This document shows positions 1 to 64,000 of a stretch of 64,000 nt of DNA, piece by piece. The stretch is from an uncultured Acidobacteriota bacterium (lineage in GTDB: Bacteria; Acidobacteriota; Thermoanaerobaculia; Gp7-AA8). How positions within the stretch are numbered: the stretch's first letter is position 1; each line of letters starts with the position of its first letter. The translations under genes were made by a program, and so were the position numbers. Where the stretch lies: contig CAWGHO010000002.1 in assembly GCA_963822445.1 (NCBI GenBank), positions 32,001 to 96,000 of the forward strand, read 5' to 3'. The notes under the pieces were generated by a model. The model made no database searches. It was given only the letters and a program-made list of their open reading frames with translations, and had not been told where the DNA came from.

Positions 1-102
1 GGGCGGCGCCTGCTCGGCGGGGACCATCGGCTGGTAGACCTCGCCCGGCGCGAGCGGGACGTAGGCATTTTCGGGAAGCGATTTCGACTCGACAGCTTCC
101 AT
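1..102 (-). CDS. 5' end of a probable OPT-family oligopeptide transporter (runs off the window edge)
   Basis: Manual translation from ATG at 102 gives MEAVESKSLPENAYVPLAPGEVYQPMVPAEQAPP. AGAGGGAG lies upstream as an RBS. The LPENAY..L.PGE.Y.P.VPA start is recalled from OPT transporters. Confidence 0.55.
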   Translation of the reverse strand, partial: MEAVESKSLPENAYVPLAPGEVYQPMVPAEQAPP

Positions 103-165
103 TCGACTCTCCCTCTTGTAGAGAAACGACTTAGTGCGGACTCGGCATTATAGAATCGGCCGATC

Positions 166-729
166 ATGAAAAAGTTGCTTGCTTTTCTCGCCGTCGCCCT
201 CCTTGCGCCCGCCGTCTTCGCCGATGACTCCCTTGTCAAAGAGCTCGAACGCACCGAAGCGAAACTGCTGAAGGCCGTCGAAGGCCTGTCTCCCGCGCAG
301 TGGAGCTACAAGGCCGCGCCGGACCGCTGGTCGATCGGCGAATGCGTCGAGCACATCACCGCCTCCGAGCCGTTCATCCGGGGCATGATCGTGAAGTCGC
401 TGGAGACACCGGCCGCGGCGGACGCGAAGAAGGACGAGATGGTCCTCAAAGCCATCGTCGACCGCTCGACGAAGTTCAAAGCGCCGGAGCCGCTGATTCC
501 GACGAACAAGTACGCGACCGCCGCCGAGGCTCTCGCCGCGTACAAAAAGGAGCGCGCGGAGACGATCGCCCTTGCGAAAAGCGCCGCGGACTTTCGCGCG
601 CACGGCAGCAATCACTTCGCCTTCGGCCCGCTCGACAGCTACGGCTGGGTGTTGTTCCTCTCCGCACACAGCGAACGGCACACGTTGCAGGTCGAGGAAG
701 TGAAGACCGCCGAGGGCTATCCGAAATAG
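166..729 (+). CDS. DinB-family protein with signal peptide
   Basis: Signal peptide, WSIGECVEHI and C-terminal HSERH His triad. Confidence 0.85.
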   Translation: MKKLLAFLAVALLAPAVFADDSLVKELERTEAKLLKAVEGLSPAQWSYKAAPDRWSIGECVEHITASEPFIRGMIVKSLETPAAADAKKDEMVLKAIVDRSTKFKAPEPLIPTNKYATAAEALAAYKKERAETIALAKSAADFRAHGSNHFAFGPLDSYGWVLFLSAHSERHTLQVEEVKTAEGYPK

Positions 730-730
730 C

Positions 731-804
731 CGTGTAGTGTGGGCCTCCGGCCTACCCTTGGGTGGGCGGGAAACCCAAGGTAGGCCGGAGGCCCACACTA
801 CACG
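731..804. repeat. REP-like inverted doublet between convergent genes
   Basis: Arms cgtgtagtgtgggcctccggcctacccttgggt and acccaaggtaggccggaggcccacactacacg are near-perfect reverse complements with a GTAG motif. Confidence 0.8.
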
Positions 805-2552
805 AGGATCTGGTCGATCGTCCGGTAGCTCACCGCGTGGTACGTCGGCCGCGCCTTCTCGTAAATCCGCTTCGCCCGTTCCATTCCTTCCGGCGACTCG
901 GCGAGCTTCTGGTACAGCGGCTTGAGGAACTTGCGCCGTCCCTGGCGCAGGAGGAACTTCTCCAGCGCGTCGTAGGCCGGCTCGTACTTTTTGTCGATCG
1001 CGTTGAGCAGCCACTCGTGCAGGATCTCCGAGTTCCCGCTCTCGGTGAACTTGAACGCCGCGTCGAGCTCCGCCATCTGCTCGCGGCTGAGCGTCTTCGG
1101 CAGATGCCGCAGGAAGTGAATCCATTCGTGAGTGGACCACTTCTTCGTCGCCAGACTCGACGCCGCGGTCCCGTTCTCGAAGGCCTTGACCTGCTCTTCG
1201 ACTTTCGTGAACGCATCTGACTTGACCTTCGGCGCGTTCGCGGGGATCCCCGGTCCGTTGATCCACTGCTCGATCTGGACATTGATCCACTGCTGGACCT
1301 CGGGGAACGCCGCCTGCAGCTCGGCGAGGAACTCCGCGGTGGTCATCGACTGGAAGGCGTGGCGATCGAAGTAATCGCGCAGGAACTTGTCCCACTTCTC
1401 GCGGCCCACCGTTTCCTCGAGCAGGCGCAGGAGGAAGTAGCCCTTCTCGTACGGCAGCTTCGTCGCCGCTTCGTCCGGATCGCGGCCGGTGAGATCGAGG
1501 AAGAGATGCGTGTCGCGCGGCTGCAATTCGGCGACCGTGGCTTCGAGGTCCTGATGTCCGAGCAGGGCGAGCATTTCCGAGTAATCGCGGCCCGCCACCG
1601 CTTCCATGATCCGGCGCTCGAAGTAGACGGTGAATCCCTCGTTGAGCCAGAAGTCGTTCCACGTCGCGTTCGTGACGAGATTCCCCGACCACGAATGCGC
1701 GAGCTCGTGGGCGACGAGATTCACCAGCGAGCGATCGCCGGCGAGGATGGTCGGCGTGGCGAACGTCAGCCGCGGATTCTCCATCCCGCCGAACGGGAAG
1801 CTGGGCGGCAACACCAGCACGTCGTACTGGCCCCACCGATACGGCCCGTAAATCGCCTCAGCCGCATCGATCATCTGCTGCGTATCCGCGAGCTCGTACG
1901 CCGACGCCTCGATCATTGGCTTCTCCGCCCACACGCCGCAGTTGCGGCCTAAGGGACGGAACGCGAGATCGCCAACCGCGAGCGCGAGCAGATACGACGG
2001 AATGGGCTGCGGCATGCGGAACCGGTAGACGCCGTCCGCGCTCACGTCCGGCGAATTCTCCGCGCTCATGATGGCCATGAGCCCCTTCGGCACGTGAATC
2101 GTCGCTTCGTAGGTCATGCGCACGCCCGGCGAGTCCTGACACGGAACCCAGGTGCGCGCGAGGATGGCCTGCGACTGGGTGAAGAGAAACGGATGCTTGC
2201 CGCCGGCTGTCTGCGCGGGCGTCAGCCACTGCACGGCAGCGGCGTCGGGCGCGGAGGTGTACTGGATCGACACCGTCTTCGTGTCCTGCTCGAGGTCGAT
2301 GCTCAGCGGGCGGCCGAGGTGCGGTTGGGGCTCGCCGACGCGGAAGAAGGCCGGCTTGCCGGCATCGAGGGTGACCTTGTCGATGGTCAGACCGTTCGTG
2401 TCGAGCACGAGCTCGCGTGCGGCCGCGCTTTTCTCAATCGTGAGCGTGGCCACGCCGGCGAGCTGCTTGCGGTCGAAATCGACGTTCAGATCGAGTGCGA
2501 GATGTTTGACGACGGCCTCATCGGGCCGTGCGAACGAATGGATGTCTCTCAT
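798..2552 (-). CDS. M1-family aminopeptidase (leukotriene-A4-hydrolase-like)
   Basis: GGMEN, HELAH-x18-E (WLNEG), YEKG and C-terminal GRRKF motifs. Confidence 0.95.
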   Translation of the reverse strand: MRDIHSFARPDEAVVKHLALDLNVDFDRKQLAGVATLTIEKSAAARELVLDTNGLTIDKVTLDAGKPAFFRVGEPQPHLGRPLSIDLEQDTKTVSIQYTSAPDAAAVQWLTPAQTAGGKHPFLFTQSQAILARTWVPCQDSPGVRMTYEATIHVPKGLMAIMSAENSPDVSADGVYRFRMPQPIPSYLLALAVGDLAFRPLGRNCGVWAEKPMIEASAYELADTQQMIDAAEAIYGPYRWGQYDVLVLPPSFPFGGMENPRLTFATPTILAGDRSLVNLVAHELAHSWSGNLVTNATWNDFWLNEGFTVYFERRIMEAVAGRDYSEMLALLGHQDLEATVAELQPRDTHLFLDLTGRDPDEAATKLPYEKGYFLLRLLEETVGREKWDKFLRDYFDRHAFQSMTTAEFLAELQAAFPEVQQWINVQIEQWINGPGIPANAPKVKSDAFTKVEEQVKAFENGTAASSLATKKWSTHEWIHFLRHLPKTLSREQMAELDAAFKFTESGNSEILHEWLLNAIDKKYEPAYDALEKFLLRQGRRKFLKPLYQKLAESPEGMERAKRIYEKARPTYHAVSYRTIDQILV

Positions 2553-2575
2553 GGCCGCGGTAGCATATGCGACGC

Positions 2576-2821
2576 ATGCCTTGCGATCACGCCGGCGGTC
2601 CGGAGCTAATCGAGATGGCGGAAAAACACCTCCGCGAAAACGGTGTGCCCGTTGATCGCTGGCCGGGTCTCCGCTTCCGCTGGGCCGAGAACCTTACCGA
2701 CAGCATGTGGGCCTCGGTCGTCGTCGAAGTCGAGCGCCGCGGCGAGCAATGGATCATCACCAGGCTCGACCGTAACAGCGACGCTTTAGCAATGGCTGAG
2801 ACCGGCTTCCATTCGGTCTAG
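2576..2821 (+). CDS. small hypothetical protein
   Basis: ORF with natural composition. TAGCAT -10-like box lies 9 nt before ATG 2576. Start uncertain. Confidence 0.55.
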   Translation: MPCDHAGGPELIEMAEKHLRENGVPVDRWPGLRFRWAENLTDSMWASVVVEVERRGEQWIITRLDRNSDALAMAETGFHSV

Positions 2822-2859
2822 GCCTACGATTTGAATACACGGTTTTCGCTCGAAGGCCC

Positions 2860-3918
2860 ATGCCGACCAATCCAACTCGTCGCCGGAGCGATGGCGATAC
2901 GTTTGACGAGTCGCCGTCGATCCGTGTGCTGCTCGTGGACGACGACGATCACTTCCGTCACTGGCTCACGCACCTGATGCGACGCCTCGGGTTCGCCGTC
3001 GAAACGGCCATCGACGGCGCCGACGCGATGACCAAGTTGCACTCCCGGCCCTTCGACGTCCTGATTTCCGACTTCGAGATGCCGCGCATGAACGGGCTCG
3101 AGCTCATTCGCGAGATCCGCGCGACCCCCGCGCTCTACAGCCAGTACGCGGTGATGCTGACTTCGCACGATGACGTGCGGTCGAAGGTCGACGCGCTCAC
3201 CGCCGGGTACGACGACTTTCTGACGAAGAGCTGCACCGAGGTCGAAGTTGCCGCGAAAGTCGTGGCCGCGCGACGCATGCTTTCGCGTCACCAACTGCTC
3301 TCCGTCTCCGTCCGCGAGTGGCAGGCCTTGGCCATGCGCGACGAGCTGACAGGCGTCGCGGTACGGCGGACGTTTTTCGATGAAGCGGAGCGGTTGCTCG
3401 CCGAGAAGCGCTCCATCGGCGTGGCCATCATCGATCTCGACTCCTTCAAACCGATCAACGACACCTTCGGTCATCTCACCGGCGATCGCATCCTCCGCGA
3501 CATCGGCGCGCTGTTCATCCGCAGAACGCGGGCGCACGATCTGATCGCGCGCTACGGCGGCGACGAATTCGTTCTGCTCGTCACTGATCTTCCGATCGAG
3601 GACCTCACCGGCGCGGCTGCGCGCCTCACCGACGAGATCGCGGCGGTGCAATGGGCCGTCACTGACACCACCATTCAGGTCACGGCCACGTTCGGCGTCG
3701 CGCATTCGTCGCTGCTGCCGAATGCGACAGTCGAGCAGTTGCTCGAAGCCGCGGATCGCGATCTGTACGCGAAGAAGTGGGTGCGCAAGAATCCCGAGGC
3801 ACCCGCCCATCTCTACGAATACTCGGGACAGAAGACCGGCGCCGACGTCGTCCCCCTTCCCGTCGAATCGGAACACTCTGGTTCATCTGTTGCACCGAGG
3901 CCAGCCGTGGAGGATTAG
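2860..3918 (+). CDS. response-regulator diguanylate cyclase (REC-GGDEF)
   Basis: REC domain (LLVDDD, SDFEMP), intact YGGDEF and RxxD I-site (RAHD). Confidence 0.92.
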   Translation: MPTNPTRRRSDGDTFDESPSIRVLLVDDDDHFRHWLTHLMRRLGFAVETAIDGADAMTKLHSRPFDVLISDFEMPRMNGLELIREIRATPALYSQYAVMLTSHDDVRSKVDALTAGYDDFLTKSCTEVEVAAKVVAARRMLSRHQLLSVSVREWQALAMRDELTGVAVRRTFFDEAERLLAEKRSIGVAIIDLDSFKPINDTFGHLTGDRILRDIGALFIRRTRAHDLIARYGGDEFVLLVTDLPIEDLTGAAARLTDEIAAVQWAVTDTTIQVTATFGVAHSSLLPNATVEQLLEAADRDLYAKKWVRKNPEAPAHLYEYSGQKTGADVVPLPVESEHSGSSVAPRPAVED

Positions 3919-3921
3919 GCG

Positions 3922-4182
3922 ATGAAGAATTTCGTTCGAATGCTGGCCCTGGCGCTCGCACTCACCGGACTCGCGGCGTGCGATTCACCGAAAGAAAACG
4001 CGACCGAGGAAAAGATCGAAGATGCGGGCGAAGCCGCCGGCAAGTCCGAGGATGCCGCCGAAGCGAACGCGGAAGCCGTGACCGACAGCGGCGCGACCGA
4101 TACGACCGGAACCACCGGAACCACGGGCACGACGACGACGCAGACCGAGACCTCGACGACGACGGTTACGACTACGACCTAG
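3922..4182 (+). CDS. small lipoprotein with Thr-rich tail
   Basis: Lipobox LAAC and low-complexity E/A/T region. Confidence 0.75.
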   Translation: MKNFVRMLALALALTGLAACDSPKENATEEKIEDAGEAAGKSEDAAEANAEAVTDSGATDTTGTTGTTGTTTTQTETSTTTVTTTT

Positions 4183-4194
4183 CAGCGGTCACGC

Positions 4195-5700
4195 TCATTT
4201 CCGGGTCATCATCTCCTCCCCGAACTTCACCGCGTCCGCTTTGTCCGCGCTCGTGAAGACGAATCGGAGGACCGAGCCTGTCCCGGGAATGAGCTCGACC
4301 CGCGCGCTTTCCGCCTCCGTGAACGGAGTGAGCTCGCCGGAGAGCCGTCCGATCGACGCGACCAGCGTCGTTCCGCGCTGCTCGACGGTGAGCGTTCCGT
4401 ACGTCGCACCTTCGTACCGGCCGGTGTACGCGCTGAGCGGATGCCCGAGCATCCACTTCCGCGCCGCGAGCTTTTCAACCTCGGCGACCGTGTTCGCTTT
4501 CACCGTGTCGAAACGCGCGCGGAGCTCCGCGAGCTTCTCCGTGTAGGTCTTGTCGACGTCCGGAACGTTCAGCAACCGGTCATACGCGTATGCGGACACG
4601 AGCTCGAGCGGCGAGTGCGACAGCCCCGCATTCGTCATCGCGCCGACGGCCATCTTCTTCCCGGGCAGGAACGAGTACACGGAGCGCCAGCCTTCGAACC
4701 CACCGCCGTGGTAGATCGCCTTCTCGCCGTGAAGATCCGACTGGTACCAGCCGAATCCGTATCCGGTGCCGTCGAAAATGAAGCTGTCGCGCTTCGCCGG
4801 CGTCTGCTCCTTGTGCGTCTCCGCGAACGCGGCCGCGGGGATGACCTGCCGCGATCCGATGCGGCCCTGCGTGAGATTGGCATTCAGGAACTTCGCGACG
4901 TCGGCGGGCGTCGTCGCGATTCCTCCCGCGGCGTGCATCATCGAGTCGTCCTTCCAGCCGTACTCCTGAATGGCCATGGCCCCCGTTCCGCTCATGTCGT
5001 ACGGCGTCGCGATCCGCTGTTTGCGCGCGGCGGACATGTAAGCAGTCGTGCGAGTCATGCCCAGCGGCTTGAAAACGCGCGACGCGAGCGCGTCCTGCCA
5101 CTTCTGACCGGTGAGGCGTTCGACGACCAGGCTGGCCACGACGTAGCCAAGGTTGTCGTAGCGGAAGTCTTCGTTGCGCGGCGTGCTCAGGCCGAGAATC
5201 CGCACCAGCTCCTGCGGCGTGTGATCGCCGGTGAACGCCGTGCGGTAGACGATCGCATTGTTCTGGATGTTCGAGGTGTGCGACAGCAACCGCCGCAGCG
5301 TCACCCGCGACGCATCGATCTCCGGCGGGAATCGCAATTCGGGAAGATAGGTCGTCACCGGCACGTCGAGATCGAGCACCCCCTCCTCGGCTAGCACCGT
5401 GCAGAGCAGCGCCGTGTACGCCTTCGTGTTCGAGCCGTTGTAGTAGATCGTGTCCGCGTCCGATGGCCGTTTCGTCGCGAGGTCCGCGTAGCCGTAGCCG
5501 CGCGCGTAAGTCTTTCCATCGTGAACGATCGACAGGCCGATGCTCGGGATCTCCGGAAGCGTCTGCAGCGTCTTGCCGACGAACCGGTCGATGTCCCGCA
5601 TCTGGGCATCGGTCCCAGGCAGCGGTGACGAACTGCACGAGATGAGAAACGTGAGGGCGAGGATCAGGAAGGAAACGCGAACCGCGGCGAATGGGTGCAT
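4195..5700 (-). CDS. serine hydrolase, beta-lactamase/AmpC-like, with C-terminal DUF3471-like domain
   Basis: SxxK (SNTK), LLSHTS, YxN (YDN), HGG and an N-terminal lipoprotein-like signal. Confidence 0.88.
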   Translation of the reverse strand: MHPFAAVRVSFLILALTFLISCSSSPLPGTDAQMRDIDRFVGKTLQTLPEIPSIGLSIVHDGKTYARGYGYADLATKRPSDADTIYYNGSNTKAYTALLCTVLAEEGVLDLDVPVTTYLPELRFPPEIDASRVTLRRLLSHTSNIQNNAIVYRTAFTGDHTPQELVRILGLSTPRNEDFRYDNLGYVVASLVVERLTGQKWQDALASRVFKPLGMTRTTAYMSAARKQRIATPYDMSGTGAMAIQEYGWKDDSMMHAAGGIATTPADVAKFLNANLTQGRIGSRQVIPAAAFAETHKEQTPAKRDSFIFDGTGYGFGWYQSDLHGEKAIYHGGGFEGWRSVYSFLPGKKMAVGAMTNAGLSHSPLELVSAYAYDRLLNVPDVDKTYTEKLAELRARFDTVKANTVAEVEKLAARKWMLGHPLSAYTGRYEGATYGTLTVEQRGTTLVASIGRLSGELTPFTEAESARVELIPGTGSVLRFVFTSADKADAVKFGEEMMTRK

Positions 5701-5730
5701 GCCGCCTCAGACGTCTCTTGGCGGCGATCG

Positions 5731-6516
5731 TTAGAACGTCATGCCCAGCGTGACGCCGACGTTCTTCCGCTCGACGAGCAGCACCGTCACTGACGCCTTG
5801 CGATGCGCATACGTGGCCGACAGATGCGTGTGCACGCCGTCGTTCATCAGCATCGCCGACACGCCTGGTAACACGCTCACGTTCACGCCGAACGGATAGA
5901 TCAGCCGCCGTTCATAGCCGCTGTAGCTCACGCCCGCGTACGGTCCGATGCGGCCGAGACCTTTGCTGACCGTGACGAAGTAAGCCTGCCCGGACGGTGT
6001 ACCGATGCGATCGGAGCTCGTGCCGAAAACGACAGCCGGCCGCGTTTTCGTTTCGCCGAGGGCTCGCCAGTTCGCGACGAGGCCGACTTCGTTCGCCTCC
6101 GCGTTCCACTCGACGCCGGCTTTCAGATCCTTCGTCAGACGATGGGTGATCACCGTGCGATGTGTGGCCCGATCGATCACCCCTTCGATGAAACGATGCG
6201 ACAGCTCCCAGCGATGCTTGTCCGAAGCGGTTCCCCGAACCGCGATCCCTTCGCCGGGTCAGCCGGGTCAACTGGGGACGAGCGACGGCTGACTCTTCTC
6301 GATGACCGCGCCTTCCGCGGCCAGCTCCAGCAGCGCGTCGTAGAGCTGGGCGAAACGCTCGGGATCGGAGAGGAACTCGGTGCGGCAATCCTCGAAGCGG
6401 AACTTGTACGTCTTCCCGCCATGTTCGACGGTCACCGCCGCCTCCCCCTTCGCCACGATGCACTCCTCGGGAGTGTGAATCGCGGCGAGAACGAAGAAGA
6501 CCGCGGCGAAGGTCAA
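5731..6516 (-). CDS. candidate UxxU selenoprotein: YHS-like domain, U-P-G-U, predicted outer-membrane beta-barrel (261 aa with read-through)
   Basis: ORFs 6268..6516 and 5731..6180 are in the same frame. The only stops between them are TGA at 6270-6268 and 6261-6259 (AGT TGA CCC GGC TGA CCC). A hairpin follows. The C-terminus ends VGVTLGMTF. The TTG start overlaps the upstream stop (TTGA). Confidence 0.7.
6223..6258 (-). promoter_or_regulatory. candidate bacterial SECIS element
   Basis: GCGGTTC-GGG-GAACCGC perfect stem with a G-rich loop 22 nt after the second UGA and 31 nt after the first. A lower CGAA/TTCG stem is also possible. Confidence 0.6.
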
Positions 6517-7145
6517 CGGCGAATGGCCTTTTCGATCTCGGCGAGCATCGCCGCGCGATCGGCTTCCCCGCCGTACCGCTTCACGATGCGTCCGTCGCGG
6601 CCGACCAGGACCAGCGACGGCAGCGCGTTGACTTTGTACGCGCTCCAGACCGCGGGCGTGGATTGCACGATCGGATACGTCACCTTCGCGGCCTTGGTCG
6701 CTTTCACGACGAGCGGCAACCGATCGTCGACAGTGACACCGACGACGGCGAATCCGCGATCCGCGTACTTCGCGTGGAGGGCCTGCAACTCAGGCAGCGC
6801 CTTCACGCAGGGCGGGCAGAACGTGCCCCAGAAATCGAGCAGCACGACCTGTCCGCGAAAGTCCTCGAGCGAGACCTGCCGTCCATCCAGTGCCTTCAGC
6901 GTGAATCCCGGCGCGGGCTTCCCTTCATCGGTGATCAGGAACTCGTCGGGGTTCTTCAGGAACTCGACTTTGCACTCCAGGCTGCAGAAGGCGTAGTCCT
7001 TCCCCTTGTACTTCGCGCGGGCCTTGACCGGCTCGAAGCCGGAGCCTTCCCGCGGTCCGCACACGGCGCAGACGGCCTGGTCTTCGGCCATCGCGGCAAA
7101 GGCGACGAGGGCAATCAGAGCGAGGATGATCAAGCGTCGGGTCAT
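6513..7145 (-). CDS. exported TlpA/redoxin-family thiol-disulfide oxidoreductase with N-terminal YHS/TRASH domain
   Basis: Signal peptide, CAVC...YAFCSLECKVEFLKNP (YHS), APGFTL and FWGTFCPPC (CxxC), cis-Pro ALP. Confidence 0.9.
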   Translation of the reverse strand: MTRRLIILALIALVAFAAMAEDQAVCAVCGPREGSGFEPVKARAKYKGKDYAFCSLECKVEFLKNPDEFLITDEGKPAPGFTLKALDGRQVSLEDFRGQVVLLDFWGTFCPPCVKALPELQALHAKYADRGFAVVGVTVDDRLPLVVKATKAAKVTYPIVQSTPAVWSAYKVNALPSLVLVGRDGRIVKRYGGEADRAAMLAEIEKAIRR

Positions 7146-7200
7146 GCTCCGAGCGTAACGTGGCGCGTGTGGAAACGCTTCCAGCCCGAACGCGGCGACG

Positions 7201-7587
7201 TCACATCTCGGTCTTCAGCATGACCTGCACGCGCTCCACAACGTCCGGCAGGCGGAACGGTTTGCCCATGAAACTGTCCGCGCCCGCTTCCATCGCCGCC
7301 GGCTTCTGACTGGCATCGGCGGAGATGACCAGGATCGCCACCGGGTGCGCTTCCCGAATCGCCTTCAGTCGTCCCAGCACCTCGATACCGCTCATCTCGG
7401 GCATCTGCAGATCGAGCAGGATCAGGTCATAGTCGTGCTGCAGGTGCAGCGCCGCAACCTCGGTCGATTCCAGAGTCGCCGTCACCGCGCCATACCCGGC
7501 GCGTCGCAGCGTGTGCTCGAGCAGACGAACATTCGATTTCTGATCGTCGACGATCAGGATTCGCGGACCGGGAGCTTCATTAGACAT
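7201..7587 (-). CDS. single-domain response regulator
   Basis: ILIVDD, LLDLQMP and KPF motifs. Confidence 0.9.
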   Translation of the reverse strand: MSNEAPGPRILIVDDQKSNVRLLEHTLRRAGYGAVTATLESTEVAALHLQHDYDLILLDLQMPEMSGIEVLGRLKAIREAHPVAILVISADASQKPAAMEAGADSFMGKPFRLPDVVERVQVMLKTEM

Positions 7588-9673
7588 CGTGGCTCTCTTC
7601 GGCGAATGCCAGCGCGACGTTCAGCGTGTGCATGAATTCACTCACCTTGATGGGCTTGGTCAGATAGCGGAAGAAGCCCGCGTCGAGCCCGCGCTCGATG
7701 TCCCGAGGCATGGCGTTGGCGCTCAGGGCGATGACCGGAATGTGCGCCGTGGTGATGTCGTCGCGGAGAATTTTCAATGCCTCGAGACCGCCGATGCCCG
7801 GCAGGTTGATGTCCATGAGGATCACGTCGGGCAGACAGCTCTTCGCCAGATCGACGCCGAGGTTACCGTCCATTGCGCTCAGCAGGCGGATGTCGTTGCG
7901 GCGACCGATGAGCCTCTCCACGAGTTGCAGGTTGGCGGGATTGTCTTCGACATAAAGAAGGGTGCGCATGCCCTCGAGAGCCACGGTGCCTGATTCGGCG
8001 ATCGTGACCGGATCGATTTCCGCGGGAAGAACGAGGGGCGAGGTCGATGGCAGCTCGACCCAGAAAATGCTTCCTGTGCCGACCATGCTCTCCACGCCGA
8101 TGACGCCGTCCATCAGTTCGACCAGCCGCTTGCTGACCACGAGGCCGATGCCCGTCCCTTCCTCGCCTTTGGCCTCCTGGCCCAGACGATTGAACGGCTG
8201 AAAGAGCTGCATCAGTTTCTCAGGCGGTAACCCTGCTCCGGTGTCCTTGACCGTAATCCGAACGCGACCCGAAATCGAGTTTGCCGAGCAATCGACGGTG
8301 ACCGATCCACCGATCGAGTTGTATTTGATGGCGTTGGACAGCAGGTTGATCACGACCTGTTTGATGCGGGTGCGGTCGGCATTGACACAATACGCGGCGT
8401 CGCTGCGCGGAAAGCCCATGCGGATGCCGCGGCGCTGCGCGAGCGGCTCGATCATGGAGTGGCACTCCAGAAGCAGCTCATTGAGCGAGACCGGCTCGAC
8501 CGACATGGAAAGCTTTCCCGACTCGATTGTGGCCAGGTCGAGAATCTCGTTGATCAGCTCCAGCAGATACCAGCCGGCATTGAGGATCTGGATGATGCTC
8601 TCGCCTTGAGCAGGCGTCGGCGGCGGAGTGTCGGATTCCATCAACTGGGCAAAGCCGAGGATGGCATTGAGTGGCGAGCGGAGCTCGTGACTCATGCTGG
8701 AGAGGAAATCGGACTTGGCGAGATTCGCCTTCTCCGCGGCAGCCGTCGCATTCGTCAGAATTGCTTCGACCTTGTTGCGCTCGGTCAGATCACGAGTGAG
8801 CTTGGCGAAGCCGCGCAGGTCGCCGGCCTGATCGCGAATGGCAGTAAAGACGATGTTCGCCCAGAACGTCGAGCCATCCTTGCGGATGCGCCAGCCTTCA
8901 TCTTCGTGCCGGCCCTCTGCAGCCTTGTCGAGGTCGTGTTGCGGTTTGCGGGCGGCAACATCCGCGGGCGGATAGAAAACAGCGAAGTGCCGCCCTACGA
9001 TCTCTTCAGACGTGAATCCCTTGATGCGCTGGGCGCCGGTATTCCAACTGACGACGTGTCCATCCGGATCGAGCATGACGATGGCGTAATCGGAAACGCT
9101 TTCGACCATCAGCCGGAAGCTCTCCTCGGTCCAGCGCAGTTTTTCCTCGACATGTTTCCGGGCGCTGTTGTCGGTGCCGATCAGCAGATAGCCGATCACG
9201 GCCTCGCTGTCGTCGCGCAGCGCGGTAACAGAGACGATTGCCGGAAAGCGCGTCCCGTCTTTGCGGATGTAGGTCAGCTCGTAAATGTCTTCGATGCCGC
9301 GTGAAGCCTTGAAGGCCAGCGCTTCGAAACCGGGAGTGATCTGCGTTCCGAGCTCGACGCTCAGCGCCGCGGCGCGGGCGATGACTTCGAGCGGATCGGA
9401 GATGTCCGCGGGTGTGATCTGATCGATGACTTCCGACGCGGAGTAGCCGAGCATGCGCTCCGCACCGACGTTGAACAGCTGGATCACGCCTTTCTCGTCA
9501 GTGGCGATACTGGAGAAGTTCGCGCTGTTGAGAATGGCGTTCTGAAGCGCGCCGGTCTTGAGGAGCGCTTTCTTGCGCCGTACTTCAATGACCGCGATCG
9601 CTCTCGCAGCCCGCGAGGATTTCTCGCTGGGCCGCCTCGATGGTGTCGCTCGCAGCCGTCCGTGTGCAGTCAT
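7580..9673 (-). CDS. PAS-PAS hybrid sensor histidine kinase/response regulator
   Basis: Two PAS/PAC domains, H-box SHELRSPL, N/G1/G2 boxes and a C-terminal REC. Start uncertain. Confidence 0.92.
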   Translation of the reverse strand: MTAHGRLRATPSRRPSEKSSRAARAIAVIEVRRKKALLKTGALQNAILNSANFSSIATDEKGVIQLFNVGAERMLGYSASEVIDQITPADISDPLEVIARAAALSVELGTQITPGFEALAFKASRGIEDIYELTYIRKDGTRFPAIVSVTALRDDSEAVIGYLLIGTDNSARKHVEEKLRWTEESFRLMVESVSDYAIVMLDPDGHVVSWNTGAQRIKGFTSEEIVGRHFAVFYPPADVAARKPQHDLDKAAEGRHEDEGWRIRKDGSTFWANIVFTAIRDQAGDLRGFAKLTRDLTERNKVEAILTNATAAAEKANLAKSDFLSSMSHELRSPLNAILGFAQLMESDTPPPTPAQGESIIQILNAGWYLLELINEILDLATIESGKLSMSVEPVSLNELLLECHSMIEPLAQRRGIRMGFPRSDAAYCVNADRTRIKQVVINLLSNAIKYNSIGGSVTVDCSANSISGRVRITVKDTGAGLPPEKLMQLFQPFNRLGQEAKGEEGTGIGLVVSKRLVELMDGVIGVESMVGTGSIFWVELPSTSPLVLPAEIDPVTIAESGTVALEGMRTLLYVEDNPANLQLVERLIGRRNDIRLLSAMDGNLGVDLAKSCLPDVILMDINLPGIGGLEALKILRDDITTAHIPVIALSANAMPRDIERGLDAGFFRYLTKPIKVSEFMHTLNVALAFAEESHDV

Positions 9674-9870
9674 CGTTCTCTTCTTTCCGTCCTGTCGCGC
9701 GCAGCAACATCACCGGGAACGACGACGCGTACATCAGATTGTGGGGCTTGGTTCGGCCTCTTCAACTGCACGATGTACGCCGCATTGTGAATGTGGCAGT
9801 GAAGCGGCAAGGACAATGATCAAAACATCGTCAATCCGCGCATTTCCCCCATTCAATCGAGGAGAAACTC

Positions 9871-11616
9871 ATGAAAGCCGTCCTGTCGAGCCGCTCTAAT
9901 CTCACCTCCTCCAAAGCGCCGACCGGGATCACCGGGCTGGATGAAATTACCGGTGGAGGCCTTCCTCGGGGCCGCACGACGCTGCTCGTCGGAGGATCGG
10001 GATCGGGCAAAACGATCCTCGGCACTGCAGTTTCTCGTTCACGGCGCGAAAGAGTGCGATGAGGCCGGCATCTTTGTCGCGTTCGAAGAGACGCCGTCGC
10101 GAATCGTCGTCGAACGCTGAAACGTTTCGGATGGGATCTCGAGGACCTGCAGAAAAAGAACCTGTACTTCATGGACGCGCAGCCCGCGCCCGATCTCGTA
10201 CAGTCCGGAACGTTCGATCTCAGCGGTATGCTCGCCGCACTGGGCGCGAAGGTCGAAGAAATCGGCGCCACACGCATCGTCTTCGATGCTTTGGACATCA
10301 TGCTGGCGCTGCTGGTCGATCCGACCGCGCAGAGACGCGAGATTTACCGGCTCCATGCCTGGCTGCTGCAGCACGAGCTCACGGGCATCATCACCTTGAA
10401 GGCCGACAGCGACGAGACCGGCTCCGTCAAACAGCCGTTCGGCTTCATGCAGTTCATGGTCGATTGCGCGGTCATCCTCAATCACACCGTCGTGCTCGGC
10501 GTGTCCCAGCGCAACCTGCGCGTCCAGAAATACCGCGGCTCGAGCTTCGATGAAAACGAGTCGCCGTTCCTGATCGGCAAAGGCGGATTCGAAGTCGCCG
10601 TAACCCGAACCCTCGGCCGCGGCGACGCCGAAGTGACGAACGAGCGCGTATCGAGCGGCGTCGCGCGCTTGGACACCATGCTCGGTGGCGGCTATTACCG
10701 CGGTGCTAGTGTGCTCATCACCGGCTTTCCCGGAACTGCGAAAACAACGCTGAGCGGTGCTTTCGCGGAGGCTGCCTGCGCGCGCGGCGAGCGGACGATG
10801 TTCGTCAGCTTCGATTCCGATTCCAACGAAGTAATCCGCAACCTCGGCTCGGTAGGCATCCAGCTCAATCGCTTCGTCGAGGACGGGACGCTGCACATGG
10901 TTTCCGCCCGCACAATCACCGGAAGCGCGGAAACCTACCTCGTGCGCATCAAGACCCTCGCAAAAGCGCATCGCGCGCGTTGCCTGGTCGTCGATCCGGT
11001 TTCGACACTATCGAAATCCGGCAATGAACTGACGGCACACAGTGTCGCGGAACGGCTCATCGACTGGTCCAAGGCCGAAGGAATCACTCTTGTCTGTACA
11101 AGCCTGCTCGATGAGATGTCCAGTCAGTCCGAAGCCGGCTCGCCTCTGCAGATTTCGACACTGGCCGACACCTGGATTCATCTCAATTACCTGGTACAGG
11201 CCGGTGAGCGCAATCGCGGCATGTCCATCATCAAGTCCCGCGGAACGGCGCACTCCAATCAGGTGCGCGAGCTGATTCTCAGCGACGCCGGAATTACAGT
11301 CACAGACGCGTACACGGCCGGCGGCGAAGTGCTCATGGGCACAATGCGCTGGGAAAAGGAAAGCGCCGAGCGTCATGCCTGCGAAATCGCGACGGTCGAG
11401 GCAAAGCTAAGAAGCGTGAAGCTGGAAGCCGAGGAGGCAGAGCTCGAAGCGCGGGTGAAGTCGCTGCAGGTCGAACTGGCGGCCAAGCTCACGGAGAAAG
11501 CGGTCCTGGCGCGAAGTGCTGAGGTTCACGAGCAGGAGTTGCTGCTGGGACGCGACAGAATGCGCGAGTTGCGCGGCAGCGACGTCACGTCAGAGGCTCT
11601 GAGTGTGTCGCGATGA
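9871..11616 (+). CDS. kaiC: circadian clock protein KaiC homolog; three +1 indels at about 10021, 10111 and 10125
   Basis: CI Walker A GSGSGKT. Removing three single bases gives ALQFLVHG...VAFEET...FGWDL in frame with ORF 10171..11616. Also KYRGS, a CII domain, and the ST phosphosite pair in QISTLADTW. Confidence 0.88.
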
Positions 11617-11963
11617 TCCCAGAGATCTTCACGTTCCGGCTGTACGTCTCCGGTGATGCGCCGAATTCATTGCAGGCCATCGCCAACCTGACCCAGCTCT
11701 GCGAGACGCATCTTCCCGATCGTCATCTGATCGAGATCGTCGACGTGCTGCTCGATCCGAAGCGCGCGCTGACTGAAGCGATTTACATGACGCCGACGCT
11801 GGTCACCGACTCGCCCTATCCCGGCCATCGCATCGTCGGCACGCTCAGCAACACCGAGCCGATCCTGCAGATCCTCGGCCTCGGCGCCGCACAACGGCGT
11901 GTCTTCCCGGGCCTCAAAGACCGGGATTCCGCGCCGCAATTGCGGACGGTCAGCGAGACGTAG
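11613..11963 (+). CDS. kaiB: KaiB homolog
   Basis: FRLYVSG..PNSLQAIANL...IEIVDV...TPTLV...P...IVGTLS. ATGA overlap with kaiC. Confidence 0.92.
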   Translation: MIPEIFTFRLYVSGDAPNSLQAIANLTQLCETHLPDRHLIEIVDVLLDPKRALTEAIYMTPTLVTDSPYPGHRIVGTLSNTEPILQILGLGAAQRRVFPGLKDRDSAPQLRTVSET

Positions 11964-12042
11964 CGAAGAGCGGTCGTGTCATGAACGGCAGGATGGCGAT
12001 CTTGAGATTCAGCCCGATCACGCTGAAGAGATCCGCCGCAGG
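11950..12042 (-). pseudogene. C-terminal fragment of the gene whose N-terminal part lies at 13643-14050
   Basis: Manual translation gives PAADLFSVIGLNLKIAILPFMTRPLFATSR*, which matches the recalled C-terminus (ADLF...L..K.AILPF) of that conserved hypothetical family. Confidence 0.55.
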
Positions 12043-12044
12043 GA

Positions 12045-12086
12045 CGACGAGAGGCCTCCGGCGGGCCGGCCCGTGGCCGGCCCGCC
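12045..12086. repeat. left part of a REP-like palindrome interrupted by IS110 (right part at 13626-13642)
   Basis: Rejoining the flanks gives a perfect hairpin: gacgagaggcctccggcgggccggcc-cgt-ggccggcccgccggaggcctctcgtc. Confidence 0.9.
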
Positions 12087-12195
12087 TATAGCTTGTCCGG
12101 CCGTCTCTCCGCTTCTCCCTCAGCCCTCAGAGAAGTACCCGTTGGGTGGCAATCGGGAGAATCGGGTTCAGGCGGCGCGATACTGAGAAGAAGGG

Positions 12196-12338
12196 TTCGT
12201 CCCGCTACGAATTCCGCCCGTGTTCGGATCGACGAATCCCTCCGGACTTTCGAGCGGGACGAAGTGCTTTGGCCCGAAACGCATTCTCAGATGCTGTCGG
12301 AGCACGACTCGACTATAGGCCTTGCGCGCGGCCAAAGC
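12196..12338 (+). ncRNA. IS110 bridge RNA (target-binding and donor-binding loops); the true 5' end is probably nearer 12100
   Basis: Two stem/internal-loop/stem modules whose loop strands match the target flanks (CCGCCCG, CCTCCGG) and the donor junction (CTCAGATG, CTATAGG). Confidence 0.82.
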
Positions 12339-12358
12339 CAACCCGAAGGGAGGGTGTG

Positions 12359-13603
12359 ATGAGCGAGTTCGAGTTTGGGGCGTTGGTGGGACTGGATTGG
12401 GGTGACACATCGCACGAGGTGGCTCTTTGGGACGAGCAACAGCAGACGTGCACGAAAGAGCGCATCGAGCACACGCCTGCGGCTCTGCGCGCATGGATCG
12501 AAGCGCTGCAGGTGCGCTTCGGCGGGGCACCGATCGCCGTGGCCATCGAGCAGTCCCGCGGCGCGGTCTTCGACGCGCTCAGCGGCTATCCGTTCGTCAC
12601 GTTGTATCCGATCAACCCACGCAGTGCAGCCCGGTATCGTGAGGCGTTTCATCCGAGCCTTTCGAAAGACGATCCGACCGACGCGGCGTCCTTGCTCGAC
12701 CTGCTTCGTAAGCACCGCAACGAGCTGCGCCCGTTCATCGCCGACGACGCTTCTACGCGTCTGCTGCGGCTTCTGACCGAGGATCGGCGGGAGCTCGTCG
12801 ATCAGAGGACGCAACACGTCCAACGCATGACCGATCGGCTCAAGACGTACTACCCGCAGGCGCTCCGGTGGGCCGGCGCGTTGATTACGGCGCAGGCCTG
12901 TGACTACCTCGAACGCTGGCCGACGCTCGAGGCCATCCAAAGGGCTCGGCCGTCCGCGATAAGGAGGTTCTATGAGCGTTATCATCACGCGGCCGCGTGG
13001 ATCGACCAGAAGCTCGCCGAGATCCGTTCAGAGGTCGCGTTCCACGACGATCAGGTCACCACTGACGCTGCCGTGCTGCTGATCGGAAGCGAGGTTGCGC
13101 AGATCCGGGCTCTCAACGCGAGCATCGCCACGTACGACCAGAAGATCTCGGCGGCGTTCGCCGCCCACCAGGACGCGTCGATCTTCGCGAGCTTCCCTGG
13201 CGCCGGCCAACAGCTCGCGCCGCGGCTCGCCGCCGCCTTCGGGACCGATCGCAAGCGCTTCGGCAGCGCCGTCAACGTCGCCACCCGAAGCGGCATCGCC
13301 CCGGTTCTCCGCCGGAGCGGCAAAACGGCGGTCGTACACATGCGCTGGGCTTGTCCGAAGTTCCTGCGTCAGACGTTCCATGAGTACGCCCGCGTGTCGA
13401 TCGGTCAGTCCCTATGGGCTCGAGCCTTCTACAAGCAGCAACGCGCGCGCGGACACAGCCACCACGAGGCTATCCGCACGCTCGCTTACCGCTGGATCCG
13501 CGTCCTTTACGCCTGCTGGAACAATCGCACCGTCTACGACGAAGCTCTCTATCTGCGGCAGCTCGCCACCCGAGGCTCAACCCTCGCCACAGCTGCTCCC
13601 TGA
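12359..13603 (+). CDS. IS110-family transposase/recombinase (DEDD RuvC-like plus Tnp20 domain)
   Basis: GLDW, AIE, KDDPTDA, PGAG and GIAPVLRRSG (catalytic Ser). RBS GGGAGGG. Confidence 0.95.
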   Translation: MSEFEFGALVGLDWGDTSHEVALWDEQQQTCTKERIEHTPAALRAWIEALQVRFGGAPIAVAIEQSRGAVFDALSGYPFVTLYPINPRSAARYREAFHPSLSKDDPTDAASLLDLLRKHRNELRPFIADDASTRLLRLLTEDRRELVDQRTQHVQRMTDRLKTYYPQALRWAGALITAQACDYLERWPTLEAIQRARPSAIRRFYERYHHAAAWIDQKLAEIRSEVAFHDDQVTTDAAVLLIGSEVAQIRALNASIATYDQKISAAFAAHQDASIFASFPGAGQQLAPRLAAAFGTDRKRFGSAVNVATRSGIAPVLRRSGKTAVVHMRWACPKFLRQTFHEYARVSIGQSLWARAFYKQQRARGHSHHEAIRTLAYRWIRVLYACWNNRTVYDEALYLRQLATRGSTLATAAP

Positions 13604-13604
13604 C

Positions 13605-13610
13605 TTGACA
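13605..13610 (+). promoter_or_regulatory. -35 box of the IS circle-junction promoter
   Basis: TTGACA lies 17 nt (including the CC core) from TATAGC at 12087-12092 only when the two ends are joined. Confidence 0.75.
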
Positions 13611-13642
13611 GGAAGGCTCAGATGTCCGGAGGCCTCTCGTCG

Positions 13643-14050
13643 CTGAGCTGCGCGATCATCGCGCGCGCGCTCCACGACTTCCACGGTCGTCAGCGGAATC
13701 GCTCTGTGTCCGCGCGACGTCTCGCGCGATTGCCACGCCGCCTCCTGCCCCATCGTCGCCATCAGCGTGAGGCAACGAACCTCCGGTGCGAGTGGTTCGT
13801 CCCCTGCGGCCGCTCGTGCGAACGCTCGCGACTCCTGATCAAGATCGTCATACGGAACGGTCCTGAAAAACCGCACCAGCGCACATGCCGGCTTACCGGA
13901 GTCGTCAACCAACTCGTCGTAGAAAAAGTGAACGACGCGCTCCGCCGCCTCGGACACAGTCGCCGGAGGCGCGTCGTCGAACAGACCACGAACGCGCGTC
14001 CGGCAATCCATCATGTCGGTGAAACCGAACGTGCGGAGGCGATAGGGCAT
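13643..14050 (-). pseudogene. N-terminal part of a conserved hypothetical protein, truncated at the palindrome/IS110
   Basis: ACALVRFF.T.PY..L, CLTL.AT.G, W.SR..SRGH.AIPL, then MIAQL (after a 1-nt shift) running into the palindrome. Confidence 0.7.
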
Positions 14051-14081
14051 CGCGGCAAAGTTAGCACGCCGCCAACCTGCG

Positions 14082-15317
14082 TCACTCGATGTACGCGAAC
14101 CCGATCCGCAGCGCTCCCCGGCTGTACCGCCTCATCCACGACGCCGAGGCCTCGTACGAAGTGTCAGTGATGTCAGAGAACCTCTCGCGGTCCCGCCCGT
14201 CGGCCTGGCGCAACACCACGCCGCCCTTCAGCTCGACGTACGAGCCGCGGATCTTTCTCGTGTATCCGCCCTGGATCAGCTCGAAGGAAGGCTCCCAGCG
14301 CAGGTCGCCGGAAAGGTTGTCCGGATTCTGCCGCGAGTGAACGCGCGCCCATCCCGCCACGAGCTCCGTCGAAAACGAGCTCGCGTCGGAGATCTGCCAA
14401 TGCCGCTCGGCAGACACGTCGAGTCCGTGGGCGGTGGAGTGGCGGGCGATGGTCGTGAATGGCTGGCCGGGGCGGCCGGTGAAGGACGTCTGCTCGCCCA
14501 TCCAGACGAACGGCTCGACCTTCACGAACGTCCCTCGCATCGGCGTGTACGGCTCGTTGGTCGTGTCGAACGTCCAGGACGCGGACAGCATCCGTTCGGT
14601 ATGAAGATCGCGCAAAGGTGTGCCGCCGATGCGGACCGTGCCTTTGACGAAGGTCGTGTCCTCGATTTCGAGCCGCAGCGTCTGATTGGCCGTCACCGGC
14701 AGGCCTACGACGACCTCCGGCGAGAACGTCTTCTCTTCCAGCGAATCGACCGGGCTGCGCACGATCACCGTCGCGAAAACCGGCGTGCCCACGATCTGGT
14801 GACGGGTGTAGCCGAGCTCCCACGCGGAGTAGTTCTTGCGAAACGGATGGCGATTGCGAAGCACGGTCATGCCGAAGTGGGCCAGGCCGCCGTCGCCGAA
14901 CAGCCACCGCACACCAGCGGCCGCATGCTTCCAGTCCGAGGTGGGATCGGGGAACTCGTAGTCGAGCATGTCCACCGGCTGGTTTACCTGGCCGAAACGG
15001 CCGTCGAGGAGAAACCAGAACCGATCGTTCTCCCGGACGCTGATGACCACGACCCGGCGTGTATCGTCCGATCCCGGCTCGAGCGCGTAGCCGGCAGTGA
15101 AGACGGAGGGCGATCGCATCAGCCGGCGCACTCCGGCCCGCACATCCTCTTCCGAGACCTCGCTTCCTTCGCGGAGCAGCGTCTCCGCGGCCAGGAACTG
15201 CGCGTCGACGCGCTGCGCGTTGCGGATCTCGACGCGCTCGATCGTGAATCGCTCCTGGGAACGGGCGGAAAGCGCACACGTGATCAAACAGACAGCAATC
15301 AGAATTCGCCGGATCAT
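14082..15317 (-). CDS. exported protein with one POTRA-like domain and a probable beta-barrel (BamA/TamA-like)
   Basis: Signal peptide, IERVEIRN...LLREG...DVRAGVRRL (POTRA pattern) and amphipathic beta-strands ending IGFAYIE. Confidence 0.6.
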   Translation of the reverse strand: MIRRILIAVCLITCALSARSQERFTIERVEIRNAQRVDAQFLAAETLLREGSEVSEEDVRAGVRRLMRSPSVFTAGYALEPGSDDTRRVVVISVRENDRFWFLLDGRFGQVNQPVDMLDYEFPDPTSDWKHAAAGVRWLFGDGGLAHFGMTVLRNRHPFRKNYSAWELGYTRHQIVGTPVFATVIVRSPVDSLEEKTFSPEVVVGLPVTANQTLRLEIEDTTFVKGTVRIGGTPLRDLHTERMLSASWTFDTTNEPYTPMRGTFVKVEPFVWMGEQTSFTGRPGQPFTTIARHSTAHGLDVSAERHWQISDASSFSTELVAGWARVHSRQNPDNLSGDLRWEPSFELIQGGYTRKIRGSYVELKGGVVLRQADGRDRERFSDITDTSYEASASWMRRYSRGALRIGFAYIE

Positions 15318-15448
15318 GACTCCTCCTGGCTCGTTCGGAGGCGCGTGCTATGCCAGCGCAGAGAGTCGTGCGTCAGAGAGGAACGAGCCGGTTCGGCGGC
15401 GCGACCGTCAACGAATCCATACACCTGTGTCGAGATTTGCCGACGGTC

Positions 15449-17671
15449 TCACAACAGCTTGTCCGGTGTAATCGGCAACTCCCGAACGCGCCGGCCCGTC
15501 GCATGGAACACCGCGTTGGCGATCGCCGCCGGAATGCCGACCATCCCCAGCTCGCCCATGCCCTTCACCCCGAGTGCATTCACGATCCGGTCGTCCTCCT
15601 CGATGAACTCCGTCTCGATCTGATGGATGTCCGCGTTGACCGGCACGTGGTAGTGCTGGAGGTTAGGATTCATGATCCGGCCGAAGCGGTGATCGATCTC
15701 CGTGGCTTCCGTCAGGGCCATGCCGATGCCCCAGACGATGCCGCCGATCTCCTGGCTGTGCGACGCCTTGGGATTGATGATCTTCCCGCACGCGGACACT
15801 TCGATCGCGCGCGTGACGCGCACGGTGCCCAGGTCGGGATCGACTTTGACCTCGATGAACTGCGCGCCGTGCGCGAGCGATGCGTAGTTCTGTCGCTCCG
15901 GCGAAGGTCGCGACTCGAATGTCTCCGTAATCTCGCCCAAACCGTTCTGCTTCATGACCTCGGCGATGACGCCGAAACGCGAGGGATCCGCTTTGAGCCG
16001 GAGACGGCCATCGAGCATCTCCACCTCCGCTCCGACAGCGCCGCTCAGCGGTGAGTTGAGGTCTTTTCTGGCGAGCGACAGCAATTTCGCGCCGATCGCC
16101 AACGCCGCTCCATGCACCGCCGAGCCGACGCTGGCCGTGGTCCACGACCCGCCTTGCGCCGGAGCGCGCGGAAACCGCGTGTCGCCGATCTCGGAGGTCA
16201 CCTTTTCCGGCCGCAGGCCGAGATATTCGGCGGCGATGATCGTGATCATCGTGTACGTCCCCGGTCCGATGTCGCTGGCTGACGTCATGACGCGCGCCGT
16301 GCCATCCGCGTTCAACGTGACCCGCACCGTGGCCGGCATCATCGACGCACCCCACACACCCGTGGCCATTCCCCAGCCGACGAGCAGGCGTCCATCGCGC
16401 ATGGAGCGCGGCTCGAACTTCCGGTTCTTCCAGCCGAACTTTTCCGCGCCGAGGCGGTAGCACTCGCGGAGCGCTTTGCTCGACCAGGGCTTGCCGCTTT
16501 CGGGATCGAGCTCCGCGTAGTTGATCAGCCGCAGCTCGAGCGGATCGATCTTCACCGCGTACGCCAGCTCGTCCATCGCACATTCGAGGGCGAACATCCC
16601 GCTGACCGCACCCGGCGCGCGCATCCAGGTGGGCGTGTTGAGATCCGTGGGGGCGATCTTCAGCGGCGCGTGAAGATTGGGACAGGCGTAGACCTGCCGC
16701 GTGAAGCCGGTCGTGCTGTCGTTGAAGTCCTCGAACGACGAGGTGTTGTGCACGACCTCGTGAATCATCGAGGCGAGCTTGCCGGATGCGTCCGCGCCGA
16801 GGGCTATCTTCTGAATGGTGTGGGGGCGGTAGCCATGGCCGGTGAACATCTGCGTGCGCGTGTACACGAGCTTCACAGGGCGTTTGAGCTCGCGCGCCGC
16901 CATCGCGGTGAGCGCCGGATAGTAGTTGGGCCGTAAGGAAGATCCGAACGCGCCGCCGACGAATGGGGAGACGACGGTCACGTTTTCCTGGGGGATGCCG
17001 AAGCTCGCGGCGAGGTGGTCGCGAACGCCGTAGACGTTCTGGGTCTTGTCGAAGATCGTGAGCTTCTCCCCCTCCCAGTACGCGACGGCGGCATGCGGCT
17101 CCATCGCATTGTGATGCTCGATGGGGATGCGGTATTCGCCCTCGATCTTCACGGTGGCCGCGCGCATCGCCTCTTCGGCATTCCCTCGCGACGGCGTGGC
17201 TCCGCGGCCGGGAGTGACGGGCACCTTCGCGCTGCCGCGCACGGCCTCCGTGTCCGTTGCGTGCTTTTCGGGGTTGTAGGTGAGCTTGACCAGGCGCGCC
17301 GCGTAACGGGCCTGTTCGTACGATTCGGCGACGACGAGCGCCACCGGTTGGGCATTGAAAAGGATGCGGTCGGATTGCAGCGCGCGGAACGATTTGTCCT
17401 GTTCCGGCGCCGCGCGCGGCGGCGCTTGTTCGACCGGAGGTTTCGGTCCGAACTTCGGCGTGTTGAGATGGGTAAACACGCGGACCACGCCGGACGCTCG
17501 TTCAGCAGCGCTCGTGTCGATCGATTTGATCGAGCCTTTGGCGATGCCTCCGAGCACGACGAATCCGTAAGCGATGTTCGGCGCTCGGAACTCGGCGGCG
17601 TATTTTGCTTTGCCCGTCACTTTGGCCACGCCGTCGACGCGGCTCATTTCTTTTCCGATGTATCGCGGCAT
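15449..17671 (-). CDS. xanthine dehydrogenase-family molybdopterin-binding subunit (PaoC/YagR-like)
   Basis: RVDGVAKVTG, HNAMEP, VGGAFG, MRAPG, DIGPG and KGMGELG. RBS GAGGAGG. Confidence 0.95.
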   Translation of the reverse strand: MPRYIGKEMSRVDGVAKVTGKAKYAAEFRAPNIAYGFVVLGGIAKGSIKSIDTSAAERASGVVRVFTHLNTPKFGPKPPVEQAPPRAAPEQDKSFRALQSDRILFNAQPVALVVAESYEQARYAARLVKLTYNPEKHATDTEAVRGSAKVPVTPGRGATPSRGNAEEAMRAATVKIEGEYRIPIEHHNAMEPHAAVAYWEGEKLTIFDKTQNVYGVRDHLAASFGIPQENVTVVSPFVGGAFGSSLRPNYYPALTAMAARELKRPVKLVYTRTQMFTGHGYRPHTIQKIALGADASGKLASMIHEVVHNTSSFEDFNDSTTGFTRQVYACPNLHAPLKIAPTDLNTPTWMRAPGAVSGMFALECAMDELAYAVKIDPLELRLINYAELDPESGKPWSSKALRECYRLGAEKFGWKNRKFEPRSMRDGRLLVGWGMATGVWGASMMPATVRVTLNADGTARVMTSASDIGPGTYTMITIIAAEYLGLRPEKVTSEIGDTRFPRAPAQGGSWTTASVGSAVHGAALAIGAKLLSLARKDLNSPLSGAVGAEVEMLDGRLRLKADPSRFGVIAEVMKQNGLGEITETFESRPSPERQNYASLAHGAQFIEVKVDPDLGTVRVTRAIEVSACGKIINPKASHSQEIGGIVWGIGMALTEATEIDHRFGRIMNPNLQHYHVPVNADIHQIETEFIEEDDRIVNALGVKGMGELGMVGIPAAIANAVFHATGRRVRELPITPDKLL

Positions 17672-17697
17672 CGCGTGCCTCCTCCTCAGCGGACGAC

Positions 17698-17874
17698 AGA
17701 GAGAACGACGAGGGGCCTCCGGCGGCCGGGGCCGCGGGCCCCGGACCCCGCTGACAGGCCAAGCCTCCGCGCTACAGAGTCTTGTTTTGCACGAGTGTCG
17801 AGCAGGAGGCTTGGCCTGCCAGACGGGTCCGGGCCCGTGGGCCCGGCCGCCGGAGGCCTCCCGTCGTTCTCTCT
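17698..17874. repeat. imperfect palindrome of about 177 bp (REPIN/MITE-like) inside the pao operon
   Basis: Ends agagagaacgacg and cgtcgttctctct, inner arms caggccaagcctcc and ggaggcttggcctg. Related to the IS110 target palindrome. Confidence 0.85.
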
Positions 17875-17882
17875 CCGGCGGC

Positions 17883-18872
17883 TCATGATGAAACCCCGCT
17901 CGCACGCAGGAGCGCGCGGACGATCGCTCGTTTCGCAAGCTCGACTTTGTACGCGTTGTGCGCGAGCGGCTTCGCATCCCGCATCGCAACCTCGGCCGCA
18001 CGCTGGAAGCTCTCCTGTGACGCGGGTTGTCCCGCGAGAGCCGCTTCGGCTTCGCGGCTGCGCCACGGTTTGTGGGCGACTCCGCCGAGGACGACGCGGG
18101 CGTTGCGAATCGTTGCGCCGTCGAGATCGACCGCCGCCGCCACCGCGACGAGTGCAAATGCGTACGACGCGCGATCGCGAACCTTCAGGTAGTACGCGTT
18201 TTTTGTGAACGTCGACCTGGGCAGCTCGATGGCCACGATGAGATCGCCGTGCTCGAGGTTCGTGTCGCGCTGCGGCGTCTCGCCGGGCAGGCGATGGAAC
18301 TCGTCGATGGGGATCGTGCGCTCGCGTCCATTCGCAGCGCGAATGCGGATGACCGCTTCGTGCGCATACAGCGCGTTGGCCATGTCGCCGGGATACGTGG
18401 CGACGCATGCCTCGCTCCAGCCGAAGATCGCGTGAATGCGATTGAGACCTTCGCGTGCGCCGCAGCCCGTGCCGGGATCGCGCTTGTTGCACGGCATGGC
18501 CGTGTCGTAGAAGTACTGGCAGCGCGTGCGCTGCAGGAGATTGCCGCCGTTCGTGGCCATGTTGCGCAATTGCGCGGAGGCACCGGCCACGATGGCCTGC
18601 GACACGAGCGGATAGTTGCTGCGGATGAGCGGGTGGTTGGCGGTGATGGTATTCGTCGCCAGCGCGCCGATGGAAACGCCGCCGCGTAATGGTTTGATCT
18701 CCGCGAGCTGCAACCGCGTGACGTCGACGAGTTGCGTCGGCCGCTCGACGTCCTCTTTCATCAGATCGAGGATGTTCGTTCCGCCCGCGAGGAACTTCGC
18801 CTGAGGGTTTGCGCCGACTGCCCGGGCCGCGGCGTTCGCGTCTCTGGCGCGTACGTACTCAAACGGTCTCAT
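17883..18872 (-). CDS. xanthine dehydrogenase-family FAD-binding subunit (PaoB/YagS-like)
   Basis: AGGTN, GASAQLRNMATNGGN, RC...CNKR..G.GC 4Fe-4S insert and KVRDRASYAFA. Confidence 0.95.
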   Translation of the reverse strand: MRPFEYVRARDANAAARAVGANPQAKFLAGGTNILDLMKEDVERPTQLVDVTRLQLAEIKPLRGGVSIGALATNTITANHPLIRSNYPLVSQAIVAGASAQLRNMATNGGNLLQRTRCQYFYDTAMPCNKRDPGTGCGAREGLNRIHAIFGWSEACVATYPGDMANALYAHEAVIRIRAANGRERTIPIDEFHRLPGETPQRDTNLEHGDLIVAIELPRSTFTKNAYYLKVRDRASYAFALVAVAAAVDLDGATIRNARVVLGGVAHKPWRSREAEAALAGQPASQESFQRAAEVAMRDAKPLAHNAYKVELAKRAIVRALLRASGVSS

Positions 18873-19677
18873 AGCCATCCTCCCTTCTGACGCGCGCAAG
18901 CCGCTCTTCATCGACGAACCGCCATGTGTGCTTCGTTTCCCGTCCCGAATGGACTTCCTGAATGGCGGCGACGATGCCGGGATAGGCGCCGCAGCGGCAG
19001 ATGTTGCCGCTCATGCGCTCGCGGATCTGGCCGTCGGTGAGCTGCGTAGTGGTCGCGTTGACGTCTTCCGTCACGTGACTGATGTCGCCGCGCCGCGCTT
19101 CGTCGAGGAGGGCAACGGCGGAACAGATCTGGCCGGGCGTGCAGTAGCCGCACTGGAAGGCGTCGTACTTGATGAACGCCGCCTGCATCGGATGGAGCTG
19201 ATCGTTCTTCGCCAGTCCTTCGACGGTCGTGACCTCTTTCCCTTCGACCGTGGCGGCGAGGGTGAGACACGACAGCACGCGGCGGCCGTCGACGATGACC
19301 GTGCACGCGCCGCACTGGCCCTGATCGCAGCCTTTCTTGGAGCCGGTGAGCTCCAGCCGTTCGCGCAGAGCGTCGAGCAGCACGACACGCGAGTCGAGCT
19401 CGAGGGTCTTCGCCGCGCCGTTGACCTTGAATGCGACTTTGACGAGGTTCTGGCCGGCGGCTCCGGTCGCGGTAACGGCATCGGACGCAGGAGCGAGTGC
19501 CGCCAGCGCTTCCTGCTGCGCGAGCAGGTCGAGCGCGAAGAGTCCGAGGCTGCCGGCGATGGTGGTACCGAGGAAGGTGCGGCGGGTGTGGCCGCCGATG
19601 TCCACCAGCTCGGGCATTTCGTCGAGCAATGCCTTCTCGTCGTCACTCAATGCGTCGTCATCGAGCTCATCGCTCAT
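18859..19677 (-). CDS. (2Fe-2S)-binding subunit with Tat-like signal (PaoA/YagT-like)
   Basis: TRRTFL, GCDQGQCGAC, QCGYC and CRC. RBS AGGAGG. Confidence 0.93.
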   Translation of the reverse strand: MSDELDDDALSDDEKALLDEMPELVDIGGHTRRTFLGTTIAGSLGLFALDLLAQQEALAALAPASDAVTATGAAGQNLVKVAFKVNGAAKTLELDSRVVLLDALRERLELTGSKKGCDQGQCGACTVIVDGRRVLSCLTLAATVEGKEVTTVEGLAKNDQLHPMQAAFIKYDAFQCGYCTPGQICSAVALLDEARRGDISHVTEDVNATTTQLTDGQIRERMSGNICRCGAYPGIVAAIQEVHSGRETKHTWRFVDEERLARVRREDGYETV

Positions 19678-19909
19678 CGCATCCTCCTGCTCTGCTTCGC
19701 CCAGAAGCGCACTGCGTCCTGAATCCATCCTTCCGCTTTCGTACCGGCACCGACGCCAAACCCGTGCCGATGTCCGGGCCCCATCCTGCCTACACAAGGG
19801 CCAGTTCCACGCGAGGCCGGCGAAACGAACGGCCGAGTCGAGCGGCGGGATGAGTCGCCAGCTCCGTAGTAAGGTAGCGTTGGATCCGGCGAGCGCACAC
19901 GCGTCACTG

Positions 19910-21697
19910 ATGCGACGAACTTCTCCCGTTCTCATCCTTTTCGTTTTTCTGGCCTGTTCCACGCGGGAGCAGGCCGGAAAGCCGCCCATCGTTCTCATCT
20001 CGGTCGACACGCTCCGATCGGACCGGCTTCCAATCTACGGCCATGGCCAGGTGGCCACGCCACACATCGACGCGTTGCGGGGCGATGGCGTTTTGTACGA
20101 ACGGGCCTACAGCCATGCGCCTCTCACGCTGCCGGCCCACGTCTCGATGTTTACCGGCCTGCTGCCGGCCGCCCATGGAGTGCGCAACAACATCGGCTAT
20201 CAGCTCCACGGGACGAAGGTCCGAACGCTCGCCAGTGTGCTGCGCGAGAACGGCTATCGCACCGGGGCGGCGGTGTCGTCCTATGTCCTTCGCGCGGAGA
20301 GCGGGCTGGCCAATGGATTCGACGTCTACGACGACGACATCCCTTACAGCGCCACGGCAGCGACGGCTGAAAATCAACGAGCCGGATCGGAGACGGTGAA
20401 ACGTGCCCAGTCGTTTCTGCAGTCGGCCGGCGCGGCGCCGGCCTTTCTCTTCTTTCACATCTATGAGCCGCACGCTCCGTACACGCCGCCCGAACCGTTC
20501 CGCAGCCGCTACTCCGATCCTTACGACGGAGAGATCGCCGCATCAGACGCCATCGTCGGGGAGTTGATCGCCACGTTGAAGACGGCCGGCCTCTACGACG
20601 AGGCCCTGATCGTCTTCACCTCCGATCATGGCGAGGCCCTCTGGGAGCACGGCGAAGAACAGCACGGGATCCTGCTGTATCGCGAAGTGCTGCAGGTGCC
20701 GATGGTGATCAAGCTCCCGGGATCGGAGCGCGCCGGCTCCACCATCGCGCAACCCTTCGCGCTCAGCGACGTCTTCCACACGGTCCTCGATGCAGCGGGC
20801 ATTGTCCGGCGGAAGGGCGAGGCACCCCGCCCCATCTACGCCGAGACGTTCTATCCGCGCATCCATCTCGGCTGGAGCGAGCTCCGGTCGATGATCGACG
20901 GCCGGTATCACTACATCGAGAGCTCCAATCCCGAGCTGTACGATCTCGAGCGCGATCCGAAGGAGACTACGAATCTCGTCGCCACGGAGCGGCGGATTGC
21001 CGCGGCCATGCGCCGCGAGCTCGCCGCGATTCCCGCCGGGGATGTCGCGCTGGGCGCCATCGATCCGGAGGCGGCGAAGAAGCTCGCTGCGCTCGGTTAC
21101 ATCGGTACGCCGCAAAACCGGAGCGGACCGCTGCCGAATCCGCGCGAAGAGATTCACGTGTTACGCGATTTGAAGGCCGCCTTTCAGCTCGCTGCGCAGA
21201 ATCGCACTGAAGAGGCGATCGCCTCGCTGCGTGCACTGTTGAAAGCCAACCCGAAGCTGACCGACGCATCCACGCGCCTCGGCGAAGTGTTGCTGGCCAG
21301 TGGACGCCCGCGCGAAGCCGTCGAAGTGTACAAGTCCGCCATGGCTAACGCGGAGAGGTTCTCGACCGATCTGGCAATGGCACTGGCCGTGGCGCAGCGC
21401 GCCGCGGGCCAGTACGAGGACGCGCTCGAGACGCTCGATCACGCCGGATCCGCGGAAGGGGCCGACTTCGCGCGGGGAGATCTCTATGCGCGCACGGACC
21501 GGCCCGAAGAGGCGATCGCCGCCTACCGCCGCGACATCGCCCGCCGTCCGCACCACCTTCAGTCCTACGCGAATCTCGCCATCGTCTACACGATCCTCGG
21601 CCGCACGACCGACGCGAACGCGACGCTGGAAGAAATGATGCGAAAGAATCCAGGCAGCGAGTCGCGCGCCGTGGCGGACCGGGTGCGGAACCCGTAG
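19910..21697 (+). CDS. sulfatase-like hydrolase/transferase lipoprotein with C-terminal TPRs
   Basis: Lipobox FLAC, SVDTLRSD, PLTLPAH (Thr nucleophile position), YEPH, SDHGE and helical repeats. Confidence 0.88.
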   Translation: MRRTSPVLILFVFLACSTREQAGKPPIVLISVDTLRSDRLPIYGHGQVATPHIDALRGDGVLYERAYSHAPLTLPAHVSMFTGLLPAAHGVRNNIGYQLHGTKVRTLASVLRENGYRTGAAVSSYVLRAESGLANGFDVYDDDIPYSATAATAENQRAGSETVKRAQSFLQSAGAAPAFLFFHIYEPHAPYTPPEPFRSRYSDPYDGEIAASDAIVGELIATLKTAGLYDEALIVFTSDHGEALWEHGEEQHGILLYREVLQVPMVIKLPGSERAGSTIAQPFALSDVFHTVLDAAGIVRRKGEAPRPIYAETFYPRIHLGWSELRSMIDGRYHYIESSNPELYDLERDPKETTNLVATERRIAAAMRRELAAIPAGDVALGAIDPEAAKKLAALGYIGTPQNRSGPLPNPREEIHVLRDLKAAFQLAAQNRTEEAIASLRALLKANPKLTDASTRLGEVLLASGRPREAVEVYKSAMANAERFSTDLAMALAVAQRAAGQYEDALETLDHAGSAEGADFARGDLYARTDRPEEAIAAYRRDIARRPHHLQSYANLAIVYTILGRTTDANATLEEMMRKNPGSESRAVADRVRNP

Positions 21698-21741
21698 TTG
21701 GGGGAACGCAAAGTTTGCTTTTCGACGATGCGTCTGCTGGC

Positions 21742-22002
21742 CTAGCCTTCACTCTTCCAAGTGCTAAGTTCGCGTTTCAAGCGCCTTACCACGTTCCAAG
21801 CATCCTGCAGTTCATCTTTGCCATGCCGTACAAGCACAATGAGACAGTCACCTAAGATACTAAACTCGTGGAGCAGACCGAGGAGGATCGCAATCGTCAT
21901 GAATAGACCGAGGAAAGCGGCAATAAAGGGATGATCGCTTGCGGCTCCAATGACTTTCGCGATGTCGAGGGAAAGGAAGTCGCTTTGAATGCCGCGTTCC
22001 AT
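21742..22002 (-). CDS. small hypothetical membrane protein (lower GC)
   Basis: GGAGG RBS before ATG 22002 and one long hydrophobic segment. Confidence 0.5.
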   Translation of the reverse strand: MERGIQSDFLSLDIAKVIGAASDHPFIAAFLGLFMTIAILLGLLHEFSILGDCLIVLVRHGKDELQDAWNVVRRLKRELSTWKSEG

Positions 22003-22292
22003 CGTTACCTCCCGGTGAAAGCTTTCAAAAGGTTTCCGAAGCTTTCTGTAGGAGACCAATGGAGCAATATGAACCTCGGCTCATGAATTACGAGTGTCAA
22101 GCGTTTGATAGCCAGCCACGCGTTCACATTCAGAACGTCGACTGGCAATCTCTGCGCGACATTAGGTCAACCAGTAGAACGACTTACCCTCGCTCTCGTC
22201 ATTCGTGCAGGACCTTCAGCACATTGAACCTGCTGTCGCGCGACGCGAGACATGTAACGAATTGTTCATTGCTCCGAGGGCCACGCTCGACG

Positions 22293-22434
22293 GACCAGCT
22301 AGTGCGCAGGCGCTCGAAAGCAATGTCGGCGGGCCGTTTGCCGCGCCCGGCGCTGAAGCGCCTCGTTCGGGGTGAATGGGCCGGCACCCGCTCGCACGTG
22401 GGCCTCGCCGCAGCTCAGGCGATAGACGTTAGAC
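22293..22434 (+). other. attC-like site, degenerate left arm
   Basis: Ends ...cgcagctcaggcgatagacGTTAGAC. It is an inverted near-copy of 22870-22976. Confidence 0.55.
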
Positions 22435-22593
22435 GGACAAACCAACTCCGCTCAGCGCACGGTCTCCATGAAGCTCCGCGTACTAGCGCGTCGCTAAGAT
22501 CTGCGAGCATTCCGATGGGCGGCGGGCGCTTTCGATCCCCAGCCGACAGAATCCGGGGAACGGTCTGGCTCGCCGAATGACCGGCTCATTGGC

Positions 22594-22875
22594 ATGGCTG
22601 AGAGCGAAACTGCCCACAGCGTGCGAATCGCGTTAGAGGCGAGTCGAGCTGAATTTCATCAACTTCTGGATGCAATCGCTTGGGAGGCCTGGTCCCGTCC
22701 CAGCAAGAATCGTAGCTGGACAAACGGTCAACTCTTGTTCCACATCGCTCACGGCTTCTTTCTCGTTGTGCCGCTCATCGTAGTCATGTGTGTCTTCGCC
22801 GCCTTGCCGTCTGGTGCCTGCAAGGTATTCGCAGTTTGCTCGTCGCACCGAACAGTGGGTTGGCGCGCCGTCTAA
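22594..22875 (+). pseudogene. truncated DinB-like protein
   Basis: EFHQLLDAI...W.RPS...WTNGQLLFHI. Ends at the attC box. Confidence 0.55.
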
Positions 22876-22976
22876 CGTCTATCGCCTGAGCTGCGGCGAG
22901 GCCTCGCGTGCGAGCGGATGCGCGGCGCGGCGGGTGCGGCAAACGGCCCGCCGACAGCGCCTGGCAGTAGTTAGGC
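22870..22976 (-). other. integron attC-like recombination site
   Basis: On the minus strand: GCCTAAC...GTTAGAC (RYYYAAC/GTTRRRY) with inner inverted arms and extra unpaired bases in the left arm, 14 nt after the methyltransferase stop. Confidence 0.7.
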
Positions 22977-22990
22977 GCACCGCACTGGAA

Positions 22991-23923
22991 TTAATCGATC
23001 CGCCAGCAATAGATCGTATCGTCAAACTCGCCAACTTGAGCGTCAGGCACCCAATCTCCCATCGGAAATCGACGTGAAACGACACGGGCACCCGGCCGCA
23101 GCTCACGGCGTAGCCGTTCCCGCAGTGTCATGTTTATGTGGCCCAACAAGTACATCGTCACAACGGTAGCCTCGGACAGGCTCACGTCGAGAATATCGGC
23201 GCGCAGAAATTTCACGAGATGTGAAACATTCGCTTCCTCGGCAGCGCGCTTTCCGGTTTCGACATTTTCAGGATTCAGGTCGACACCTATACCGTGACAG
23301 CCATACAGACAGGCTGCGGCAACCACAATGCGACCATCACCCGACCCAAGATCCATGACGGTGTCGGCACGGTGAACGCCAGCCAGCCCCAACATCGTTT
23401 CGACGACTCTGGTCGGTGTTTCTGCATACGGTGCGTCCAGGCAGAAACCATAACCGGGGAAAGGATGGACGGGCATGTCGAAAGGAGCGTCATCCTTGAC
23501 GATGGCGAGAAGCTCTGGGTGATTCAGTGAGCCGTTTTCGCCGAGAAGGTTTTGCCACTCCTTCTCAACCATGGCGGGCTCAGGGTGATACCAGCAATTG
23601 GGGTGACTGTAGGCTCGTAAACTCAGAATGCGGTCATCTAGAGATGTCTGCGGGTTATTCAGGTGTTCACGAATATGAAACCGTTGAGTGAAGTCGGGGC
23701 CAAAACTAAGACAGAAAAGGACGTATTCGGCCACTGCGCCGGGTGAAGTCAGTCCCCACGACAGCGCTTTCGCTACGCCAACCTGAATCCTTCGACAAAG
23801 GACCGGGTCATCGAGCCCGCCAACTCCTTCGGCCGAGACGCTGCGGCAACGGTGAACCAAAGCGGATACGAAATGATCACTGCATCCGAGACATCGGGTC
23901 CCGTGATAGCGCTCGTCAGTCAC
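22991..23923 (-). CDS. class I SAM-dependent methyltransferase with extra N-terminal helical domain
   Basis: PY..TP..VV..ML, DLGSGDGR, VVTMYL and ELRPGARVVS..F. Confidence 0.85.
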   Translation of the reverse strand: MTDERYHGTRCLGCSDHFVSALVHRCRSVSAEGVGGLDDPVLCRRIQVGVAKALSWGLTSPGAVAEYVLFCLSFGPDFTQRFHIREHLNNPQTSLDDRILSLRAYSHPNCWYHPEPAMVEKEWQNLLGENGSLNHPELLAIVKDDAPFDMPVHPFPGYGFCLDAPYAETPTRVVETMLGLAGVHRADTVMDLGSGDGRIVVAAACLYGCHGIGVDLNPENVETGKRAAEEANVSHLVKFLRADILDVSLSEATVVTMYLLGHINMTLRERLRRELRPGARVVSRRFPMGDWVPDAQVGEFDDTIYCWRID

Positions 23924-23945
23924 GGGTTCAGTTTATCGGCATGCG

Positions 23946-23980
23946 GGGCCTCGCTGAAGCTTAGGCGATAGGCGTTGGGG
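23946..23980 (+). other. degenerate attC right arm (third copy)
   Basis: gggcctcgctgaagcttaggcgataggcgttgggg aligns without gaps to gggcctcgccgcagctcaggcgatagacgttagac. Confidence 0.45.
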
Positions 23981-24003
23981 CGGGCCTGAAAGCCCGCCCC
24001 AAC
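23974..24003. terminator. 12-bp hairpin downstream of the TonB-dependent receptor (REP-like or terminator)
   Basis: gttggggcgggc-ctgaaa-gcccgccccaac. Confidence 0.6.
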
Positions 24004-24012
24004 TCGCGAGGT

Positions 24013-28101
<4,089 letters not shown>

Positions 28102-28257
28102 TCAGTTCGTGCAGAAGGCCTACTACATTGAAGCGACACTCACGACCAGCTCGATCGAACCGTTCAGCGCGGCCGGAATCGCGGCCATTCAGCTGAGCGC
28201 GACACCGTGCCCGTAACGCAGGGGGTGGCGTCTCCTGAAGACGCCACCGCGCCGCTG

Positions 28258-29085
28258 TCACCTCAGACGTTGCGCGATCGCCATCGACAGACCCATTCCG
28301 AGCCACCATCCCATCGGAAAACTCATACCCAGGCCGACCAGCGGGACCGGGAACCATCCGAAGAACGGAGCGATGGATACAGCGACGAAGTACGCTGAGA
28401 GCGCAACTGCTCCGTCCCGTGAAAACAACAGCGGCGTGAGAGCGGCGGCGGTGAGCGCGAGACCAGCGATCAACGCAAGGAACGGCGACACAGCGGCGCA
28501 CATCGTGAAGATCTGCTCGACTTCAGGTGTGGGCTGCAGCGGATCGGGCCGCATCCAACCGGCGATTGCGAAAAGAACCGCGCCGAGGATGGCGAACGCT
28601 CTCACGTATCGCGTCAGATTCGATCGCAGCAGGAGAAAGGAGAGGGCGACCGCGAACGCCATGAGCTGCGAGGCGTCGGGCTGCGCCAGCAAAACACTTG
28701 CTGTGACCACCGCGACGACGACTCCGATCGGACGCGAAACACCCATCGCGGCGAGCCCGACGATCAAAGCCGGCAGGACTAAGGCCGCGACGTTGATGTG
28801 CAGAGGACCGACATCGAGCCATCTGTGCACGCCTTCGGTGCCTGCGGCGAACAAGGTTGCGATCAACGCCGCTGCCCCCACGATCACCGCTCCGATCGAC
28901 GCGCTTCGTGGTTCCGCGTAGCGTGCAAGCACGGCGGCGAGACCGCCGCCAACCACCCAGGCCACCACGCTTCGCAACCAGGATGACGGTGCCACGCCCG
29001 CTTCGGCCATGGCCACGCAGCCAGCGGCGATCGCTGTGAGAGACGCCACAGCACAGATCACCATCGACCGTGTGGGGTCACGCAT
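28258..29085 (-). CDS. polytopic membrane protein, short FtsW/RodA/SpoVE-like
   Basis: EGVHRWLDVGP and LLAQPD motifs, multiple TM segments. RBS GAGGAGG. Confidence 0.7.
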   Translation of the reverse strand: MRDPTRSMVICAVASLTAIAAGCVAMAEAGVAPSSWLRSVVAWVVGGGLAAVLARYAEPRSASIGAVIVGAAALIATLFAAGTEGVHRWLDVGPLHINVAALVLPALIVGLAAMGVSRPIGVVVAVVTASVLLAQPDASQLMAFAVALSFLLLRSNLTRYVRAFAILGAVLFAIAGWMRPDPLQPTPEVEQIFTMCAAVSPFLALIAGLALTAAALTPLLFSRDGAVALSAYFVAVSIAPFFGWFPVPLVGLGMSFPMGWWLGMGLSMAIAQRLR

Positions 29086-29139
29086 CAGCCCCTCCTCATC
29101 ACCCAGTTGCAGCGTATCAGGAGAGGAGGAGGCAGGATC

Positions 29140-29153
29140 TGGAGCGGGCGACG
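29140..29153 (-). repeat. att-like direct repeat of the tRNA-Gly 3' end
   Basis: tggagcgggcgacg is identical to 36177-36190 and ends exactly at the CCA. Confidence 0.65.
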
Positions 29154-29159
29154 AGGAGC

Positions 29160-29282
29160 GGGGTAGTGGTTGCGCATGGGGGATTGTTGGCTGGCGGTGC
29201 TCGTCGCCAGAGCGCCGATCGAGACGCCGCCGCGCGCCGGCTTGATCTCGGTGAGCTTCAGCCGCGTGAGATCCACCAGCGG
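29160..29282 (-). pseudogene. fragment of a second PaoB/YagS-like gene
   Basis: LVDLTRLKLTEIKPARGGVSIGALAT versus LVDVTRLQLAEIKPLRGGVSIGALAT in 17883..18872. Confidence 0.85.
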
Positions 29283-29350
29283 GCACACCCAACGAGGCAA
29301 AGCTGAAGGAAGTGATGGGGTTGCGCGGCAAACGACCCATGGTGTGTTCT

Positions 29351-29545
29351 CTAGTGCTTCCGGGGTTGACTCGGCGGCCCGTACGTCGAGGTTCCGCTAG
29401 TGGTCAGCGACGGCTTCTCAGGAGCCGTTGTCGTGAGCGGCTGGGTTGCTTCGCGATGGACCGTCTTGGAGTTCGCGCACTGCCGCCACGAGACCACGAT
29501 CGCGAACAGGATAAAGGCGAGCGCAAACGCGTGATGCCGCTTCAT
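29351..29545 (-). CDS. small exported or membrane-anchored peptide
   Basis: MKRHHAFALAFILFAIVVSW followed by a P/T/S-rich tail, 7 nt after the upstream stop. Confidence 0.45.
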   Translation of the reverse strand: MKRHHAFALAFILFAIVVSWRQCANSKTVHREATQPLTTTAPEKPSLTTSGTSTYGPPSQPRKH

Positions 29546-29552
29546 GCTGCGC

Positions 29553-29912
29553 CTACCCTGACCGCGGCCAGAGGACGATCGTCCCGCAAACCACTCCGGC
29601 GATGTGAGCGCCCAGCCACCAGGCGAGATCGGCCCAGCGATCACAGATTTCCTTTCTGTAGTTGTCGAGATCGGGCGTCAGGTCATCGATCTCATTCAGC
29701 ACGCCCTCGGCCGTGAGGGCGTAAGCCGCGGCGACCAGATAAAAGAAAGAGGAAGTCAACACCATCCTGGTCTTCGCCTGATCCGCGCCGCCGACGAGTG
29801 AAGTCATGAGATTGGTCACTGCGGATACTTCCAGCGTGAATAGAAGCATCAGCACGCGAGGGGTGAGCAGGCGTGTGTGCAGTTTCGTCACGAGGGCAGG
29901 GACTGTCGTCAT
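29553..29912 (-). CDS. hypothetical membrane protein (about 3 TM)
   Basis: Three hydrophobic segments. ATGA overlap with the upstream gene. Confidence 0.65.
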   Translation of the reverse strand: MTTVPALVTKLHTRLLTPRVLMLLFTLEVSAVTNLMTSLVGGADQAKTRMVLTSSFFYLVAAAYALTAEGVLNEIDDLTPDLDNYRKEICDRWADLAWWLGAHIAGVVCGTIVLWPRSG

Positions 29913-31198
29913 TCCGTCACCACTGTCTCGCGAAGGAAGGCCTGCACCCGTTCGAGCAGCCTCTCTTTCTCACGCTTGTCGAAGGGTAGTCCAAGGAGAT
30001 TTGCCACTCGTGTGGTGAACTGATCGGGCCGACAGGGCTGTAGGGTTTCAAGGTGATCGCACAGTTGGGGGATCGCCTGTTTGAGCCGGTCGATCCGGCC
30101 GTGCTTTGAGCCGTAAACGAATGTAGCGGCGACGTCGATTGATCGCAATTTCTTGATCATCGAGGCGTAGAACAGCGGAGCAGCCACGTCCTCATAGAAA
30201 AGAAAGTCTGATCGTTTCAGCTTCCGCGCGACCTGCTTCCGATGGCCTTGGCGATCCGGCTTGAACTTCTTGGACAACATGTCCCGGGTGAAGCGGAGAA
30301 TCGTTTCGATATCCTCGAGGGAGGCGCCCTCACCGGTACGCGTCGGGGTTTGTGTGCGGCGTTCGACCTCGTCGGGAGGCCGCAGTTCGCGCGATTTCCG
30401 TTCGTAGTCGTCGATCTCTTCGTTGACGACCTTTGCGAACGTTTGCACCGCCTCGAGACCGTCTCCTTCCGTATCACTGGCGAAGACCGCGTAAACGGCA
30501 CGTGGAAACATGGGAACGCTGTAGATGTTGTTAACGAGCCGATTCAGGTTGGCGACGTCGATCAGCCGCTCATCATCGAACGGCCTCACTTTTTCGAGCT
30601 CGCTGCCCATGAAAATTGCGATGTGCGCCTCGCCGTTGACGATTTCGTCGATGCGAGCCTGGGGATCGGAAACTGTGTAGTGACTGACCACGCCGAACCG
30701 CTCGACCTTATTGTCATGCCATTCATGAGGTGACCCGCGCGGCGGAAAGAACACATCGGGTGTCGAGTGATGAAGAACCACGCGCGAGATGTTGCTCGTG
30801 GTCAGCTCCGCTTCGCGCACAGCGACCATGAAGATGTCTTTTTCCGATGCAGGCGTACTGGGAGGTGGCTCCTGACGGAGTCTGAAAACGAAGATGTCGT
30901 TTCGCGTCGCTACCGCAGGTCCGATGATCTTCAGCGCCTCGGACTCTACATTCTCGGCACAGTGGCCTATGGGCAGGAGCATGATCGACAGGGCGTTAGG
31001 CCGCCGCTCCTTGCGGAAGCGTTGATAAGCGGTAGGGTTGATCCCCGATGTCTCGACGTCGAACTGGCGGTGCTCCAGCTTACCTTTGGTAGAGCGCTGC
31101 CACCGCTCCGCGAGTCGATTGAAGTCCAGGCGATTCTCTGAGAACAGGTTGTTCCACATCTCCGGCGTGTACAGCACCACGTCGGTCAGAGCGCTCAC
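29909..31198 (-). CDS. hypothetical protein, probable divergent MqnA/MqnD/SBP (type II periplasmic-binding fold), no signal peptide
   Basis: GGAGG RBS. Colinear motifs DVET, VAV....LTTS, I.EIVNGEAHIAIF, LIDV and PMFPRAVYAV resemble recalled MqnD/MqnA motifs. Confidence 0.5.
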   Translation of the reverse strand: MSALTDVVLYTPEMWNNLFSENRLDFNRLAERWQRSTKGKLEHRQFDVETSGINPTAYQRFRKERRPNALSIMLLPIGHCAENVESEALKIIGPAVATRNDIFVFRLRQEPPPSTPASEKDIFMVAVREAELTTSNISRVVLHHSTPDVFFPPRGSPHEWHDNKVERFGVVSHYTVSDPQARIDEIVNGEAHIAIFMGSELEKVRPFDDERLIDVANLNRLVNNIYSVPMFPRAVYAVFASDTEGDGLEAVQTFAKVVNEEIDDYERKSRELRPPDEVERRTQTPTRTGEGASLEDIETILRFTRDMLSKKFKPDRQGHRKQVARKLKRSDFLFYEDVAAPLFYASMIKKLRSIDVAATFVYGSKHGRIDRLKQAIPQLCDHLETLQPCRPDQFTTRVANLLGLPFDKREKERLLERVQAFLRETVVTE

Positions 31199-31241
31199 TG
31201 AATTTGTTCCTCCGAAGGATGGTTTTTGTCTGCTACCCGTC

Positions 31242-31393
31242 TAGGAGTGACGCGTCCAGTGATTTCCCTACCCTGAGCGGCCGCTAAACCGAAGGACCAA
31301 TCCCTGCAACGCGGTTTCACTCCTCTGGTGCCATGATCAATGCCTCGCGTGTCATCCGCCCGGGTAGGGAACCGCATCTCTCCGTCACTCCTA
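31242..31393. other. nested inverted-repeat element (candidate structured RNA) in the divergent intergenic region
   Basis: Perfect 11-bp and 10-bp nested stems plus inner gcgg/ccgc and aaaccg/cggttt stems. Confidence 0.6.
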
Positions 31394-31551
31394 CAGGAGG
31401 GAGGCGTCCATCGATGGGGGAAGTACTCGCTACGTGCGTTCTTTTTCGGAGGACGTCACCGGGAACGACGGATGGAACGACGATGCGCGGCGATCGATCT
31501 TCCGTTCTCTACGGGACAGTTCAAAGGTAACTTGAGTAGAGTGGAGGCTTG

Positions 31552-32577
31552 ATGCAATACCGTCATGTCCGGCTCGTTCCGGTCGCCGTCATCGCCATCG
31601 TTCTCTGCGCCTGTCCCACCGTCGAAAAACCGGTCAACACCGACACGGCGGCAACGGCGACCACCGCCACTTTCGCTACCAACACACCCACCGCCGCATC
31701 CGCGCCGATTCGCATCGGCTACCAGAAGCTCTCCATCTACGCGCCGGTGTTTATCGCGCAGGACAAGGGCTTCTTCCGGGAGCAGGGGTTGACCGTCGAG
31801 CTGTCGCCGTTCACCTCGGCTAATCAGATGATGAATGCGGTCCTCGCCGGACAGCTCGAAGGTACCGGACTGTCGAACGTGCAGGTGGCGTTGTCGGTCG
31901 AGGCGAAGGACCCGGGGAAGGCGCGTTTCATTAACTTCCTGGTCTGGAATCCCGATAGCTACGCCGACTACTTCATCACCCGCAAAGGCAGCGGCATCAA
32001 GACCGTCAAGGGCGTTCAGGAGAAAACCGTTGGAATCCATCCTGGATCTGCGGTGAAGGCGTTCGCCACGGCTCTGCTGGAGAGCGAAGGGGTCGACATC
32101 AAGAAGACACCCATCATCGAGCTCGAGCCGGCCACCATGGCGGCGGCGCTGGTCGCCGGACGCATCGATGCGCTCTACTGCATGGATCCGGTGGCGACGA
32201 AGCTCGTCACGGCCAAACAGGCTGACGTGCTCGTGCATAACCCCATCGGCAAGATAGCGGGGTCGCCGGTGCCAATCTCGGGGACGTTGATCGCCTCGAG
32301 TTTCGCAAAGAGTCGCGCCAATGACGCGCGTTCCTTCGAAGCGGCCATCGAGAAAGCGATCGACTATATCCGGGATCAGGTTAATCATGCCGAGATGGCC
32401 CGGATCGTCGCCAAGTACACGGATGCCACGGCCGAAGACATCCAAAGGGAGCGCGTACCGCAATATTGGAAACGATCGGAAATCGATCGCGCACGGGTGC
32501 GAGCCCTTTCGGATCGCTTCCGTGCGCTCGGGATCATCCCTGAGGGTGTATCGGCCGATAGGATGATCATGGAATGA
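31552..32577 (+). CDS. ABC transporter substrate-binding lipoprotein (SsuA/NMT1/THI5-like)
   Basis: Lipobox [26 protein letters not shown] and ALVAGRIDA...DP. Confidence 0.9.
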
Positions 32578-33359
32578 CTGTGGCGGAAGGAGGCGACGCT
32601 CGCCTCGTCATTTCCGGTTTGTCCAAGCGCTACAGCAACCGCGGAGTCGTCTCTCCCGTCATCGACGACGTCAGCCTCTCCGTCGCGGACGGCGAGGTAG
32701 TGAGCATCTTCGGACCGAACGGCTGCGGCAAGTCCACCCTGCTGCACGTCGTGGCCGGCATCACTCCGCACGAAGAGGGCCGGATCTCCATCGCCGGCCA
32801 TGGCGACGGCCGCTCGATCGGCATGGTCTTCCAGAATTACGCCGCGTCGCTGATGCCGTGGCGCACCTGCGCGGAAAACATCACCCTGCCGCTAGAAGCC
32901 ACGCCGGCGCTGCCGCGAACGGAGCGGTTGCAGCGCCGCCGGGAGCTTCTCGACGATCTCGATCTGGACGTGCCGCTCGAGCTCTATCCCTATCAGATGA
33001 GTGGCGGGCAGAAGCAGTTGTCATGCATCGCTCGGGCACTGATCTTCCGGCCGGTGCTCCTGCTGCTCGACGAGCCATTCGTATCGCTCGACTACCAAAC
33101 CAGGACGTTCCTGCACGCGACCCTGATGAAGATCTGGGGCCGCACGCGCGTGACCACCGTGGTGGTTTCGCACGATATCGACGAGGCGATCTACCTCGCC
33201 CATCGCGTGGTGCTGCTCACCAGTCGCCCCTGCCGTGTGGCGCGTACGTTCGACGTCCCGTTTCCGCATCCGCGGCCGGCTTCGGTCATAAACGATCCGG
33301 CATTCATCAAGCTGCGCCGCGAACTCGCGGCCGCGTTCAGTGAGGTCGCCGCGGCATGA
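32574..33359 (+). CDS. ABC transporter ATP-binding protein (SsuB/TauB-like)
   Basis: [27 protein letters not shown] and SHDIDEA. Confidence 0.95.
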
Positions 33360-34099
33360 CCTTCTACCGGGTGATCGGCGTGGTGGTGCTGTTCGTAATC
33401 TGGGCCGCGGTCGCTGCTTCGGACTGGGTCTCGCCGATTCTCGTGCCGTCGCCGCTGACTGTGGCCCAGGACGGGTTGGCCCTCGTTTCGGCCGCGCCGA
33501 TCTGGCAAGACCTCGGCCGCACCGCCTATCGCACGCTGCTCTCGTTCGGTATCGCGACACTCGTTGGTGTCCCGCTGGGCATCGCCATGGGTAGCATGCG
33601 CGCGGTATATCTCACCTTAGAATTCTTGGTCGACTTCTTCCGCTCCATTCCGCCACTGGCGCTGTTCCCTCTGTTTCTGCTTTCGTTTGGAATCGGGGAG
33701 GGATCGAAGATCGCGGTGCCCATATACGGCGCAACTCTAGTGGTCATCGTAGCCAGTGCGTACGGCGTCGTGACGGTTTCGCCGCTACGGCGCACGGTGG
33801 GCAAGCTGTTCGGCCTCGACCGGATGCAGGTGCTGACCAAGATCGTCCTGCCTGAGGCCCTGCCACATGTGATTGCCGGGCTGCGGACGGCGCTCTCGCT
33901 GTCGCTCGTGCTCACAGTTGTTGTTGAAATGTTGATCGGGTCGGGCAGCGGTATCGGCAAACGGATCTATGATTACCAACTCCTCTTCGAGACACCTAAT
34001 ATGTATGTCGCTATCGTCCTAACAGGTATCCTCGGATTTGGTCTTAACAAGATCATGGTCCTGATCGAGCAACGCGTGCTCCATTGGACCAGCTCGTGA
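33356..34099 (+). CDS. ABC transporter permease (SsuC/TauC-like)
   Basis: [20 protein letters not shown] and VVVEM...SGIG. Confidence 0.93.
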
Positions 34100-35247
34100 T
34101 CCGATTCTCCGTCGGCTACAACTTCGACCCGTTTCTGGCGGCGGAGCTGGCTCGGCTCAACGCGGAGAACGCCGGGACGTCGCGAATCGACGAGGTCTTT
34201 GCCGCCCTCAGTTATGGACCAGCCCCTTCGGCCCGTCCGCAATCGCGCATTCCGCGTCTCTCGTTCGCCGAATTAGCCGCGCACGTGCGGACCGTCGCGG
34301 CGGCGGGCATCTCCTTCAATTACCTGCTGAATACCGATTGGCTTCCGCCGACGCCCGCCGCGCGCGAAGACCTGCGGCTGTTTGTCGGGGAAGTCGTCGA
34401 TGCCGGAGTACGCCGGTTCACGGTAGGAACGCCGCAACTGGCGGCGCTGCTGCGCGAGAATTACGGCGACGTCCACCTGACCCTGTCAATCACATACGGT
34501 ACAGACACGCTCGAGCATCTTCGGAGCGCCGCCGGCTCGGGCATCGACGCGGTCTACCTCGATGGTGTCACCGTCAATCGTGACTTCCCGCTGCTCCGCA
34601 CGCTGGTCGCCGCGTCGCTGTATGAGCCGCGGCTCTACGCGAACCTGAGCTGCATCTCCGGCTGTCCAGTCGTGCGGCAGCACTACAAGCTCTTCGCTCG
34701 GCAGCACGACCGCGGCACGGCGCAGCGCAACGACGCCTTCTTCGCCGGCTGCAGCGCGGTCAAGCTCGGCAATCCGGTGGAGTGGCTGCAGATGCCATGG
34801 ATCCGTCCCGAGGATGTGACGGCGTATGCGGCGGAGGGAGTAACCCACTTTAAGCTCGCGGACAGGCTCGCGCCGACGCCGATCCTGGTGCAGATCGCGG
34901 AGGCCTATCTTTCCCGCCGGTCACCCTCCGATCTCTTCACCATCATCGAGCGCGACGGTGCGAAGTTCTCGCTCGTGGCCGACATTCCGGCTGGCACTAG
35001 GCCGATACGCGTCAGTGCGGATCGCATCCCCGGCGACTTTATCGAGCACTTCCGCTCCGGCGCATGCCGCAGCCGCGATCGGGAGTGCTTGTACTGCGTC
35101 GACGTCGCTCACGACGCGGTGCGGATCGCCCACGGCCTCTCGGGTCTAGTTGTGCCTGAGGCGGTGCGGAGGCATGCGCCGGCGCCGTTGCTGGCGCGCA
35201 TGGTCGGCGAGCAGGAAGCATACTCCGGGTCCACAAGCCGGAGGTAA
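34096..35247 (+). CDS. U32 'peptidase'-family Fe-S protein (putative hydroxylase)
   Basis: FNYLLN, N..CISGCP...H...C, WIRPED, FKLADR and C-terminal C.....C..C. GTGA overlap with the permease. Confidence 0.85.
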   Translation: MIRFSVGYNFDPFLAAELARLNAENAGTSRIDEVFAALSYGPAPSARPQSRIPRLSFAELAAHVRTVAAAGISFNYLLNTDWLPPTPAAREDLRLFVGEVVDAGVRRFTVGTPQLAALLRENYGDVHLTLSITYGTDTLEHLRSAAGSGIDAVYLDGVTVNRDFPLLRTLVAASLYEPRLYANLSCISGCPVVRQHYKLFARQHDRGTAQRNDAFFAGCSAVKLGNPVEWLQMPWIRPEDVTAYAAEGVTHFKLADRLAPTPILVQIAEAYLSRRSPSDLFTIIERDGAKFSLVADIPAGTRPIRVSADRIPGDFIEHFRSGACRSRDRECLYCVDVAHDAVRIAHGLSGLVVPEAVRRHAPAPLLARMVGEQEAYSGSTSRR

Positions 35248-36176
35248 CTGCTCGTGCTCGCGCACCTTGCCGACGTTCCATGATGTTCGCGGCCCGTCGG
35301 CCCGACGACCCTGTCCTCTGCACACTTTCGCGCCTTCCGGCCGATGCGATGGCTGAGAACTTGAGATGTGAGGCGAGTGGCACGAAGCGACTCCGCAGCC
35401 TTCTGGAACTCGATTGCGGCGATACTCCAGAACCACTCTTCGCTTTCCAGCCCGGACCTGACGGAGCGCGATCTGCTTGACTGTGCAACGAGCACGCACC
35501 GGCGTCAACCCACACTCAACCTAAGGCTGCAAACCGAGGAAGAGATCGTCGAGATCGTGACGACCGCCAATGAAGGCTGCCTGTCCATTCCGATCCTTGA
35601 GCACCCCAAGGTCGCCATCGTCTCGGCATTTCTGTGAAAATCACAGAGTTTCGGGGTTCGCATCGCGGCGCGAGACGCGCTACGACGGCAGCATCGCCTC
35701 CGTCAGAAGGCCGAGCTGCGGGCTCGCCTCGCCGCAAGCACTGGCAGCGAGGCATGGGTGTACGCCGAGGCACTGACCACGTATGGCGATCCTCATCTTC
35801 TCGCCAGAGAGGATGAGCTTTGTATCTGGCCGGTCTTGGCAGCGGCTCCTCGCACGCTGCGGAAGCTATCCCACAAGTGGCTTGAACGCCGTGCGAAGGC
35901 GATCGAGCGCGAGGCGGAGAGCGAAGATTTCCTTCGCGGACGTAGTGATCAGTAATCAGTCTTGCCTATCGCTGCTCGCGCGACGTTAAATTCGATGATC
36001 TGAAGGAACGGTGGTTCGGGACCGATCGGGACCTCATGAAGTGGTCGGCGCTGCTGCGCGGGAAGAGATTTTGAGCGCCGGTGCGAGCAACGACATTCAT
36101 TACCTGACAGAAAGTGCGCGACAGGTACACAGGAAATAAGGCAGCCTGGCAAGTATTGATTACAAATGGTTTACAT

Positions 36177-36252
36177 TGGAGCGGGCGACGGGATTCGAAC
36201 CCGCGACCAAGAGCTTGGGAAGCTCCTACTCTACCAACTGAGCTACGCCCGC
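36177..36252 (-). tRNA. tRNA-Gly (CCC)
   Basis: gcgggcgtagctcagttggtagag...ttCCCaa...ggttcgaatccc...cgcccgctCCA, a 76-nt cloverleaf. Confidence 0.97.
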
Positions 36253-37058
36253 TCAGGCGAGAGGGCGGATTGTAGCGCGATCCACTCGAACATCAACGGG
36301 CTGGACACCCATTCGATCCGCGGCGCTCGTTTGGCCGTTTCCAGCTCGTCATTCAGGCGGTCGATCTCATCGTCCGGGGCGAGGGCGTAATCGCGCAGAG
36401 TCGGCAGGAGCGAGAGCAGGGCGATGCGCGGGATCTCGTAGCCGGTGGCCGGCGGGTAGTGCACGTGGTAGGCGCGGTGACTGTGCACCTCCAGGCCCGC
36501 GTTCTCCAGGTACGTGCCGCCGCGGCGACCGAAGTCCGTCGTCGCGCCGCGGGCTCGCGCGGCGGCAGTCACCAGTTCCCACACGCGGGTCATTGCCGGG
36601 ACGAAGGGCTCGGAGGTTGGGGCGTGGGACGCGAGGTCCGAGGGCTCGTGGGCGATGAAGACGCCGCCGGGACGGAGCATCGCTGCGGCCCGGCGAACGG
36701 TGGCAAGAGGATCGGGTTGATGAAGCAGGAACAGGCGGCAGTAGACGAGATCCGCGTTCGTGACCGGTGGAGCGATCGTGTTCACATCCCCGTGCACCAG
36801 GCGAACAGAAGGGACGAGTGCACGCGCTCGCTCGAGGGCAGCGGCACTCGCGTCGACGCCGATCACCGTGCCCGACGGTCCGACCACCGAAGACAGCGCG
36901 GAGAGCGCCCCGAGCGGACCACATCCGACATCCACCACCGTCGAGCCTGCTGACACACCCGCGCGCCGGCAGGCGTCGACCACGTAGTCGGATTCTGCGC
37001 TGGCCAGCGCGATCAGTCGCCGGTGTTCCTCGTCGCTCGCAGCCAGGGAGTACGCCAA
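36243..37058 (-). CDS. class I SAM-dependent methyltransferase
   Basis: VVDVGCGPLG, IGVD, HGD, DLVYCRLFLLH and LRPGG. TTG start uncertain. The stop lies inside the tRNA. Confidence 0.85.
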   Translation of the reverse strand: MAYSLAASDEEHRRLIALASAESDYVVDACRRAGVSAGSTVVDVGCGPLGALSALSSVVGPSGTVIGVDASAAALERARALVPSVRLVHGDVNTIAPPVTNADLVYCRLFLLHQPDPLATVRRAAAMLRPGGVFIAHEPSDLASHAPTSEPFVPAMTRVWELVTAAARARGATTDFGRRGGTYLENAGLEVHSHRAYHVHYPPATGYEIPRIALLSLLPTLRDYALAPDDEIDRLNDELETAKRAPRIEWVSSPLMFEWIALQSALSPERA

Positions 37059-37155
37059 TCGCCGGCAGTTTACGAAGATCGGCTCTCCGTGTGCATGACA
37101 GACCAGCAGAAATACGGCAGAGAGAGAAAAGAGGTTTGCGGATGGCAAGGCCCGA

Positions 37156-37530
37156 ATGACCGGTTCGACACCCCCTCGTGTCCTCGTTGCGGACGACGAG
37201 AGCTCCATACGTTTGCTGGTCAGCCGCGTTCTGAAACGCGCCGGCTTCGACCCCGTGGAAGCAACCGACGGCCAGGATGCGATCGAGCATCTCGATGCCG
37301 GCGACTACGACGTGCTCGTCCTCGACCTGATGATGCCCCGCGTCGACGGTTTCGGCGTCGTCGAGCATCTCATCGAGACCAAGCCGCGGATGATGGAGAA
37401 GACCGTTGTCATGACCGCGTTTCCGAAAGCGGCGGCCAAGGAACGCCTGCATCACCTCTGCTGCATCCTCTCCAAGCCCTTCGAAGTCGCGGAGCTGATC
37501 AGCCTCGTCCGCGAGTGTGCCGCGCGATGA
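37156..37530 (+). CDS. single-domain response regulator
   Basis: VLVADD, VLDLMMP and KPF motifs. Confidence 0.9.
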   Translation: MTGSTPPRVLVADDESSIRLLVSRVLKRAGFDPVEATDGQDAIEHLDAGDYDVLVLDLMMPRVDGFGVVEHLIETKPRMMEKTVVMTAFPKAAAKERLHHLCCILSKPFEVAELISLVRECAAR

Positions 37531-38594
37531 CCATCACCATTCCCACGGAACCGATCGGCAGCATCCCACGGCCGCTCGAGCTGATCGAAGCAATCTCGAA
37601 GGGCGATGCCGACGATCCGGCGCTCGACGCGCTTTACGACGCGGCCATTCGCGACACGATCGCGCGATTCGAGGCCACCGGCTCGCCGGTGATCACCGAC
37701 GGCGAGCAGCGCAAGTACCACAACTTCTGGACCTACTCCGTCCACGGCCTCGCCAACACGGCGCCGGACGGTTTCAAGATCCCCTTCTCCGCCGGACACA
37801 CGCGCCGCATGCCGCGCCTCGTTTCCGGGCCGTTCCGCTACCGCAGACTCGCCGACAGCTATCTCGACGTCGCCCACCGTTACGCGCGGCTGCCGGTGAA
37901 GCAGGCCGTCATCTCCCCTTCCGCGCTGAGCCTCATGTATCCCGCGGACGGCATCGACGGCTATTCGCGCGATCAGTTCATCGACGATCTCCTCGAGCAG
38001 CACCAGACCGAGATCCGCCGCTGCCTGGCCAAAGGCGCGCACAAGGTGCAGATCGATTTCACCGAGGGGCGGCTGGCGGTGAAGATCGACCCGTCGGGTG
38101 ATCTGTTGACGAGCTTCATCGATCTCAACAACCTCGCCCTTTCGCGCTTCTCCGCCGAAGAGCGCGCGAAGATCGGCGTGCACACCTGCCCCGGCGGCGA
38201 TCGCGACTCCACGCACAGCGCCGAGGTCGACTACGCCGACCTCCTTCCCAGCCTCTTCCAGCTCAAGGTCGGAAACTTCTATATCGCCCTCGCCGGCGAA
38301 AAAGACCGCACGCACGTACTGAAGATGATCCGCAAATACCTGAAGCCGGATCACCGCGTGTTCGTCGGCGTCGTCGCACCGATCGATCCGCACATCGAGA
38401 CGCCGGAAGAAGTGCGCGACCGCGTGCTCGAAGCCGCGGAGTACATCCCCGTCGAGCAGTTGGGAACGACCGACGACTGCGGCTTCTCTCCGTTCAGCGA
38501 CGACACCTCGACGACGCGCGAAACGGCCTTCGCCAAGATCCGCGCCCGCGTCGAAGGAACGAAGCTGGCCTCCGCACGACTCGGAGGCAACTGA
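37527..38594 (+). CDS. cobalamin-independent methionine synthase II-family (single-barrel MetE-like) protein
   Basis: IGSIPRP, ITDGEQ, VQID, HTCPG and DDCGF. Confidence 0.88.
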   Translation: MTITIPTEPIGSIPRPLELIEAISKGDADDPALDALYDAAIRDTIARFEATGSPVITDGEQRKYHNFWTYSVHGLANTAPDGFKIPFSAGHTRRMPRLVSGPFRYRRLADSYLDVAHRYARLPVKQAVISPSALSLMYPADGIDGYSRDQFIDDLLEQHQTEIRRCLAKGAHKVQIDFTEGRLAVKIDPSGDLLTSFIDLNNLALSRFSAEERAKIGVHTCPGGDRDSTHSAEVDYADLLPSLFQLKVGNFYIALAGEKDRTHVLKMIRKYLKPDHRVFVGVVAPIDPHIETPEEVRDRVLEAAEYIPVEQLGTTDDCGFSPFSDDTSTTRETAFAKIRARVEGTKLASARLGGN

Positions 38595-38596
38595 TC

Positions 38597-40276
38597 GTGG
38601 GTCGCCCACCGGACGACGAAGACGACCTGCTTCGCTCCGTCGCCATCCAGAACGCACAGAGCATCCTCCTGGCGCGACAGCGCGCCGAGCACGACCTCGT
38701 CGCGGCGAAGGAGGCGCTCGAAGCGCGGACCGCGGAGCTCGAGCGCGCCAACGAGTTGATTCGCACCATCGCCGAGAACGCCGCGTCCTGCCTGCTCATG
38801 GTCGACGAGCACGGCATCGCCACCTACATGAATCCGGCCGCGATCGACGAGACCGGCTACACGCTGCAGGAGTTCGCGAAGGCGCCCTTTCACGACGTTC
38901 TTCACGCGCCCGCCGACCGCGGCGGCCATGAGCCCGAGTCGTGTCCGATCCGAATGGCCCGCGAGCGCATGCGCCCGCTCAAGAAACATCGCGACGTCTT
39001 CGTGCGCAAGAACGGCACGACCTTCCCCGTCTCCTGCTCCCTGTCACCGCTGCAGCGCGAAGGTCGCGCCGCCGGTGCGGTGCTGGAGTTCCGCGACGTG
39101 AGCGACGAGCTGGCGGCGCAGAAGGCAATGGAGGATGCGAGCCGCCGCAAGGATCAGTTCCTGGCCACGCTTTCCCACGAGCTCCGCACGCCGATGACCG
39201 CCGTCCTCGGATGGGCGCGCATGCTCAAGCTCGGACTGTCCGAAGCGGACGCGCGTCAGGCTGTCGAGGCGATCGAGAAGAGTGCCGAGATTCAGGCGCA
39301 GCTGATCGACGACGTGCTGGACGTCTCACGCGTCGCCGCGGGCAAGATGACCTTTCATCCGGAGCCGATCGACGTCGCTCCGGCGATCCATGCAGCGATG
39401 AGCACTGTCCACCCGGCAGCGGCGGCGAAGGAAATCGAGATTCTCACGAGCATCCCCCCGCATCTCCCGCGCATCCTCGGCGACGAGGGACGTGTGCAGC
39501 AGATCGTCTGGAACCTGCTCTCGAATGCGGTGAAGTTCACGCCGCGCGGCGGCGCGATCACCCTGCGCGTCGTTCACGCCCGCTCCGTGCTGCGGCTGAT
39601 CGTGCAGGACAACGGCAAGGGCATCGAGGCCGGGTATCTGCCGCACGTCTTCGAGCCGTTCAGCCAGGAAGACAGCTCGATGACCCGCTCGCACGAAGGA
39701 ATCGGCCTCGGACTCTCGATCGTCCGCTCGCTGGTCGAGCTGCACGGCGGACGGATTCGCGCGGCCAGCGACGGCGCGGGACATGGCGCGAAATTCACCG
39801 TGGAGCTGCCGGTGCTCGAGTCATCGCTCGCCGTGAAGGGCAGCTCGACGAAAACCACGACCTCGGTCGTTCCACCATCCGGCGGCGCGGAGTTGCCGAA
39901 GCTCAACGGCGTGCGGGTGCTGGTGATCGACGATCAGTCGTTCGCTCGCGATCTGCTCACGGCGATCTTCCGGCGTGCTGATGCCGAGGTACATGCCGCG
40001 AATTCGGTGCGGGAGGCGCTGGAAGAGTTCCACGCGATGGCACCCGACGTCGTGGTCTGCGACCTGGCCATGCCCGATGAAGATGGCTTCGCGTTCGTGA
40101 GGGCCATCCGCGCGTTGCCGGCCGCGCAGAAGATCCCGGTCATCGCCGTGACGGCGTTCGGCCGGCCGGAAGACCGCCGCCGCGCGCTTGCGTCCGGCTT
40201 CGATGAGTATCTGAAGAAGCCGGTGGAGCCGTTCGAGCTGACCGCGACGGTGTTGCGGTTGTCGAAGATCAAGTAG
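38597..40276 (+). CDS. PAS hybrid sensor histidine kinase/response regulator
   Basis: PAS domain, SHELRTP, NLLSNAVKFT, GIGLGL and a C-terminal REC. Confidence 0.93.
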   Translation: MGRPPDDEDDLLRSVAIQNAQSILLARQRAEHDLVAAKEALEARTAELERANELIRTIAENAASCLLMVDEHGIATYMNPAAIDETGYTLQEFAKAPFHDVLHAPADRGGHEPESCPIRMARERMRPLKKHRDVFVRKNGTTFPVSCSLSPLQREGRAAGAVLEFRDVSDELAAQKAMEDASRRKDQFLATLSHELRTPMTAVLGWARMLKLGLSEADARQAVEAIEKSAEIQAQLIDDVLDVSRVAAGKMTFHPEPIDVAPAIHAAMSTVHPAAAAKEIEILTSIPPHLPRILGDEGRVQQIVWNLLSNAVKFTPRGGAITLRVVHARSVLRLIVQDNGKGIEAGYLPHVFEPFSQEDSSMTRSHEGIGLGLSIVRSLVELHGGRIRAASDGAGHGAKFTVELPVLESSLAVKGSSTKTTTSVVPPSGGAELPKLNGVRVLVIDDQSFARDLLTAIFRRADAEVHAANSVREALEEFHAMAPDVVVCDLAMPDEDGFAFVRAIRALPAAQKIPVIAVTAFGRPEDRRRALASGFDEYLKKPVEPFELTATVLRLSKIK

Positions 40277-40288
40277 GTGTGGTGCACC

Positions 40289-41875
40289 TTAACTTCGTCG
40301 CAACTCCCACGCATGAAACAGTTGCGCGAGCACGAGCATCCCCAGCGCACTCAGCGCATACGCCGCAATCACCGCCGTCGTCGCCGTCCCGAACCAGCCC
40401 GCGAAATCGAGCGCGGGGGAAGTCCCCTTGTCCTGCGTGGCCACGTACCAGAACGTGAGGAAGGCCACGATGAAGGTCTTCGGATTCGAGCTGACGATGC
40501 CGAGCGCTGTCGCCGCGGCACACGTGAACACGAGCCCGACCAGCAGCGCACCAGCCGATGACGGACGAAGAGCGATCGCGCGGGCGAGCGGCAAGCCCAC
40601 GATCGCCAACGCCACGAAGAGCGTGCTGATGAACTTCCACAGCACGAACCGCGTGCGCAGCGACGGCGCGGCGAAGATCAGGGCCATCGTCCCCGCGCGT
40701 TTCTCGCGGCAGGCGATGTCGGCGACGGCGATCGCGCAGACCGCCAATGCGATCGGCAGCACGGCGGTGAACATCGATTGCGAAGCGGCGCTGGACGTCG
40801 CGATCGCGAACACGATCATGGCCACGATCAGGAGCGGAAACGCGGCGATGGTGGTCACCGCGTCGATCGTTGCCGAGCGAATCAACGACGGCTTTCCGCT
40901 GACCGGAATGAGCAACCGCGCCAGGCCGGTGAAGATCCGCGCGAACGGCTTGGCCATCGCGTTGAAACGGCCGATCCAGCTCGTGCGGGCGAGCGTGCCT
41001 GCCGCGCGAAGCCGCGCCGGATCGAAGCGGTGGAAGAAGAGACGCGCGAACACGAGCAGCGACATCGGCCACAGCGTCGCGACGACCCGCTGAATCACCG
41101 ATCGCGCATCGGCCTGTAATCCCGGGAAGACAAACGCCGCCTTCGCCGCGTCGAACGTCGACGACCCGATCGAGAATGAGTCGGTGTTGTAGTAAGTCTT
41201 CATCTGCTCCAGCAGAAAGCCGAGCCCCGAAACGTCAACGTAGGGCGCGACTCCCTTGCCGAAGCGGTTCTCGATCGCCGCGACGCTGCCCATCACTCCG
41301 GCCCATACGAAGAAATAGAGAACGTCGCCGAATTTGGTCCGCAGGATGGGCGTGCATTCGAAGAGGATCGCGATCGCCGAAACGAACACGATCGACGGCG
41401 GCACGAGCAGCAGGTATTGTCTGATGAACACCAGCGGCTCGAGCGGCGCCTCGCCGCGCACTAGCACCATGGCCATGGCCGTGGCCATGAATCCGGCCAT
41501 GAATACGCTGAGGAACACCACGTTCCCCGCGAACTTGCCAACGATGTACTCGCTGCCGCGCATGGTCGTCGAGGCGACGACGTATCCGCATCGCGAGAGC
41601 ACGTCGCGCTTGAGCGCATTCGAGACGACGTAGAACCCGGCCAGGCCGACGAAGATCGTTCCGAGCATTGCCGTGGCCATCCCGATCGCGGCGGAGTTGT
41701 ACAGCGCGCGCTGTCCGTCGATCTGAATGAGCGTGCGGCCCGTCGCCGGATCCGGAATCCAGAGATACGGCAGCGCGGACAACAGGAGAAACACGACCGC
41801 CGTCGATGGACGCCGCAACCGGATCAGGAAGTCCGCTCGAACGACCGCGATCAGACGATGGACGCGCTCGTTCAC
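40289..41875 (-). CDS. ABC-2-type exporter permease
   Basis: Many TM segments and YIVGKF. Coupled to the ATPase gene. Confidence 0.75.
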   Translation of the reverse strand: MNERVHRLIAVVRADFLIRLRRPSTAVVFLLLSALPYLWIPDPATGRTLIQIDGQRALYNSAAIGMATAMLGTIFVGLAGFYVVSNALKRDVLSRCGYVVASTTMRGSEYIVGKFAGNVVFLSVFMAGFMATAMAMVLVRGEAPLEPLVFIRQYLLLVPPSIVFVSAIAILFECTPILRTKFGDVLYFFVWAGVMGSVAAIENRFGKGVAPYVDVSGLGFLLEQMKTYYNTDSFSIGSSTFDAAKAAFVFPGLQADARSVIQRVVATLWPMSLLVFARLFFHRFDPARLRAAGTLARTSWIGRFNAMAKPFARIFTGLARLLIPVSGKPSLIRSATIDAVTTIAAFPLLIVAMIVFAIATSSAASQSMFTAVLPIALAVCAIAVADIACREKRAGTMALIFAAPSLRTRFVLWKFISTLFVALAIVGLPLARAIALRPSSAGALLVGLVFTCAAATALGIVSSNPKTFIVAFLTFWYVATQDKGTSPALDFAGWFGTATTAVIAAYALSALGMLVLAQLFHAWELRRS

Positions 41876-42606
41876 GCGACGGCCTCGATCTTCGCGCGCG
41901 GCGAATTCTTGATGGTGAACAGGTACGCGTCTTCGAGCGTCGGCTGGCCAGCCTCGCGCATCAAAGCCTCGGGCGTCGCCAGCGCGACGAGCGAGCCTTC
42001 TTTCATGATGGCGATCTCGGTCGCGATCGACTCGACGTCCGAGACGATGTGCGTGGAGAGAATGACCAGCCGGCCCATGCCGAGATCGGAGAGCACGTTG
42101 CGGAAGCGGACGCGCTCTTCGGGATCGAGGCCGGCCGTGGGCTCGTCGACGATGACCAGATCGGGGTCGTTGACGAGAGCCTGGGCGATGCCGAGGCGCT
42201 GCTTCATGCCGCCGGAGAACCCGCCGACCGCGCGATTCGCGGCGTGATGGAGGTTCACCATCTCCAGCATTTCCTGGATCTTCGATTTGCTGCGCACGCC
42301 TTTGAGCGCGGCGAAGTAGCTGAGGAACTCGTGCGCGGTGAGGTTGTCGTAGACGCCGAAGTCCTGCGGCAGGTAGCCGAGGCGGTGGCGAAGCTCGTCG
42401 GGGTTGGCGATGACGTCGGTGTCGCGGAAGAAAATCCGGCCTGCGGTGGGCTTGGTGACCGTGGCGATCATCTGCATGAGCGTGGTTTTGCCGGCGCCGT
42501 TCGGGCCGAGGAGACCGAGGACGCCGCCTTTGACGGTCAGGGAGAGATCGCGAACGCCGTAAATACCGGAGCGGAACCGCTTGGAGACGGATTCGATGCG
42601 CAACAT
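41872..42606 (-). CDS. ABC transporter ATP-binding protein
   Basis: GPNGAGKT, FSGGMKQR, IVDEPT and STH. Confidence 0.95.
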   Translation of the reverse strand: MLRIESVSKRFRSGIYGVRDLSLTVKGGVLGLLGPNGAGKTTLMQMIATVTKPTAGRIFFRDTDVIANPDELRHRLGYLPQDFGVYDNLTAHEFLSYFAALKGVRSKSKIQEMLEMVNLHHAANRAVGGFSGGMKQRLGIAQALVNDPDLVIVDEPTAGLDPEERVRFRNVLSDLGMGRLVILSTHIVSDVESIATEIAIMKEGSLVALATPEALMREAGQPTLEDAYLFTIKNSPRAKIEAVA

Positions 42607-42639
42607 GGGCGAGGTATACGGGGTGGCTGAAACGAAGTT

Positions 42640-42726
42640 CTGGAGTGCGGTAGCACAGCTACCGCTCTGGCTTGCGGCGGCATGGCCGCCGCGATTGAGA
42701 GCGGCAGCTTTGCTGCCGCAGTCCAG
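42640..42726. repeat. REP-like composite palindrome
   Basis: ctggagtgcggtagc...gctaccgctct and agagcggcagc...gctgccgcagtccag with a central gcggcggc-atg-gccgccgc hairpin. Confidence 0.75.
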
Positions 42727-42735
42727 AGCTTCGCT

Positions 42736-42963
42736 TCAATGCGTCGATTTCAAGCGCTTCACCAACCGCTCGTGCTCGGCCTCGATCGCCCGAAGCTTCA
42801 TCGCCAGCCGCCGCCTTTCGGTCTCGATCAGCGCGCCGCCGAGCTCGGAGAGTTGCGTGCGCAGCGAGCTCACCGAGTCGCCGATGACGGACAGTTGCAG
42901 CAGAAGCGTGTCGCGGGAAGATTGGAAGGGCATCTGCCGCGAATTCTGCGGGAATTGCGGCAT
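42736..42963 (-). CDS. small coiled-coil hypothetical protein
   Basis: Heptad pattern in a 75-aa ORF. Confidence 0.45.
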   Translation of the reverse strand: MPQFPQNSRQMPFQSSRDTLLLQLSVIGDSVSSLRTQLSELGGALIETERRRLAMKLRAIEAEHERLVKRLKSTH

Positions 42964-43017
42964 TCGATCTTTTCGCTAGCGTAAAGAAAAGGCTCGAAAA
43001 TCGCACATTCTTCGGCC

Positions 43018-43707
43018 GTGTTCGAGAACCAGCTCCTGAAGCGATTTTCGGCCGCGACGCAGGACCGGATGCGTCCGCATCTGCGCGAGATCAAGCCCGC
43101 CCTCGGCGCCGTTCTGCTCGAGCAGGACACCCACTGCCACTACGGCTACTTTCCGCTTCACGGCGGCGTGGTCTCCATGACCCGCCAGGTCGAGGACGGC
43201 ACGATGATCGAGGTCGGCGTGATCGGCTTCGAGGGATTCGCCGGAATCTCAACCCTCCTCGATCCGCGCCGGCAGCTCGATCGCGGCCTGGTGCAGGGCG
43301 ACGGCGGGTTCGTCGAGATTCCCATCGCCTTCCTGCGCGATGAGATCGGCCGCGACGCCGAGCTGCGGGAGCTGATGTTCCGCTACACGGCCGCGTTTCT
43401 GATGCAGGTCGCGCAGACCGCGCTCTGCAATCGCCTGCACAACGTCCAGCAGCGCTTCGCCCGGTGGATCCTGATGATGCACGACCGCCTCGGCGGCGAC
43501 GACCTGCGCATCACCCAGGAGTTCCTCGCGCACATGCTCGGCGTACGGACCGCCGGCGTGAACGAAGCGATTCGCGATGCGGAAGCGGCCGGGCTGATCG
43601 AGCACGGACGCCAGCGGGTGACGGTGCTCGACCGGAAGGGTCTCGAGGCGAAAGCCTGCGAGTGCTACGCGGCGGTGAAGGAAGAGTTCGACCGCGTCAC
43701 TTCTTGA
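43018..43707 (+). CDS. Crp/Fnr-family transcriptional regulator
   Basis: YFP..G, EVG.IG.EG, CNRLH...QRFARW and ITQEFLAHMLGV (HTH). Confidence 0.92.
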   Translation: MFENQLLKRFSAATQDRMRPHLREIKPALGAVLLEQDTHCHYGYFPLHGGVVSMTRQVEDGTMIEVGVIGFEGFAGISTLLDPRRQLDRGLVQGDGGFVEIPIAFLRDEIGRDAELRELMFRYTAAFLMQVAQTALCNRLHNVQQRFARWILMMHDRLGGDDLRITQEFLAHMLGVRTAGVNEAIRDAEAAGLIEHGRQRVTVLDRKGLEAKACECYAAVKEEFDRVTS

Positions 43708-44689
43708 TCGGCAGCCGCACCATTCCCGTGCCGTCGACCACCGAGGACGGCCGCGCGACATGCGCATGGGCGGCGTTGTTGTTGCCGCGGGTGCGCTTGG
43801 CGATCGGAAGGCGGGTGTAGACCTGCGTCGAAAGGATCGACGCGTGGCCGAGAATCTCCTGAATCTCCCTGATGTCGGTGCCGGAGCTGACCAGCAGAGC
43901 CGCCATGGTGTGCCGCAGCGAATGCGGCGTCACGTGCCGTTTGATCTCGGCCAGGCGGACGTGCTTCTTGAAGATGTTCTCGATCGAATAGATGGTGAGG
44001 CGGGTTCCCGAGCGTCCGACGAAAAGCGCCGGCGTGGAGAGCGTCCGCTCACTGCGAAGGTCGAGGTACTGGCGGACGGACTCGAGAACCACGTCCGAGC
44101 CGAGCATGACCAGGCGTCCGCGGGTGGCGCGGCCGGTGATCTGAATCTGGCCCTTGTCGAGGTCGACGTCGCCGATGTTCAGCGCGACGAGCTCGCCGAT
44201 GCGGATGCCCGTCGAGAAGAGAAGCTCGAGGATCACGTTGTCGCGAACCGCGCAGAAGTAACGGTTGCGGCTGCCAGCGGAATGATCGCGGACCGCGGAG
44301 AGCTCGGCGACCTGTTCCTTCGGCGCGGCGAGAAGCGCGCGAACTTCGCGAGTGGAGAGCACGGTCGGAACGCGGTTCTCGACCGGCTTCTTGATCTTCA
44401 ACCGGCGGGCGGGCGACTCGCTGACGATGCCCTGCTCCTCGAGGAACCGGAAGAAGACCTTGATCGCCGCGACCTTGCGGCGGATCGATGTATCGCGGTA
44501 CGGGCCCCCGTCCAGTTTCTGCAGGTAGCCTTCGAGGTGTTCGGGCGTGACCTCGATGGCAAGCGTATCGCTCATGTGGATGTGGAACTGAGCGAGGTCC
44601 GACTGGTAGGCGCGAAGTGTCCGATCTGACAAATTTCGAACGCTTTGGCCGTGCTCGAGGAATTGGGCTATCGCCTGCTGCACGTTCAT
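43697..44689 (-). CDS. XerC/XerD-like tyrosine recombinase
   Basis: N-terminal SAM-like domain (T.RAY.SDL), TGIRIGE, HSLRH, LGH and TQVYT. Confidence 0.9.
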   Translation of the reverse strand: MNVQQAIAQFLEHGQSVRNLSDRTLRAYQSDLAQFHIHMSDTLAIEVTPEHLEGYLQKLDGGPYRDTSIRRKVAAIKVFFRFLEEQGIVSESPARRLKIKKPVENRVPTVLSTREVRALLAAPKEQVAELSAVRDHSAGSRNRYFCAVRDNVILELLFSTGIRIGELVALNIGDVDLDKGQIQITGRATRGRLVMLGSDVVLESVRQYLDLRSERTLSTPALFVGRSGTRLTIYSIENIFKKHVRLAEIKRHVTPHSLRHTMAALLVSSGTDIREIQEILGHASILSTQVYTRLPIAKRTRGNNNAAHAHVARPSSVVDGTGMVRLPIKK

Positions 44690-44828
44690 AGTCACGTCAC
44701 TTATTGAGTTGAATTTGCTGGGTGGGGCCGAGTCGAAGTTTAGCGGGCGCCCGAAGGATGTCAAGAAATTATTTGGTGGATGGAATATGCTGTAAAAGCA
44801 TTGCAGTCCACCAGTTAGCCACGACCCG

Positions 44829-45206
44829 ATGCGCGGACTTCGCCTTTTTGTGCGTCCCATCGACTCCGCGGATCACGCGGCGATCGGTAGATTTTTCGAG
44901 CTTCAGCAGCTCGCGACGCCCTCCCCCCCGGCCTTCGGCCTGGTCGGAAAGCTCCTCGGCGACATCGTCGCGGTGGCCGCCATCGACCTCACCCCGGACG
45001 CCATCCGCATCGACGACATCATCGTGGCGCGCGATCTGCGAAAGAAGCGGATCGGGCGCGTGATGATGCGCGAGATCGAGCAGCTCGCGGCGAAGATGGA
45101 TCGAAGCCGCGTGGTGGTCGAGGACGCCCGCGACGCACACGAATTTTTCCGCCACGTTGGATTCCGGATCGAGGGGGAGCGATGGGTAAGGGACGTTTCG
45201 CAGTAA
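44829..45206 (+). CDS. GNAT-family N-acetyltransferase
   Basis: V..DLRKKRIGR and A..FF...GF motifs. Confidence 0.75.
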   Translation: MRGLRLFVRPIDSADHAAIGRFFELQQLATPSPPAFGLVGKLLGDIVAVAAIDLTPDAIRIDDIIVARDLRKKRIGRVMMREIEQLAAKMDRSRVVVEDARDAHEFFRHVGFRIEGERWVRDVSQ

Positions 45207-47239
45207 TCGGTCTGGCGGTGATGCTCGCGGCATGCGCGAAACCTCCAGCCACCACGCCGCCACCCTCCCCTGCTCCGGCGGCGGTGATCGTCGAAACGCC
45301 ACGCGCGCCTCAAACTCCTCGCGACATCGCCCGTGACGCCCTCGCGCTCTTCGACGCGAAAAAGTACGACGACGCCGTTCCCGCGCTGAGCGAAGCCGCG
45401 GTTGCGTATCCGGAAGTTGCGCCGTTCCTGCGGTTGCGCGTGGCCGAAGCGGAAGTGGAACGCGGAAACGTGCAGAACGCCGCGACGATCCTCACGGAGA
45501 TCGCCGCGCTCGGCGATACGTCGGCGGCGACGGTCGCGCGGTTGCGACTCCCCGGGGTGCTCGCGCGAACCGGTGATGCGACTGCGACGGACGCCGCATG
45601 GCAGCAGGCCATGCAGGTCGCGATCGATGAGCTGACCGAATCGGATTTCACGTCCATGGCCACCGCGCTCGCGAACGCCGGCCGCGCCGATCTTGCGACG
45701 CGCACGCGGATGCGCCTTGTCAACGACTACACCTCCGGCCGGTTCACCGAGGAAACGTACGACCACTTGCGGGCGGAGATCGAGAAACTGCCGGCCGCGG
45801 AGCAGCTCGCCATCGGCGCGAAGCTCGCGCGAGCGAACCGGTACGACCAGGCCCTGGAGATCCTCAATCGCGTCGGCGCGGGCCCAGAAGCGCGGGCGAC
45901 GCGGATTCGCGCGCTGTTCAACTCGCGGAACTACACGCAACTGCTCGCGGAAACGCCGGTCGGAACGCTGACCGATCCCGCGCTGATCCTTCTTCGCGCC
46001 CGCGCGGCGTGGCGCGACGACCTGCCCGAGGAGATGCTCGCCGGAGTCGCGCGGATCGAGACGGAATTTCCGTCCAGCCCGCAGCTGGCCGAGGCGAAGG
46101 TGATGCGGTCGAAGTACTACGTGACCGACGTCGTCGATTACCCGAAAGCCATCGCCGACCTCACCAGCGCCATCGAAGCGGGCGCCGTCGGAAGCGACGG
46201 CGAGAACATCTGGAACCTCGGCTACACCTACACCCTGTGGGGCAAGTACGAAGACGCGCTCACGGTGTACGACCGCTACATCCGCTCGTATCCGGACGGC
46301 GACTGGAAAACGAACTCGCTGTTCTGGTCGGCGAAGATCCTCGACAACTTGGGCCGCCCCGCGGAACGGGATGCGAAGGCGGCGCAGATCGTCGCCGAGT
46401 ATCCGCACAGTTACTACGCGTATCGCGTGAAGGAGCTGTGGCCGTCCGTTGCCGGGACGCCGCTGGCCGCGTCGAATGTGTTTCCCGACGTCGGAGCGGA
46501 GCTCGCGAAGATTACCGATCCACGATTCTCGACCGTGCGCGCGCTGCTCGACGTCGGCCTCAATCGCGCCGCCGCGCGGGAAATGAAGCTTCTGGCCACG
46601 AAGTACGCGGACAACCTCGGCGTGCAGTACATGCTGGCCGACGTCTACGTGCAGGGCGGCGAGCCGTTCAAGGCCAACGGCGTACTGCAGCGCCAGTTCC
46701 GGCCGTTCATCCGCCACGGCGGGACGAACGTGCCGCCGCGGTTCTGGCAGATCCTCTATCCGCTCGCGTACTGGGAGACGATCCAGAGCGAGGCCCAGCG
46801 CCGGTCGCTCGACCCGTATCTCGTTGCTTCGGTAATCCGGCAGGAGAGCGGCTTCGAGCCTTCGACCGTTTCGAACGCGGGCGCGGTCGGGCTGATGCAG
46901 ATCATGCCCGCCGAGGCGTCGCGGATCGCCGAGGTGGGTGGGCTGGAGATGGTGACGCGGCAGGACCTGTTCGATCCGCGGAAGAACATCGCCGTCGGCG
47001 CCGCGGAGTTCCGCCAGAAACTCGATGCCTGGAACGGTAATCGCGTGCTGGCCATCGCCTCGTACAACGCCGGGGAGGAGCCCGTGAAGGGATGGATTGC
47101 CCGGACGCCGCTCGACGACATCGACCTGTTCATCGAGTCGATTCCCTTCGCGGAGACAAGGCTTTACGTGAAGACGGTGACGCGGAACCGGTCGGAGTAT
47201 CAGCGGATTTACGAGGGGGCCGCGACGCCCGCCCCGTGA
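45182..47239 (+). CDS. TPR-containing soluble lytic transglycosylase lipoprotein (Slt-like)
   Basis: Lipobox LAAC, IRQES, GLMQ, SYNAG and ETRLYV. Confidence 0.92.
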   Translation: MGKGRFAVIGLAVMLAACAKPPATTPPPSPAPAAVIVETPRAPQTPRDIARDALALFDAKKYDDAVPALSEAAVAYPEVAPFLRLRVAEAEVERGNVQNAATILTEIAALGDTSAATVARLRLPGVLARTGDATATDAAWQQAMQVAIDELTESDFTSMATALANAGRADLATRTRMRLVNDYTSGRFTEETYDHLRAEIEKLPAAEQLAIGAKLARANRYDQALEILNRVGAGPEARATRIRALFNSRNYTQLLAETPVGTLTDPALILLRARAAWRDDLPEEMLAGVARIETEFPSSPQLAEAKVMRSKYYVTDVVDYPKAIADLTSAIEAGAVGSDGENIWNLGYTYTLWGKYEDALTVYDRYIRSYPDGDWKTNSLFWSAKILDNLGRPAERDAKAAQIVAEYPHSYYAYRVKELWPSVAGTPLAASNVFPDVGAELAKITDPRFSTVRALLDVGLNRAAAREMKLLATKYADNLGVQYMLADVYVQGGEPFKANGVLQRQFRPFIRHGGTNVPPRFWQILYPLAYWETIQSEAQRRSLDPYLVASVIRQESGFEPSTVSNAGAVGLMQIMPAEASRIAEVGGLEMVTRQDLFDPRKNIAVGAAEFRQKLDAWNGNRVLAIASYNAGEEPVKGWIARTPLDDIDLFIESIPFAETRLYVKTVTRNRSEYQRIYEGAATPAP

Positions 47240-47308
47240 TCGCGCTCACAGTTATTGAGCGACCTGGCACGCCGTTTGGGTGGGCCTGACGTTCATGAAG
47301 GTGTAGTC

Positions 47309-48704
47309 ATGAACGCAACAAAGTTCGCCGTTCTGGTGTTGGTCACCTCCCTTCTCGCTACTTCTGCAGCCGCAACCACCCAACTGGTTCTCGACCGCGA
47401 CGCTCGGCAGAGTCCCGACATTCAGTACAGCGGCGTCGTCGACCTGGCCATCAATCCCGGATTCGACAACGCCAAAGTCTCCGTCGTCGTGGATGGCCAG
47501 AAAATCGTCGACGGCCTTCTGTCGCCGTATCACGTGATCGTCGACTTCGGGCCAACGGCGGTGCAGCACAAGATCACCGTCACGGCCACGGCGCCGAACG
47601 GCAAGCGGACGCAGTGGAGCGAGACCGTGAACCGCGGCTACCTTCCGCTGTCGCTCAAGGTGAAGTCCGTCGATGCCGAAGCCCGCCTCTTCGAAGCGGA
47701 GACGACGTCGCCGAAAGACGATCCGATCGAAGTCGTGCAGCTCTGGGAGAACGGCCAGGTCATCGCCACCGTGAATGAAGCGCCGTATCGCTTCACCGTT
47801 CCGGAATCAGTCGCCGCGTCCGGATTCGTGCAGATCACCGCGAAGACGAAGTCCGGCGACGAGGCGGCGGACTTCTGGTCGGCCGCGGGAAACGTGCACA
47901 GCGAAGAGCTGCAGGTGCGAACCGTGCCGATCTTCGTATCGGTCGTCGATCGCAACGGCAACACCCGCACGGACGTTGATCGCTCCCAGTTCCGGATCAT
48001 GGACGAAGCAGCGGAAGGAAGGATCATCGAGTTCGGCAAGGCGTTCGATCAGCCGATCTCCATCGCCCTCGTCCTCGACGCCTCGGCCAGCATGATGTAT
48101 TCGATGAAGCACGCCACGAGGGCCGCGGCGGACTTCGTCGCCAGCGCGCTGAAGGACGGCGATCGCTGCAGCGTCACCGCGGTGCAGGACGTGCCCCGCC
48201 GCAAACAACCGCTGACCGCCGACCGCGCCGCGGTGGCGAAAGCGCTCAACGGCATTCAGCCCGATGGCCGCACCGCGTTGTATGACGCCGTGGCCAGCGC
48301 GATTCGCGAGTTGCGCGAGGAGAAGAGCCGCCGCGCGATCGTGATCCTCACCGACGGAAGCGACACCGCTTCGACCTGGTCGTATCGACGAGGTCCAGAA
48401 GCTGGCCCGCGAGGCCGCGATCCCGCTGTACTTCATCGCCTACGAAGGCGGCGAGGAGGAGCTGCACCGCAAGCTCGATCGCCTTCGCTACCTCGCCGCC
48501 GAGACAGGCGGCTTCGTCGCCACCGCCACGCAGCAGAACCTCCTCGCGAAGTACACGGACATCGAGAAGGACCTCCGCGCGCAGTTCGCGATCACCTACC
48601 AGGTATCCGATTTCGCGAAGACGAACCAGTACCGGCGGGTGCGGGTGATGATCGATTCGCCGAAGCTGAGCGCGCGGACGATCAAGGGCTACTTCACGCC
48701 GTAG
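47309..48704 (+). CDS. exported VWA-domain protein; frameshift at about 48385
   Basis: Signal peptide, LDASAS (MIDAS), TALYDA and LTDG. The C-terminus in another frame reads LAAETGG...LRAQF.ITY...KGYFTP*. Confidence 0.85.
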
Positions 48705-48724
48705 CGGCGATAAGACTCCGCCTC

Positions 48725-52132
<3,408 letters not shown>

Positions 52133-52133
52133 C

Positions 52134-53096
52134 TCAGAATCCGCCGTCGATCTCGTCGAGATCCTCCGGGGTCAGGATGCCGCTGCCGATCGACACCCAG
52201 CCGTCGCCGGTGATGTTGTCCTGGCTCGTGCCGTAAGCAACCCACGGTGCCGTGCCGTCATCGACAGTGATCTCGATGACCAGGTTTCCATAATTCCCCG
52301 CAGGGATGGCTTGGTGGATCATTCCACCCGCAGGAACGGTGATCGTCAACGAGTTCTGCGCGGTCTCGCCGAGGAAGTCGACCTCGAAGGTATGGTCGAC
52401 GTCGTCGATGTTGACGATCCCGTAGTTCGACCGGTACGCCGTGTCGTGCCGCAGGCCCATGATCGAGGCCGTTTCGAAAATGTAGAAGCTGAACGGATCG
52501 ACCGGCTCGAACGGCTGCGACACGGTGCCGGTGGCGCCGGGCTGGTTCGTCCAGATTCGCGAAAAACCATCCAGCGATGCGCCGTTGAAGTCCGGCTCGC
52601 CGTCGTGATCGACCGGAACGATCAGAATCGATCCGAGCTGCCCTTCGATGTGCAGGATCGTTCCGACGAAGTCGGTGATCGTGTAGTAGGTCTCGGGATC
52701 GAGGTCCATCTGGATCGTAGGCGGATCATCCGTATCAGCGCCATTCCGCAGCCAGATTACGAGCACATGCGCATGGTCGACGGCGTTGTTGCTGATGAGC
52801 GTGACGTCGGACCGGAAGAACTCTCCGTTCGCGCCGCGCGCGTTACCGGCCACGGGAAACAGCAGCAGGCGTGAGCTGCGCATGTCGCCGATGGTGTTGG
52901 CGCCCGGACGGAAACGGTCGCGAATCGATTCGCCAGTCGCCGCCTCGTACTTCGCCATGATGCGCGCGAAGCGCCCCGGCTCACTGGGCAGTTGCCGAAC
53001 CTGATCTACGGACGTCTTGTATTTCCGCGCTTTGGGCGCGGCGAGAACGGGCAACGTCACGAGGAGTGCGAGAGAGAGCGTTAAAAGACGTTTCAT
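52134..53096 (-). CDS. secreted hypothetical protein (paralog A)
   Basis: Signal peptide, P.AG..RGANG.FFRSDV, GLR....YRSNYGIVN and DNITGDGW. Confidence 0.8.
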   Translation of the reverse strand: MKRLLTLSLALLVTLPVLAAPKARKYKTSVDQVRQLPSEPGRFARIMAKYEAATGESIRDRFRPGANTIGDMRSSRLLLFPVAGNARGANGEFFRSDVTLISNNAVDHAHVLVIWLRNGADTDDPPTIQMDLDPETYYTITDFVGTILHIEGQLGSILIVPVDHDGEPDFNGASLDGFSRIWTNQPGATGTVSQPFEPVDPFSFYIFETASIMGLRHDTAYRSNYGIVNIDDVDHTFEVDFLGETAQNSLTITVPAGGMIHQAIPAGNYGNLVIEITVDDGTAPWVAYGTSQDNITGDGWVSIGSGILTPEDLDEIDGGF

Positions 53097-53136
53097 AGTC
53101 GCGGATTGTCACTCGCTTCCCGGTCCTGCCGCAATG

Positions 53137-54114
53137 TCAGTGCGGCAAACTCGCAGTGTCGAGGTCGTCGTCATCCCAGGCCTGCGCCGCGATCGAGACC
53201 CAGCCGTCATTACTGATGTTGTTGTTGCTGGTCGCGTAAGCGGTCCAGGCGTGGGTGTCGCCGGGCACGTCCGTATCCACCGAGACCAGCAGGCTGAAGT
53301 TTCCGTGCTCGCCCGCCGGTAGCGATCGCTGAATCATGCTCCCGGCTGGAATCTCGACGACGTCGACCTCCGCTACCAGAGCGTCCTCCGTGTACACCCA
53401 GACCCGGAACACCAGATCGTCCTCCTCGGACAGGTTGACGATGCCGTAGTTCGTCCGATGGCCGGCGTCCTGACGGAGGCCGAGGATGATCGCCTCGTAC
53501 TCCCCCTGCAGATGATTCAGGTCGACCGCGGGGAACGGGAACGAAACGATGCCGGCGGCGTTCGGTTGCGGGGACCAGATTCTCGAGTAGATGTCGATCG
53601 CCGCGTTCGGATCGAAGTCATCGTTGGCGAATGGCAGAAACACCAGACTACCCAGGCCCGACAGGCCAAGACCTTCGCCGACGAAGTCTTCAAAGGTGAA
53701 TGGAGGCGTGGAGCCGGGAATGGTCACGAACGCGACTTCGAAAGCGTCCGGATCGGCGCCGTTGGGGAACCAGACCGCGGCTACGTCCTGATCGGCGTCG
53801 TTGTAATTCACGAACGTGATGTCGGAGCGGTAGAACGTCCCGTTCGCGCCGCGCACACTGCCCGCGGACGGGATGACCAATTGACGGGCGGAGCGGTTGA
53901 CGATGACCGCCGAAGCGCTGACACCGCCGCGCTCATTCGCTTCCCGCGCCTGGCGAAGCAAGCGCTTCACCCATGCCGCAGAGCGGTCCACTTTCTTCAC
54001 TTCGACCTTCGCGCCATCGCGCCGGAAACGGGTTGGTGCCGCGCGATGGTTCGCCGCTACGACAGGAATCGACAACAACGAAAACAGCACGAGAGCAGAT
54101 GCGATTTTCCTCAT
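53137..54114 (-). CDS. secreted hypothetical protein (paralog B)
   Basis: Signal peptide, PSAGSVRGANGTFYRSDI, GLRQ...HRTNYGIVN and NNISNDGW. RBS GGAGG. Confidence 0.8.
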   Translation of the reverse strand: MRKIASALVLFSLLSIPVVAANHRAAPTRFRRDGAKVEVKKVDRSAAWVKRLLRQAREANERGGVSASAVIVNRSARQLVIPSAGSVRGANGTFYRSDITFVNYNDADQDVAAVWFPNGADPDAFEVAFVTIPGSTPPFTFEDFVGEGLGLSGLGSLVFLPFANDDFDPNAAIDIYSRIWSPQPNAAGIVSFPFPAVDLNHLQGEYEAIILGLRQDAGHRTNYGIVNLSEEDDLVFRVWVYTEDALVAEVDVVEIPAGSMIQRSLPAGEHGNFSLLVSVDTDVPGDTHAWTAYATSNNNISNDGWVSIAAQAWDDDDLDTASLPH

Positions 54115-54159
54115 CCTTCTTCCTCCGGTCGTTTTTGCTACACTCCGCGAGCCCCGCCC

Positions 54160-55059
54160 ATGGTCTCCCGCCGCGTTGCAACCCTGTTGATCGTCACGCT
54201 GCCTGTGCTCTTCGCGTGCAAGCGCGAAGCCGCCACGCCGCCCGACGTCGTGGTGCGCGTAAACGAGCGGATGCTCACCCTGGCGGACTTCAAACGGTAC
54301 CTGCTGCGCAACGCCGGAACCGACCTCGCCCAGCTCACACCCGAGGTGGCCAGCGCGATGCTCGACCAGTTCGTCGATGAGATCGTGGTATCCGAGTACG
54401 CCGCGTCGCGCGGAGTGGAAGTTCCTTCCGAAAAAATCACGGAAGCGGTGCGGACCGAGGCCGGCGTGACCGTCGTGGAAAAACGCGATGAGATGCGGCG
54501 GGAGAAGCTTCTCGCGAACCTCGCCGCCCAGGTCCCCGAGCCCAGCGACACGACCGTGCAGGCGTACTACGAGCAGCACCAGAACGACTTCCGCAGCGGC
54601 GAAGAGGTTCGCGTGCGGCAGATCCTGGTCAACGACGAGGCCCTGGCCAACGACATCGTGAAAAAGCTCAAGGCCGGGGCGGATTTCGCGGAGCTGTCCG
54701 CCCTCCATTCCAGAGCCGCGAACGCGAAGCGGGGCGGCGAGATCGGCTTCGTGAGCCGGGAAGACCTCCCCAAGATGTTCGCCGACGAGATCCTGAGCCT
54801 CGGTGCCGGCGAGATCAGCGACGTCATCCGTACCGACTCCACCTTTCATATCTTCCGCGTCGAGGAGCGCCGCCCCGCCGGCACCCTCGGCCCCGAAGCG
54901 GCCGCCCCGCTCATCCACGGCCGCCTCAAGGAGGACGCCATCCGGGAGCAGCTCGCCCAGATCGTCGCCCGCAGCCGCCAGGACATGAAAATCGCCGTTC
55001 TGACCCGCCGGCTGCCGTTCCGGTACAGCGGCGGCCTCAGGAAAGAGGAAGCTGAATAA
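54160..55059 (+). CDS. PpiC-type peptidyl-prolyl isomerase lipoprotein (PrsA/SurA-like)
   Basis: Lipobox LFAC, VRQILV, F.EL...HS, GGEIG and FHIF. Confidence 0.88.
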   Translation: MVSRRVATLLIVTLPVLFACKREAATPPDVVVRVNERMLTLADFKRYLLRNAGTDLAQLTPEVASAMLDQFVDEIVVSEYAASRGVEVPSEKITEAVRTEAGVTVVEKRDEMRREKLLANLAAQVPEPSDTTVQAYYEQHQNDFRSGEEVRVRQILVNDEALANDIVKKLKAGADFAELSALHSRAANAKRGGEIGFVSREDLPKMFADEILSLGAGEISDVIRTDSTFHIFRVEERRPAGTLGPEAAAPLIHGRLKEDAIREQLAQIVARSRQDMKIAVLTRRLPFRYSGGLRKEEAE

Positions 55060-55111
55060 ATCCGTCGCCGGAACCTGTTCTGCCGGCTGCACGTCTCAGG
55101 AATCGCAAATC

Positions 55112-56089
55112 ATGAAAAAGACACTTCTTACAGCCGTTCTGCTGCTGGCCGCGGCCTCCGCGTCCGCCGCTCAGCTCCTCGAGGGAATCGTCGTCCGCGT
55201 GGGCGACCGCATCGTGACCCGCAGCCAGTACGAGCGCCGTCTCCGGGACTCCTTCCGCGAGATCGACGCGACCGTCCCCGCCGAGCAGCGCGCCGCTGAA
55301 AAGACCAAGGCGCGGCAGAACCTCGTCAACGAGATGGTCAGCGAGCTGCTCCTCCGCGACCGCGCCGACCGCCTCGGCATCACCGTGAGCGACGCGGAAA
55401 TCCAGCAGTCGATCGTCCGGATGAAGCAGCAGTACAACATCACGACCGACGCACAGTTCGAGGAGTCGCTCCGAACGTCGGGGATGACCCGGCCTGAAAT
55501 GGAAGCGCGCCTGCGCGAGTCGATCCTCACCAGCAAGCTGTTCGCGCGTGAGCTTCGCAGCCGCGCCGATCTCAGCGACGCCGAGCTCCGCGAGCGCTAC
55601 AACCGCGAGAAGGAAAGGTTCCGCCTTCCCGAGCGCGCCGCGCTGCGCGAGATCGTCGTGCTCAAGCCCGAAGATCCGTCGAAGATCGAGGACGCGCGCA
55701 CGCGCGCCAATGAGCTCGCGCTGGCCGCGCGCAAGCCCGGAACGAACTTCGGCAACCTGGCTTCGACGATGTCGGAATCGGGCACCAAGGAGAAGCAGGG
55801 CGACATGGGCGAAGTGGCCAAGGGCGATCTCGTTCCCGAGATCGACAAAGCCGTCTTCAACGCCGCCGCCGGCACGATCCTCGGCCCGATCGAGAGCCGC
55901 TCCGCCTGGCACATCATCAAAGTCGAGCAGCGCCTGCCGTCGGAAGTTCCGGCGTTCGAGTCCGTGAAGGCCCAGCTCCGTGCGAGCGTCGATGACGAGA
56001 CCTTCCAGCGCGACTACAAGGCGTACATCGACACGTTGAGGAAGGATGCTTTCATCCAGATCAACGAACAGATGATTCCGAGCATCTAG
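55112..56089 (+). CDS. SurA-like peptidyl-prolyl isomerase/chaperone
   Basis: Signal peptide, SurA-N domain (IVVRVG...VT) and parvulin domain (GDMG, WHIIKV). Confidence 0.85.
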   Translation: MKKTLLTAVLLLAAASASAAQLLEGIVVRVGDRIVTRSQYERRLRDSFREIDATVPAEQRAAEKTKARQNLVNEMVSELLLRDRADRLGITVSDAEIQQSIVRMKQQYNITTDAQFEESLRTSGMTRPEMEARLRESILTSKLFARELRSRADLSDAELRERYNREKERFRLPERAALREIVVLKPEDPSKIEDARTRANELALAARKPGTNFGNLASTMSESGTKEKQGDMGEVAKGDLVPEIDKAVFNAAAGTILGPIESRSAWHIIKVEQRLPSEVPAFESVKAQLRASVDDETFQRDYKAYIDTLRKDAFIQINEQMIPSI

Positions 56090-56134
56090 CTCTACGTCTC
56101 GTATCCGCTTTTTCCAAAAACCCACCCCTCGGAG

Positions 56135-56163
56135 TCTGCCGGATCCCCCGATCCGGTAGATTT
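56135..56163 (+). terminator. probable intrinsic terminator
   Basis: tctgccggatc-cccc-gatccggtaga followed by ttt. Confidence 0.5.
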
Positions 56164-56203
56164 CCTCGGCGCGCTTGACACCCTCGTCATACGCTCTTTC
56201 GCG

Positions 56204-56920
56204 ATGAGCAGCATCGCCGAAGCAGTCCGCGCCATCCACGAAACGAAGCCCCGTCGCATCGTCGTTTTCACCGGCGCCGGTGTGTCTGCCGACAGCGGAA
56301 TCCCGACGTTCCGCGGCTCCGGCGGGCTATGGCGGAACTTCCGCGCGGAAGACCTGGCAACGCCGGAAGCATTCGAGCGCGATCCGGCGCTCGTGTGGGA
56401 GTGGTACGAGTGGCGGCGCGGCCTCATTCGCGCCGCCGAGCCGAACGCCGCGCACAAGGCCATTGCCCGGGTGCCGCACGCGGTAGTGGTCACGCAGAAC
56501 GTCGACGGTCTCCATGCTCGCGGCGGCGCGGACGACGTCATCGAGCTTCACGGCAACATCTTCCGGGTGCGCTGCACGCGGGAAGGGACGAAGCAGATGC
56601 GCGAAGAGCCGTTTCCCGAACTGCCACCGCATTGCGACTGCGGAGCGCTCCTGCGTCCGGACGTGGTCTGGTTCGGCGAGATGTTGCCGGATGACGCGGT
56701 CGCGCGCGCCGTGAGCGTGATCCGCGCCGCGGACCTGTTGCTCGTCATCGGAACGTCCGGCGTCGTTTATCCGGCCGCGGGCTTCGTCTCCCTGCATCGC
56801 GGCCTTTCCATCGAGATCAACCCCGAGGCGAGCGGTGTCAGCTCGGCGTGCACGCATGCGATTGCAGCGCGGGCCGCGGAAGCGACGCCGCAGATCATTG
56901 AGGCGGTATTGGAGGCTTGA
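56204..56920 (+). CDS. cobB: NAD-dependent protein deacylase (sirtuin)
   Basis: GAGVSADSGIPTFRG, WY..R (class III), TQNVD, HG, RPDVVWFGE and GTS. Confidence 0.93.
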   Translation: MSSIAEAVRAIHETKPRRIVVFTGAGVSADSGIPTFRGSGGLWRNFRAEDLATPEAFERDPALVWEWYEWRRGLIRAAEPNAAHKAIARVPHAVVVTQNVDGLHARGGADDVIELHGNIFRVRCTREGTKQMREEPFPELPPHCDCGALLRPDVVWFGEMLPDDAVARAVSVIRAADLLLVIGTSGVVYPAAGFVSLHRGLSIEINPEASGVSSACTHAIAARAAEATPQIIEAVLEA

Positions 56921-56923
56921 ACG

Positions 56924-57595
56924 ATGACTCAGATCATTTGCGACCTTCCCCGCGACGACCGGCCGCGCGAGAGGATGTTGATGCACGGCATCGAGACGCT
57001 CTCCAACGCGGAGCTGGTCGCGCTGTTCATCGGTTCCGGAAGACGCGGCAGAAACGCGGTCGACCTCGCCCGCGATCTGTTGAGTGAGGGCATGCCCCGC
57101 CTCGGCCAACGCGAGCTTGCGTATCTCTGCGAAGTGCCCGGAATCGGTGTGGCGAAGGCCGCGAGGATCGTGGCCGCATTCGAGTTCGCGCGCCGCATCG
57201 CCGAGGGCATCCCTGAAGAGCCGCCCGACTTCGACACGCACGTCTTCGGGAAGACTCTGGTCACGCGCTACGGCCGGCACATGCAGGAGCGTCTCGGCGC
57301 GCTGCTCCTCGACTCACGCCATCGCATTCTCAAGGAGAAGGAGATCTTCGTCGGAACGATCAACAACGCCCTGGTCTCGACCAGCGACATCATCCGCTTC
57401 GCCCTGCTCGAGCAGGGCACAGGGATCGTGATCTTTCACAATCACCCGTCCGGGAATCCCGCGCCTTCGACGGAGGACGAGACCTTCACGCAGAAGCTGC
57501 GGTTCTCACTGAGCACGTGCGACATCGAGCTCGTCGATCACCTGATCATCGGCGCGCACGGGTACTTCTCGATGAAGGAGAAGGGGTTGCTGTAG
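56924..57595 (+). CDS. radC: RadC-family JAB-domain protein
   Basis: RPRER, HhH GIGVAKA, HNHPSG..S..D and DHLII. Confidence 0.93.
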   Translation: MTQIICDLPRDDRPRERMLMHGIETLSNAELVALFIGSGRRGRNAVDLARDLLSEGMPRLGQRELAYLCEVPGIGVAKAARIVAAFEFARRIAEGIPEEPPDFDTHVFGKTLVTRYGRHMQERLGALLLDSRHRILKEKEIFVGTINNALVSTSDIIRFALLEQGTGIVIFHNHPSGNPAPSTEDETFTQKLRFSLSTCDIELVDHLIIGAHGYFSMKEKGLL

Positions 57596-57691
57596 GGCGG
57601 GCGTCTCGCCCGCAATCCGCCGGGCATCGTGCCCGGCGGTAGAGCGCGGCGCGGGGCGCGCCGCGCGAAGCGGGCGGGACGCCCGCCGTAC
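57592..57691. repeat. REP-like doublet with nested hairpins between convergent genes
   Basis: gtagggcgggcgtctcgcccgc ... gcgggcgggacgcccgccgtac. Confidence 0.75.
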
Positions 57692-57693
57692 GT

Positions 57694-58662
57694 TTATGAC
57701 GCGACCAGCGCCGGCTTCCGCGCCGCTGCCTCACGCTCCGCGTACACCGGCGTGAGCCAGCCGTAGCGGTCGGGGATCTCGCCGTTGATGTAGGCAAAGA
57801 ACTCCTTCTGAATCCGCTCGGTGATCGGGCCGCGGCGGCCATTTCCGATGTTGATCTTGTCGATCGAGCGGATCGGCGTGACCTCCGCCGCCGTGCCGGT
57901 GAAGAACACCTCGTCGGCGATGTAGAGGAACTCGCGCGGGATCAGCGTCTCCACGACCTCGTAACCGAAGTCTCGGGCGATGGTGATGATGCTCTGCCGA
58001 GTGATGCCGCCGAGGATCGACGCGCCGAAATGCGGGGTGAAGATCTTTCCGTCGCGGATGACGAAGATGTTCTCGCCGGATCCTTCACTCACGTGCCCCT
58101 GCACGTCGAGCGCGATTCCCTCGGCATATCCGTCGATGGCCGCTTCCTGGCGGATGAGGATCGAGTTCATGTAGTTGCCGGTGGCCTTGGCCAGCGACGG
58201 GAAGGTATTGGGGGCCATGCGGTTCCAGGACGAGACGCGCACGTCGACGCCCTGCTCGATCGCTTCCGGACCGAGGTACTTGCCCCACTTCCAGGCGGCG
58301 ACGACGACGTCGACCGGGCACGCGCCGGGGAAGACACCCAGCGAGTGATATCCGCGGTAAACGACCGGCCGCAGATAGCAGTCCTCGAACTCGTTGGCCT
58401 GCACGATGTCGATGCACGCGCGATTCAGCTCCTCCGGCGTGTACGGAATCTCCATCCGATAAATCTTGCAGCTGTCGAAGAGGCGGCGGGTGTGCTCGTT
58501 CAGCCGGAAGATGGCCGGGCCGCGTTTCGTGTTGTAGCAGCGGACGCCCTCGAAGAGCCCCGAGCCGTAGTGGATGGCATGCGTGAAAACGTGAATCTTG
58601 GCGTCGGCAAAATCGACCAGAGATCCATTGATCCAGACTTTCTTGACTTCCTCGAATGGCAC
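57694..58662 (-). CDS. ilvE: branched-chain amino acid aminotransferase
   Basis: HYGSGLFEG, YLRP, AKATGNY, EGSGEN, ILGGITR and GTAAE. Confidence 0.96.
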   Translation of the reverse strand: MPFEEVKKVWINGSLVDFADAKIHVFTHAIHYGSGLFEGVRCYNTKRGPAIFRLNEHTRRLFDSCKIYRMEIPYTPEELNRACIDIVQANEFEDCYLRPVVYRGYHSLGVFPGACPVDVVVAAWKWGKYLGPEAIEQGVDVRVSSWNRMAPNTFPSLAKATGNYMNSILIRQEAAIDGYAEGIALDVQGHVSEGSGENIFVIRDGKIFTPHFGASILGGITRQSIITIARDFGYEVVETLIPREFLYIADEVFFTGTAAEVTPIRSIDKINIGNGRRGPITERIQKEFFAYINGEIPDRYGWLTPVYAEREAAARKPALVAS

Positions 58663-58795
58663 TGGGGACCTCCGTGGTCGGTGCGTCGACAGACTCGGAC
58701 TGAGTCAGAGGGTTGGACTTCGGCCGGAGTATAGGTGTCGCTCTTTTGGGGTGTCAAATGCGAGATCTCTGCCGATAGACTGCGTAACCGAAACG

Positions 58796-59578
58796 ATGAA
58801 TCTCAAGGGGAAAACCGTCGTCGTCACCGGTGCATCGAGCGGAATCGGCCGCGCCGTGGCCCTGGAGATGGCCCGCCGCGGAGCGAACGTCGTACTCGGC
58901 GCACGCCGTCTGGAGCGCCTGGAAAAGACGGCCGTCGAGTGCCGCGCCCTCGGCGTCGAAGCAAAGGCCATCGCCGCCGACGTGACCCGCCGCGAAGATT
59001 GCCGGCTGCTCATCGCCGAGGCGGGCGACGTCGACGTGCTCGTCAACAACGCCGGGTTCGCGATCTTCGATTCGGTCGCCGAGGCGAAACCGGAAGAGCT
59101 CCGCTCGATGATGGACACCAACTACTTCGGCTCGGTGAACTGCATTCAGGCCGTGCTGCCGCAAATGCTCGCGCGCGGCGCAGGCACGATCGTCAACGTC
59201 GCCTCGATCGCCGGGATCATGGGCTACTCGCGCATGGGCGGTTACTGCGCGACGAAGTTCGCCATCATCGGTATGACCGAGGCGCTGCGTGATGAAGTCC
59301 TCGGCCGCGGCCTGCGCGTTGCACTGGTCTGCCCGGGAACTACTGACACTGAATTCTTCGACAAAGCGGAACGCGGAAAGATGCCGGGCGCGTCGCGGCT
59401 GATGCCGGCCGTGAAACCGGAGCGCGTGGCTCGCGCGATCTGCGATGCTGCCGAGGACGGCCGTTATCGCCGCATCCTGCCGCTGCTGGGCGCCACGTAC
59501 ATGCGCATGAAAGAGATCTTTCCGCGATTCGCACATCTGCTCATGCGCCGCGTGTCCGCGATGATGGAGCCTCGATGA
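58796..59578 (+). CDS. SDR-family oxidoreductase
   Basis: TGASSGIG, NNAG and YCATK. Confidence 0.93.
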   Translation: MNLKGKTVVVTGASSGIGRAVALEMARRGANVVLGARRLERLEKTAVECRALGVEAKAIAADVTRREDCRLLIAEAGDVDVLVNNAGFAIFDSVAEAKPEELRSMMDTNYFGSVNCIQAVLPQMLARGAGTIVNVASIAGIMGYSRMGGYCATKFAIIGMTEALRDEVLGRGLRVALVCPGTTDTEFFDKAERGKMPGASRLMPAVKPERVARAICDAAEDGRYRRILPLLGATYMRMKEIFPRFAHLLMRRVSAMMEPR

Positions 59579-60243
59579 CCGGCCGCTTCAAGCGGATGCC
59601 CGCGACGGCGCTGCTCATCATTGCCATCCTCATCGGATTCGTGATCGAGATCCAGAAAGGCGCCCTCCGCGACCCTCGCGTCCTCACCTACCTCGGCGCG
59701 ATCTGGGCTCCGCTCATCCTCGGCGAAGGACAGTGGTGGCGACTGCTCAGCGCGATGTTCCTCCACGGCGATGCGCTGCACCTGCTCATGAATCTGATCG
59801 CGCTCTTTCAGCTCGGAAGTCTGTACGAGCTCATGTTCGGAACGAAGCGGTTCACGATCATCTACTTCGTCACCGGCCTGGTGGCGTCGCTCACGAGCAT
59901 GTTCATCACCGGCGGACCGTCGGTCGGCGCGAGCGGAGCGGTTTTCGGGATCATGGGCGCGTTCATCTTTTCGATCCGCCGCTCGCCGCGATGGCGGCAC
60001 GAGCGCGCCGCGCGCGGCATCGTCTCCCAGCTGATCTTCTGGGTCGTGGCCAACATCGCCATCGCCCTGAAAGTGCCTCAGATCGATCTCGCGGCACACA
60101 TGGGTGGGCTGGTCGCGGGACTCATTCTCGGCGCGGTGTGGCCGCATCGGGTCCCACCGCCGCCGCCCAATCAGCTGGTCGTCGACGTCATGCCTTACGA
60201 AGAACCAGCCGGAGATCCGCGGGACCAAAGAATCGATCGTTGA
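59575..60243 (+). CDS. rhomboid-family intramembrane serine protease
   Basis: WWR, H...HLLMN, GASG and AHMGG. Confidence 0.93.
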   Translation: MTGRFKRMPATALLIIAILIGFVIEIQKGALRDPRVLTYLGAIWAPLILGEGQWWRLLSAMFLHGDALHLLMNLIALFQLGSLYELMFGTKRFTIIYFVTGLVASLTSMFITGGPSVGASGAVFGIMGAFIFSIRRSPRWRHERAARGIVSQLIFWVVANIAIALKVPQIDLAAHMGGLVAGLILGAVWPHRVPPPPPNQLVVDVMPYEEPAGDPRDQRIDR

Positions 60244-61273
60244 TCGTGTGGATCACGCGCTGCAGTTCCGGTGCGTCGCTTTCCAGCATCGGAATGCTCA
60301 TCCCCTCGGGCAATTCGTGCACGGCGCGCACTTCCGCGATCTCGAATCCGTGCTCGCGCGCGAGCACCGTCAACGCCGCGACATGTCGCGGCGCGAGGTG
60401 CGTCGGATCGCGCCAGAAGTCGGATGCTGAGACGGCGATCGACTCCGCGTTCGGCGTTTCGATCATCAACAGGCCGCCAGCTCGCAGCACGCGCTTCGCT
60501 TCCCGAAACAGCGCGAACAGCGCGTCGACGGGAAGGTGCTCGACCACGTGCATCGCCAGAATGGATCCGAGCGATCCCGGTTGAACCGCCGCGAAACACT
60601 CCGGAACCGCTGCCAGCGCGACATCGAACCCGCGCGTTTTCAGATCGGCGACGGAACGCTCGTTCGTATCGACGCCGCGCGCGGCGATCGACGCCTCCTG
60701 ACACGCGGCAAGGAACTCACCGCGTCCGCAGCCGACATCGAGCACCGGCTGCTGATCGGCCGCGCGCCGCACGTAATGCGCGACATCGGCCCGAACCTCG
60801 GCCTCACTGCCGCGCAACGCGTCCTCGAGGCGCCGGTACAGCGTGTCGGAGGTAACGACCGGATTGACGACGTCGCGAAACCGCACGGCCACGGTCTCGA
60901 TCTTCTGATCGAGCGCCGCGATCAACGCATCATTCCGTTTCGCCGCGGTCAGCACGAGGTTGTTCAGCCGCGTCGATTCCGCGGCCAGCGCGTCGCCGGC
61001 GGTTTTCTGCACCCCTTCGAGATCGCTGCGCAGATCGCGGCGGATGGCTTCCGCATCCCGACGGATGTCGTTGAGGAGCTCCAGCAGAACGACGTTGAAG
61101 TTTTTCTGCCGCTCCGCATCCGGCTCCGTCGCGCGCCGAAAGAGACGGCGCAGGAAACCGAAAAGCCACTCGTGCTTCGGCGAGCGCGGACGGTAGCGGC
61201 GGTCGGTCTCCCAGACATCGCGCCAGTCATCCGCGCCGGCGGGAGGAACCTCGACGTAGCGGTCGTCAGCCAT
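60188..61273 (-). CDS. class I SAM-dependent methyltransferase with N-terminal coiled coil (polysaccharide-capping type)
   Basis: LED..RGS, LDVGCGRGEF, HVVEHL, ETPN and DPTH. Confidence 0.85.
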   Translation of the reverse strand: MADDRYVEVPPAGADDWRDVWETDRRYRPRSPKHEWLFGFLRRLFRRATEPDAERQKNFNVVLLELLNDIRRDAEAIRRDLRSDLEGVQKTAGDALAAESTRLNNLVLTAAKRNDALIAALDQKIETVAVRFRDVVNPVVTSDTLYRRLEDALRGSEAEVRADVAHYVRRAADQQPVLDVGCGRGEFLAACQEASIAARGVDTNERSVADLKTRGFDVALAAVPECFAAVQPGSLGSILAMHVVEHLPVDALFALFREAKRVLRAGGLLMIETPNAESIAVSASDFWRDPTHLAPRHVAALTVLAREHGFEIAEVRAVHELPEGMSIPMLESDAPELQRVIHTINDRFFGPADLRLVLRKA

Positions 61274-61276
61274 CTT

Positions 61277-61345
61277 GGTAGGCGGTAGGCGGTAGGCGGT
61301 AGGCGGTGAGTGCGGGAACCCCCGCCTACTGCCTACCGCCTACCG
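61277..61345. repeat. heptamer tandem repeat with inverted partner
   Basis: (GGTAGGC)x4, then a spacer, then three GCCTACY units. Confidence 0.9.
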
Positions 61346-61352
61346 ATTCTAG

Positions 61353-61847
61353 TTACTGCTGCGATTCCGCGGGTGCCTCGGCCGGCTCTTCGAGCTTCTC
61401 CACGCCGAGAGGCACGACCTCGACCTGGATGTGCGCCGACACTTCGCGGTGCAGGCGCACCTCGACGTCGTGCAGGCCGATGTTCTTGATCGGCGAGCCG
61501 AGCTCGATGCGGCGCTTGTCGACGGTGATGCCTTTCGCCTCGAGCGCGTCCGCGATCTCGTTCGCGGTGACCGAGCCGAACAGATGTCCATGCTCGCCGA
61601 CGCGCTTCTCGATCTTGATCTTCACGCCCTTGACCGTGTCCGCCTGCTTCTGGGCCGCGTTCTTTTCTTCCTGGGCGAGCAGCGCCCACTTGCGCTTGTC
61701 GTGCTCGACCTGCTTCAGGTTGCCGGCCGTCGCCTCGCGGGCGAGGTTCTTCGGCAGGAGGAAGTTCCGCGCGTAACCGTCTTTGACGGTCACTACGTCG
61801 CCGCGAGTGCCGAGGCCACGGATCTCCTCAATCAGAATGACTTTCAT
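61353..61847 (-). CDS. rplI: 50S ribosomal protein L9
   Basis: MKVIL...LG..GDVV.VKDGYARNFLLP and LFGSVT. Confidence 0.97.
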   Translation of the reverse strand: MKVILIEEIRGLGTRGDVVTVKDGYARNFLLPKNLAREATAGNLKQVEHDKRKWALLAQEEKNAAQKQADTVKGVKIKIEKRVGEHGHLFGSVTANEIADALEAKGITVDKRRIELGSPIKNIGLHDVEVRLHREVSAHIQVEVVPLGVEKLEEPAEAPAESQQ

Positions 61848-62865
61848 TGGAGTCGTCCTTTCGCTTCTTGAAATGTCTGAAATCGAAAAACGGATCGAAC
61901 AGTCCCGCCACGCCCAGCAGCAGCGGCCCCACGCCGGTGATCGTGAGAAACACCAGCAGCAGCCAGCCGAGCATCGTTCCGGCCACGCCCGCGCCCATGG
62001 CCACGAGCACGAACCGGAAGATCGCCAGTCCCTGCAGGATGTACAGGAACGCAACGAGGGCAAGCACGTTCGCCGCGAACTTCTGCACCATCCCCGTGGC
62101 CAGAGGCGTCAGTCCACCAATGACGAACGCGAACAGCAGCCAGTCGGGAAGTGCAAAGTTGCGGAAGAGATAGGCGCCCAGCGCCTCGGTGTCAGCACGC
62201 TTCGCCGCCAGCTCGCGCCAGGCCTTCAGCCGGCCGAGCATCAGCAGGCTGAGGATGAACACGAGCGACATGTTGATGAGGATGACCGCCGGCAGCACGA
62301 ACGTGCTGAAGCCGATCCATCGCTCGGCGAGCTGAATCATGTCCGTGGGCATGCCGCGTGAGCGGTAGATCTGCACGAATTCGCGTGAGGTCTGCTCCGC
62401 CTGCGCCACCTGCGCCGCGAACGGCGAGTAGTCGATGAGCGAGCGCGAGCCGACTTCCGTGAGCGCGAGTCCGATGGTGCTGAGCAGGAGCAGGAAGATC
62501 AGCACGCGGCCGAACTTCTCCCCACGCTCGACCATCGGCAGCGCGGCCATAGCCGGCAATGCGATCGCCATGACGACGGCGGCCAGGTACGTCCAGGCCA
62601 TCTTCGTCGCGTCGGGCGCAGCGGCCGGAATGGCCATCACGTACAGCGCGTCGAGGGCCACGGCGATGGTCAGCGCCAGCCAGGCGGCGCGGCGTCCATT
62701 GCGGATCGCGCAATGGAACAACGCCGCCGGCACGAACACCAGCATCGGCGTGACGAACATCAACGCCGTCAGCAGCGAATAGCCGATCACGCTGCGCACG
62801 ACGCGGCCAAACGGCCGGCCGGACAGCGCCATCGGTTCGCTCTGACTGAGGGACGATTCGATCAC
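61828..62865 (-). CDS. DUF2232/YybS-family membrane protein
   Basis: Polytopic, with Y.LQGLAI and GLFDPFFDFR, in the typical position between rpsR and rplI. Confidence 0.85.
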   Translation of the reverse strand: MIESSLSQSEPMALSGRPFGRVVRSVIGYSLLTALMFVTPMLVFVPAALFHCAIRNGRRAAWLALTIAVALDALYVMAIPAAAPDATKMAWTYLAAVVMAIALPAMAALPMVERGEKFGRVLIFLLLLSTIGLALTEVGSRSLIDYSPFAAQVAQAEQTSREFVQIYRSRGMPTDMIQLAERWIGFSTFVLPAVILINMSLVFILSLLMLGRLKAWRELAAKRADTEALGAYLFRNFALPDWLLFAFVIGGLTPLATGMVQKFAANVLALVAFLYILQGLAIFRFVLVAMGAGVAGTMLGWLLLVFLTITGVGPLLLGVAGLFDPFFDFRHFKKRKDDSNESHSD

Positions 62866-62872
62866 TGGAAAA

Positions 62873-63184
62873 CTAGTCCGCGGTGAACGGCAGCAGCGCC
62901 GCGATGCGCGCGCGCTTGATCGCGTTCTGCAGCTTGCGCTGGTGCAGCGCGCAAGTGCCGGAGATGCGGCGCGGAAGGATCTTCCCGCGCTCGGGGATGA
63001 ACTGCTGCAGGGTCTTCACGTCCTTGAAGTCGATGTACTCGATCTTCTCCACGCAGAACTTGCAGACCCGCTTGCGGCGATAGAAGAACTTCTTCTTGCC
63101 GCCCTGCTGGCCGCCCGGTCCGCCGCGGCGATCGTCGCCGCCGCCCGGTCCACCCGGTCCACGTCGTTGCATTGTCGTAGGCAT
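62873..63184 (-). CDS. rpsR: 30S ribosomal protein S18 (Zn-binding form)
   Basis: CKFC, IDFKD and [17 protein letters not shown]. Confidence 0.97.
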
Positions 63185-63197
63185 TGGTCTCTCCTCC

Positions 63198-63632
63198 TTA
63201 AGCCTGCGGCGCGGCGTCGTCCGCGACGGTCATGTCGGCCGGCTCGGCAACTGCGGAAGCAGGGGCGACGGTCGTCATCGACGGAGCCGAGGGGCGCACG
63301 CGCTCTTTCTTCGGATTGCGCTTGGCGAGCTTGTCGGCGCGCTTGTGCTCGAGATCCGTCCGCACGATCACGTGACGCAGGACGCGGTCGACGTTCTTCA
63401 TGCGGCGATCGAGCTCCGAAAGAGAGCTGTCGCTCTCGAGCACGAACAGGTGGTAGATGCCTTCGTTGAACTTCTGGATGGGATATGCGAGACGGCGCCG
63501 ACCCCACGCTTCTTCGTTCGTGAACGTGGCACCGTTCTTCTCGGCGACGCTCTTGAAATCAGCGACGAGCGTCGTCGCTTCTTCCTCCGTTACTTGCGGA
63601 GAAAGGATGAACAGGACTTCATAAGTCCTCAT
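63198..63632 (-). CDS. rpsF: 30S ribosomal protein S6
   Basis: [19 protein letters not shown] and VLRH. Confidence 0.97.
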
Positions 63633-63638
63633 CGAAAC

Positions 63639-63684
63639 CTCCTTCTGGCCTAGCGGAGCCCCGACACACTCGGAGCCCAAGGAG
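63639..63684 (-). promoter_or_regulatory. S6:S18 ribosomal leader
   Basis: CTCCTTGG pairs with CCAGAAGGAG (the RBS). Inner hairpin gctccga-gtgtg-tcggggc is followed by an unpaired CCG. Confidence 0.75.
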
Positions 63685-63814
63685 CTGGCAGATTGTTAAA
63701 GAATGTCCGGAAACCCCTCCGCCGGGAGTGGCTGAGGGCCGGCAAGTGTACGGAAAGGGCTGGGAGGGGGCAATTTATTTCGCAGGAGGCCGCCCGGCCC
63801 GGTGAGAATACGGC

Positions 63815-64000
63815 ATGGCCGACGTCACCTTCGACAACGTTGCGAAGCAGTACGGCGATGTATCCGTCATCCGGGACCTCAACCTGCACATCGATGACGG
63901 CGAGCTGATGGTGCTGGTCGGGCCGTCCGGCTGCGGAAAATCGACCGCGCTGCGGATGATCGCCGGGCTCGAAGAGGTGACCGCCGGAACGATCTCCATC
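63815..64000 (+). CDS. 5' part of a MalK/UgpC-type sugar ABC ATP-binding protein
   Basis: [14 protein letters not shown]...[21 protein letters not shown]. Confidence 0.9.

Follow-up and report, generated by a model that had tools for sequence, protein, structure and literature searches.

The minus-strand segment 6516..5731 of the window, that is, of the whole 64,000-nucleotide stretch of DNA analyzed here, is almost certainly one gene, which is predicted to encode an exported protein with two selenocysteines (Sec) in a U-x-x-U motif. The complete picture of a two-Sec exported barrel protein that operates by the thioredoxin/metal mechanism proposed below is considered likely. An initial annotation had interpreted the locus as an undescribed exported U-x-x-U protein, an interpretation that is supported by the comparative data. 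The features of the locus, all on the minus strand, are as follows.

5731..6516, minus: complete selenoprotein gene of 261 codons and a TAA stop, with both TGA codons read as Sec
6475..6516, minus: TTG start and short hydrophobic signal-like N-terminus MTFAAVFFVLAAIH, from the translation
6343..6456, minus: YHS/TRASH-like domain, residues 21-58, from a sub-threshold Pfam match and a model
6247..6285, minus: motif S-L-V-P-S-U-P-G-U-P-G-E-G, residues 78-90, from alignment A1 and codon counts in 42 sequences
6268..6270, minus: UGA-1, predicted Sec83; TGA in 42 of 42 sequences, aligned with Cys in Armatimonadota homologues
6259..6261, minus: UGA-2, predicted Sec86; TGA in 42 of 42 sequences, aligned with Cys in Armatimonadota homologues
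6227..6243, minus: SECIS-like hairpin GCGGUUC-GGG-GAACCGC, 7 bp here and 8 bp in most relatives
5734..6210, minus: predicted 12-stranded outer-membrane-type beta-barrel, residues ~103-261, with terminal Phe, from an AlphaFold model
6513..7145, minus: partner gene with signal peptide, YHS and TlpA/ResA-like thioredoxin domain (C-P-P-C) by Pfam; its stop overlaps the selenoprotein start

A reading frame with two in-frame TGA codons

On the minus strand, two ORFs share a frame: one of 82 codons (6516..6268), which starts with TTG, and one of 149 codons (6180..5731), which starts with GTG. They are separated by TGA (codon 83), CCC GGC, TGA (codon 86) and 26 sense codons (87-112). The initial annotation had claimed one frame interrupted by TGA-CCC-GGC-TGA, which the ORF coordinates and the read-through translation bear out. 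The translation it proposed is correct, with the C-terminus ...GMTF before the stop, and the exact 9-nt tandem that it reported, TGACCCGGC, is present at 6270-6253. Its caveat that one of the two TGAs might be an artefact of this duplication is refuted, because the exact tandem occurs in only 12 of 42 sequences whereas both TGAs are kept in all 42 aligned orthologues, and because the Pro codons at the motif (CCC, CCG, CCT or CCA) and the residue between both Sec (Gly, Leu, Val or Thr) vary. More generally, the Pro, Gly and Glu codons that flank the TGAs vary synonymously among these orthologues.

A search of 61 genomes with the read-through protein returned 16 full-length matches, all of which carry exactly two in-frame TGA codons. 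With a profile of the C-terminal part, matches were obtained in 32 of the 401 genomes of a phylum sample; the 32 profile rows that begin at position 1, and thus span the motif, likewise all hold exactly two. As judged from these alignments, the TGA pattern is far beyond chance. Coding conservation extends to both sides of the TGAs, and the frame is preserved together with them across many families. In the read-through frame, the 24 codons after UGA-2 show 6/4/15 variable sites at the three codon positions among 12 genus members, and the whole stretch of 26 codons from UGA-2 to the GTG is conserved at the protein level with third-position drift. Both positions hold TGA or Cys in homologues, which show neither TAA/TAG nor a frame break there. 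Conservation upstream of the barrel, a lack of which would have spoken against a single protein, is evident from the motif, whose residues S78, P81, U83, G85, U86, P87, G88, E89 and G90 are invariant in alignment A1; its family-wide form reads S-x-V-P-S-U-P-x-U-P-G-E-G.

Cysteine homologues run continuously through the Sec site. In P0036, P0040, P0044, P0088 and P0028, P-T-C-A-G-C-A-G-E aligns with P-S-U-P-G-U-P-G-E, and the corresponding residues of P0034 are C-A-L-C. A search for further Cys-form loci, based on a four-sequence alignment, yielded 16 additional loci with the pattern L-x-x-T-C-A-G-C-A, 14 of them labelled Armatimonadota or kin. Armatimonadota Cys forms contain two to three YHS/TRASH domains, and at two of nine Armatimonadota loci a thioredoxin gene is directly adjacent. 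Since selA is also present in four of five Armatimonadota genomes with the Cys form, Sec use would be a lineage choice. Public gene records enter the 82-aa product as a separate protein, and those of relatives hold truncated hypothetical proteins that begin after UGA-2.

Hairpin and machinery for selenocysteine insertion

Comparison of the orthologues shows a single conserved hairpin, the predicted SECIS element, directly downstream of both UGAs. Its apical loop GGG (6236-6234) is located 22 nt past UGA-2 and 31 nt past UGA-1, and its MFE amounts to -10.6 kcal/mol (z -3.07). The hairpin agrees in loop, stem, spacing and MFE with the published bSECIS model, which calls for a 4-16 bp stem, a loop of 3-9 nt with G in its first two positions, a UGA-to-loop distance of 16-37 nt and an MFE of at most -7.5 (PMC13188914). 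In the alignment of 42 sequences, pairing holds for 90.8% of cells; 34 cells are compensatory, and six of the eight pairs show compensatory changes. None of 500 shuffles reaches the observed values, and windows slid along the alignment are 24-59% paired. Five of the 42 sequences have a weaker, interrupted hairpin in place of the canonical one. Folding of the 68-nt region around the UGAs gave a structure no better than shuffles (z -0.59), so that only the short hairpin stands out. An Rfam scan of 5600-7300 at E <= 10 returned chance-level matches and no SECIS family, as is expected for bacterial SECIS elements.

A host without Sec machinery would have argued against the selenoprotein reading, as the initial annotation pointed out. 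The window's genome contains selA (488.6 bits), selB (368.6 bits), selD (371 bits) and tRNA-Sec (71.1 bits), all of which exceed their curated cut-offs. As shown by this gene content, the host should be able to make and insert Sec. In addition, selA was detected in all five other carrier genomes tested. The selD gene of the window's genome has an in-frame TGA of its own.

A reassigned genetic code was also considered and is excluded, because TGA serves as an ordinary stop elsewhere in these genomes, where it terminates the upstream gene and several orthologues.

The predicted exported barrel and its thioredoxin partner

The TTG start at 6516-6514 and the stop of the upstream gene, TGA, overlap in the sequence TTGA; orthologues use GTG or ATG at the equivalent place. 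The signal peptide of the window's genus is without a charged n-region; canonical signal peptides are found in more distant orthologues, e.g. MKRFLSAVFLIVASITG. A frameshift fusion of both window genes was rejected, given that the more distant split forms carry canonical signal peptides of their own.

The profile points weakly to the YHS domain named in the initial annotation, as Pfam PF04945 scores 24.9 bits (E 2e-5) on the 82-aa part against a gathering threshold of 30.3, and the modelled secondary structure, a beta-hairpin with helices at pLDDT 82-91, is compatible with a YHS domain and provides no argument against one. At least 90% of sequences retain the near-invariant cysteines C19 and C44, and Cys-form relatives reach 54.8 bits with the same profile. 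For the motif segment that follows, both models give low confidence (pLDDT 51 and 47-64), so that its position at the barrel mouth is tentative.

The C-terminal part is very likely an outer-membrane barrel, in line with the Phe-ending barrel of the initial annotation, for which the 12-stranded AlphaFold model (pLDDT 89.1, pTM 0.83) and its structural matches speak. DSSP assigns 13 strand elements to this model, two of which are halves of one strand. By VIA-align, the best-matching folds include the COG4313 channel (Z 16.1), KdgM (16.1), FapF (16.0) and NanC (13.9), with rmsd values of 2.3-2.9 over 150-163 residues and identities of 9-14% for COG4313, KdgM/NanC and FapF; Foldseek retrieved the same barrel families. 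Complete orthologues that were examined end in Phe or Trp, with the exception of L046, which has extra residues past the Phe. Automatic Atlas names (DUF3570-like, and YjbH/BcsS for an Armatimonadota cluster) were discarded, since Pfam scans of the window protein, P0040 and P0028 gave no support for them.

Immediately upstream, the partner gene encodes a predicted thioredoxin fold with C-x-x-C and an N-terminal hydrophobic leader. Its Pfam scores are 87.6 bits for Redoxin, 80.8 for AhpC-TSA and 33.0 for YHS. The protein is assigned here to the TlpA/ResA superfamily only, because it stays below the NCBIfam equivalog cut-offs of both ResA (99 vs 170) and TlpA (55.3 vs 230). The thioredoxin is encoded by a translationally coupled upstream gene in the genus of the window, and most other members of the phylum, labelled Acidobacteriota in one database, have it fused to the N-terminus of the barrel protein. 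W-x-T-x-C-x-x-C occurs in frame 130-165 residues before Sec-1 at 22 of 29 other phylum loci, frequently with a His-rich linker in between, Pfam confirmed the fused thioredoxin domain in all four proteins tested, and a redoxin domain is fused or adjacent at all ten loci examined in context. These comparisons show that the predicted barrel selenoprotein is always accompanied by a TlpA-like, putatively periplasmic thioredoxin, and the two are probably coupled functionally. The "non-thioredoxin architecture" of the initial annotation hence applies to the split gene of the window only and fails for most relatives, in which the U-x-x-U barrel is fused to a TlpA-like domain. Even in these fused relatives, both Sec are positioned outside the thioredoxin fold. 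No CcdA/DsbD-type electron donor is encoded among the neighbours of the window gene or of the context loci.

Every architecture has a putative metal-binding accessory of the YHS, His-rich or Cys-rich type. A YHS accessory is present in the window and at four of 29 phylum loci, a His-rich linker with at least three His within the 40 residues preceding the motif at 12, and a C-x-x-C-W-x-E domain at ten. Copper genes were found nearby at only two of the ten context loci, one with a CopA-like ATPase with YHS, the other with a multicopper oxidase with DUF305 and a cation-efflux gene. The neighbours in the window (a hybrid histidine kinase, a response regulator and a beta-lactamase-family hydrolase) are uninformative on metals.

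Proposed function and relation to known systems

Presumably, the N-terminal parts reside in the periplasm, where the thioredoxin domain would hold the U-x-x-U pair as a reduced diselenolate, placed within the periplasmic mouth of the barrel or next to it. This diselenolate may bind a soft metal with high affinity, Cu(I) being the most likely one, and the metal would be supplied by the YHS domain, the His-rich linker or the Cys-rich N-terminal domain, depending on the lineage. The metal could then be passed through, or gated at, an outer-membrane channel in a PcoB-like manner. For the reduction step, an analogy is offered by TlpA, which reduces the vicinal Cys pairs of ScoI and CoxB and keeps them reduced before copper binding (PMC6669012). 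Both systems would combine a periplasmic TlpA-type thioredoxin with a partner that has two vicinal chalcogen ligands. The target of TlpA in the ScoI/CoxB case is a Cys pair on an inner-membrane-anchored thioredoxin-fold chaperone, whereas here it would be Sec-x-x-Sec on an outer-membrane barrel, the relay being proposed by analogy; unlike in the TlpA-ScoI/CoxB system, reductase and target are often one polypeptide in the present family. Whether metal handling rather than pure redox catalysis is the function appears evenly balanced, and copper specifically is a possible but somewhat doubtful assignment.

The U-x-x-U pair might instead be a catalytic redox centre and no metal site, i.e. a thioredoxin-fed diselenide/selenol couple at the outer membrane. 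Such a couple could reduce a periplasmic or incoming oxidant (peroxide, selenite/tellurite, disulfides, polysulfides) or redox-gate the pore; in either version, this is a tentative alternative that we regard as rather unlikely. U-P-G-U resembles dithiol active-site motifs, and the obligate TlpA-like pairing is what a redox relay requires. Moreover, known selenoproteins are mostly described as oxidoreductases with U-x-x-C or C-x-x-U (PMC13188914). However, the motif lies in a segment that is modelled as flexible, with no surrounding fold for an active site, and the context loci feature no peroxidase-type or reductase-type neighbours. Likewise, accessories of three kinds that replace one another (YHS, His-rich linker, Cys-rich domain) fit metal capture better than redox catalysis.

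An autotransporter-like display, in which the barrel would export a thioredoxin/YHS passenger to the surface with the U-x-x-U linker in the pore or outside, is improbable. The order of signal peptide, passenger, linker and C-terminal 12-stranded barrel matches type Va, autotransporter beta-domains rank near the top of the structural matches (EstA Z 15.6, AIDA-I 14.9, Hbp 13.9, NalP 13.9), and the structural alignments extend back to model residues 5-8. Yet pLDDT is low where the model aligns with the pore-filling linker, the barrel comprises ~160 residues as compared to 245-300 in autotransporter beta-domains, and the thioredoxin of the window and its genus is a separate secreted protein without a barrel. 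A TlpA-like reductase also requires periplasmic electron donors, as in TlpA/ResA/DsbE. Finally, two independent genes (a YHS protein with a true TGA stop and a barrel protein), a decaying pseudogene or an assembly artefact are most improbable even though public gene calls split the locus likewise, because the comparative data contradict them: all 42 sequences preserve the frame and both TGAs, Cys homologues are continuous, the stretch from UGA-2 to the GTG shows protein-level conservation, and the 149-aa ORF would, by the model, be a barrel without its first strand and without a signal peptide.

Among known proteins, the best functional analogue of the proposed two-Sec channel is PcoB/CopB (PDB 7PGE), a 12-stranded copper barrel following a disordered N-terminal region rich in metal ligands (His/Met), which is reported to be needed for function (PMC9210255; PMC12509749). 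Unlike the window protein, PcoB uses His/Met ligands and has neither a Sec or Cys pair nor a thioredoxin partner. Pfam gave no CopB match to the window protein at E <= 1, and the alignment of its barrel with 7pge_B (Z 9.1, rmsd 4.6, 154 aligned) scores well below those with unrelated 12-stranded barrels. The COG4313 channel, KdgM/NanC and FapF have their fold in common with the window barrel, without family membership, a Sec/Cys pair or a thioredoxin. In FapF, an N-terminal periplasmic extension plugs the pore.

The initial annotation had traced U-x-x-U to SelL-type proteins, which has to be corrected, as Table 1 of a 2026 review contains three prokaryotic U-x-x-U families: a Prx-like thiol:disulfide oxidoreductase (PF00578), the metal-binding NF041115 and an FmdB-family regulator (PMC13188914). 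In the Prx-like family, as given there, UxxC/UxxU is the oxidoreductase motif itself, whereas the thioredoxin here keeps C-x-P-C and the Sec pair follows 130-165 residues downstream. An NCBIfam search produced no match to NF041115 and no selenoprotein model above its cut-off. SelL/SelL-related NF040769, a thioredoxin-fold family whose Sec pair is in the active site, does not match the read-through protein; the thioredoxin domain, in which Cys is kept, matches it weakly, with 19.2 bits when adjacent and 16.5-18.3 bits when fused (cut-off 120). The YHS domain-containing (seleno)protein NF041384 is likewise exported and combines YHS with Sec. Its model, as published, covers 113 positions with one Sec in G-x-U and includes no barrel, whereas the Sec pair of the window protein lies outside the YHS region; the window protein reaches 20.6 bits with this model, whose cut-off is 70. 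Precedents for Sec in outer-membrane barrels are listed for GSU2204/MtrB-PioB (NF041027) and an FCYXU-type TonB-dependent receptor (NF049945) (PMC13188914). The window protein matches neither model. According to their entries, both are large barrels with one Sec each, in contrast to the small 12-stranded barrel with a pre-barrel Sec pair described here.

Neither Pfam nor NCBIfam provides a model for the family, which is also absent from the 2026 inventory of 119 prokaryotic selenoprotein families. No description of it emerged from a full-text search of openly accessible main texts, together with Table 1 of PMC13188914, PMC9312934 and PMC12013277, and the same literature yielded no account of a fusion of thioredoxin, chalcogen pair and outer-membrane barrel. 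The family thus appears to have been missed by current inventories and annotation pipelines. It comprises 259 representatives at E <= 1e-3, the nearest Atlas cluster having 1183 members, and would amount to at least several hundred clusters that gene callers split or truncate. In the absence of an NCBIfam or Pfam model, the selenoproteomes of these soil bacteria are therefore undercounted.

Taken together, the predicted proteins would form a fourth prokaryotic U-x-x-U family and the first with the Sec pair outside any globular fold. With considerable reservation, they may represent the first outer-membrane channel with a diselenolate entrance that is recharged by a fused or coupled thioredoxin, a metal or redox gate in a dominant soil phylum, in which one SECIS would decode two UGAs nine nucleotides apart. 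For the question of how SelB copes with two neighbouring UGAs and a single hairpin, the locus would be a well-defined natural model. That YHS, His-rich and Cys-rich accessories can replace one another points toward trace-metal handling, and the fused architecture suggests that periplasmic redox power may be used directly at an outer-membrane pore.

Two in-frame UGA codons in a conserved gene

In the ORF list, the gene under study is split into two pieces:

6516..6268, reverse strand: ORF of 82 codons with a TTG start
6180..5731, reverse strand: ORF of 149 codons with a GTG start, in the same frame as the 82-codon ORF

The initial annotation had placed both in one frame broken by TGA-CCC-GGC-TGA and 26 sense codons leading to the GTG, and all features it described are indeed present. 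Translation of 6516..5731 (reverse strand) with TGA read as selenocysteine (Sec, U) yields 261 residues with U at positions 83 and 86 (...SLVPS-U-PG-U-PGEGIAVRGTASDKHRWELSHRF...) and the C-terminus ...GMTF. In the sequence TTGA, the TTG start and the TGA that ends the preceding gene overlap. Around the Sec pair, the DNA reads AGT TGA CCC GGC TGA CCC GGC GAA, an exact 9-nt tandem that had raised the suspicion of one UGA being a duplication artefact.

A search with the read-through protein against 61 genomes, of which 60 were relatives and one was the window's own, returned 16 full-length matches of 37-99% identity, each with exactly two in-frame TGA codons, and two weak rows that cover the YHS part only and contain no stops; the gene is present in 13 of 34 other genus members. 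A C-terminal profile run over 401 phylum-sampled genomes matched 32 genomes from 26 of 228 genera, with two TGA codons in all 32 rows that start at profile position 1, the single leftover row covering just the C-terminal end of a match that was split. One matched genome (G107), flagged as unpublished, was counted in tallies and excluded from alignments, and it is the sole basis of no conclusion. Both positions are TGA in every one of 42 non-redundant sequences. For the first Pro, CCC occurs 19 times, CCG 17 times and CCT 5 times, with AGT once in its place; between the two Sec, the codon is GGC/GGT, CTT/CTC/TTG, GTC or ACC, and the Pro, Gly, Glu and Gly codons that come next each vary synonymously. 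Because the 9-nt tandem is exact in only 12 of the 42 sequences, the duplication is not an artefact and the earlier caveat falls away.

Among 12 genus members, variable sites in the 24 codons after the second UGA number 6, 4 and 15 at the first, second and third positions of the read-through frame; seven of these codons vary only synonymously in this frame and none in either other frame. Given this coding-type variation and both TGAs in every sequence, the ORF list's picture of two separate genes is highly implausible. Residues S78, P81, U83, G85, U86, P87, G88, E89, G90, R94 and G95 are invariant in the protein alignment. The gene is a real and conserved one, belonging to what is very probably a two-selenocysteine outer-membrane protein family.

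Predicted selenocysteine insertion and cysteine-containing relatives

For 16 sequences, RNAalifold gave an 8-bp hairpin immediately 3' of the motif S-x-V-P-S-U-P-x-U-P-G-E-G, which in the window corresponds to:

6243-6227, reverse strand: hairpin GCGGUUC-GGG-GAACCGC, MFE -10.6 kcal/mol, z -3.07

Over the 42 sequences, 90.8% of cells are paired, with both-sided changes in six of eight pairs (34 cells), while none of 500 shuffles reached any of five hairpin measures and a slid 3' partner pairs in 24-59%. Several of the compensatory changes, e.g. GTT/GGA to GTC/GGG, leave the encoded residue unchanged in both arms, which argues for selection at the RNA level. The loop starts 22 nt after the second and 31 nt after the first UGA, the two being nine nucleotides apart. 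Loop, G positions, spacing and MFE all lie within the bSECIS consensus of PMC13188914 (loop of 3-9 nt, G in the first two loop positions, spacing of 16-37 nt, MFE <= -7.5). The anticipated 3' SECIS was found as a conserved, covarying structure. Five of the 42 sequences, a group in which R-A-V-S-G-A follows the motif, have in its place a weaker, interrupted hairpin that folds no better than shuffles. Rfam holds no family matching the hairpin. One orthologue (L069, G339:C94) keeps both TGAs and the hairpin; its translation departs from all others after about 100 barrel residues and its thioredoxin part is in frame only partly, which is suggestive of frameshifting, gene decay or misassembly.

The Sec machinery is present in the window's genome, each component scoring above its cut-off:

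selA: 488.6 bits (cut-off 267.9)
selB: 368.6 bits (cut-off 242.25)
selD, outside the window (L010, at G000:C2:1710833-1711771 of the same genome): 371 bits (cut-off 125), one in-frame TGA in the full-length match
tRNA-Sec: 71.1 bits (cut-off 47)

Judging from this in-frame TGA, the host's selenophosphate synthetase is apparently itself a selenoprotein.

Against 1.84 billion representatives, a profile search returned 259 matches at E <= 1e-3. Among the 150 matches listed, most start past profile position 13, i.e. 3' of the second UGA, the pattern that gene callers terminating at the TGAs would produce. Six of those listed start at position 1-4, of which four (P0036, P0040, P0044 and P0088) align C-A-G-C with U-P-G-U, one has C-V-G-W and one lacks Cys; two longer proteins carry C-A-G-C (P0028) and C-A-L-C (P0034). 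A pattern scan yielded 16 Cys-form loci, 14 of them labelled Chthonomonas, Fimbriimonadaceae or Armatimonadota. The other two (L089 and L092) stem from assemblies labelled Methyloversatilis and Synechococcus and encode proteins of nearly the same type as those from Armatimonadota; the assemblies may be mislabelled or the bins mixed. Apart from the C-V-G-W match and the one lacking Cys, the homologues have either TGA or, in Armatimonadota relatives, a Cys pair at the two positions. As selA scored above its curated cut-off in four of five tested Cys-form Armatimonadota genomes (G444-G447; via L081, L082, L085 and L087), Cys is not forced there by missing Sec machinery.

Barrel architecture and database status

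The N-terminus is a short hydrophobic leader, with canonical signal peptides in more distant split forms. Of the proposed YHS domain (residues 21-58), the Pfam match stayed below threshold (24.9 vs 30.3 bits), and the region is modelled as a beta-hairpin plus helices (pLDDT 82-91). As for the suggested outer-membrane barrel ending in Phe, the C-terminal 184 residues (79-row alignment) are predicted to form an all-beta barrel (pLDDT 89.1, pTM 0.83), whose top structural matches are 12-stranded outer-membrane barrels, namely a COG4313 channel (Z 16.1), KdgM (Z 16.1), FapF (Z 16.0), autotransporter beta-domains (Z 13.6-15.6) and NanC (Z 13.9); PcoB reaches Z 9.1. Foldseek was concordant. The motif segment is placed poorly (pLDDT 47-64), and the barrel falls outside every Pfam and NCBIfam model.

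A 2026 inventory lists 119 prokaryotic selenoprotein families, none of them a two-Sec outer-membrane barrel; its U-x-x-U entries are a Prx-like oxidoreductase, NF041115 and an FmdB-family protein only, its outer-membrane barrels GSU2204/MtrB-PioB and the FCYXU TonB receptor only (PMC13188914 Table 1). The deep-Sep study covers one Acidobacteriota genome and reports no new selenoprotein there (PMC12013277). Full-text searches of freely available main texts revealed nothing closer. Public collections hold the 82-aa piece as a separate protein and relatives as 'hypothetical protein', one labelled Acidobacteriota; the nearest Atlas cluster has 1183 members, most commonly from Acidobacteriota, and no common Pfam family. 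Apparently, this two-Sec family has so far been undescribed.

Thioredoxin partner and a possible metal site

Directly upstream lies a candidate partner gene:

7145..6513, reverse strand: signal peptide, YHS (33.0 bits) and Redoxin/AhpC-TSA (87.6 / 80.8 bits) domains with C-P-P-C

Of the 29 loci that the phylum search supplied, 22 (or 21 of 28 when the unpublished genome is left aside) have W-x-T-x-C-x-x-C in frame 130-165 residues before the first Sec and thus encode fusions of about 385-500 residues; in all four fusions tested, Pfam confirmed the redoxin domain. It is fused or directly adjacent in 10 of 10 context-examined loci, in one genome downstream instead of upstream. In Armatimonadota, a thioredoxin gene adjoins the Cys form in two of nine loci, and a separate YHS/TRASH gene adjoins the short form in two of nine. 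Such fusions and permutations are standard evidence for parts working together, and they suggest as much for thioredoxin and barrel. The association of the two-Sec exported barrel protein with a TlpA-like thioredoxin is thereby shown.

A single putative metal-binding accessory accompanies each architecture. It is YHS in the window's genus and 4/29 loci, a linker having 3-9 His among the 40 residues that precede the motif in 12/29, or, in 10/29 (all with few His in the linker), an N-terminal Cys-rich C-x-x-C-W-x-E domain of about 110 residues. The latter (consensus G-Q-V-V-C-x-x-C-W-x-E-A-D-R ... C-A-x-x-C; fused proteins at L047, L048, L051, L052, L055, L057, L062, L063, L064 and L066) has no Pfam or NCBIfam match. 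Armatimonadota long forms possess two or three YHS/TRASH domains. Copper genes are nearby in two of ten loci, one with a CopA-like P-type ATPase (YHS and HMBD), PCYCGC and DUF4198, the other with a multicopper oxidase, DUF305 and a cation-efflux protein; a Cu/Zn superoxide dismutase is encoded near one Armatimonadota locus. The genes neighbouring the window's copy (hybrid histidine kinase, response regulator, beta-lactamase-family hydrolase) are uninformative on metals. Elsewhere in the window are found:

10171-11616, forward strand: KaiC-family ATPase (193.4 bits), adjoining the hybrid histidine kinase/response regulator pair upstream of the two genes
12146-13603, forward strand: IS110-family transposase (DEDD_Tnp_IS110 97.8, Transposase_20 42.9 bits), ~5.6 kb from the two genes
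3922-4182, forward strand: 86-codon ORF (ORF list only) whose leader resembles that of a lipoprotein (…LALTGLAAC) and whose C-terminus is repetitive and rich in Thr (TTGTTGTTGTTTTQTETSTTTVTTTT)

A purely redox role of U-x-x-U is conceivable, if rather unlikely. Autotransporter-like display of the N-terminal domains, for which the autotransporter beta-domains among the best barrel matches would speak, appears improbable. A metal-related function is proposed by analogy with two systems. In ScoI and CoxB, the Cys pairs that bind copper are held reduced by TlpA until metallation (PMC6669012). A TlpA-like partner likewise accompanies U-x-x-U here. PcoB, a 12-stranded copper barrel, requires its disordered His/Met N-terminus for resistance (PMC9210255, PMC12509749). 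By this analogy, the thioredoxin would hold the U-x-x-U pair in the reduced state, and the resulting diselenolate may bind a soft metal where the pore opens to the periplasm.

Follow-up and report, generated by a model that had tools for sequence, protein, structure and literature searches.

The 1,539 bp between positions 12087 and 13625 of the window (the whole 64,000-nucleotide stretch of DNA that was analysed) very probably represent an intact insertion sequence of the IS110 group, with a DEDD/serine bridge recombinase and a two-loop bridge RNA. The element appears to work like IS621 and yet is not an IS621-type orthologue, as its core dinucleotide is CC and not CT. On the left side, CC (12085-12086) is followed by TATAGCT... 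from 12087 onward; on the right side, ...CTCAGATGT runs up to 13625, followed by CC (13626-13627) and then GGAGGCCTCTCGTC. The flanking target sequences comprise the following features:

12045 to 12086, plus strand: left half of the target, made up of the 27-nt left arm (12045-12071), the CGT loop (12072-12074) and the first 12 nt of the right arm
12054 to 12066, minus strand: a second uninterrupted target motif, GCCCGCCGGAGGC, in the left arm of the palindrome, with its core at 12060-12061
12078 to 12084, plus strand: CGGCCCG, positions 1-7 of the left target (LT)
12085 to 12086, plus strand: left core copy CC, the last 2 nt of the target's left half
13626 to 13642, plus strand: right core copy CC (13626-13627) and the other 15 nt of the hairpin's right arm; the right target (RT) begins GGAGG

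Nine full-length copies in the genome have identical termini and flanks (9/9), and hence the ends are not defined by the window copy alone. Insertion is site- and orientation-specific, as all nine copies lie in the same orientation within one repeat family. A single CC is found at 41 exact uninterrupted sites (GCCCGCCGGAGG) in the same genome, compared with CC-element-CC at occupied sites. Because the bases beside the two CCs differ (upstream G versus T, downstream T versus G), the repeat is exactly 2 nt; the short core flanks the element on either side and occurs singly in the empty target, and nothing else is duplicated. An earlier sequence-only reading had placed both ends to the base and named the ends of other copies as the check on them, and its placement holds for every full copy and for the empty sites.

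The same reading held that removing the element and one CC restores a perfect hairpin, and folding with DNA parameters bears this out. Once fused to the right flank, the left flank with one CC folds into a 27-bp stem without interruption, closed by a CGT loop, at -55 kcal/mol (105 nt), versus -20.8 kcal/mol for the interrupted left flank alone. The stem-loop GCCGGCC-CGT-GGCCGGC overlaps LT positions 1-4. The second target motif, in the left arm, corresponds to a genome match at C2 minus strand 2489175. Downstream of kaiB, synteny with relatives stops after kaiB itself and the right flank has no match (comparison of 7 of the 9 relatives' loci found, leaving out L093, whose genome is flagged unpublished, and the partial L100), so that the window's own site is not visible as an empty one.

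Between the two ends lies an open reading frame whose product is, judging by its sequence, an IS110-family DEDD/serine recombinase:

12348 to 12354, plus strand: Shine-Dalgarno-like GGGAGGG, 4 nt 5' of the ATG
12359 to 13603, plus strand: recombinase gene (414 aa), with a DEDD RuvC-like domain at residues 10-166 and a Tnp domain at residues 274-359

The predicted protein matches PF01548 (4.2e-28, residues 10-166) and PF02371 (5.1e-11, residues 274-359) in Pfam, as well as the NCBIfam model NF033542, "IS110 family RNA-guided transposase" (141.8 bits, cutoff 140), which agrees with the family assignment originally made from the letters. Equivalents of the catalytic residues are all present (D13, E64, D105, D108, and S320), where the correspondence to IS621 D11/E60/D102/D105/S241 is based on motif spacing and not on structural alignment. 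Across 37 aligned relatives, the first four never vary, and S320 is found in 36. Beside the catalytic D13, the CC clade has DWGD where other clades have DWAD. The sole PDB sequence match was the ISCro4 transposase (E = 2e-4), with the protein aligned in parts only.

Each of the nine full copies carries an intact 414-aa ORF, and both guide loops (positions 104-241 of the left end, LE) and both termini are invariant among them, while their variant codons comprise 37 synonymous and 29 non-synonymous changes. The window copy's unbroken ORF, together with termini and guide loops like those of the other copies, bears out its earlier description as an intact element, while its probable activity is an inference. 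Nine amino acids of the window copy depart from the nine-copy consensus, including F183Y and H208Y, both private to it (F is found in 35/36 relatives and H in 33/36), and its changes from the consensus comprise 10 non-synonymous and 6 synonymous ones. Such differences would fit an alternative that we consider unlikely, namely that the family is real but the window copy, or all copies, are non-autonomous, the window copy being an ageing one with an impaired recombinase that is mobile only in trans or immobile. Consistent with such decay, an internal inversion has inactivated another copy, and one more locus is rearranged. No RE-CC-LE circle junction (RE, right end) was found in the assembly, nor among metagenome contigs from four runs; the latter hold fragments of the element and its relatives without joints, and contigs of this kind say nothing on circles or empty sites (all matches in the sequencing-run search were Logan contigs, the best DNA run contained 0.25 of the words, and no RNA run was listed). 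The intact reading frame, the five catalytic residues, and the ends and guide loops shared with all other copies argue against such impairment, and three copies (for example the one at C2:1259603) encode the consensus protein and are a possible source of recombinase in trans.

The 272-nt left end appears to encode an IS621-type bridge RNA, in which all guides can be placed:

12087 to 12358, plus strand: left end (LE), 272 nt, non-coding, encoding the bridge RNA
12100 to 12176, plus strand: predicted 5' stem-loop of the bridge RNA (LE 14-90), weakly supported (RNAalifold, 5 sequences)
12196 to 12263, plus strand: target-binding loop module, with an outer stem (12196-12206/12253-12263 and 12208-12211/12249-12252) and an apical hairpin (12223-12236)
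12214 to 12222, plus strand: left target guide (LTG), CCGCCCG plus U and G at the core positions, in the sense of the target top strand
12239 to 12245, plus strand: right target guide (RTG), CCUCCGG, reverse complement of core CC plus GGAGG
12246 to 12247, plus strand: target-loop handshake guide AC, which pairs with donor positions 6-7 (GT, 13624-13625) and not with target positions 6-7 (CG)
12266 to 12338, plus strand: donor-binding loop module, with an outer stem (12266-12274/12330-12338), an inner stem (12280-12283/12323-12326) and an apical hairpin (12296-12308)
12286 to 12295, plus strand: left donor guide (LDG), CUCAGAUG followed by C and U, its first 8 nt equal to right-end bases 13617-13624
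12313 to 12319, plus strand: right donor guide (RDG), CUAUAGG, reverse complement of core CC plus TATAG
12320 to 12321, plus strand: donor-loop handshake guide CC, whose first C could pair with target position 7 (G) and not with donor position 7 (T)

These segments sit as in the IS621 scheme, with two internal loops that each carry guides on both the 5' and the 3' side. The LTG matches the CCGCCCG repeat variant, present at 3/9 occupied sites, at 7/7 positions and the window's CGGCCCG at 6/7, and its U and G at the core positions amount to one wobble and one mismatch. The LDG fails to match donor position 7 and places a U against the first core G. Both handshake dinucleotides pair with the non-cognate and not the cognate DNA, with only the first C doing so for the donor loop, under the pairing rule given in the available text of Hiraizumi et al. 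2024 (PMC11208158). Two other placements were rejected. An alternative LTG, GGCCCG at LE 185-190, forms part of the donor loop's basal stem and does not vary among relatives that have other targets, while an alternative LDG register, UCAGAUG plus C, was set aside as Vicinamibacterales elements fit the right end perfectly in the other register.

A minimum free energy fold of the LE alone was not significant (z = -1.88), and the structure was taken from comparison. An Rfam search of positions 11500-14200 with E up to 1 returned no bridge RNA family; the only match, BTH_s19 (E = 0.9), is on the other strand inside the gene and was regarded as chance. Helices 1 and 2 of the target loop had 95.8% and 92.7% of cells paired in the alignment, respectively, with compensatory changes in 17 of 19 pairs; helices 3-5 make up the donor loop. 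For the 5' stem-loop, one of 32 pairs showed a compensatory change (RNAalifold, 5 sequences). When a covariance model of the two loops was run on 70 more distant loci, 59 had a full-length match immediately 5' of the gene and two others a match truncated at its 5' end; the model still recognises the RNA at protein identities as low as 37%. Across 41 distinct rows, 94.2% of cells were paired and 30 of 36 pairs had a compensatory change, compared with 32%-40% paired in controls with the partner slid by 1-3 columns, although the alignment used for these counts was fitted to the model's own structure.

Guides of related elements appear to track their own flanks. The donor loop module is nearly invariant in 7/7 close relatives. 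Among six close relatives (83%-88% DNA identity), the donor loop hardly changes while the LTG varies with the target; for example, that of L015 reads GGCCCGCC and that of L020 reads CGGCCGCC, which fits its different repeat. Among 26-27 distinct elements, the RTG matched its own right flank at 6.4/7 positions on average versus 2.9/7 for the flanks of other elements, and the LTG matched its own flank at 6.26/8 versus 3.3/8 (0 of 2,000 permutations as high), where kinship among the sequences inflates the shuffle and permutation tests. Cores deduced from the RDG and RTG likewise agree with the flanks in relatives.

By analogy with IS621, the element would leave as a circle with one CC at its RE-LE junction. 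The bridge RNA would pair with the donor junction via the LDG and RDG, and with the repeated GC-rich hairpin via the LTG and RTG, and strand exchange would take place at the shared CC. The junction would also join two candidate promoter elements:

13604 to 13625, plus strand: right end (RE), 22 nt, with the -35 box TTGACA at 13605-13610 and the left donor CAGATGT at 13619-13625
12087 to 12092, plus strand: TATAGC, the -10 half of the candidate junction promoter; the right donor (RD), which the RDG reads, also starts here

Once joined, TTGACA and TATAGC would be separated by 17 nt (15 nt from the right end and the two core bases), and could drive transcription of the bridge RNA, and probably that of the recombinase gene as well. 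The pairing of these hexamers had been described as arising only on circularisation, and a plus-strand scan of the integrated copy indeed found no sigma-70-like site, in a scan that does not cover the Acidobacteriota promoter consensus and whose rule TATAGC itself fails. TATAGC also lacks the usual final T of a -10 box, which is kept in relatives with TATAGT. Moreover, TATAG is constrained as the donor half-site read by the RDG, and hence its conservation is no proof of promoter function. It is conceivable, albeit quite improbable, that the two hexamers serve recombination only and are not a working promoter, with expression supplied by kaiC-kaiB read-through or by a promoter type that was not scanned for. 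The element does lie downstream of kaiB in the same direction, and weak bridge RNA expression from integrated IS621 loci is described in the available text of Hiraizumi et al. 2026 (PMC13626964). However, a perfect TTGACA at this spacing would be expected by chance about 3 times in 10,000 over three spacings (base frequencies, 64% GC DNA), and, of 25 distinct RE-LE pairs, 20 have TTGAC 15-16 nt ahead of the core, even though it is outside the RNA-read, 14-nt donor. Junction promoters are, in addition, established for IS621 and ISPpu10. The preferred reading remains that of a candidate junction promoter formed by the joined ends.

The CC core suggested from the window alone is corroborated by the CC flanks of all nine copies and by the RTG and RDG, both of which end in GG opposite CC. 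That a staggered cut left the two CCs as a 2-bp target-site duplication of the ordinary kind, with no guide-read crossover core, is scarcely credible. A duplicated dinucleotide and a core shared by donor and target look the same in sequence, but the GG of each guide falls exactly opposite CC, the last two bases of both guides change with the flanking dinucleotide in relatives (CT, AT, GT, AA), and conservative core recombination by the DEDD/serine recombinase family has been solved structurally (available text of Hiraizumi et al. 2024, PMC11208158).

Besides the element described here, a CC core was found at 19 other loci (6 in close relatives and 13 in Vicinamibacterales). Most elements in the clade have CT, and CC occurs in one acidobacterial group (Thermoanaerobaculia and Vicinamibacterales); AT, GT, TT, and AA/GA cores are found elsewhere in the clade, with guides altered to match. 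The CC core seems to be inherited within an acidobacterial sub-clade, the relatives of which mostly have CT. The tree of the relatives was a quick one. It is likely that a lineage within the Acidobacteriota shifted the second core base from T to C, and sister lineages to A, with the guides changing in step (RTG and RDG ending in GG). In IS621 and related orthologues, the second core T is described as "almost invariant" and is read by the main-chain amide of G63 (available text of Hiraizumi et al. 2024, PMC11208158). CT is treated as the conserved catalytic centre in published work, and designs for the human genome filter for CT or GT. The methods of Durrant et al. 2024 (PMC11208160) state that "only CT core guides" were selected, implying that other cores had already been seen. 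The phrase "CC core" was not found in the searched literature mentioning IS110 or bridge RNA. In the portions available of supplementary files 4 and 5 of Durrant et al., the word "core" is absent, as is "LTG" from file 4; a list of natural cores may stand in the other supplementary files.

The core is the only new point for the bridge-recombinase field, and a natural non-T second core base is modestly interesting; the biology is otherwise ordinary, with the bridge mechanism in print since 2024. A clade with CC, AA/GA, AT, GT, and TT cores within one RNA family offers a natural panel on what sets core specificity. If the enzymes are active, core specificity would be an evolvable property of the protein-RNA pair, and the orthologues would give access to CC-core sites, which current bridge editors, restricted to CT/GT, avoid. 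For annotation, the element provides a fully dissected example with ends, core, four guides, both handshake guides, and 41 free sites.

Compared with IS621 (Escherichia coli, IS110 group), as described in the available text of PMC11208160 and PMC11208158, the element has the same order of long LE, recombinase gene, and short RE, with no classical terminal inverted repeats, a 2-nt core at both ends and once in the empty site, and a -35 box in the RE with a -10 box in the LE (candidates here). The LE RNA of both has two loops, each with a left guide on the 5' side in top-strand sense and a right guide on the 3' side that pairs with the top strand and has its last bases opposite the core; next comes a 2-nt handshake guide fitting non-cognate DNA, and the target of both is a repeated extragenic palindrome. 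The two differ in core (CC here, CT in IS621), in protein length (414 versus 326 aa, with only distant similarity), in LE length (272 versus 191 nt), and in RTG length (7 versus 4 nt), and, unlike in IS621, the LTG and LDG here pair uncleanly with the core.

ISPpu10 of Pseudomonas putida (Na et al. 2026 preprint, 10.64898/2026.03.19.712850) targets a REP with a 5' stem-loop. Both elements occupy numerous copies of a REP-like element, in a single orientation. In each case part of the left target falls within the 3' arm of a GC-rich stem-loop, and the repeats often form convergent pairs. The core of ISPpu10 is CT, versus CC here, and the window site differs from its targets in that the double repeat is fully symmetric and offers a second intact target on the opposite strand.

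Elements of the IS1111 group (seekRNA; Siddiquee et al. 2024, PMC11187229) are alike in their DEDD recombinase, RNA-guided target choice, and circle junction promoter (a candidate here). They carry the guide RNA in a long right end, however, and have subterminal inverted repeats of 7-17 bp (PMC11187229), whereas the subterminal inverted repeat here is 3 bp exact (GCT...AGC). Membership in the IS1111 group was ruled out by the 22-nt RE and the guide RNA in the LE. Here the long non-coding end is upstream of the gene (272 nt, versus 22 nt for the RE), which is the layout of the IS110 group.

The left boundary of the IS110-family element is marked by CC at 12085-12086 followed by TATAGCT from 12087, and the right boundary by CTCAGATGT up to 13625, CC at 13626-13627 and then GGAGGCCTCTCGTC. 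The window corresponds to G000:C2:32001-96000, and the genome carrying the element (6.0 Mb, 64% GC, three contigs) holds nine full-length copies of the 1,539-bp element (96-100% identity), plus two rearranged loci. All nine begin with TATAGCTTGTCC, end with GGCTCAGATGT and sit between ...GCCCGCC and CCGGAGGC... Because these flanks are themselves a repeat, copy comparison alone is insufficient to fix the ends, which are fixed instead by empty sites: the uninterrupted exact motif GCCCGCCGGAGG occurs 41 times in the genome, with CGGCCCG as the left target in 32 cases and CCGCCCG in 8. As the bases neighboring the two CCs are unlike, the sequence in common is CC and nothing more. The sequence-only reading had proposed base-precise ends with a CC core and had called for comparison with other copies; the window sequence, the same start and end in 9/9 copies, and the 41 empty sites all bear it out. 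The assembly contains 10 left and 12 right junctions, and no junction of right end (RE), CC and left end (LE) was found in it. One rearranged locus, at G000:C3:469301-470839 on the third contig (L010, L012, L014), is a further copy in which element positions 415-575 are inverted, with breakpoints in short inverted TCGAA-containing repeats and a broken recombinase gene. At the other, G000:C1:940359-941429 on the first contig (L011, L013), two incomplete copies, covering element positions 847-1539 and 1161-1539, lie head-to-head with GAT microhomology, and the flanks next to their two outer right ends are nearly identical but inverted. The arrangement reflects either a fold-back duplication or an artefact of assembly.

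Removing the element and one CC was also correctly predicted to restore a perfect hairpin. The left flank (including one CC) and the right flank together form a 27-bp stem without interruption and a CGT loop (-55 kcal/mol for 105 nt, DNA parameters), while the left flank alone, as interrupted, keeps a 12-bp hairpin (-20.8 kcal/mol). The target repeat is a REP-like element with a GCCGGCC-CGT-GGCCGGC stem-loop, the 3' arm of which extends over left-target positions 1-4. A comparable 5' stem-loop was reported by Na et al. (2026, 10.64898/2026.03.19.712850) at the targets of ISPpu10, an IS110-group element of Pseudomonas putida. The window site is unusual in being a fully symmetric double repeat, and a motif search located another target there:

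12054-12066, minus strand: second uninterrupted target (core 12060-12061), in the left arm of the hairpin

Since this target has the opposite orientation, another copy could insert head-to-head. The target repeat is found throughout the genus, often as convergent pairs ~110 bp apart (e.g., G000:C2:381874-381912 with 381983-382026). A second repeat family (…GGCCGCCGGAGGC) has 13 exact copies, none occupied in this genome, and is the target of the relative L020.

The protein and the predicted bridge RNA were compared with those of IS621, the Escherichia coli reference element. According to parts of Hiraizumi et al. (2024, PMC11208158), the left target and donor guides (LTG and LDG) of IS621 occupy the 5' side of their respective loops; they base-pair to the bottom strand and hence carry the top-strand sequence. 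The right guides (RTG and RDG) occupy the 3' side and base-pair to the top strand, including the core. Each right guide is followed by a 2-nt handshake guide, which, once strands have been exchanged, pairs with the other DNA at positions 6-7. The 272-nt non-coding LE fits this scheme, and the recombinase ORF follows it:

12214-12220, plus strand: LTG, CCGCCCG, the left target in top-strand sense
12239-12245, plus strand: RTG, CCUCCGG, reverse complement of CC+GGAGG
12246-12247, plus strand: target-loop handshake AC, pairs donor positions 6-7 (GT), not target CG
12286-12293, plus strand: LDG, CUCAGAUG, identical to right-end bases 13617-13624
12313-12319, plus strand: RDG, CUAUAGG, reverse complement of CC+TATAG
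12320-12321, plus strand: donor-loop handshake CC, first C pairs target position 7 (G), not donor T
12359-13603, plus strand: recombinase ORF, 414 aa, with Pfam and NCBIfam matches

The LTG matches the CCGCCCG repeat variant, present at 3/9 occupied sites, at 7/7 positions and the window's own CGGCCCG at 6/7; in the LDG, eight matching bases are followed by a C (a mismatch at donor position 7) and then by a U that faces the first core G. The core positions of the LTG are U and G (one wobble, one mismatch), and both RTG and RDG end in GG; hence, the top-strand core is read cleanly by both right guides. A 5' stem-loop is predicted from LE position 14 (1/32 pairs covaries among five sequences), which would fit a transcript start a few bases past the -10 element.

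The IS110 identity of the recombinase was upheld by matches to PF01548 (DEDD_Tnp_IS110, 4.2e-28), PF02371 (5.1e-11) and NCBIfam NF033542 ("IS110 family RNA-guided transposase", 141.8 bits, cutoff 140). Across 37 aligned relatives, D13, E64, D104, D105, D108 and G321 never vary, and S320 is present in 36 of them. On motif spacing, putative equivalents correspond to the catalytic D11, E60, D102, D105 and S241 of IS621 as given in an excerpted account. A PDB sequence search matched the ISCro4 transposase only (E = 2e-4); in sequence terms, the recombinase is far from proteins of solved structure.

A search for related loci yielded 76. Six close relatives, all MAG loci (five labelled Thermoanaerobaculia, one Longimicrobiales), show 82-89% protein and 83-88% DNA identity and have retained both the ends and the CC core. 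Their donor loop is nearly invariant and the LTG changes with the target (GGCCCGCC in L015; CGGCCGCC in L020, whose insertion site belongs to the other repeat family, ...CCCGGCCG-CC). The two loops were built into a covariance model with 147 positions and 36 pairs; applied to the remaining 70 loci, it gave 61 matches, 59 of them full length and directly upstream of the recombinase gene and two cut by contig ends. In 41 distinct rows, with the alignment fitted to the model's structure, 94.2% of cells were paired and 30/36 pairs had changed on both sides, compared with 32-40% paired when the partner was slid 1-3 columns. The RTG matched its own right flank at 6.4/7 positions (n=20) and foreign flanks at 2.9/7 (26 distinct target loops), and the LTG its own flank at 6.26/8 and foreign flanks at 3.3/8 (±1 register tolerance for both; 0/2000 permutations as high), although kinship of the elements inflates these tests. 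Subterminal inverted repeats on both sides of the donor also covary among relatives (RE/LE ends of L026 and L035): they span 9 bp in Vicinamibacterales (GGCACAACT/AGTTGTGCC) and 5 bp in Blastocatellia (CACCT/AGGTG), and only 3 exact bp in the window element (GCT/AGC, 13616-13618 with 12090-12092).

The core was deduced from the final two bases of RDG and RTG, which agreed save in a few rows (first core base unlike, or loop one base longer); flanks agreed wherever ends were located. By RDG, the 61 model matches comprise 32 CT, 13 CC (all Vicinamibacterales, 5 MAGs), 7 AA, 6 AT, 2 TT and 1 GT cores, and the window element and its six close relatives add seven CC cores. In a quick maximum-likelihood tree of 38 distinct proteins (>=400 aa; shorter and identical ones excluded), the 16 CC rows came out together with an SH-aLRT of 86, embedded within CT elements; the CC core is thus a lineage trait rather than a quirk of the window copy. 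Part of Hiraizumi et al. (2024, PMC11208158) describes the second core T of IS621 and its related orthologues as almost invariant and contacted by the G63 main chain, whereas the second base is C here and A in another sub-lineage of the clade. At recombinase residues 14-16 (window 12398-12406), beside catalytic D13, all 16 CC-core proteins carry DWGD or DWDD and all 21 non-CC relatives DWAD or DWAN, a correlation confounded by common descent. Four gammaproteobacterial relatives (L048, L051, L054, L056) have a CT left and a GT right core, so the two ends can differ in the first core base but keep T as the second; in these relatives, the LDG agrees with the right-end motif over its first 7 nt only. 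Overall, the first reading stands in both observation and interpretation. By sequence, the element is an IS110-group member that probably works like IS621, a mode of action already published in 2024, although its core and distant protein preclude calling it an IS621-type orthologue. What a specialist might wish to pursue is limited to the natural CC core and the variety of cores found in a single RNA family.

Joining the ends was expected to create TTGACA-17 nt-TATAGC, and it does: TTGACA lies at 13605-13610, and between it and TATAGC (12087-12092) come the last 15 nt of the RE and the 2-nt core. A scan of the integrated copy (11600-14100) found no sigma-70-like site on the plus strand, and the flank lacks a -35 element, in agreement with a predicted promoter formed solely on circularization. 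TTGAC occurs 15-16 nt ahead of the core in 20/25 distinct RE-LE pairs, the exceptions being four gammaproteobacterial elements and one broken copy. As TTGAC lies outside the donor sequence read by the RNA, its conservation is best explained by promoter function. Against this, the TATAG stretch doubles as the donor half-site, and the hexamer TATAGC is missing a final T that is kept in relatives with TATAGT. The sole sigma-70-like site in the scanned region (TTGGCT-18-TATAGT, 12312-12341, minus strand) overlaps the RDG and may be due to chance, since shuffled sequence averages 0.3 sites. Abstracts of recent IS621 work allow for either a double-stranded or a single-stranded circle as the intermediate.

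The description of the element as intact agrees with the termini shared by all nine copies and an ORF intact in 9/9, and the intact ORFs also speak for activity. Three further observations point the same way: the copies show no variation at LE positions 104-241 or at either terminus; variant codons are 37 synonymous and 29 non-synonymous; and the element is patchy in the genus, with hits at E <= 1e-50 in 5/34 other genomes, a set with many fragmented assemblies in which the unpublished G002 contributes to the count alone. On the opposite side, no joint was seen in the sequencing-run data, which were metagenome contigs, and the window copy differs from the consensus at nine amino acids. Two of these changes, F183Y and H208Y, affect strongly conserved residues, and the copy may depend in trans on three consensus copies.

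Two neighboring features adjoin the insertion:

10171-11963, directly upstream of the element: KaiC-like (481 aa, PF06745 5e-57) and KaiB-like (116 aa, PF07689 1.3e-16) genes
13577-14050, minus strand: ORF of 157 aa with no Pfam or NCBIfam match

The 157-aa ORF crosses the hairpin's right half and stops 49 nt into the element from its right end; should it be a genuine gene, the insertion provides its final ~16 codons. The KaiC-like and KaiB-like genes overlap by 4 nt, and relatives within the genus have orthologues with 75-80% DNA identity, but synteny stops past kaiB.

Follow-up and report, generated by a model that had tools for sequence, protein, structure and literature searches.

An intact IS110-group insertion sequence in an uncultured Acidobacteriota bacterium, with a left end that very probably encodes a bridge RNA

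The window, by which we mean the whole 64-kb stretch of DNA that was analysed, carries at 12087-13625 what we regard with high confidence as an intact insertion sequence of the IS110 group whose untranslated left end encodes a bridge RNA (12196-12338). The features of the element, of its RNA and of its target site are collected in Table 1. Just upstream of the element lie two plus-strand open reading frames (10171-11616 and 11613-11963), which by eye we take to encode a KaiC-like ATPase and a KaiB-like protein, respectively. A search of the window's own genome returned nine full-length copies of the element with 96-99% identity, plus fragments, and the alignment of the junctions among the nine full copies gives an element length of 1539 bp. 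All nine copies read ...GCCCG-CC-TATAGC...CAGATGT-CC-GGAGGC..., with the CC core at both junctions and always within the same target word. Insertion is thus site-specific, with the same 2-nt core on either side and without a long target duplication. Read directly from the sequence, the element ends (TATAGC... and ...CAGATGT) are not inverted repeats. The layout is that of the IS110 group, with a left end much longer than the right end and the RNA located in the left end. A preliminary description of this DNA had proposed the same left end, right end and CC core, and these are correct because the nine copies share the same junctions. A 17-bp inverted repeat (12046-12062 / 13628-13644) was also considered as the pair of element ends and rejected, as the comparison of the nine copies identifies it as the outer stem of the target palindrome.

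Table 1. Positions of the features of the element, its RNA and its target site in the window
Feature	Position	Strand	Remarks
Left part of REP-like palindromic target (outer arm, inner GC hairpin, left target)	12046-12084	+	
7-nt left target CGGCCCG	12078-12084	+	
Left CC core dinucleotide	12085-12086	+	CC at both junctions, 9/9 copies
Non-coding left end, 272 nt	12087-12358	+	
TATAGC, right donor sequence and putative -10 half of circle-junction promoter	12087-12092	+	
Variable leader within left end	12093-12195	+	
Target-binding module	12196-12263	+	Basal stem 11+4 bp
Left target guide	12214-12220	+	Core positions 12221-12222 (U, G)
Target-module inner hairpin	12223-12236	+	
Right target guide	12239-12245	+	5 nt plus GG for the core
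Target-loop handshake bases AC	12246-12247	+	
Donor-binding module	12266-12338	+	Basal stem 9+2+4 bp
Left donor guide	12286-12293	+	C12294 mismatched; core positions 12295-12296 (U, G)
Donor-module inner hairpin	12296-12308	+	
Right donor guide	12313-12319	+	
Donor-loop handshake bases CC	12320-12321	+	
Ribosome-binding site GGAGG	12349-12353	+	
Recombinase gene, 414 aa	12359-13603	+	Pfam, profile and NCBIfam matches
Non-coding right end, 22 nt	13604-13625	+	
TTGACA, putative -35 half of circle-junction promoter	13605-13610	+	
Left donor sequence CTCAGATGT	13617-13625	+	
Right CC core	13626-13627	+	Comparison of 9 copies
Right core (13626-13627), right target GGAGG (13628-13632) and outer palindrome arm	13626-13644	+	

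The variable columns among the nine copies are unevenly distributed along the element. The RNA shows 1 variable column out of 143 compared to 82 out of 1396 elsewhere (Fisher p = 0.005), with 9 out of 109 in the leader and 72 out of 1245 in the coding region. Two rearranged loci were also observed. At G000:C1:940359-941429 (loci L011 and L013) two partial element copies are arranged head to head, each with its right end pointing outward into one arm of a shared palindrome, which suggests that each arm received an insertion and that the inner portions were lost afterwards. At G000:C3:469301-470839 (loci L010, L012 and L014) a copy displays an internal inversion of ~ 168 bp in the recombinase gene with short TCGAA-type inverted microhomology at the breakpoints, which could alternatively be an assembly error.

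The gene downstream of the RNA encodes a protein matched by Pfam PF01548 (4.2e-28), the DEDD RuvC-like N-terminal domain, and by PF02371 (5.1e-11), the C-terminal Tnp domain. Its predicted catalytic residues are D13, E64, D105 and D108 for the DEDD set and S320 in the Tnp domain, and the open reading frame is intact in all nine copies. The NCBIfam equivalog model NF033542, named 'IS110 family RNA-guided transposase', is passed narrowly (141.8 bits vs a cut-off of 140). In a single-sequence search of solved structures IS621 was not reached at E 0.001 or better and ISCro4 (PDB 9t56) was the sole match, at E 2e-4. With a profile built from 12 orthologues, the IS621 transposase 8wt6 is matched at E 1.8e-15; all five residues align with the catalytic residues of IS621 and are invariant in the 12 orthologues, S320 being aligned with S241 of IS621 in a ..SG.. 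motif (IS621 residue numbers taken from PMC11208158).

All nine insertions are found in one arm of a REP-like palindromic repeat, which exists either as a simple hairpin, the form of the window's copy, or as two arms ~ 110 bp apart. GC-rich palindromes of this REP-like type were also noticed at 12039-12081 of the window and at many sites of the genome (loci L015-L030), often as inverted arms separated by ~ 110 bp. All nine occupied sites have the left target placed within a short GC hairpin, on its 3' arm, and this hairpin remains paired from site to site despite a variable sequence. An unoccupied target copy is present beside the element on the minus strand (12055-12068), and the genome holds 41 unoccupied NNGCCCGCCGGAGG sites (target word NNGCCCG-CC-GGAGG) compared to 0.86 sites expected from base composition, a figure calculated for one exact 14-mer variant. 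Occupancy shows no significant preference for the sequence that matches the left target guide perfectly: 3 of the 11 CCGCCCG sites are occupied and 6 of the 38 CGGCCCG sites (Fisher p = 0.40).

The segment 12196-12338 folds into two modules, each made of a stem and an internal loop, with a minimum energy of -62.1 kcal/mol and a z of -3.77, and none of 200 shuffled sequences folds as well. Both basal stems that had been pointed out earlier, the target stem 12196-12206 / 12253-12263 (UUCGUCCCGCU / AGCGGGACGAA) and the donor stem 12266-12274 / 12330-12338, are present in the minimum-energy fold. As read from the sequence, the 5' loop strand of the first module repeats the 7 nt to the left of the insertion and its 3' strand complements the core plus the 5 nt to the right. 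The left target guide, CCGCCCG, matches the left flank CGGCCCG at 6 of 7 positions, as first described, and in the three of the nine genomic copies whose flank is itself CCGCCCG the match is 7/7; the right target guide, CCTCCGG, is the exact reverse complement of CCGGAGG at 13626-13632 (7/7). Similarly, the 5' loop strand of the second module repeats the right end of the element and its 3' strand complements the core together with the 5 nt that open the left end. Indeed, the left donor guide CTCAGATG is identical to 13617-13624 (8/8) and the right donor guide, CTATAGG, is the reverse complement of CCTATAG at 12085-12091 (7/7). The left donor guide is followed by one mismatch, absent from the preliminary description, in which C12294 faces donor T (13625); this is donor position 7, reported for IS621 to be the most mismatch-tolerant one (Durrant et al., PMC11208160).

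The pairing of the guides with the core differs between the two sides of each loop. Both right guides pair with it through GG. In both left guides, CC is faced by U and G: the U against the first C (12221 and 12295) had been read correctly before, and the G leaves the second core position unpaired. Pairing with the core dinucleotide, expected of all four guides in an IS621-type bridge RNA, was found for the right guides and not for the left ones; in IS621, pairing with both core strands is described as 'strongly preferred' (PMC11208160). The U at the first core position of the left guide is common to one close orthologue (L033). As regards the handshake, for which in IS621 the two bases 3' of each right guide come to pair, once strands have been exchanged, with the other DNA at positions 6-7 (PMC11208158), the two bases that follow the right target guide here, AC, are complementary in sequence to donor GT at positions 6-7 (13624-13625; 2/2). 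In the donor loop, CC set against target CG fits at one of two positions (position 7).

The chance occurrence of such matches was estimated from 200,000 random 143-nt windows of the genome. The four guide words were found at frequencies of 0.015, 0.0003, 0.0006 and 0.035, with a product of ~ 9e-11, and seven of the random windows contain all four words; these are presumably the element's own copies. For the RNA of the element, Rfam gave no family at E 1 or better. One Rfam match to a Burkholderia sRNA, on the opposite strand inside the coding region, was rejected as chance-level.

A scan of one genome per species provided 75 related loci. Six of them encode proteins with 82-89% identity and come from metagenome-assembled genomes labelled Thermoanaerobaculia or Longimicrobiales, and the remaining ones, with 37-53% protein identity, are spread over several phyla. 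In the six close orthologues the donor loop strands and the donor-side inner hairpin are invariant and the substitutions cluster in the target guides and the intervening hairpin. A soil-metagenome contig (run X4) carries an RNA variant that differs mostly in the left target guide and the inner hairpin (12214-12235) and resembles the close orthologues L031 and L036. A covariance model was built from seven sequences, those of the window and of the six close orthologues, using the stems only. With this model, 63 of the 75 related loci give a full-length match immediately 5' of the recombinase gene, and the 64-kb window as a whole gives a single one. In the resulting alignment of 45 rows, which was fitted to the covariance model and therefore leans towards the modelled structure, 92.8% of the cells pair and both partners have changed in 33 of the 39 base pairs. 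Covariation scores 0.627 compared to 0.18 for shuffles, none of 500 of which reaches 0.627, and slid partners give at most 0.093. On this alignment the RNA is conserved as two modules of stem and internal loop through compensatory changes.

Covariation between guides and flanks across the orthologues, the check that had been proposed with the preliminary description, was then examined. The left junction was placed by the right donor guide alone and the right junction by the left donor guide alone, so that the host flanks are independent of the comparison. For the left target guide, an average of 5.6 out of 7 positions agree with the element's own flank (49 elements) and 2.8 with the flanks of others (1685 pairs). 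For the right target guide the averages are 4.7 out of 5 with the own flank (51 elements) and 2.5 with the flanks of others (1717 pairs). Each control pair combines a guide with the flank of an element that has a different guide. Three registers were allowed in scoring the left guide because its register shifts by one base in some lineages, and the controls were scored likewise. The orthologues fall into 39 guide families and their right target guides are diverse (GGAGG, ACGTT, ATGCC, GGCGT, GCCAG, CTCCC, CTATT, TGTTA, GCGGA, GTTCG), each fitting its own site, with a 5/5 match in 40 of the 51 elements. Low scores were obtained for 8 of the 49 left flanks (4 or less) and for 4 of the 51 right flanks (3 or less). 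Together, the conserved two-module structure and the guide-flank covariation support the IS621-type bridge-RNA architecture that had been put forward for this locus.

The core was compared across the orthologues as well. In 60 of 64 rows the core read from the donor loop is met again in the target loop where it is expected; with four offsets accepted, the test is a weak one. As for the handshake, the base that faces donor position 7 can pair with it in 22 of 23 families. Among the 14 families with a trusted register, the left guide matches the first core base in 11 and the second one in 5; weak pairing at the second core base is thus a trait of the clade. In gammaproteobacterial orthologues (L062-L064, L075, L083 and L089) the left junction reads CT and the right junction reads GT at the matching place, which means that this subgroup has either another core or another register.

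The sequences at the two ends of the element also bear on how the RNA and the gene may be transcribed. In a circle, TTGACA of the right end would sit 17 nt from TATAGC of the left end. All 21 distinct reconstructed junctions show TTGAC(A/G/T) at 17-18 nt from TA(T/C)AG, except that one of them (L086) has TGGACG instead of TTGAC(A/G/T). A promoter would thus be rebuilt across the circle junction, as described for the circular form by Durrant et al. (PMC11208160). A scan of the integrated copy predicted no terminator, and no promoter on the plus strand. On the minus strand, inside the donor loop (12341-12312), it picked up a promoter-like match (TTGGCT, 18 nt, TATAGT), which probably arises because the right donor guide mirrors a -10 box. 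The circle-junction word is absent from the genome assembly, and four soil-metagenome contig sets returned fragments of related elements, with no joints, empty site or circle junction among them.

Such absence is in keeping with the possibility that the bridge RNA is real and the lineage now inactive, the U at the first core position of the left guides being disabling and the copies fossil. That the first core base is matched in most families with a trusted register and not in the window's element, and that the copies differ by 1-4%, would fit with this possibility as well. However, all nine copies, at nine different sites, carry the same U-bearing RNA, so that, assuming no gene conversion among the copies, the element moved with that RNA. 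Moreover, the nine open reading frames are intact, no part of the element varies less than the RNA, and a U can form a wobble pair with the G of the bottom strand. We therefore consider an inactive lineage improbable and retain the reading of an intact element with a bridge RNA.

It could also be argued that the structured leader is only a cis-regulatory 5' UTR, acting for example in translation control, and that GC-rich repeats incidentally give rise to its matches with flanks and ends. Indeed, the RNA ends 20 nt before the start codon, no terminator is predicted and the left-guide word is common in this GC-rich genome, being found in 3.5% of the random 143-nt windows. However, the three rarer words each occur in no more than 1.5% of these windows and, across the 39 guide families, the guides covary with unrelated flanking host DNA, which makes this explanation very unlikely; a role as a UTR and a role as a bridge RNA are in any case not mutually exclusive. 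Least credible of all is that the end-sequence copies inside the element function at the DNA level, i.e. as subterminal protein-binding repeats, rather than as RNA guides: the donor-side words are indeed exact internal repeats of the element ends and subterminal repeats are known in the IS1111 group (PMC11208160), but the target-side words match host DNA outside the element and the surrounding stems stay paired via the both-side changes described above, which points to selection on the RNA fold.

The sequence evidence supports the model established for IS621, in which a circle is excised, a promoter is assembled and recombination is bridged by the RNA, here with a palindrome arm as target. By analogy with IS621, the element would excise as a circle, and circularisation would bring the -35 box of the right end within 17 nt of the -10 box of the left end across the core. 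From the joined promoter, expression of the recombinase and its bridge RNA would then be switched on. The recombinase, as a tetramer, would keep the circle junction bound to one of the RNA loops and SSGCCCG-CC-GGAGG in the palindrome arm bound to the other; the putative catalytic serine (S320) would cut beside the core and strands would be exchanged, leaving the element inserted with CC on both sides.

The closest known system is IS621 of E. coli, consisting of a recombinase and a 177-nt bridge RNA (PMC11208160; Hiraizumi et al. 2024, PMC11208158). As in IS621, the RNA is encoded in the left end and has two internal loops, the left guides are in top-strand sense and the right guides complement the top strand, core included, with handshake bases 3' of the right guides and a 2-nt core flanking the inserted element. 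The promoter appears to be split across the circle junction in both, the target is a repeated palindrome, and the protein has the DEDD residues and the catalytic serine. In contrast, the protein is 414 aa long here whereas the solved IS621 chain has 328 residues (about 85 fewer), and a profile was required for IS621 to be matched, the single-sequence search having found no match to it at E 0.001 or better. The core is CC here and CT in IS621, ~ 109 nt separate the left end from the first module here, and the right target guide has 7 nt compared to 4 nt in IS621, a length that is inside the range of 4-7 nt published for the 3'-side guides of orthologues (Durrant et al. 2024, PMC11208160). Finally, the left guides here wobble at best with the first core base and are unpaired at the second. 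Among these differences, only this poor fit of the left guides to the core is a notable departure from IS621.

ISCro4 / IS622 (Perry et al. 2025, preprint 10.1101/2025.05.14.653916; PDB 9t56) belongs to the same family and is described with the same guide logic, a 14-nt recognition and handshake bases. The protein match to it is weak (E 2e-4), and activity has been shown for ISCro4 whereas the element described here is known from its sequence. [quoted passage not shown] The left target here likewise lies in the 3' arm of a paired GC hairpin at 9/9 sites; the role of the hairpin was tested according to the ISPpu10 work, whereas here the hairpin is an observation that is inseparable from the palindromic nature of the repeat. 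The IS1111 group shares the recombinase family and the RNA-guided principle (PMC11208160), but its guide RNA lies in the right end whereas the RNA here is upstream of the gene in the left end.

The preliminary description had presented the protein as a new, potentially reprogrammable RNA-guided recombinase with 7-nt right guides. What stands of this novelty is that it is an uncharacterised orthologue, because NCBIfam already names the family 'IS110 family RNA-guided transposase', and a 7-nt right target guide is not new because 4-7 nt have been published for orthologues (PMC11208160). Furthermore, bridge RNAs have been predicted for 85.7% of IS110s (Durrant et al. 2024, PMC11208160). The element is a well-supported further example of the system described in 2024 and not a new kind. 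By analogy, its recombinase may be reprogrammable.

The weak pairing of the left guides leads us to one further suggestion, which we put forward as possible though rather doubtful, namely that the core is recognised by the right guides and the handshake bases and that the GC hairpin around the left target serves as a second, structural check of the site. If core reading did fall to the right guides and the handshake, the division of labour in this clade would differ from that in IS621, and naturally long right guides together with several cores (CC, CT, AT, GT and others) would be available for engineering.

The finding leaves the understanding of the mechanism unchanged. It adds a fully annotated natural bridge-recombinase system, with its ends, core, guides, handshake bases, putative promoter halves, predicted catalytic residues and target repeat, which is far from IS621 in protein sequence. 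In this genome it explains a local structure, the family of REP-like palindromes being the landing sites of the nine element copies. At the level of the family, the clade to which the element belongs, with ~ 39 guide families that have different targets and cores, is useful for comparing guide geometry and possibly for picking orthologues.
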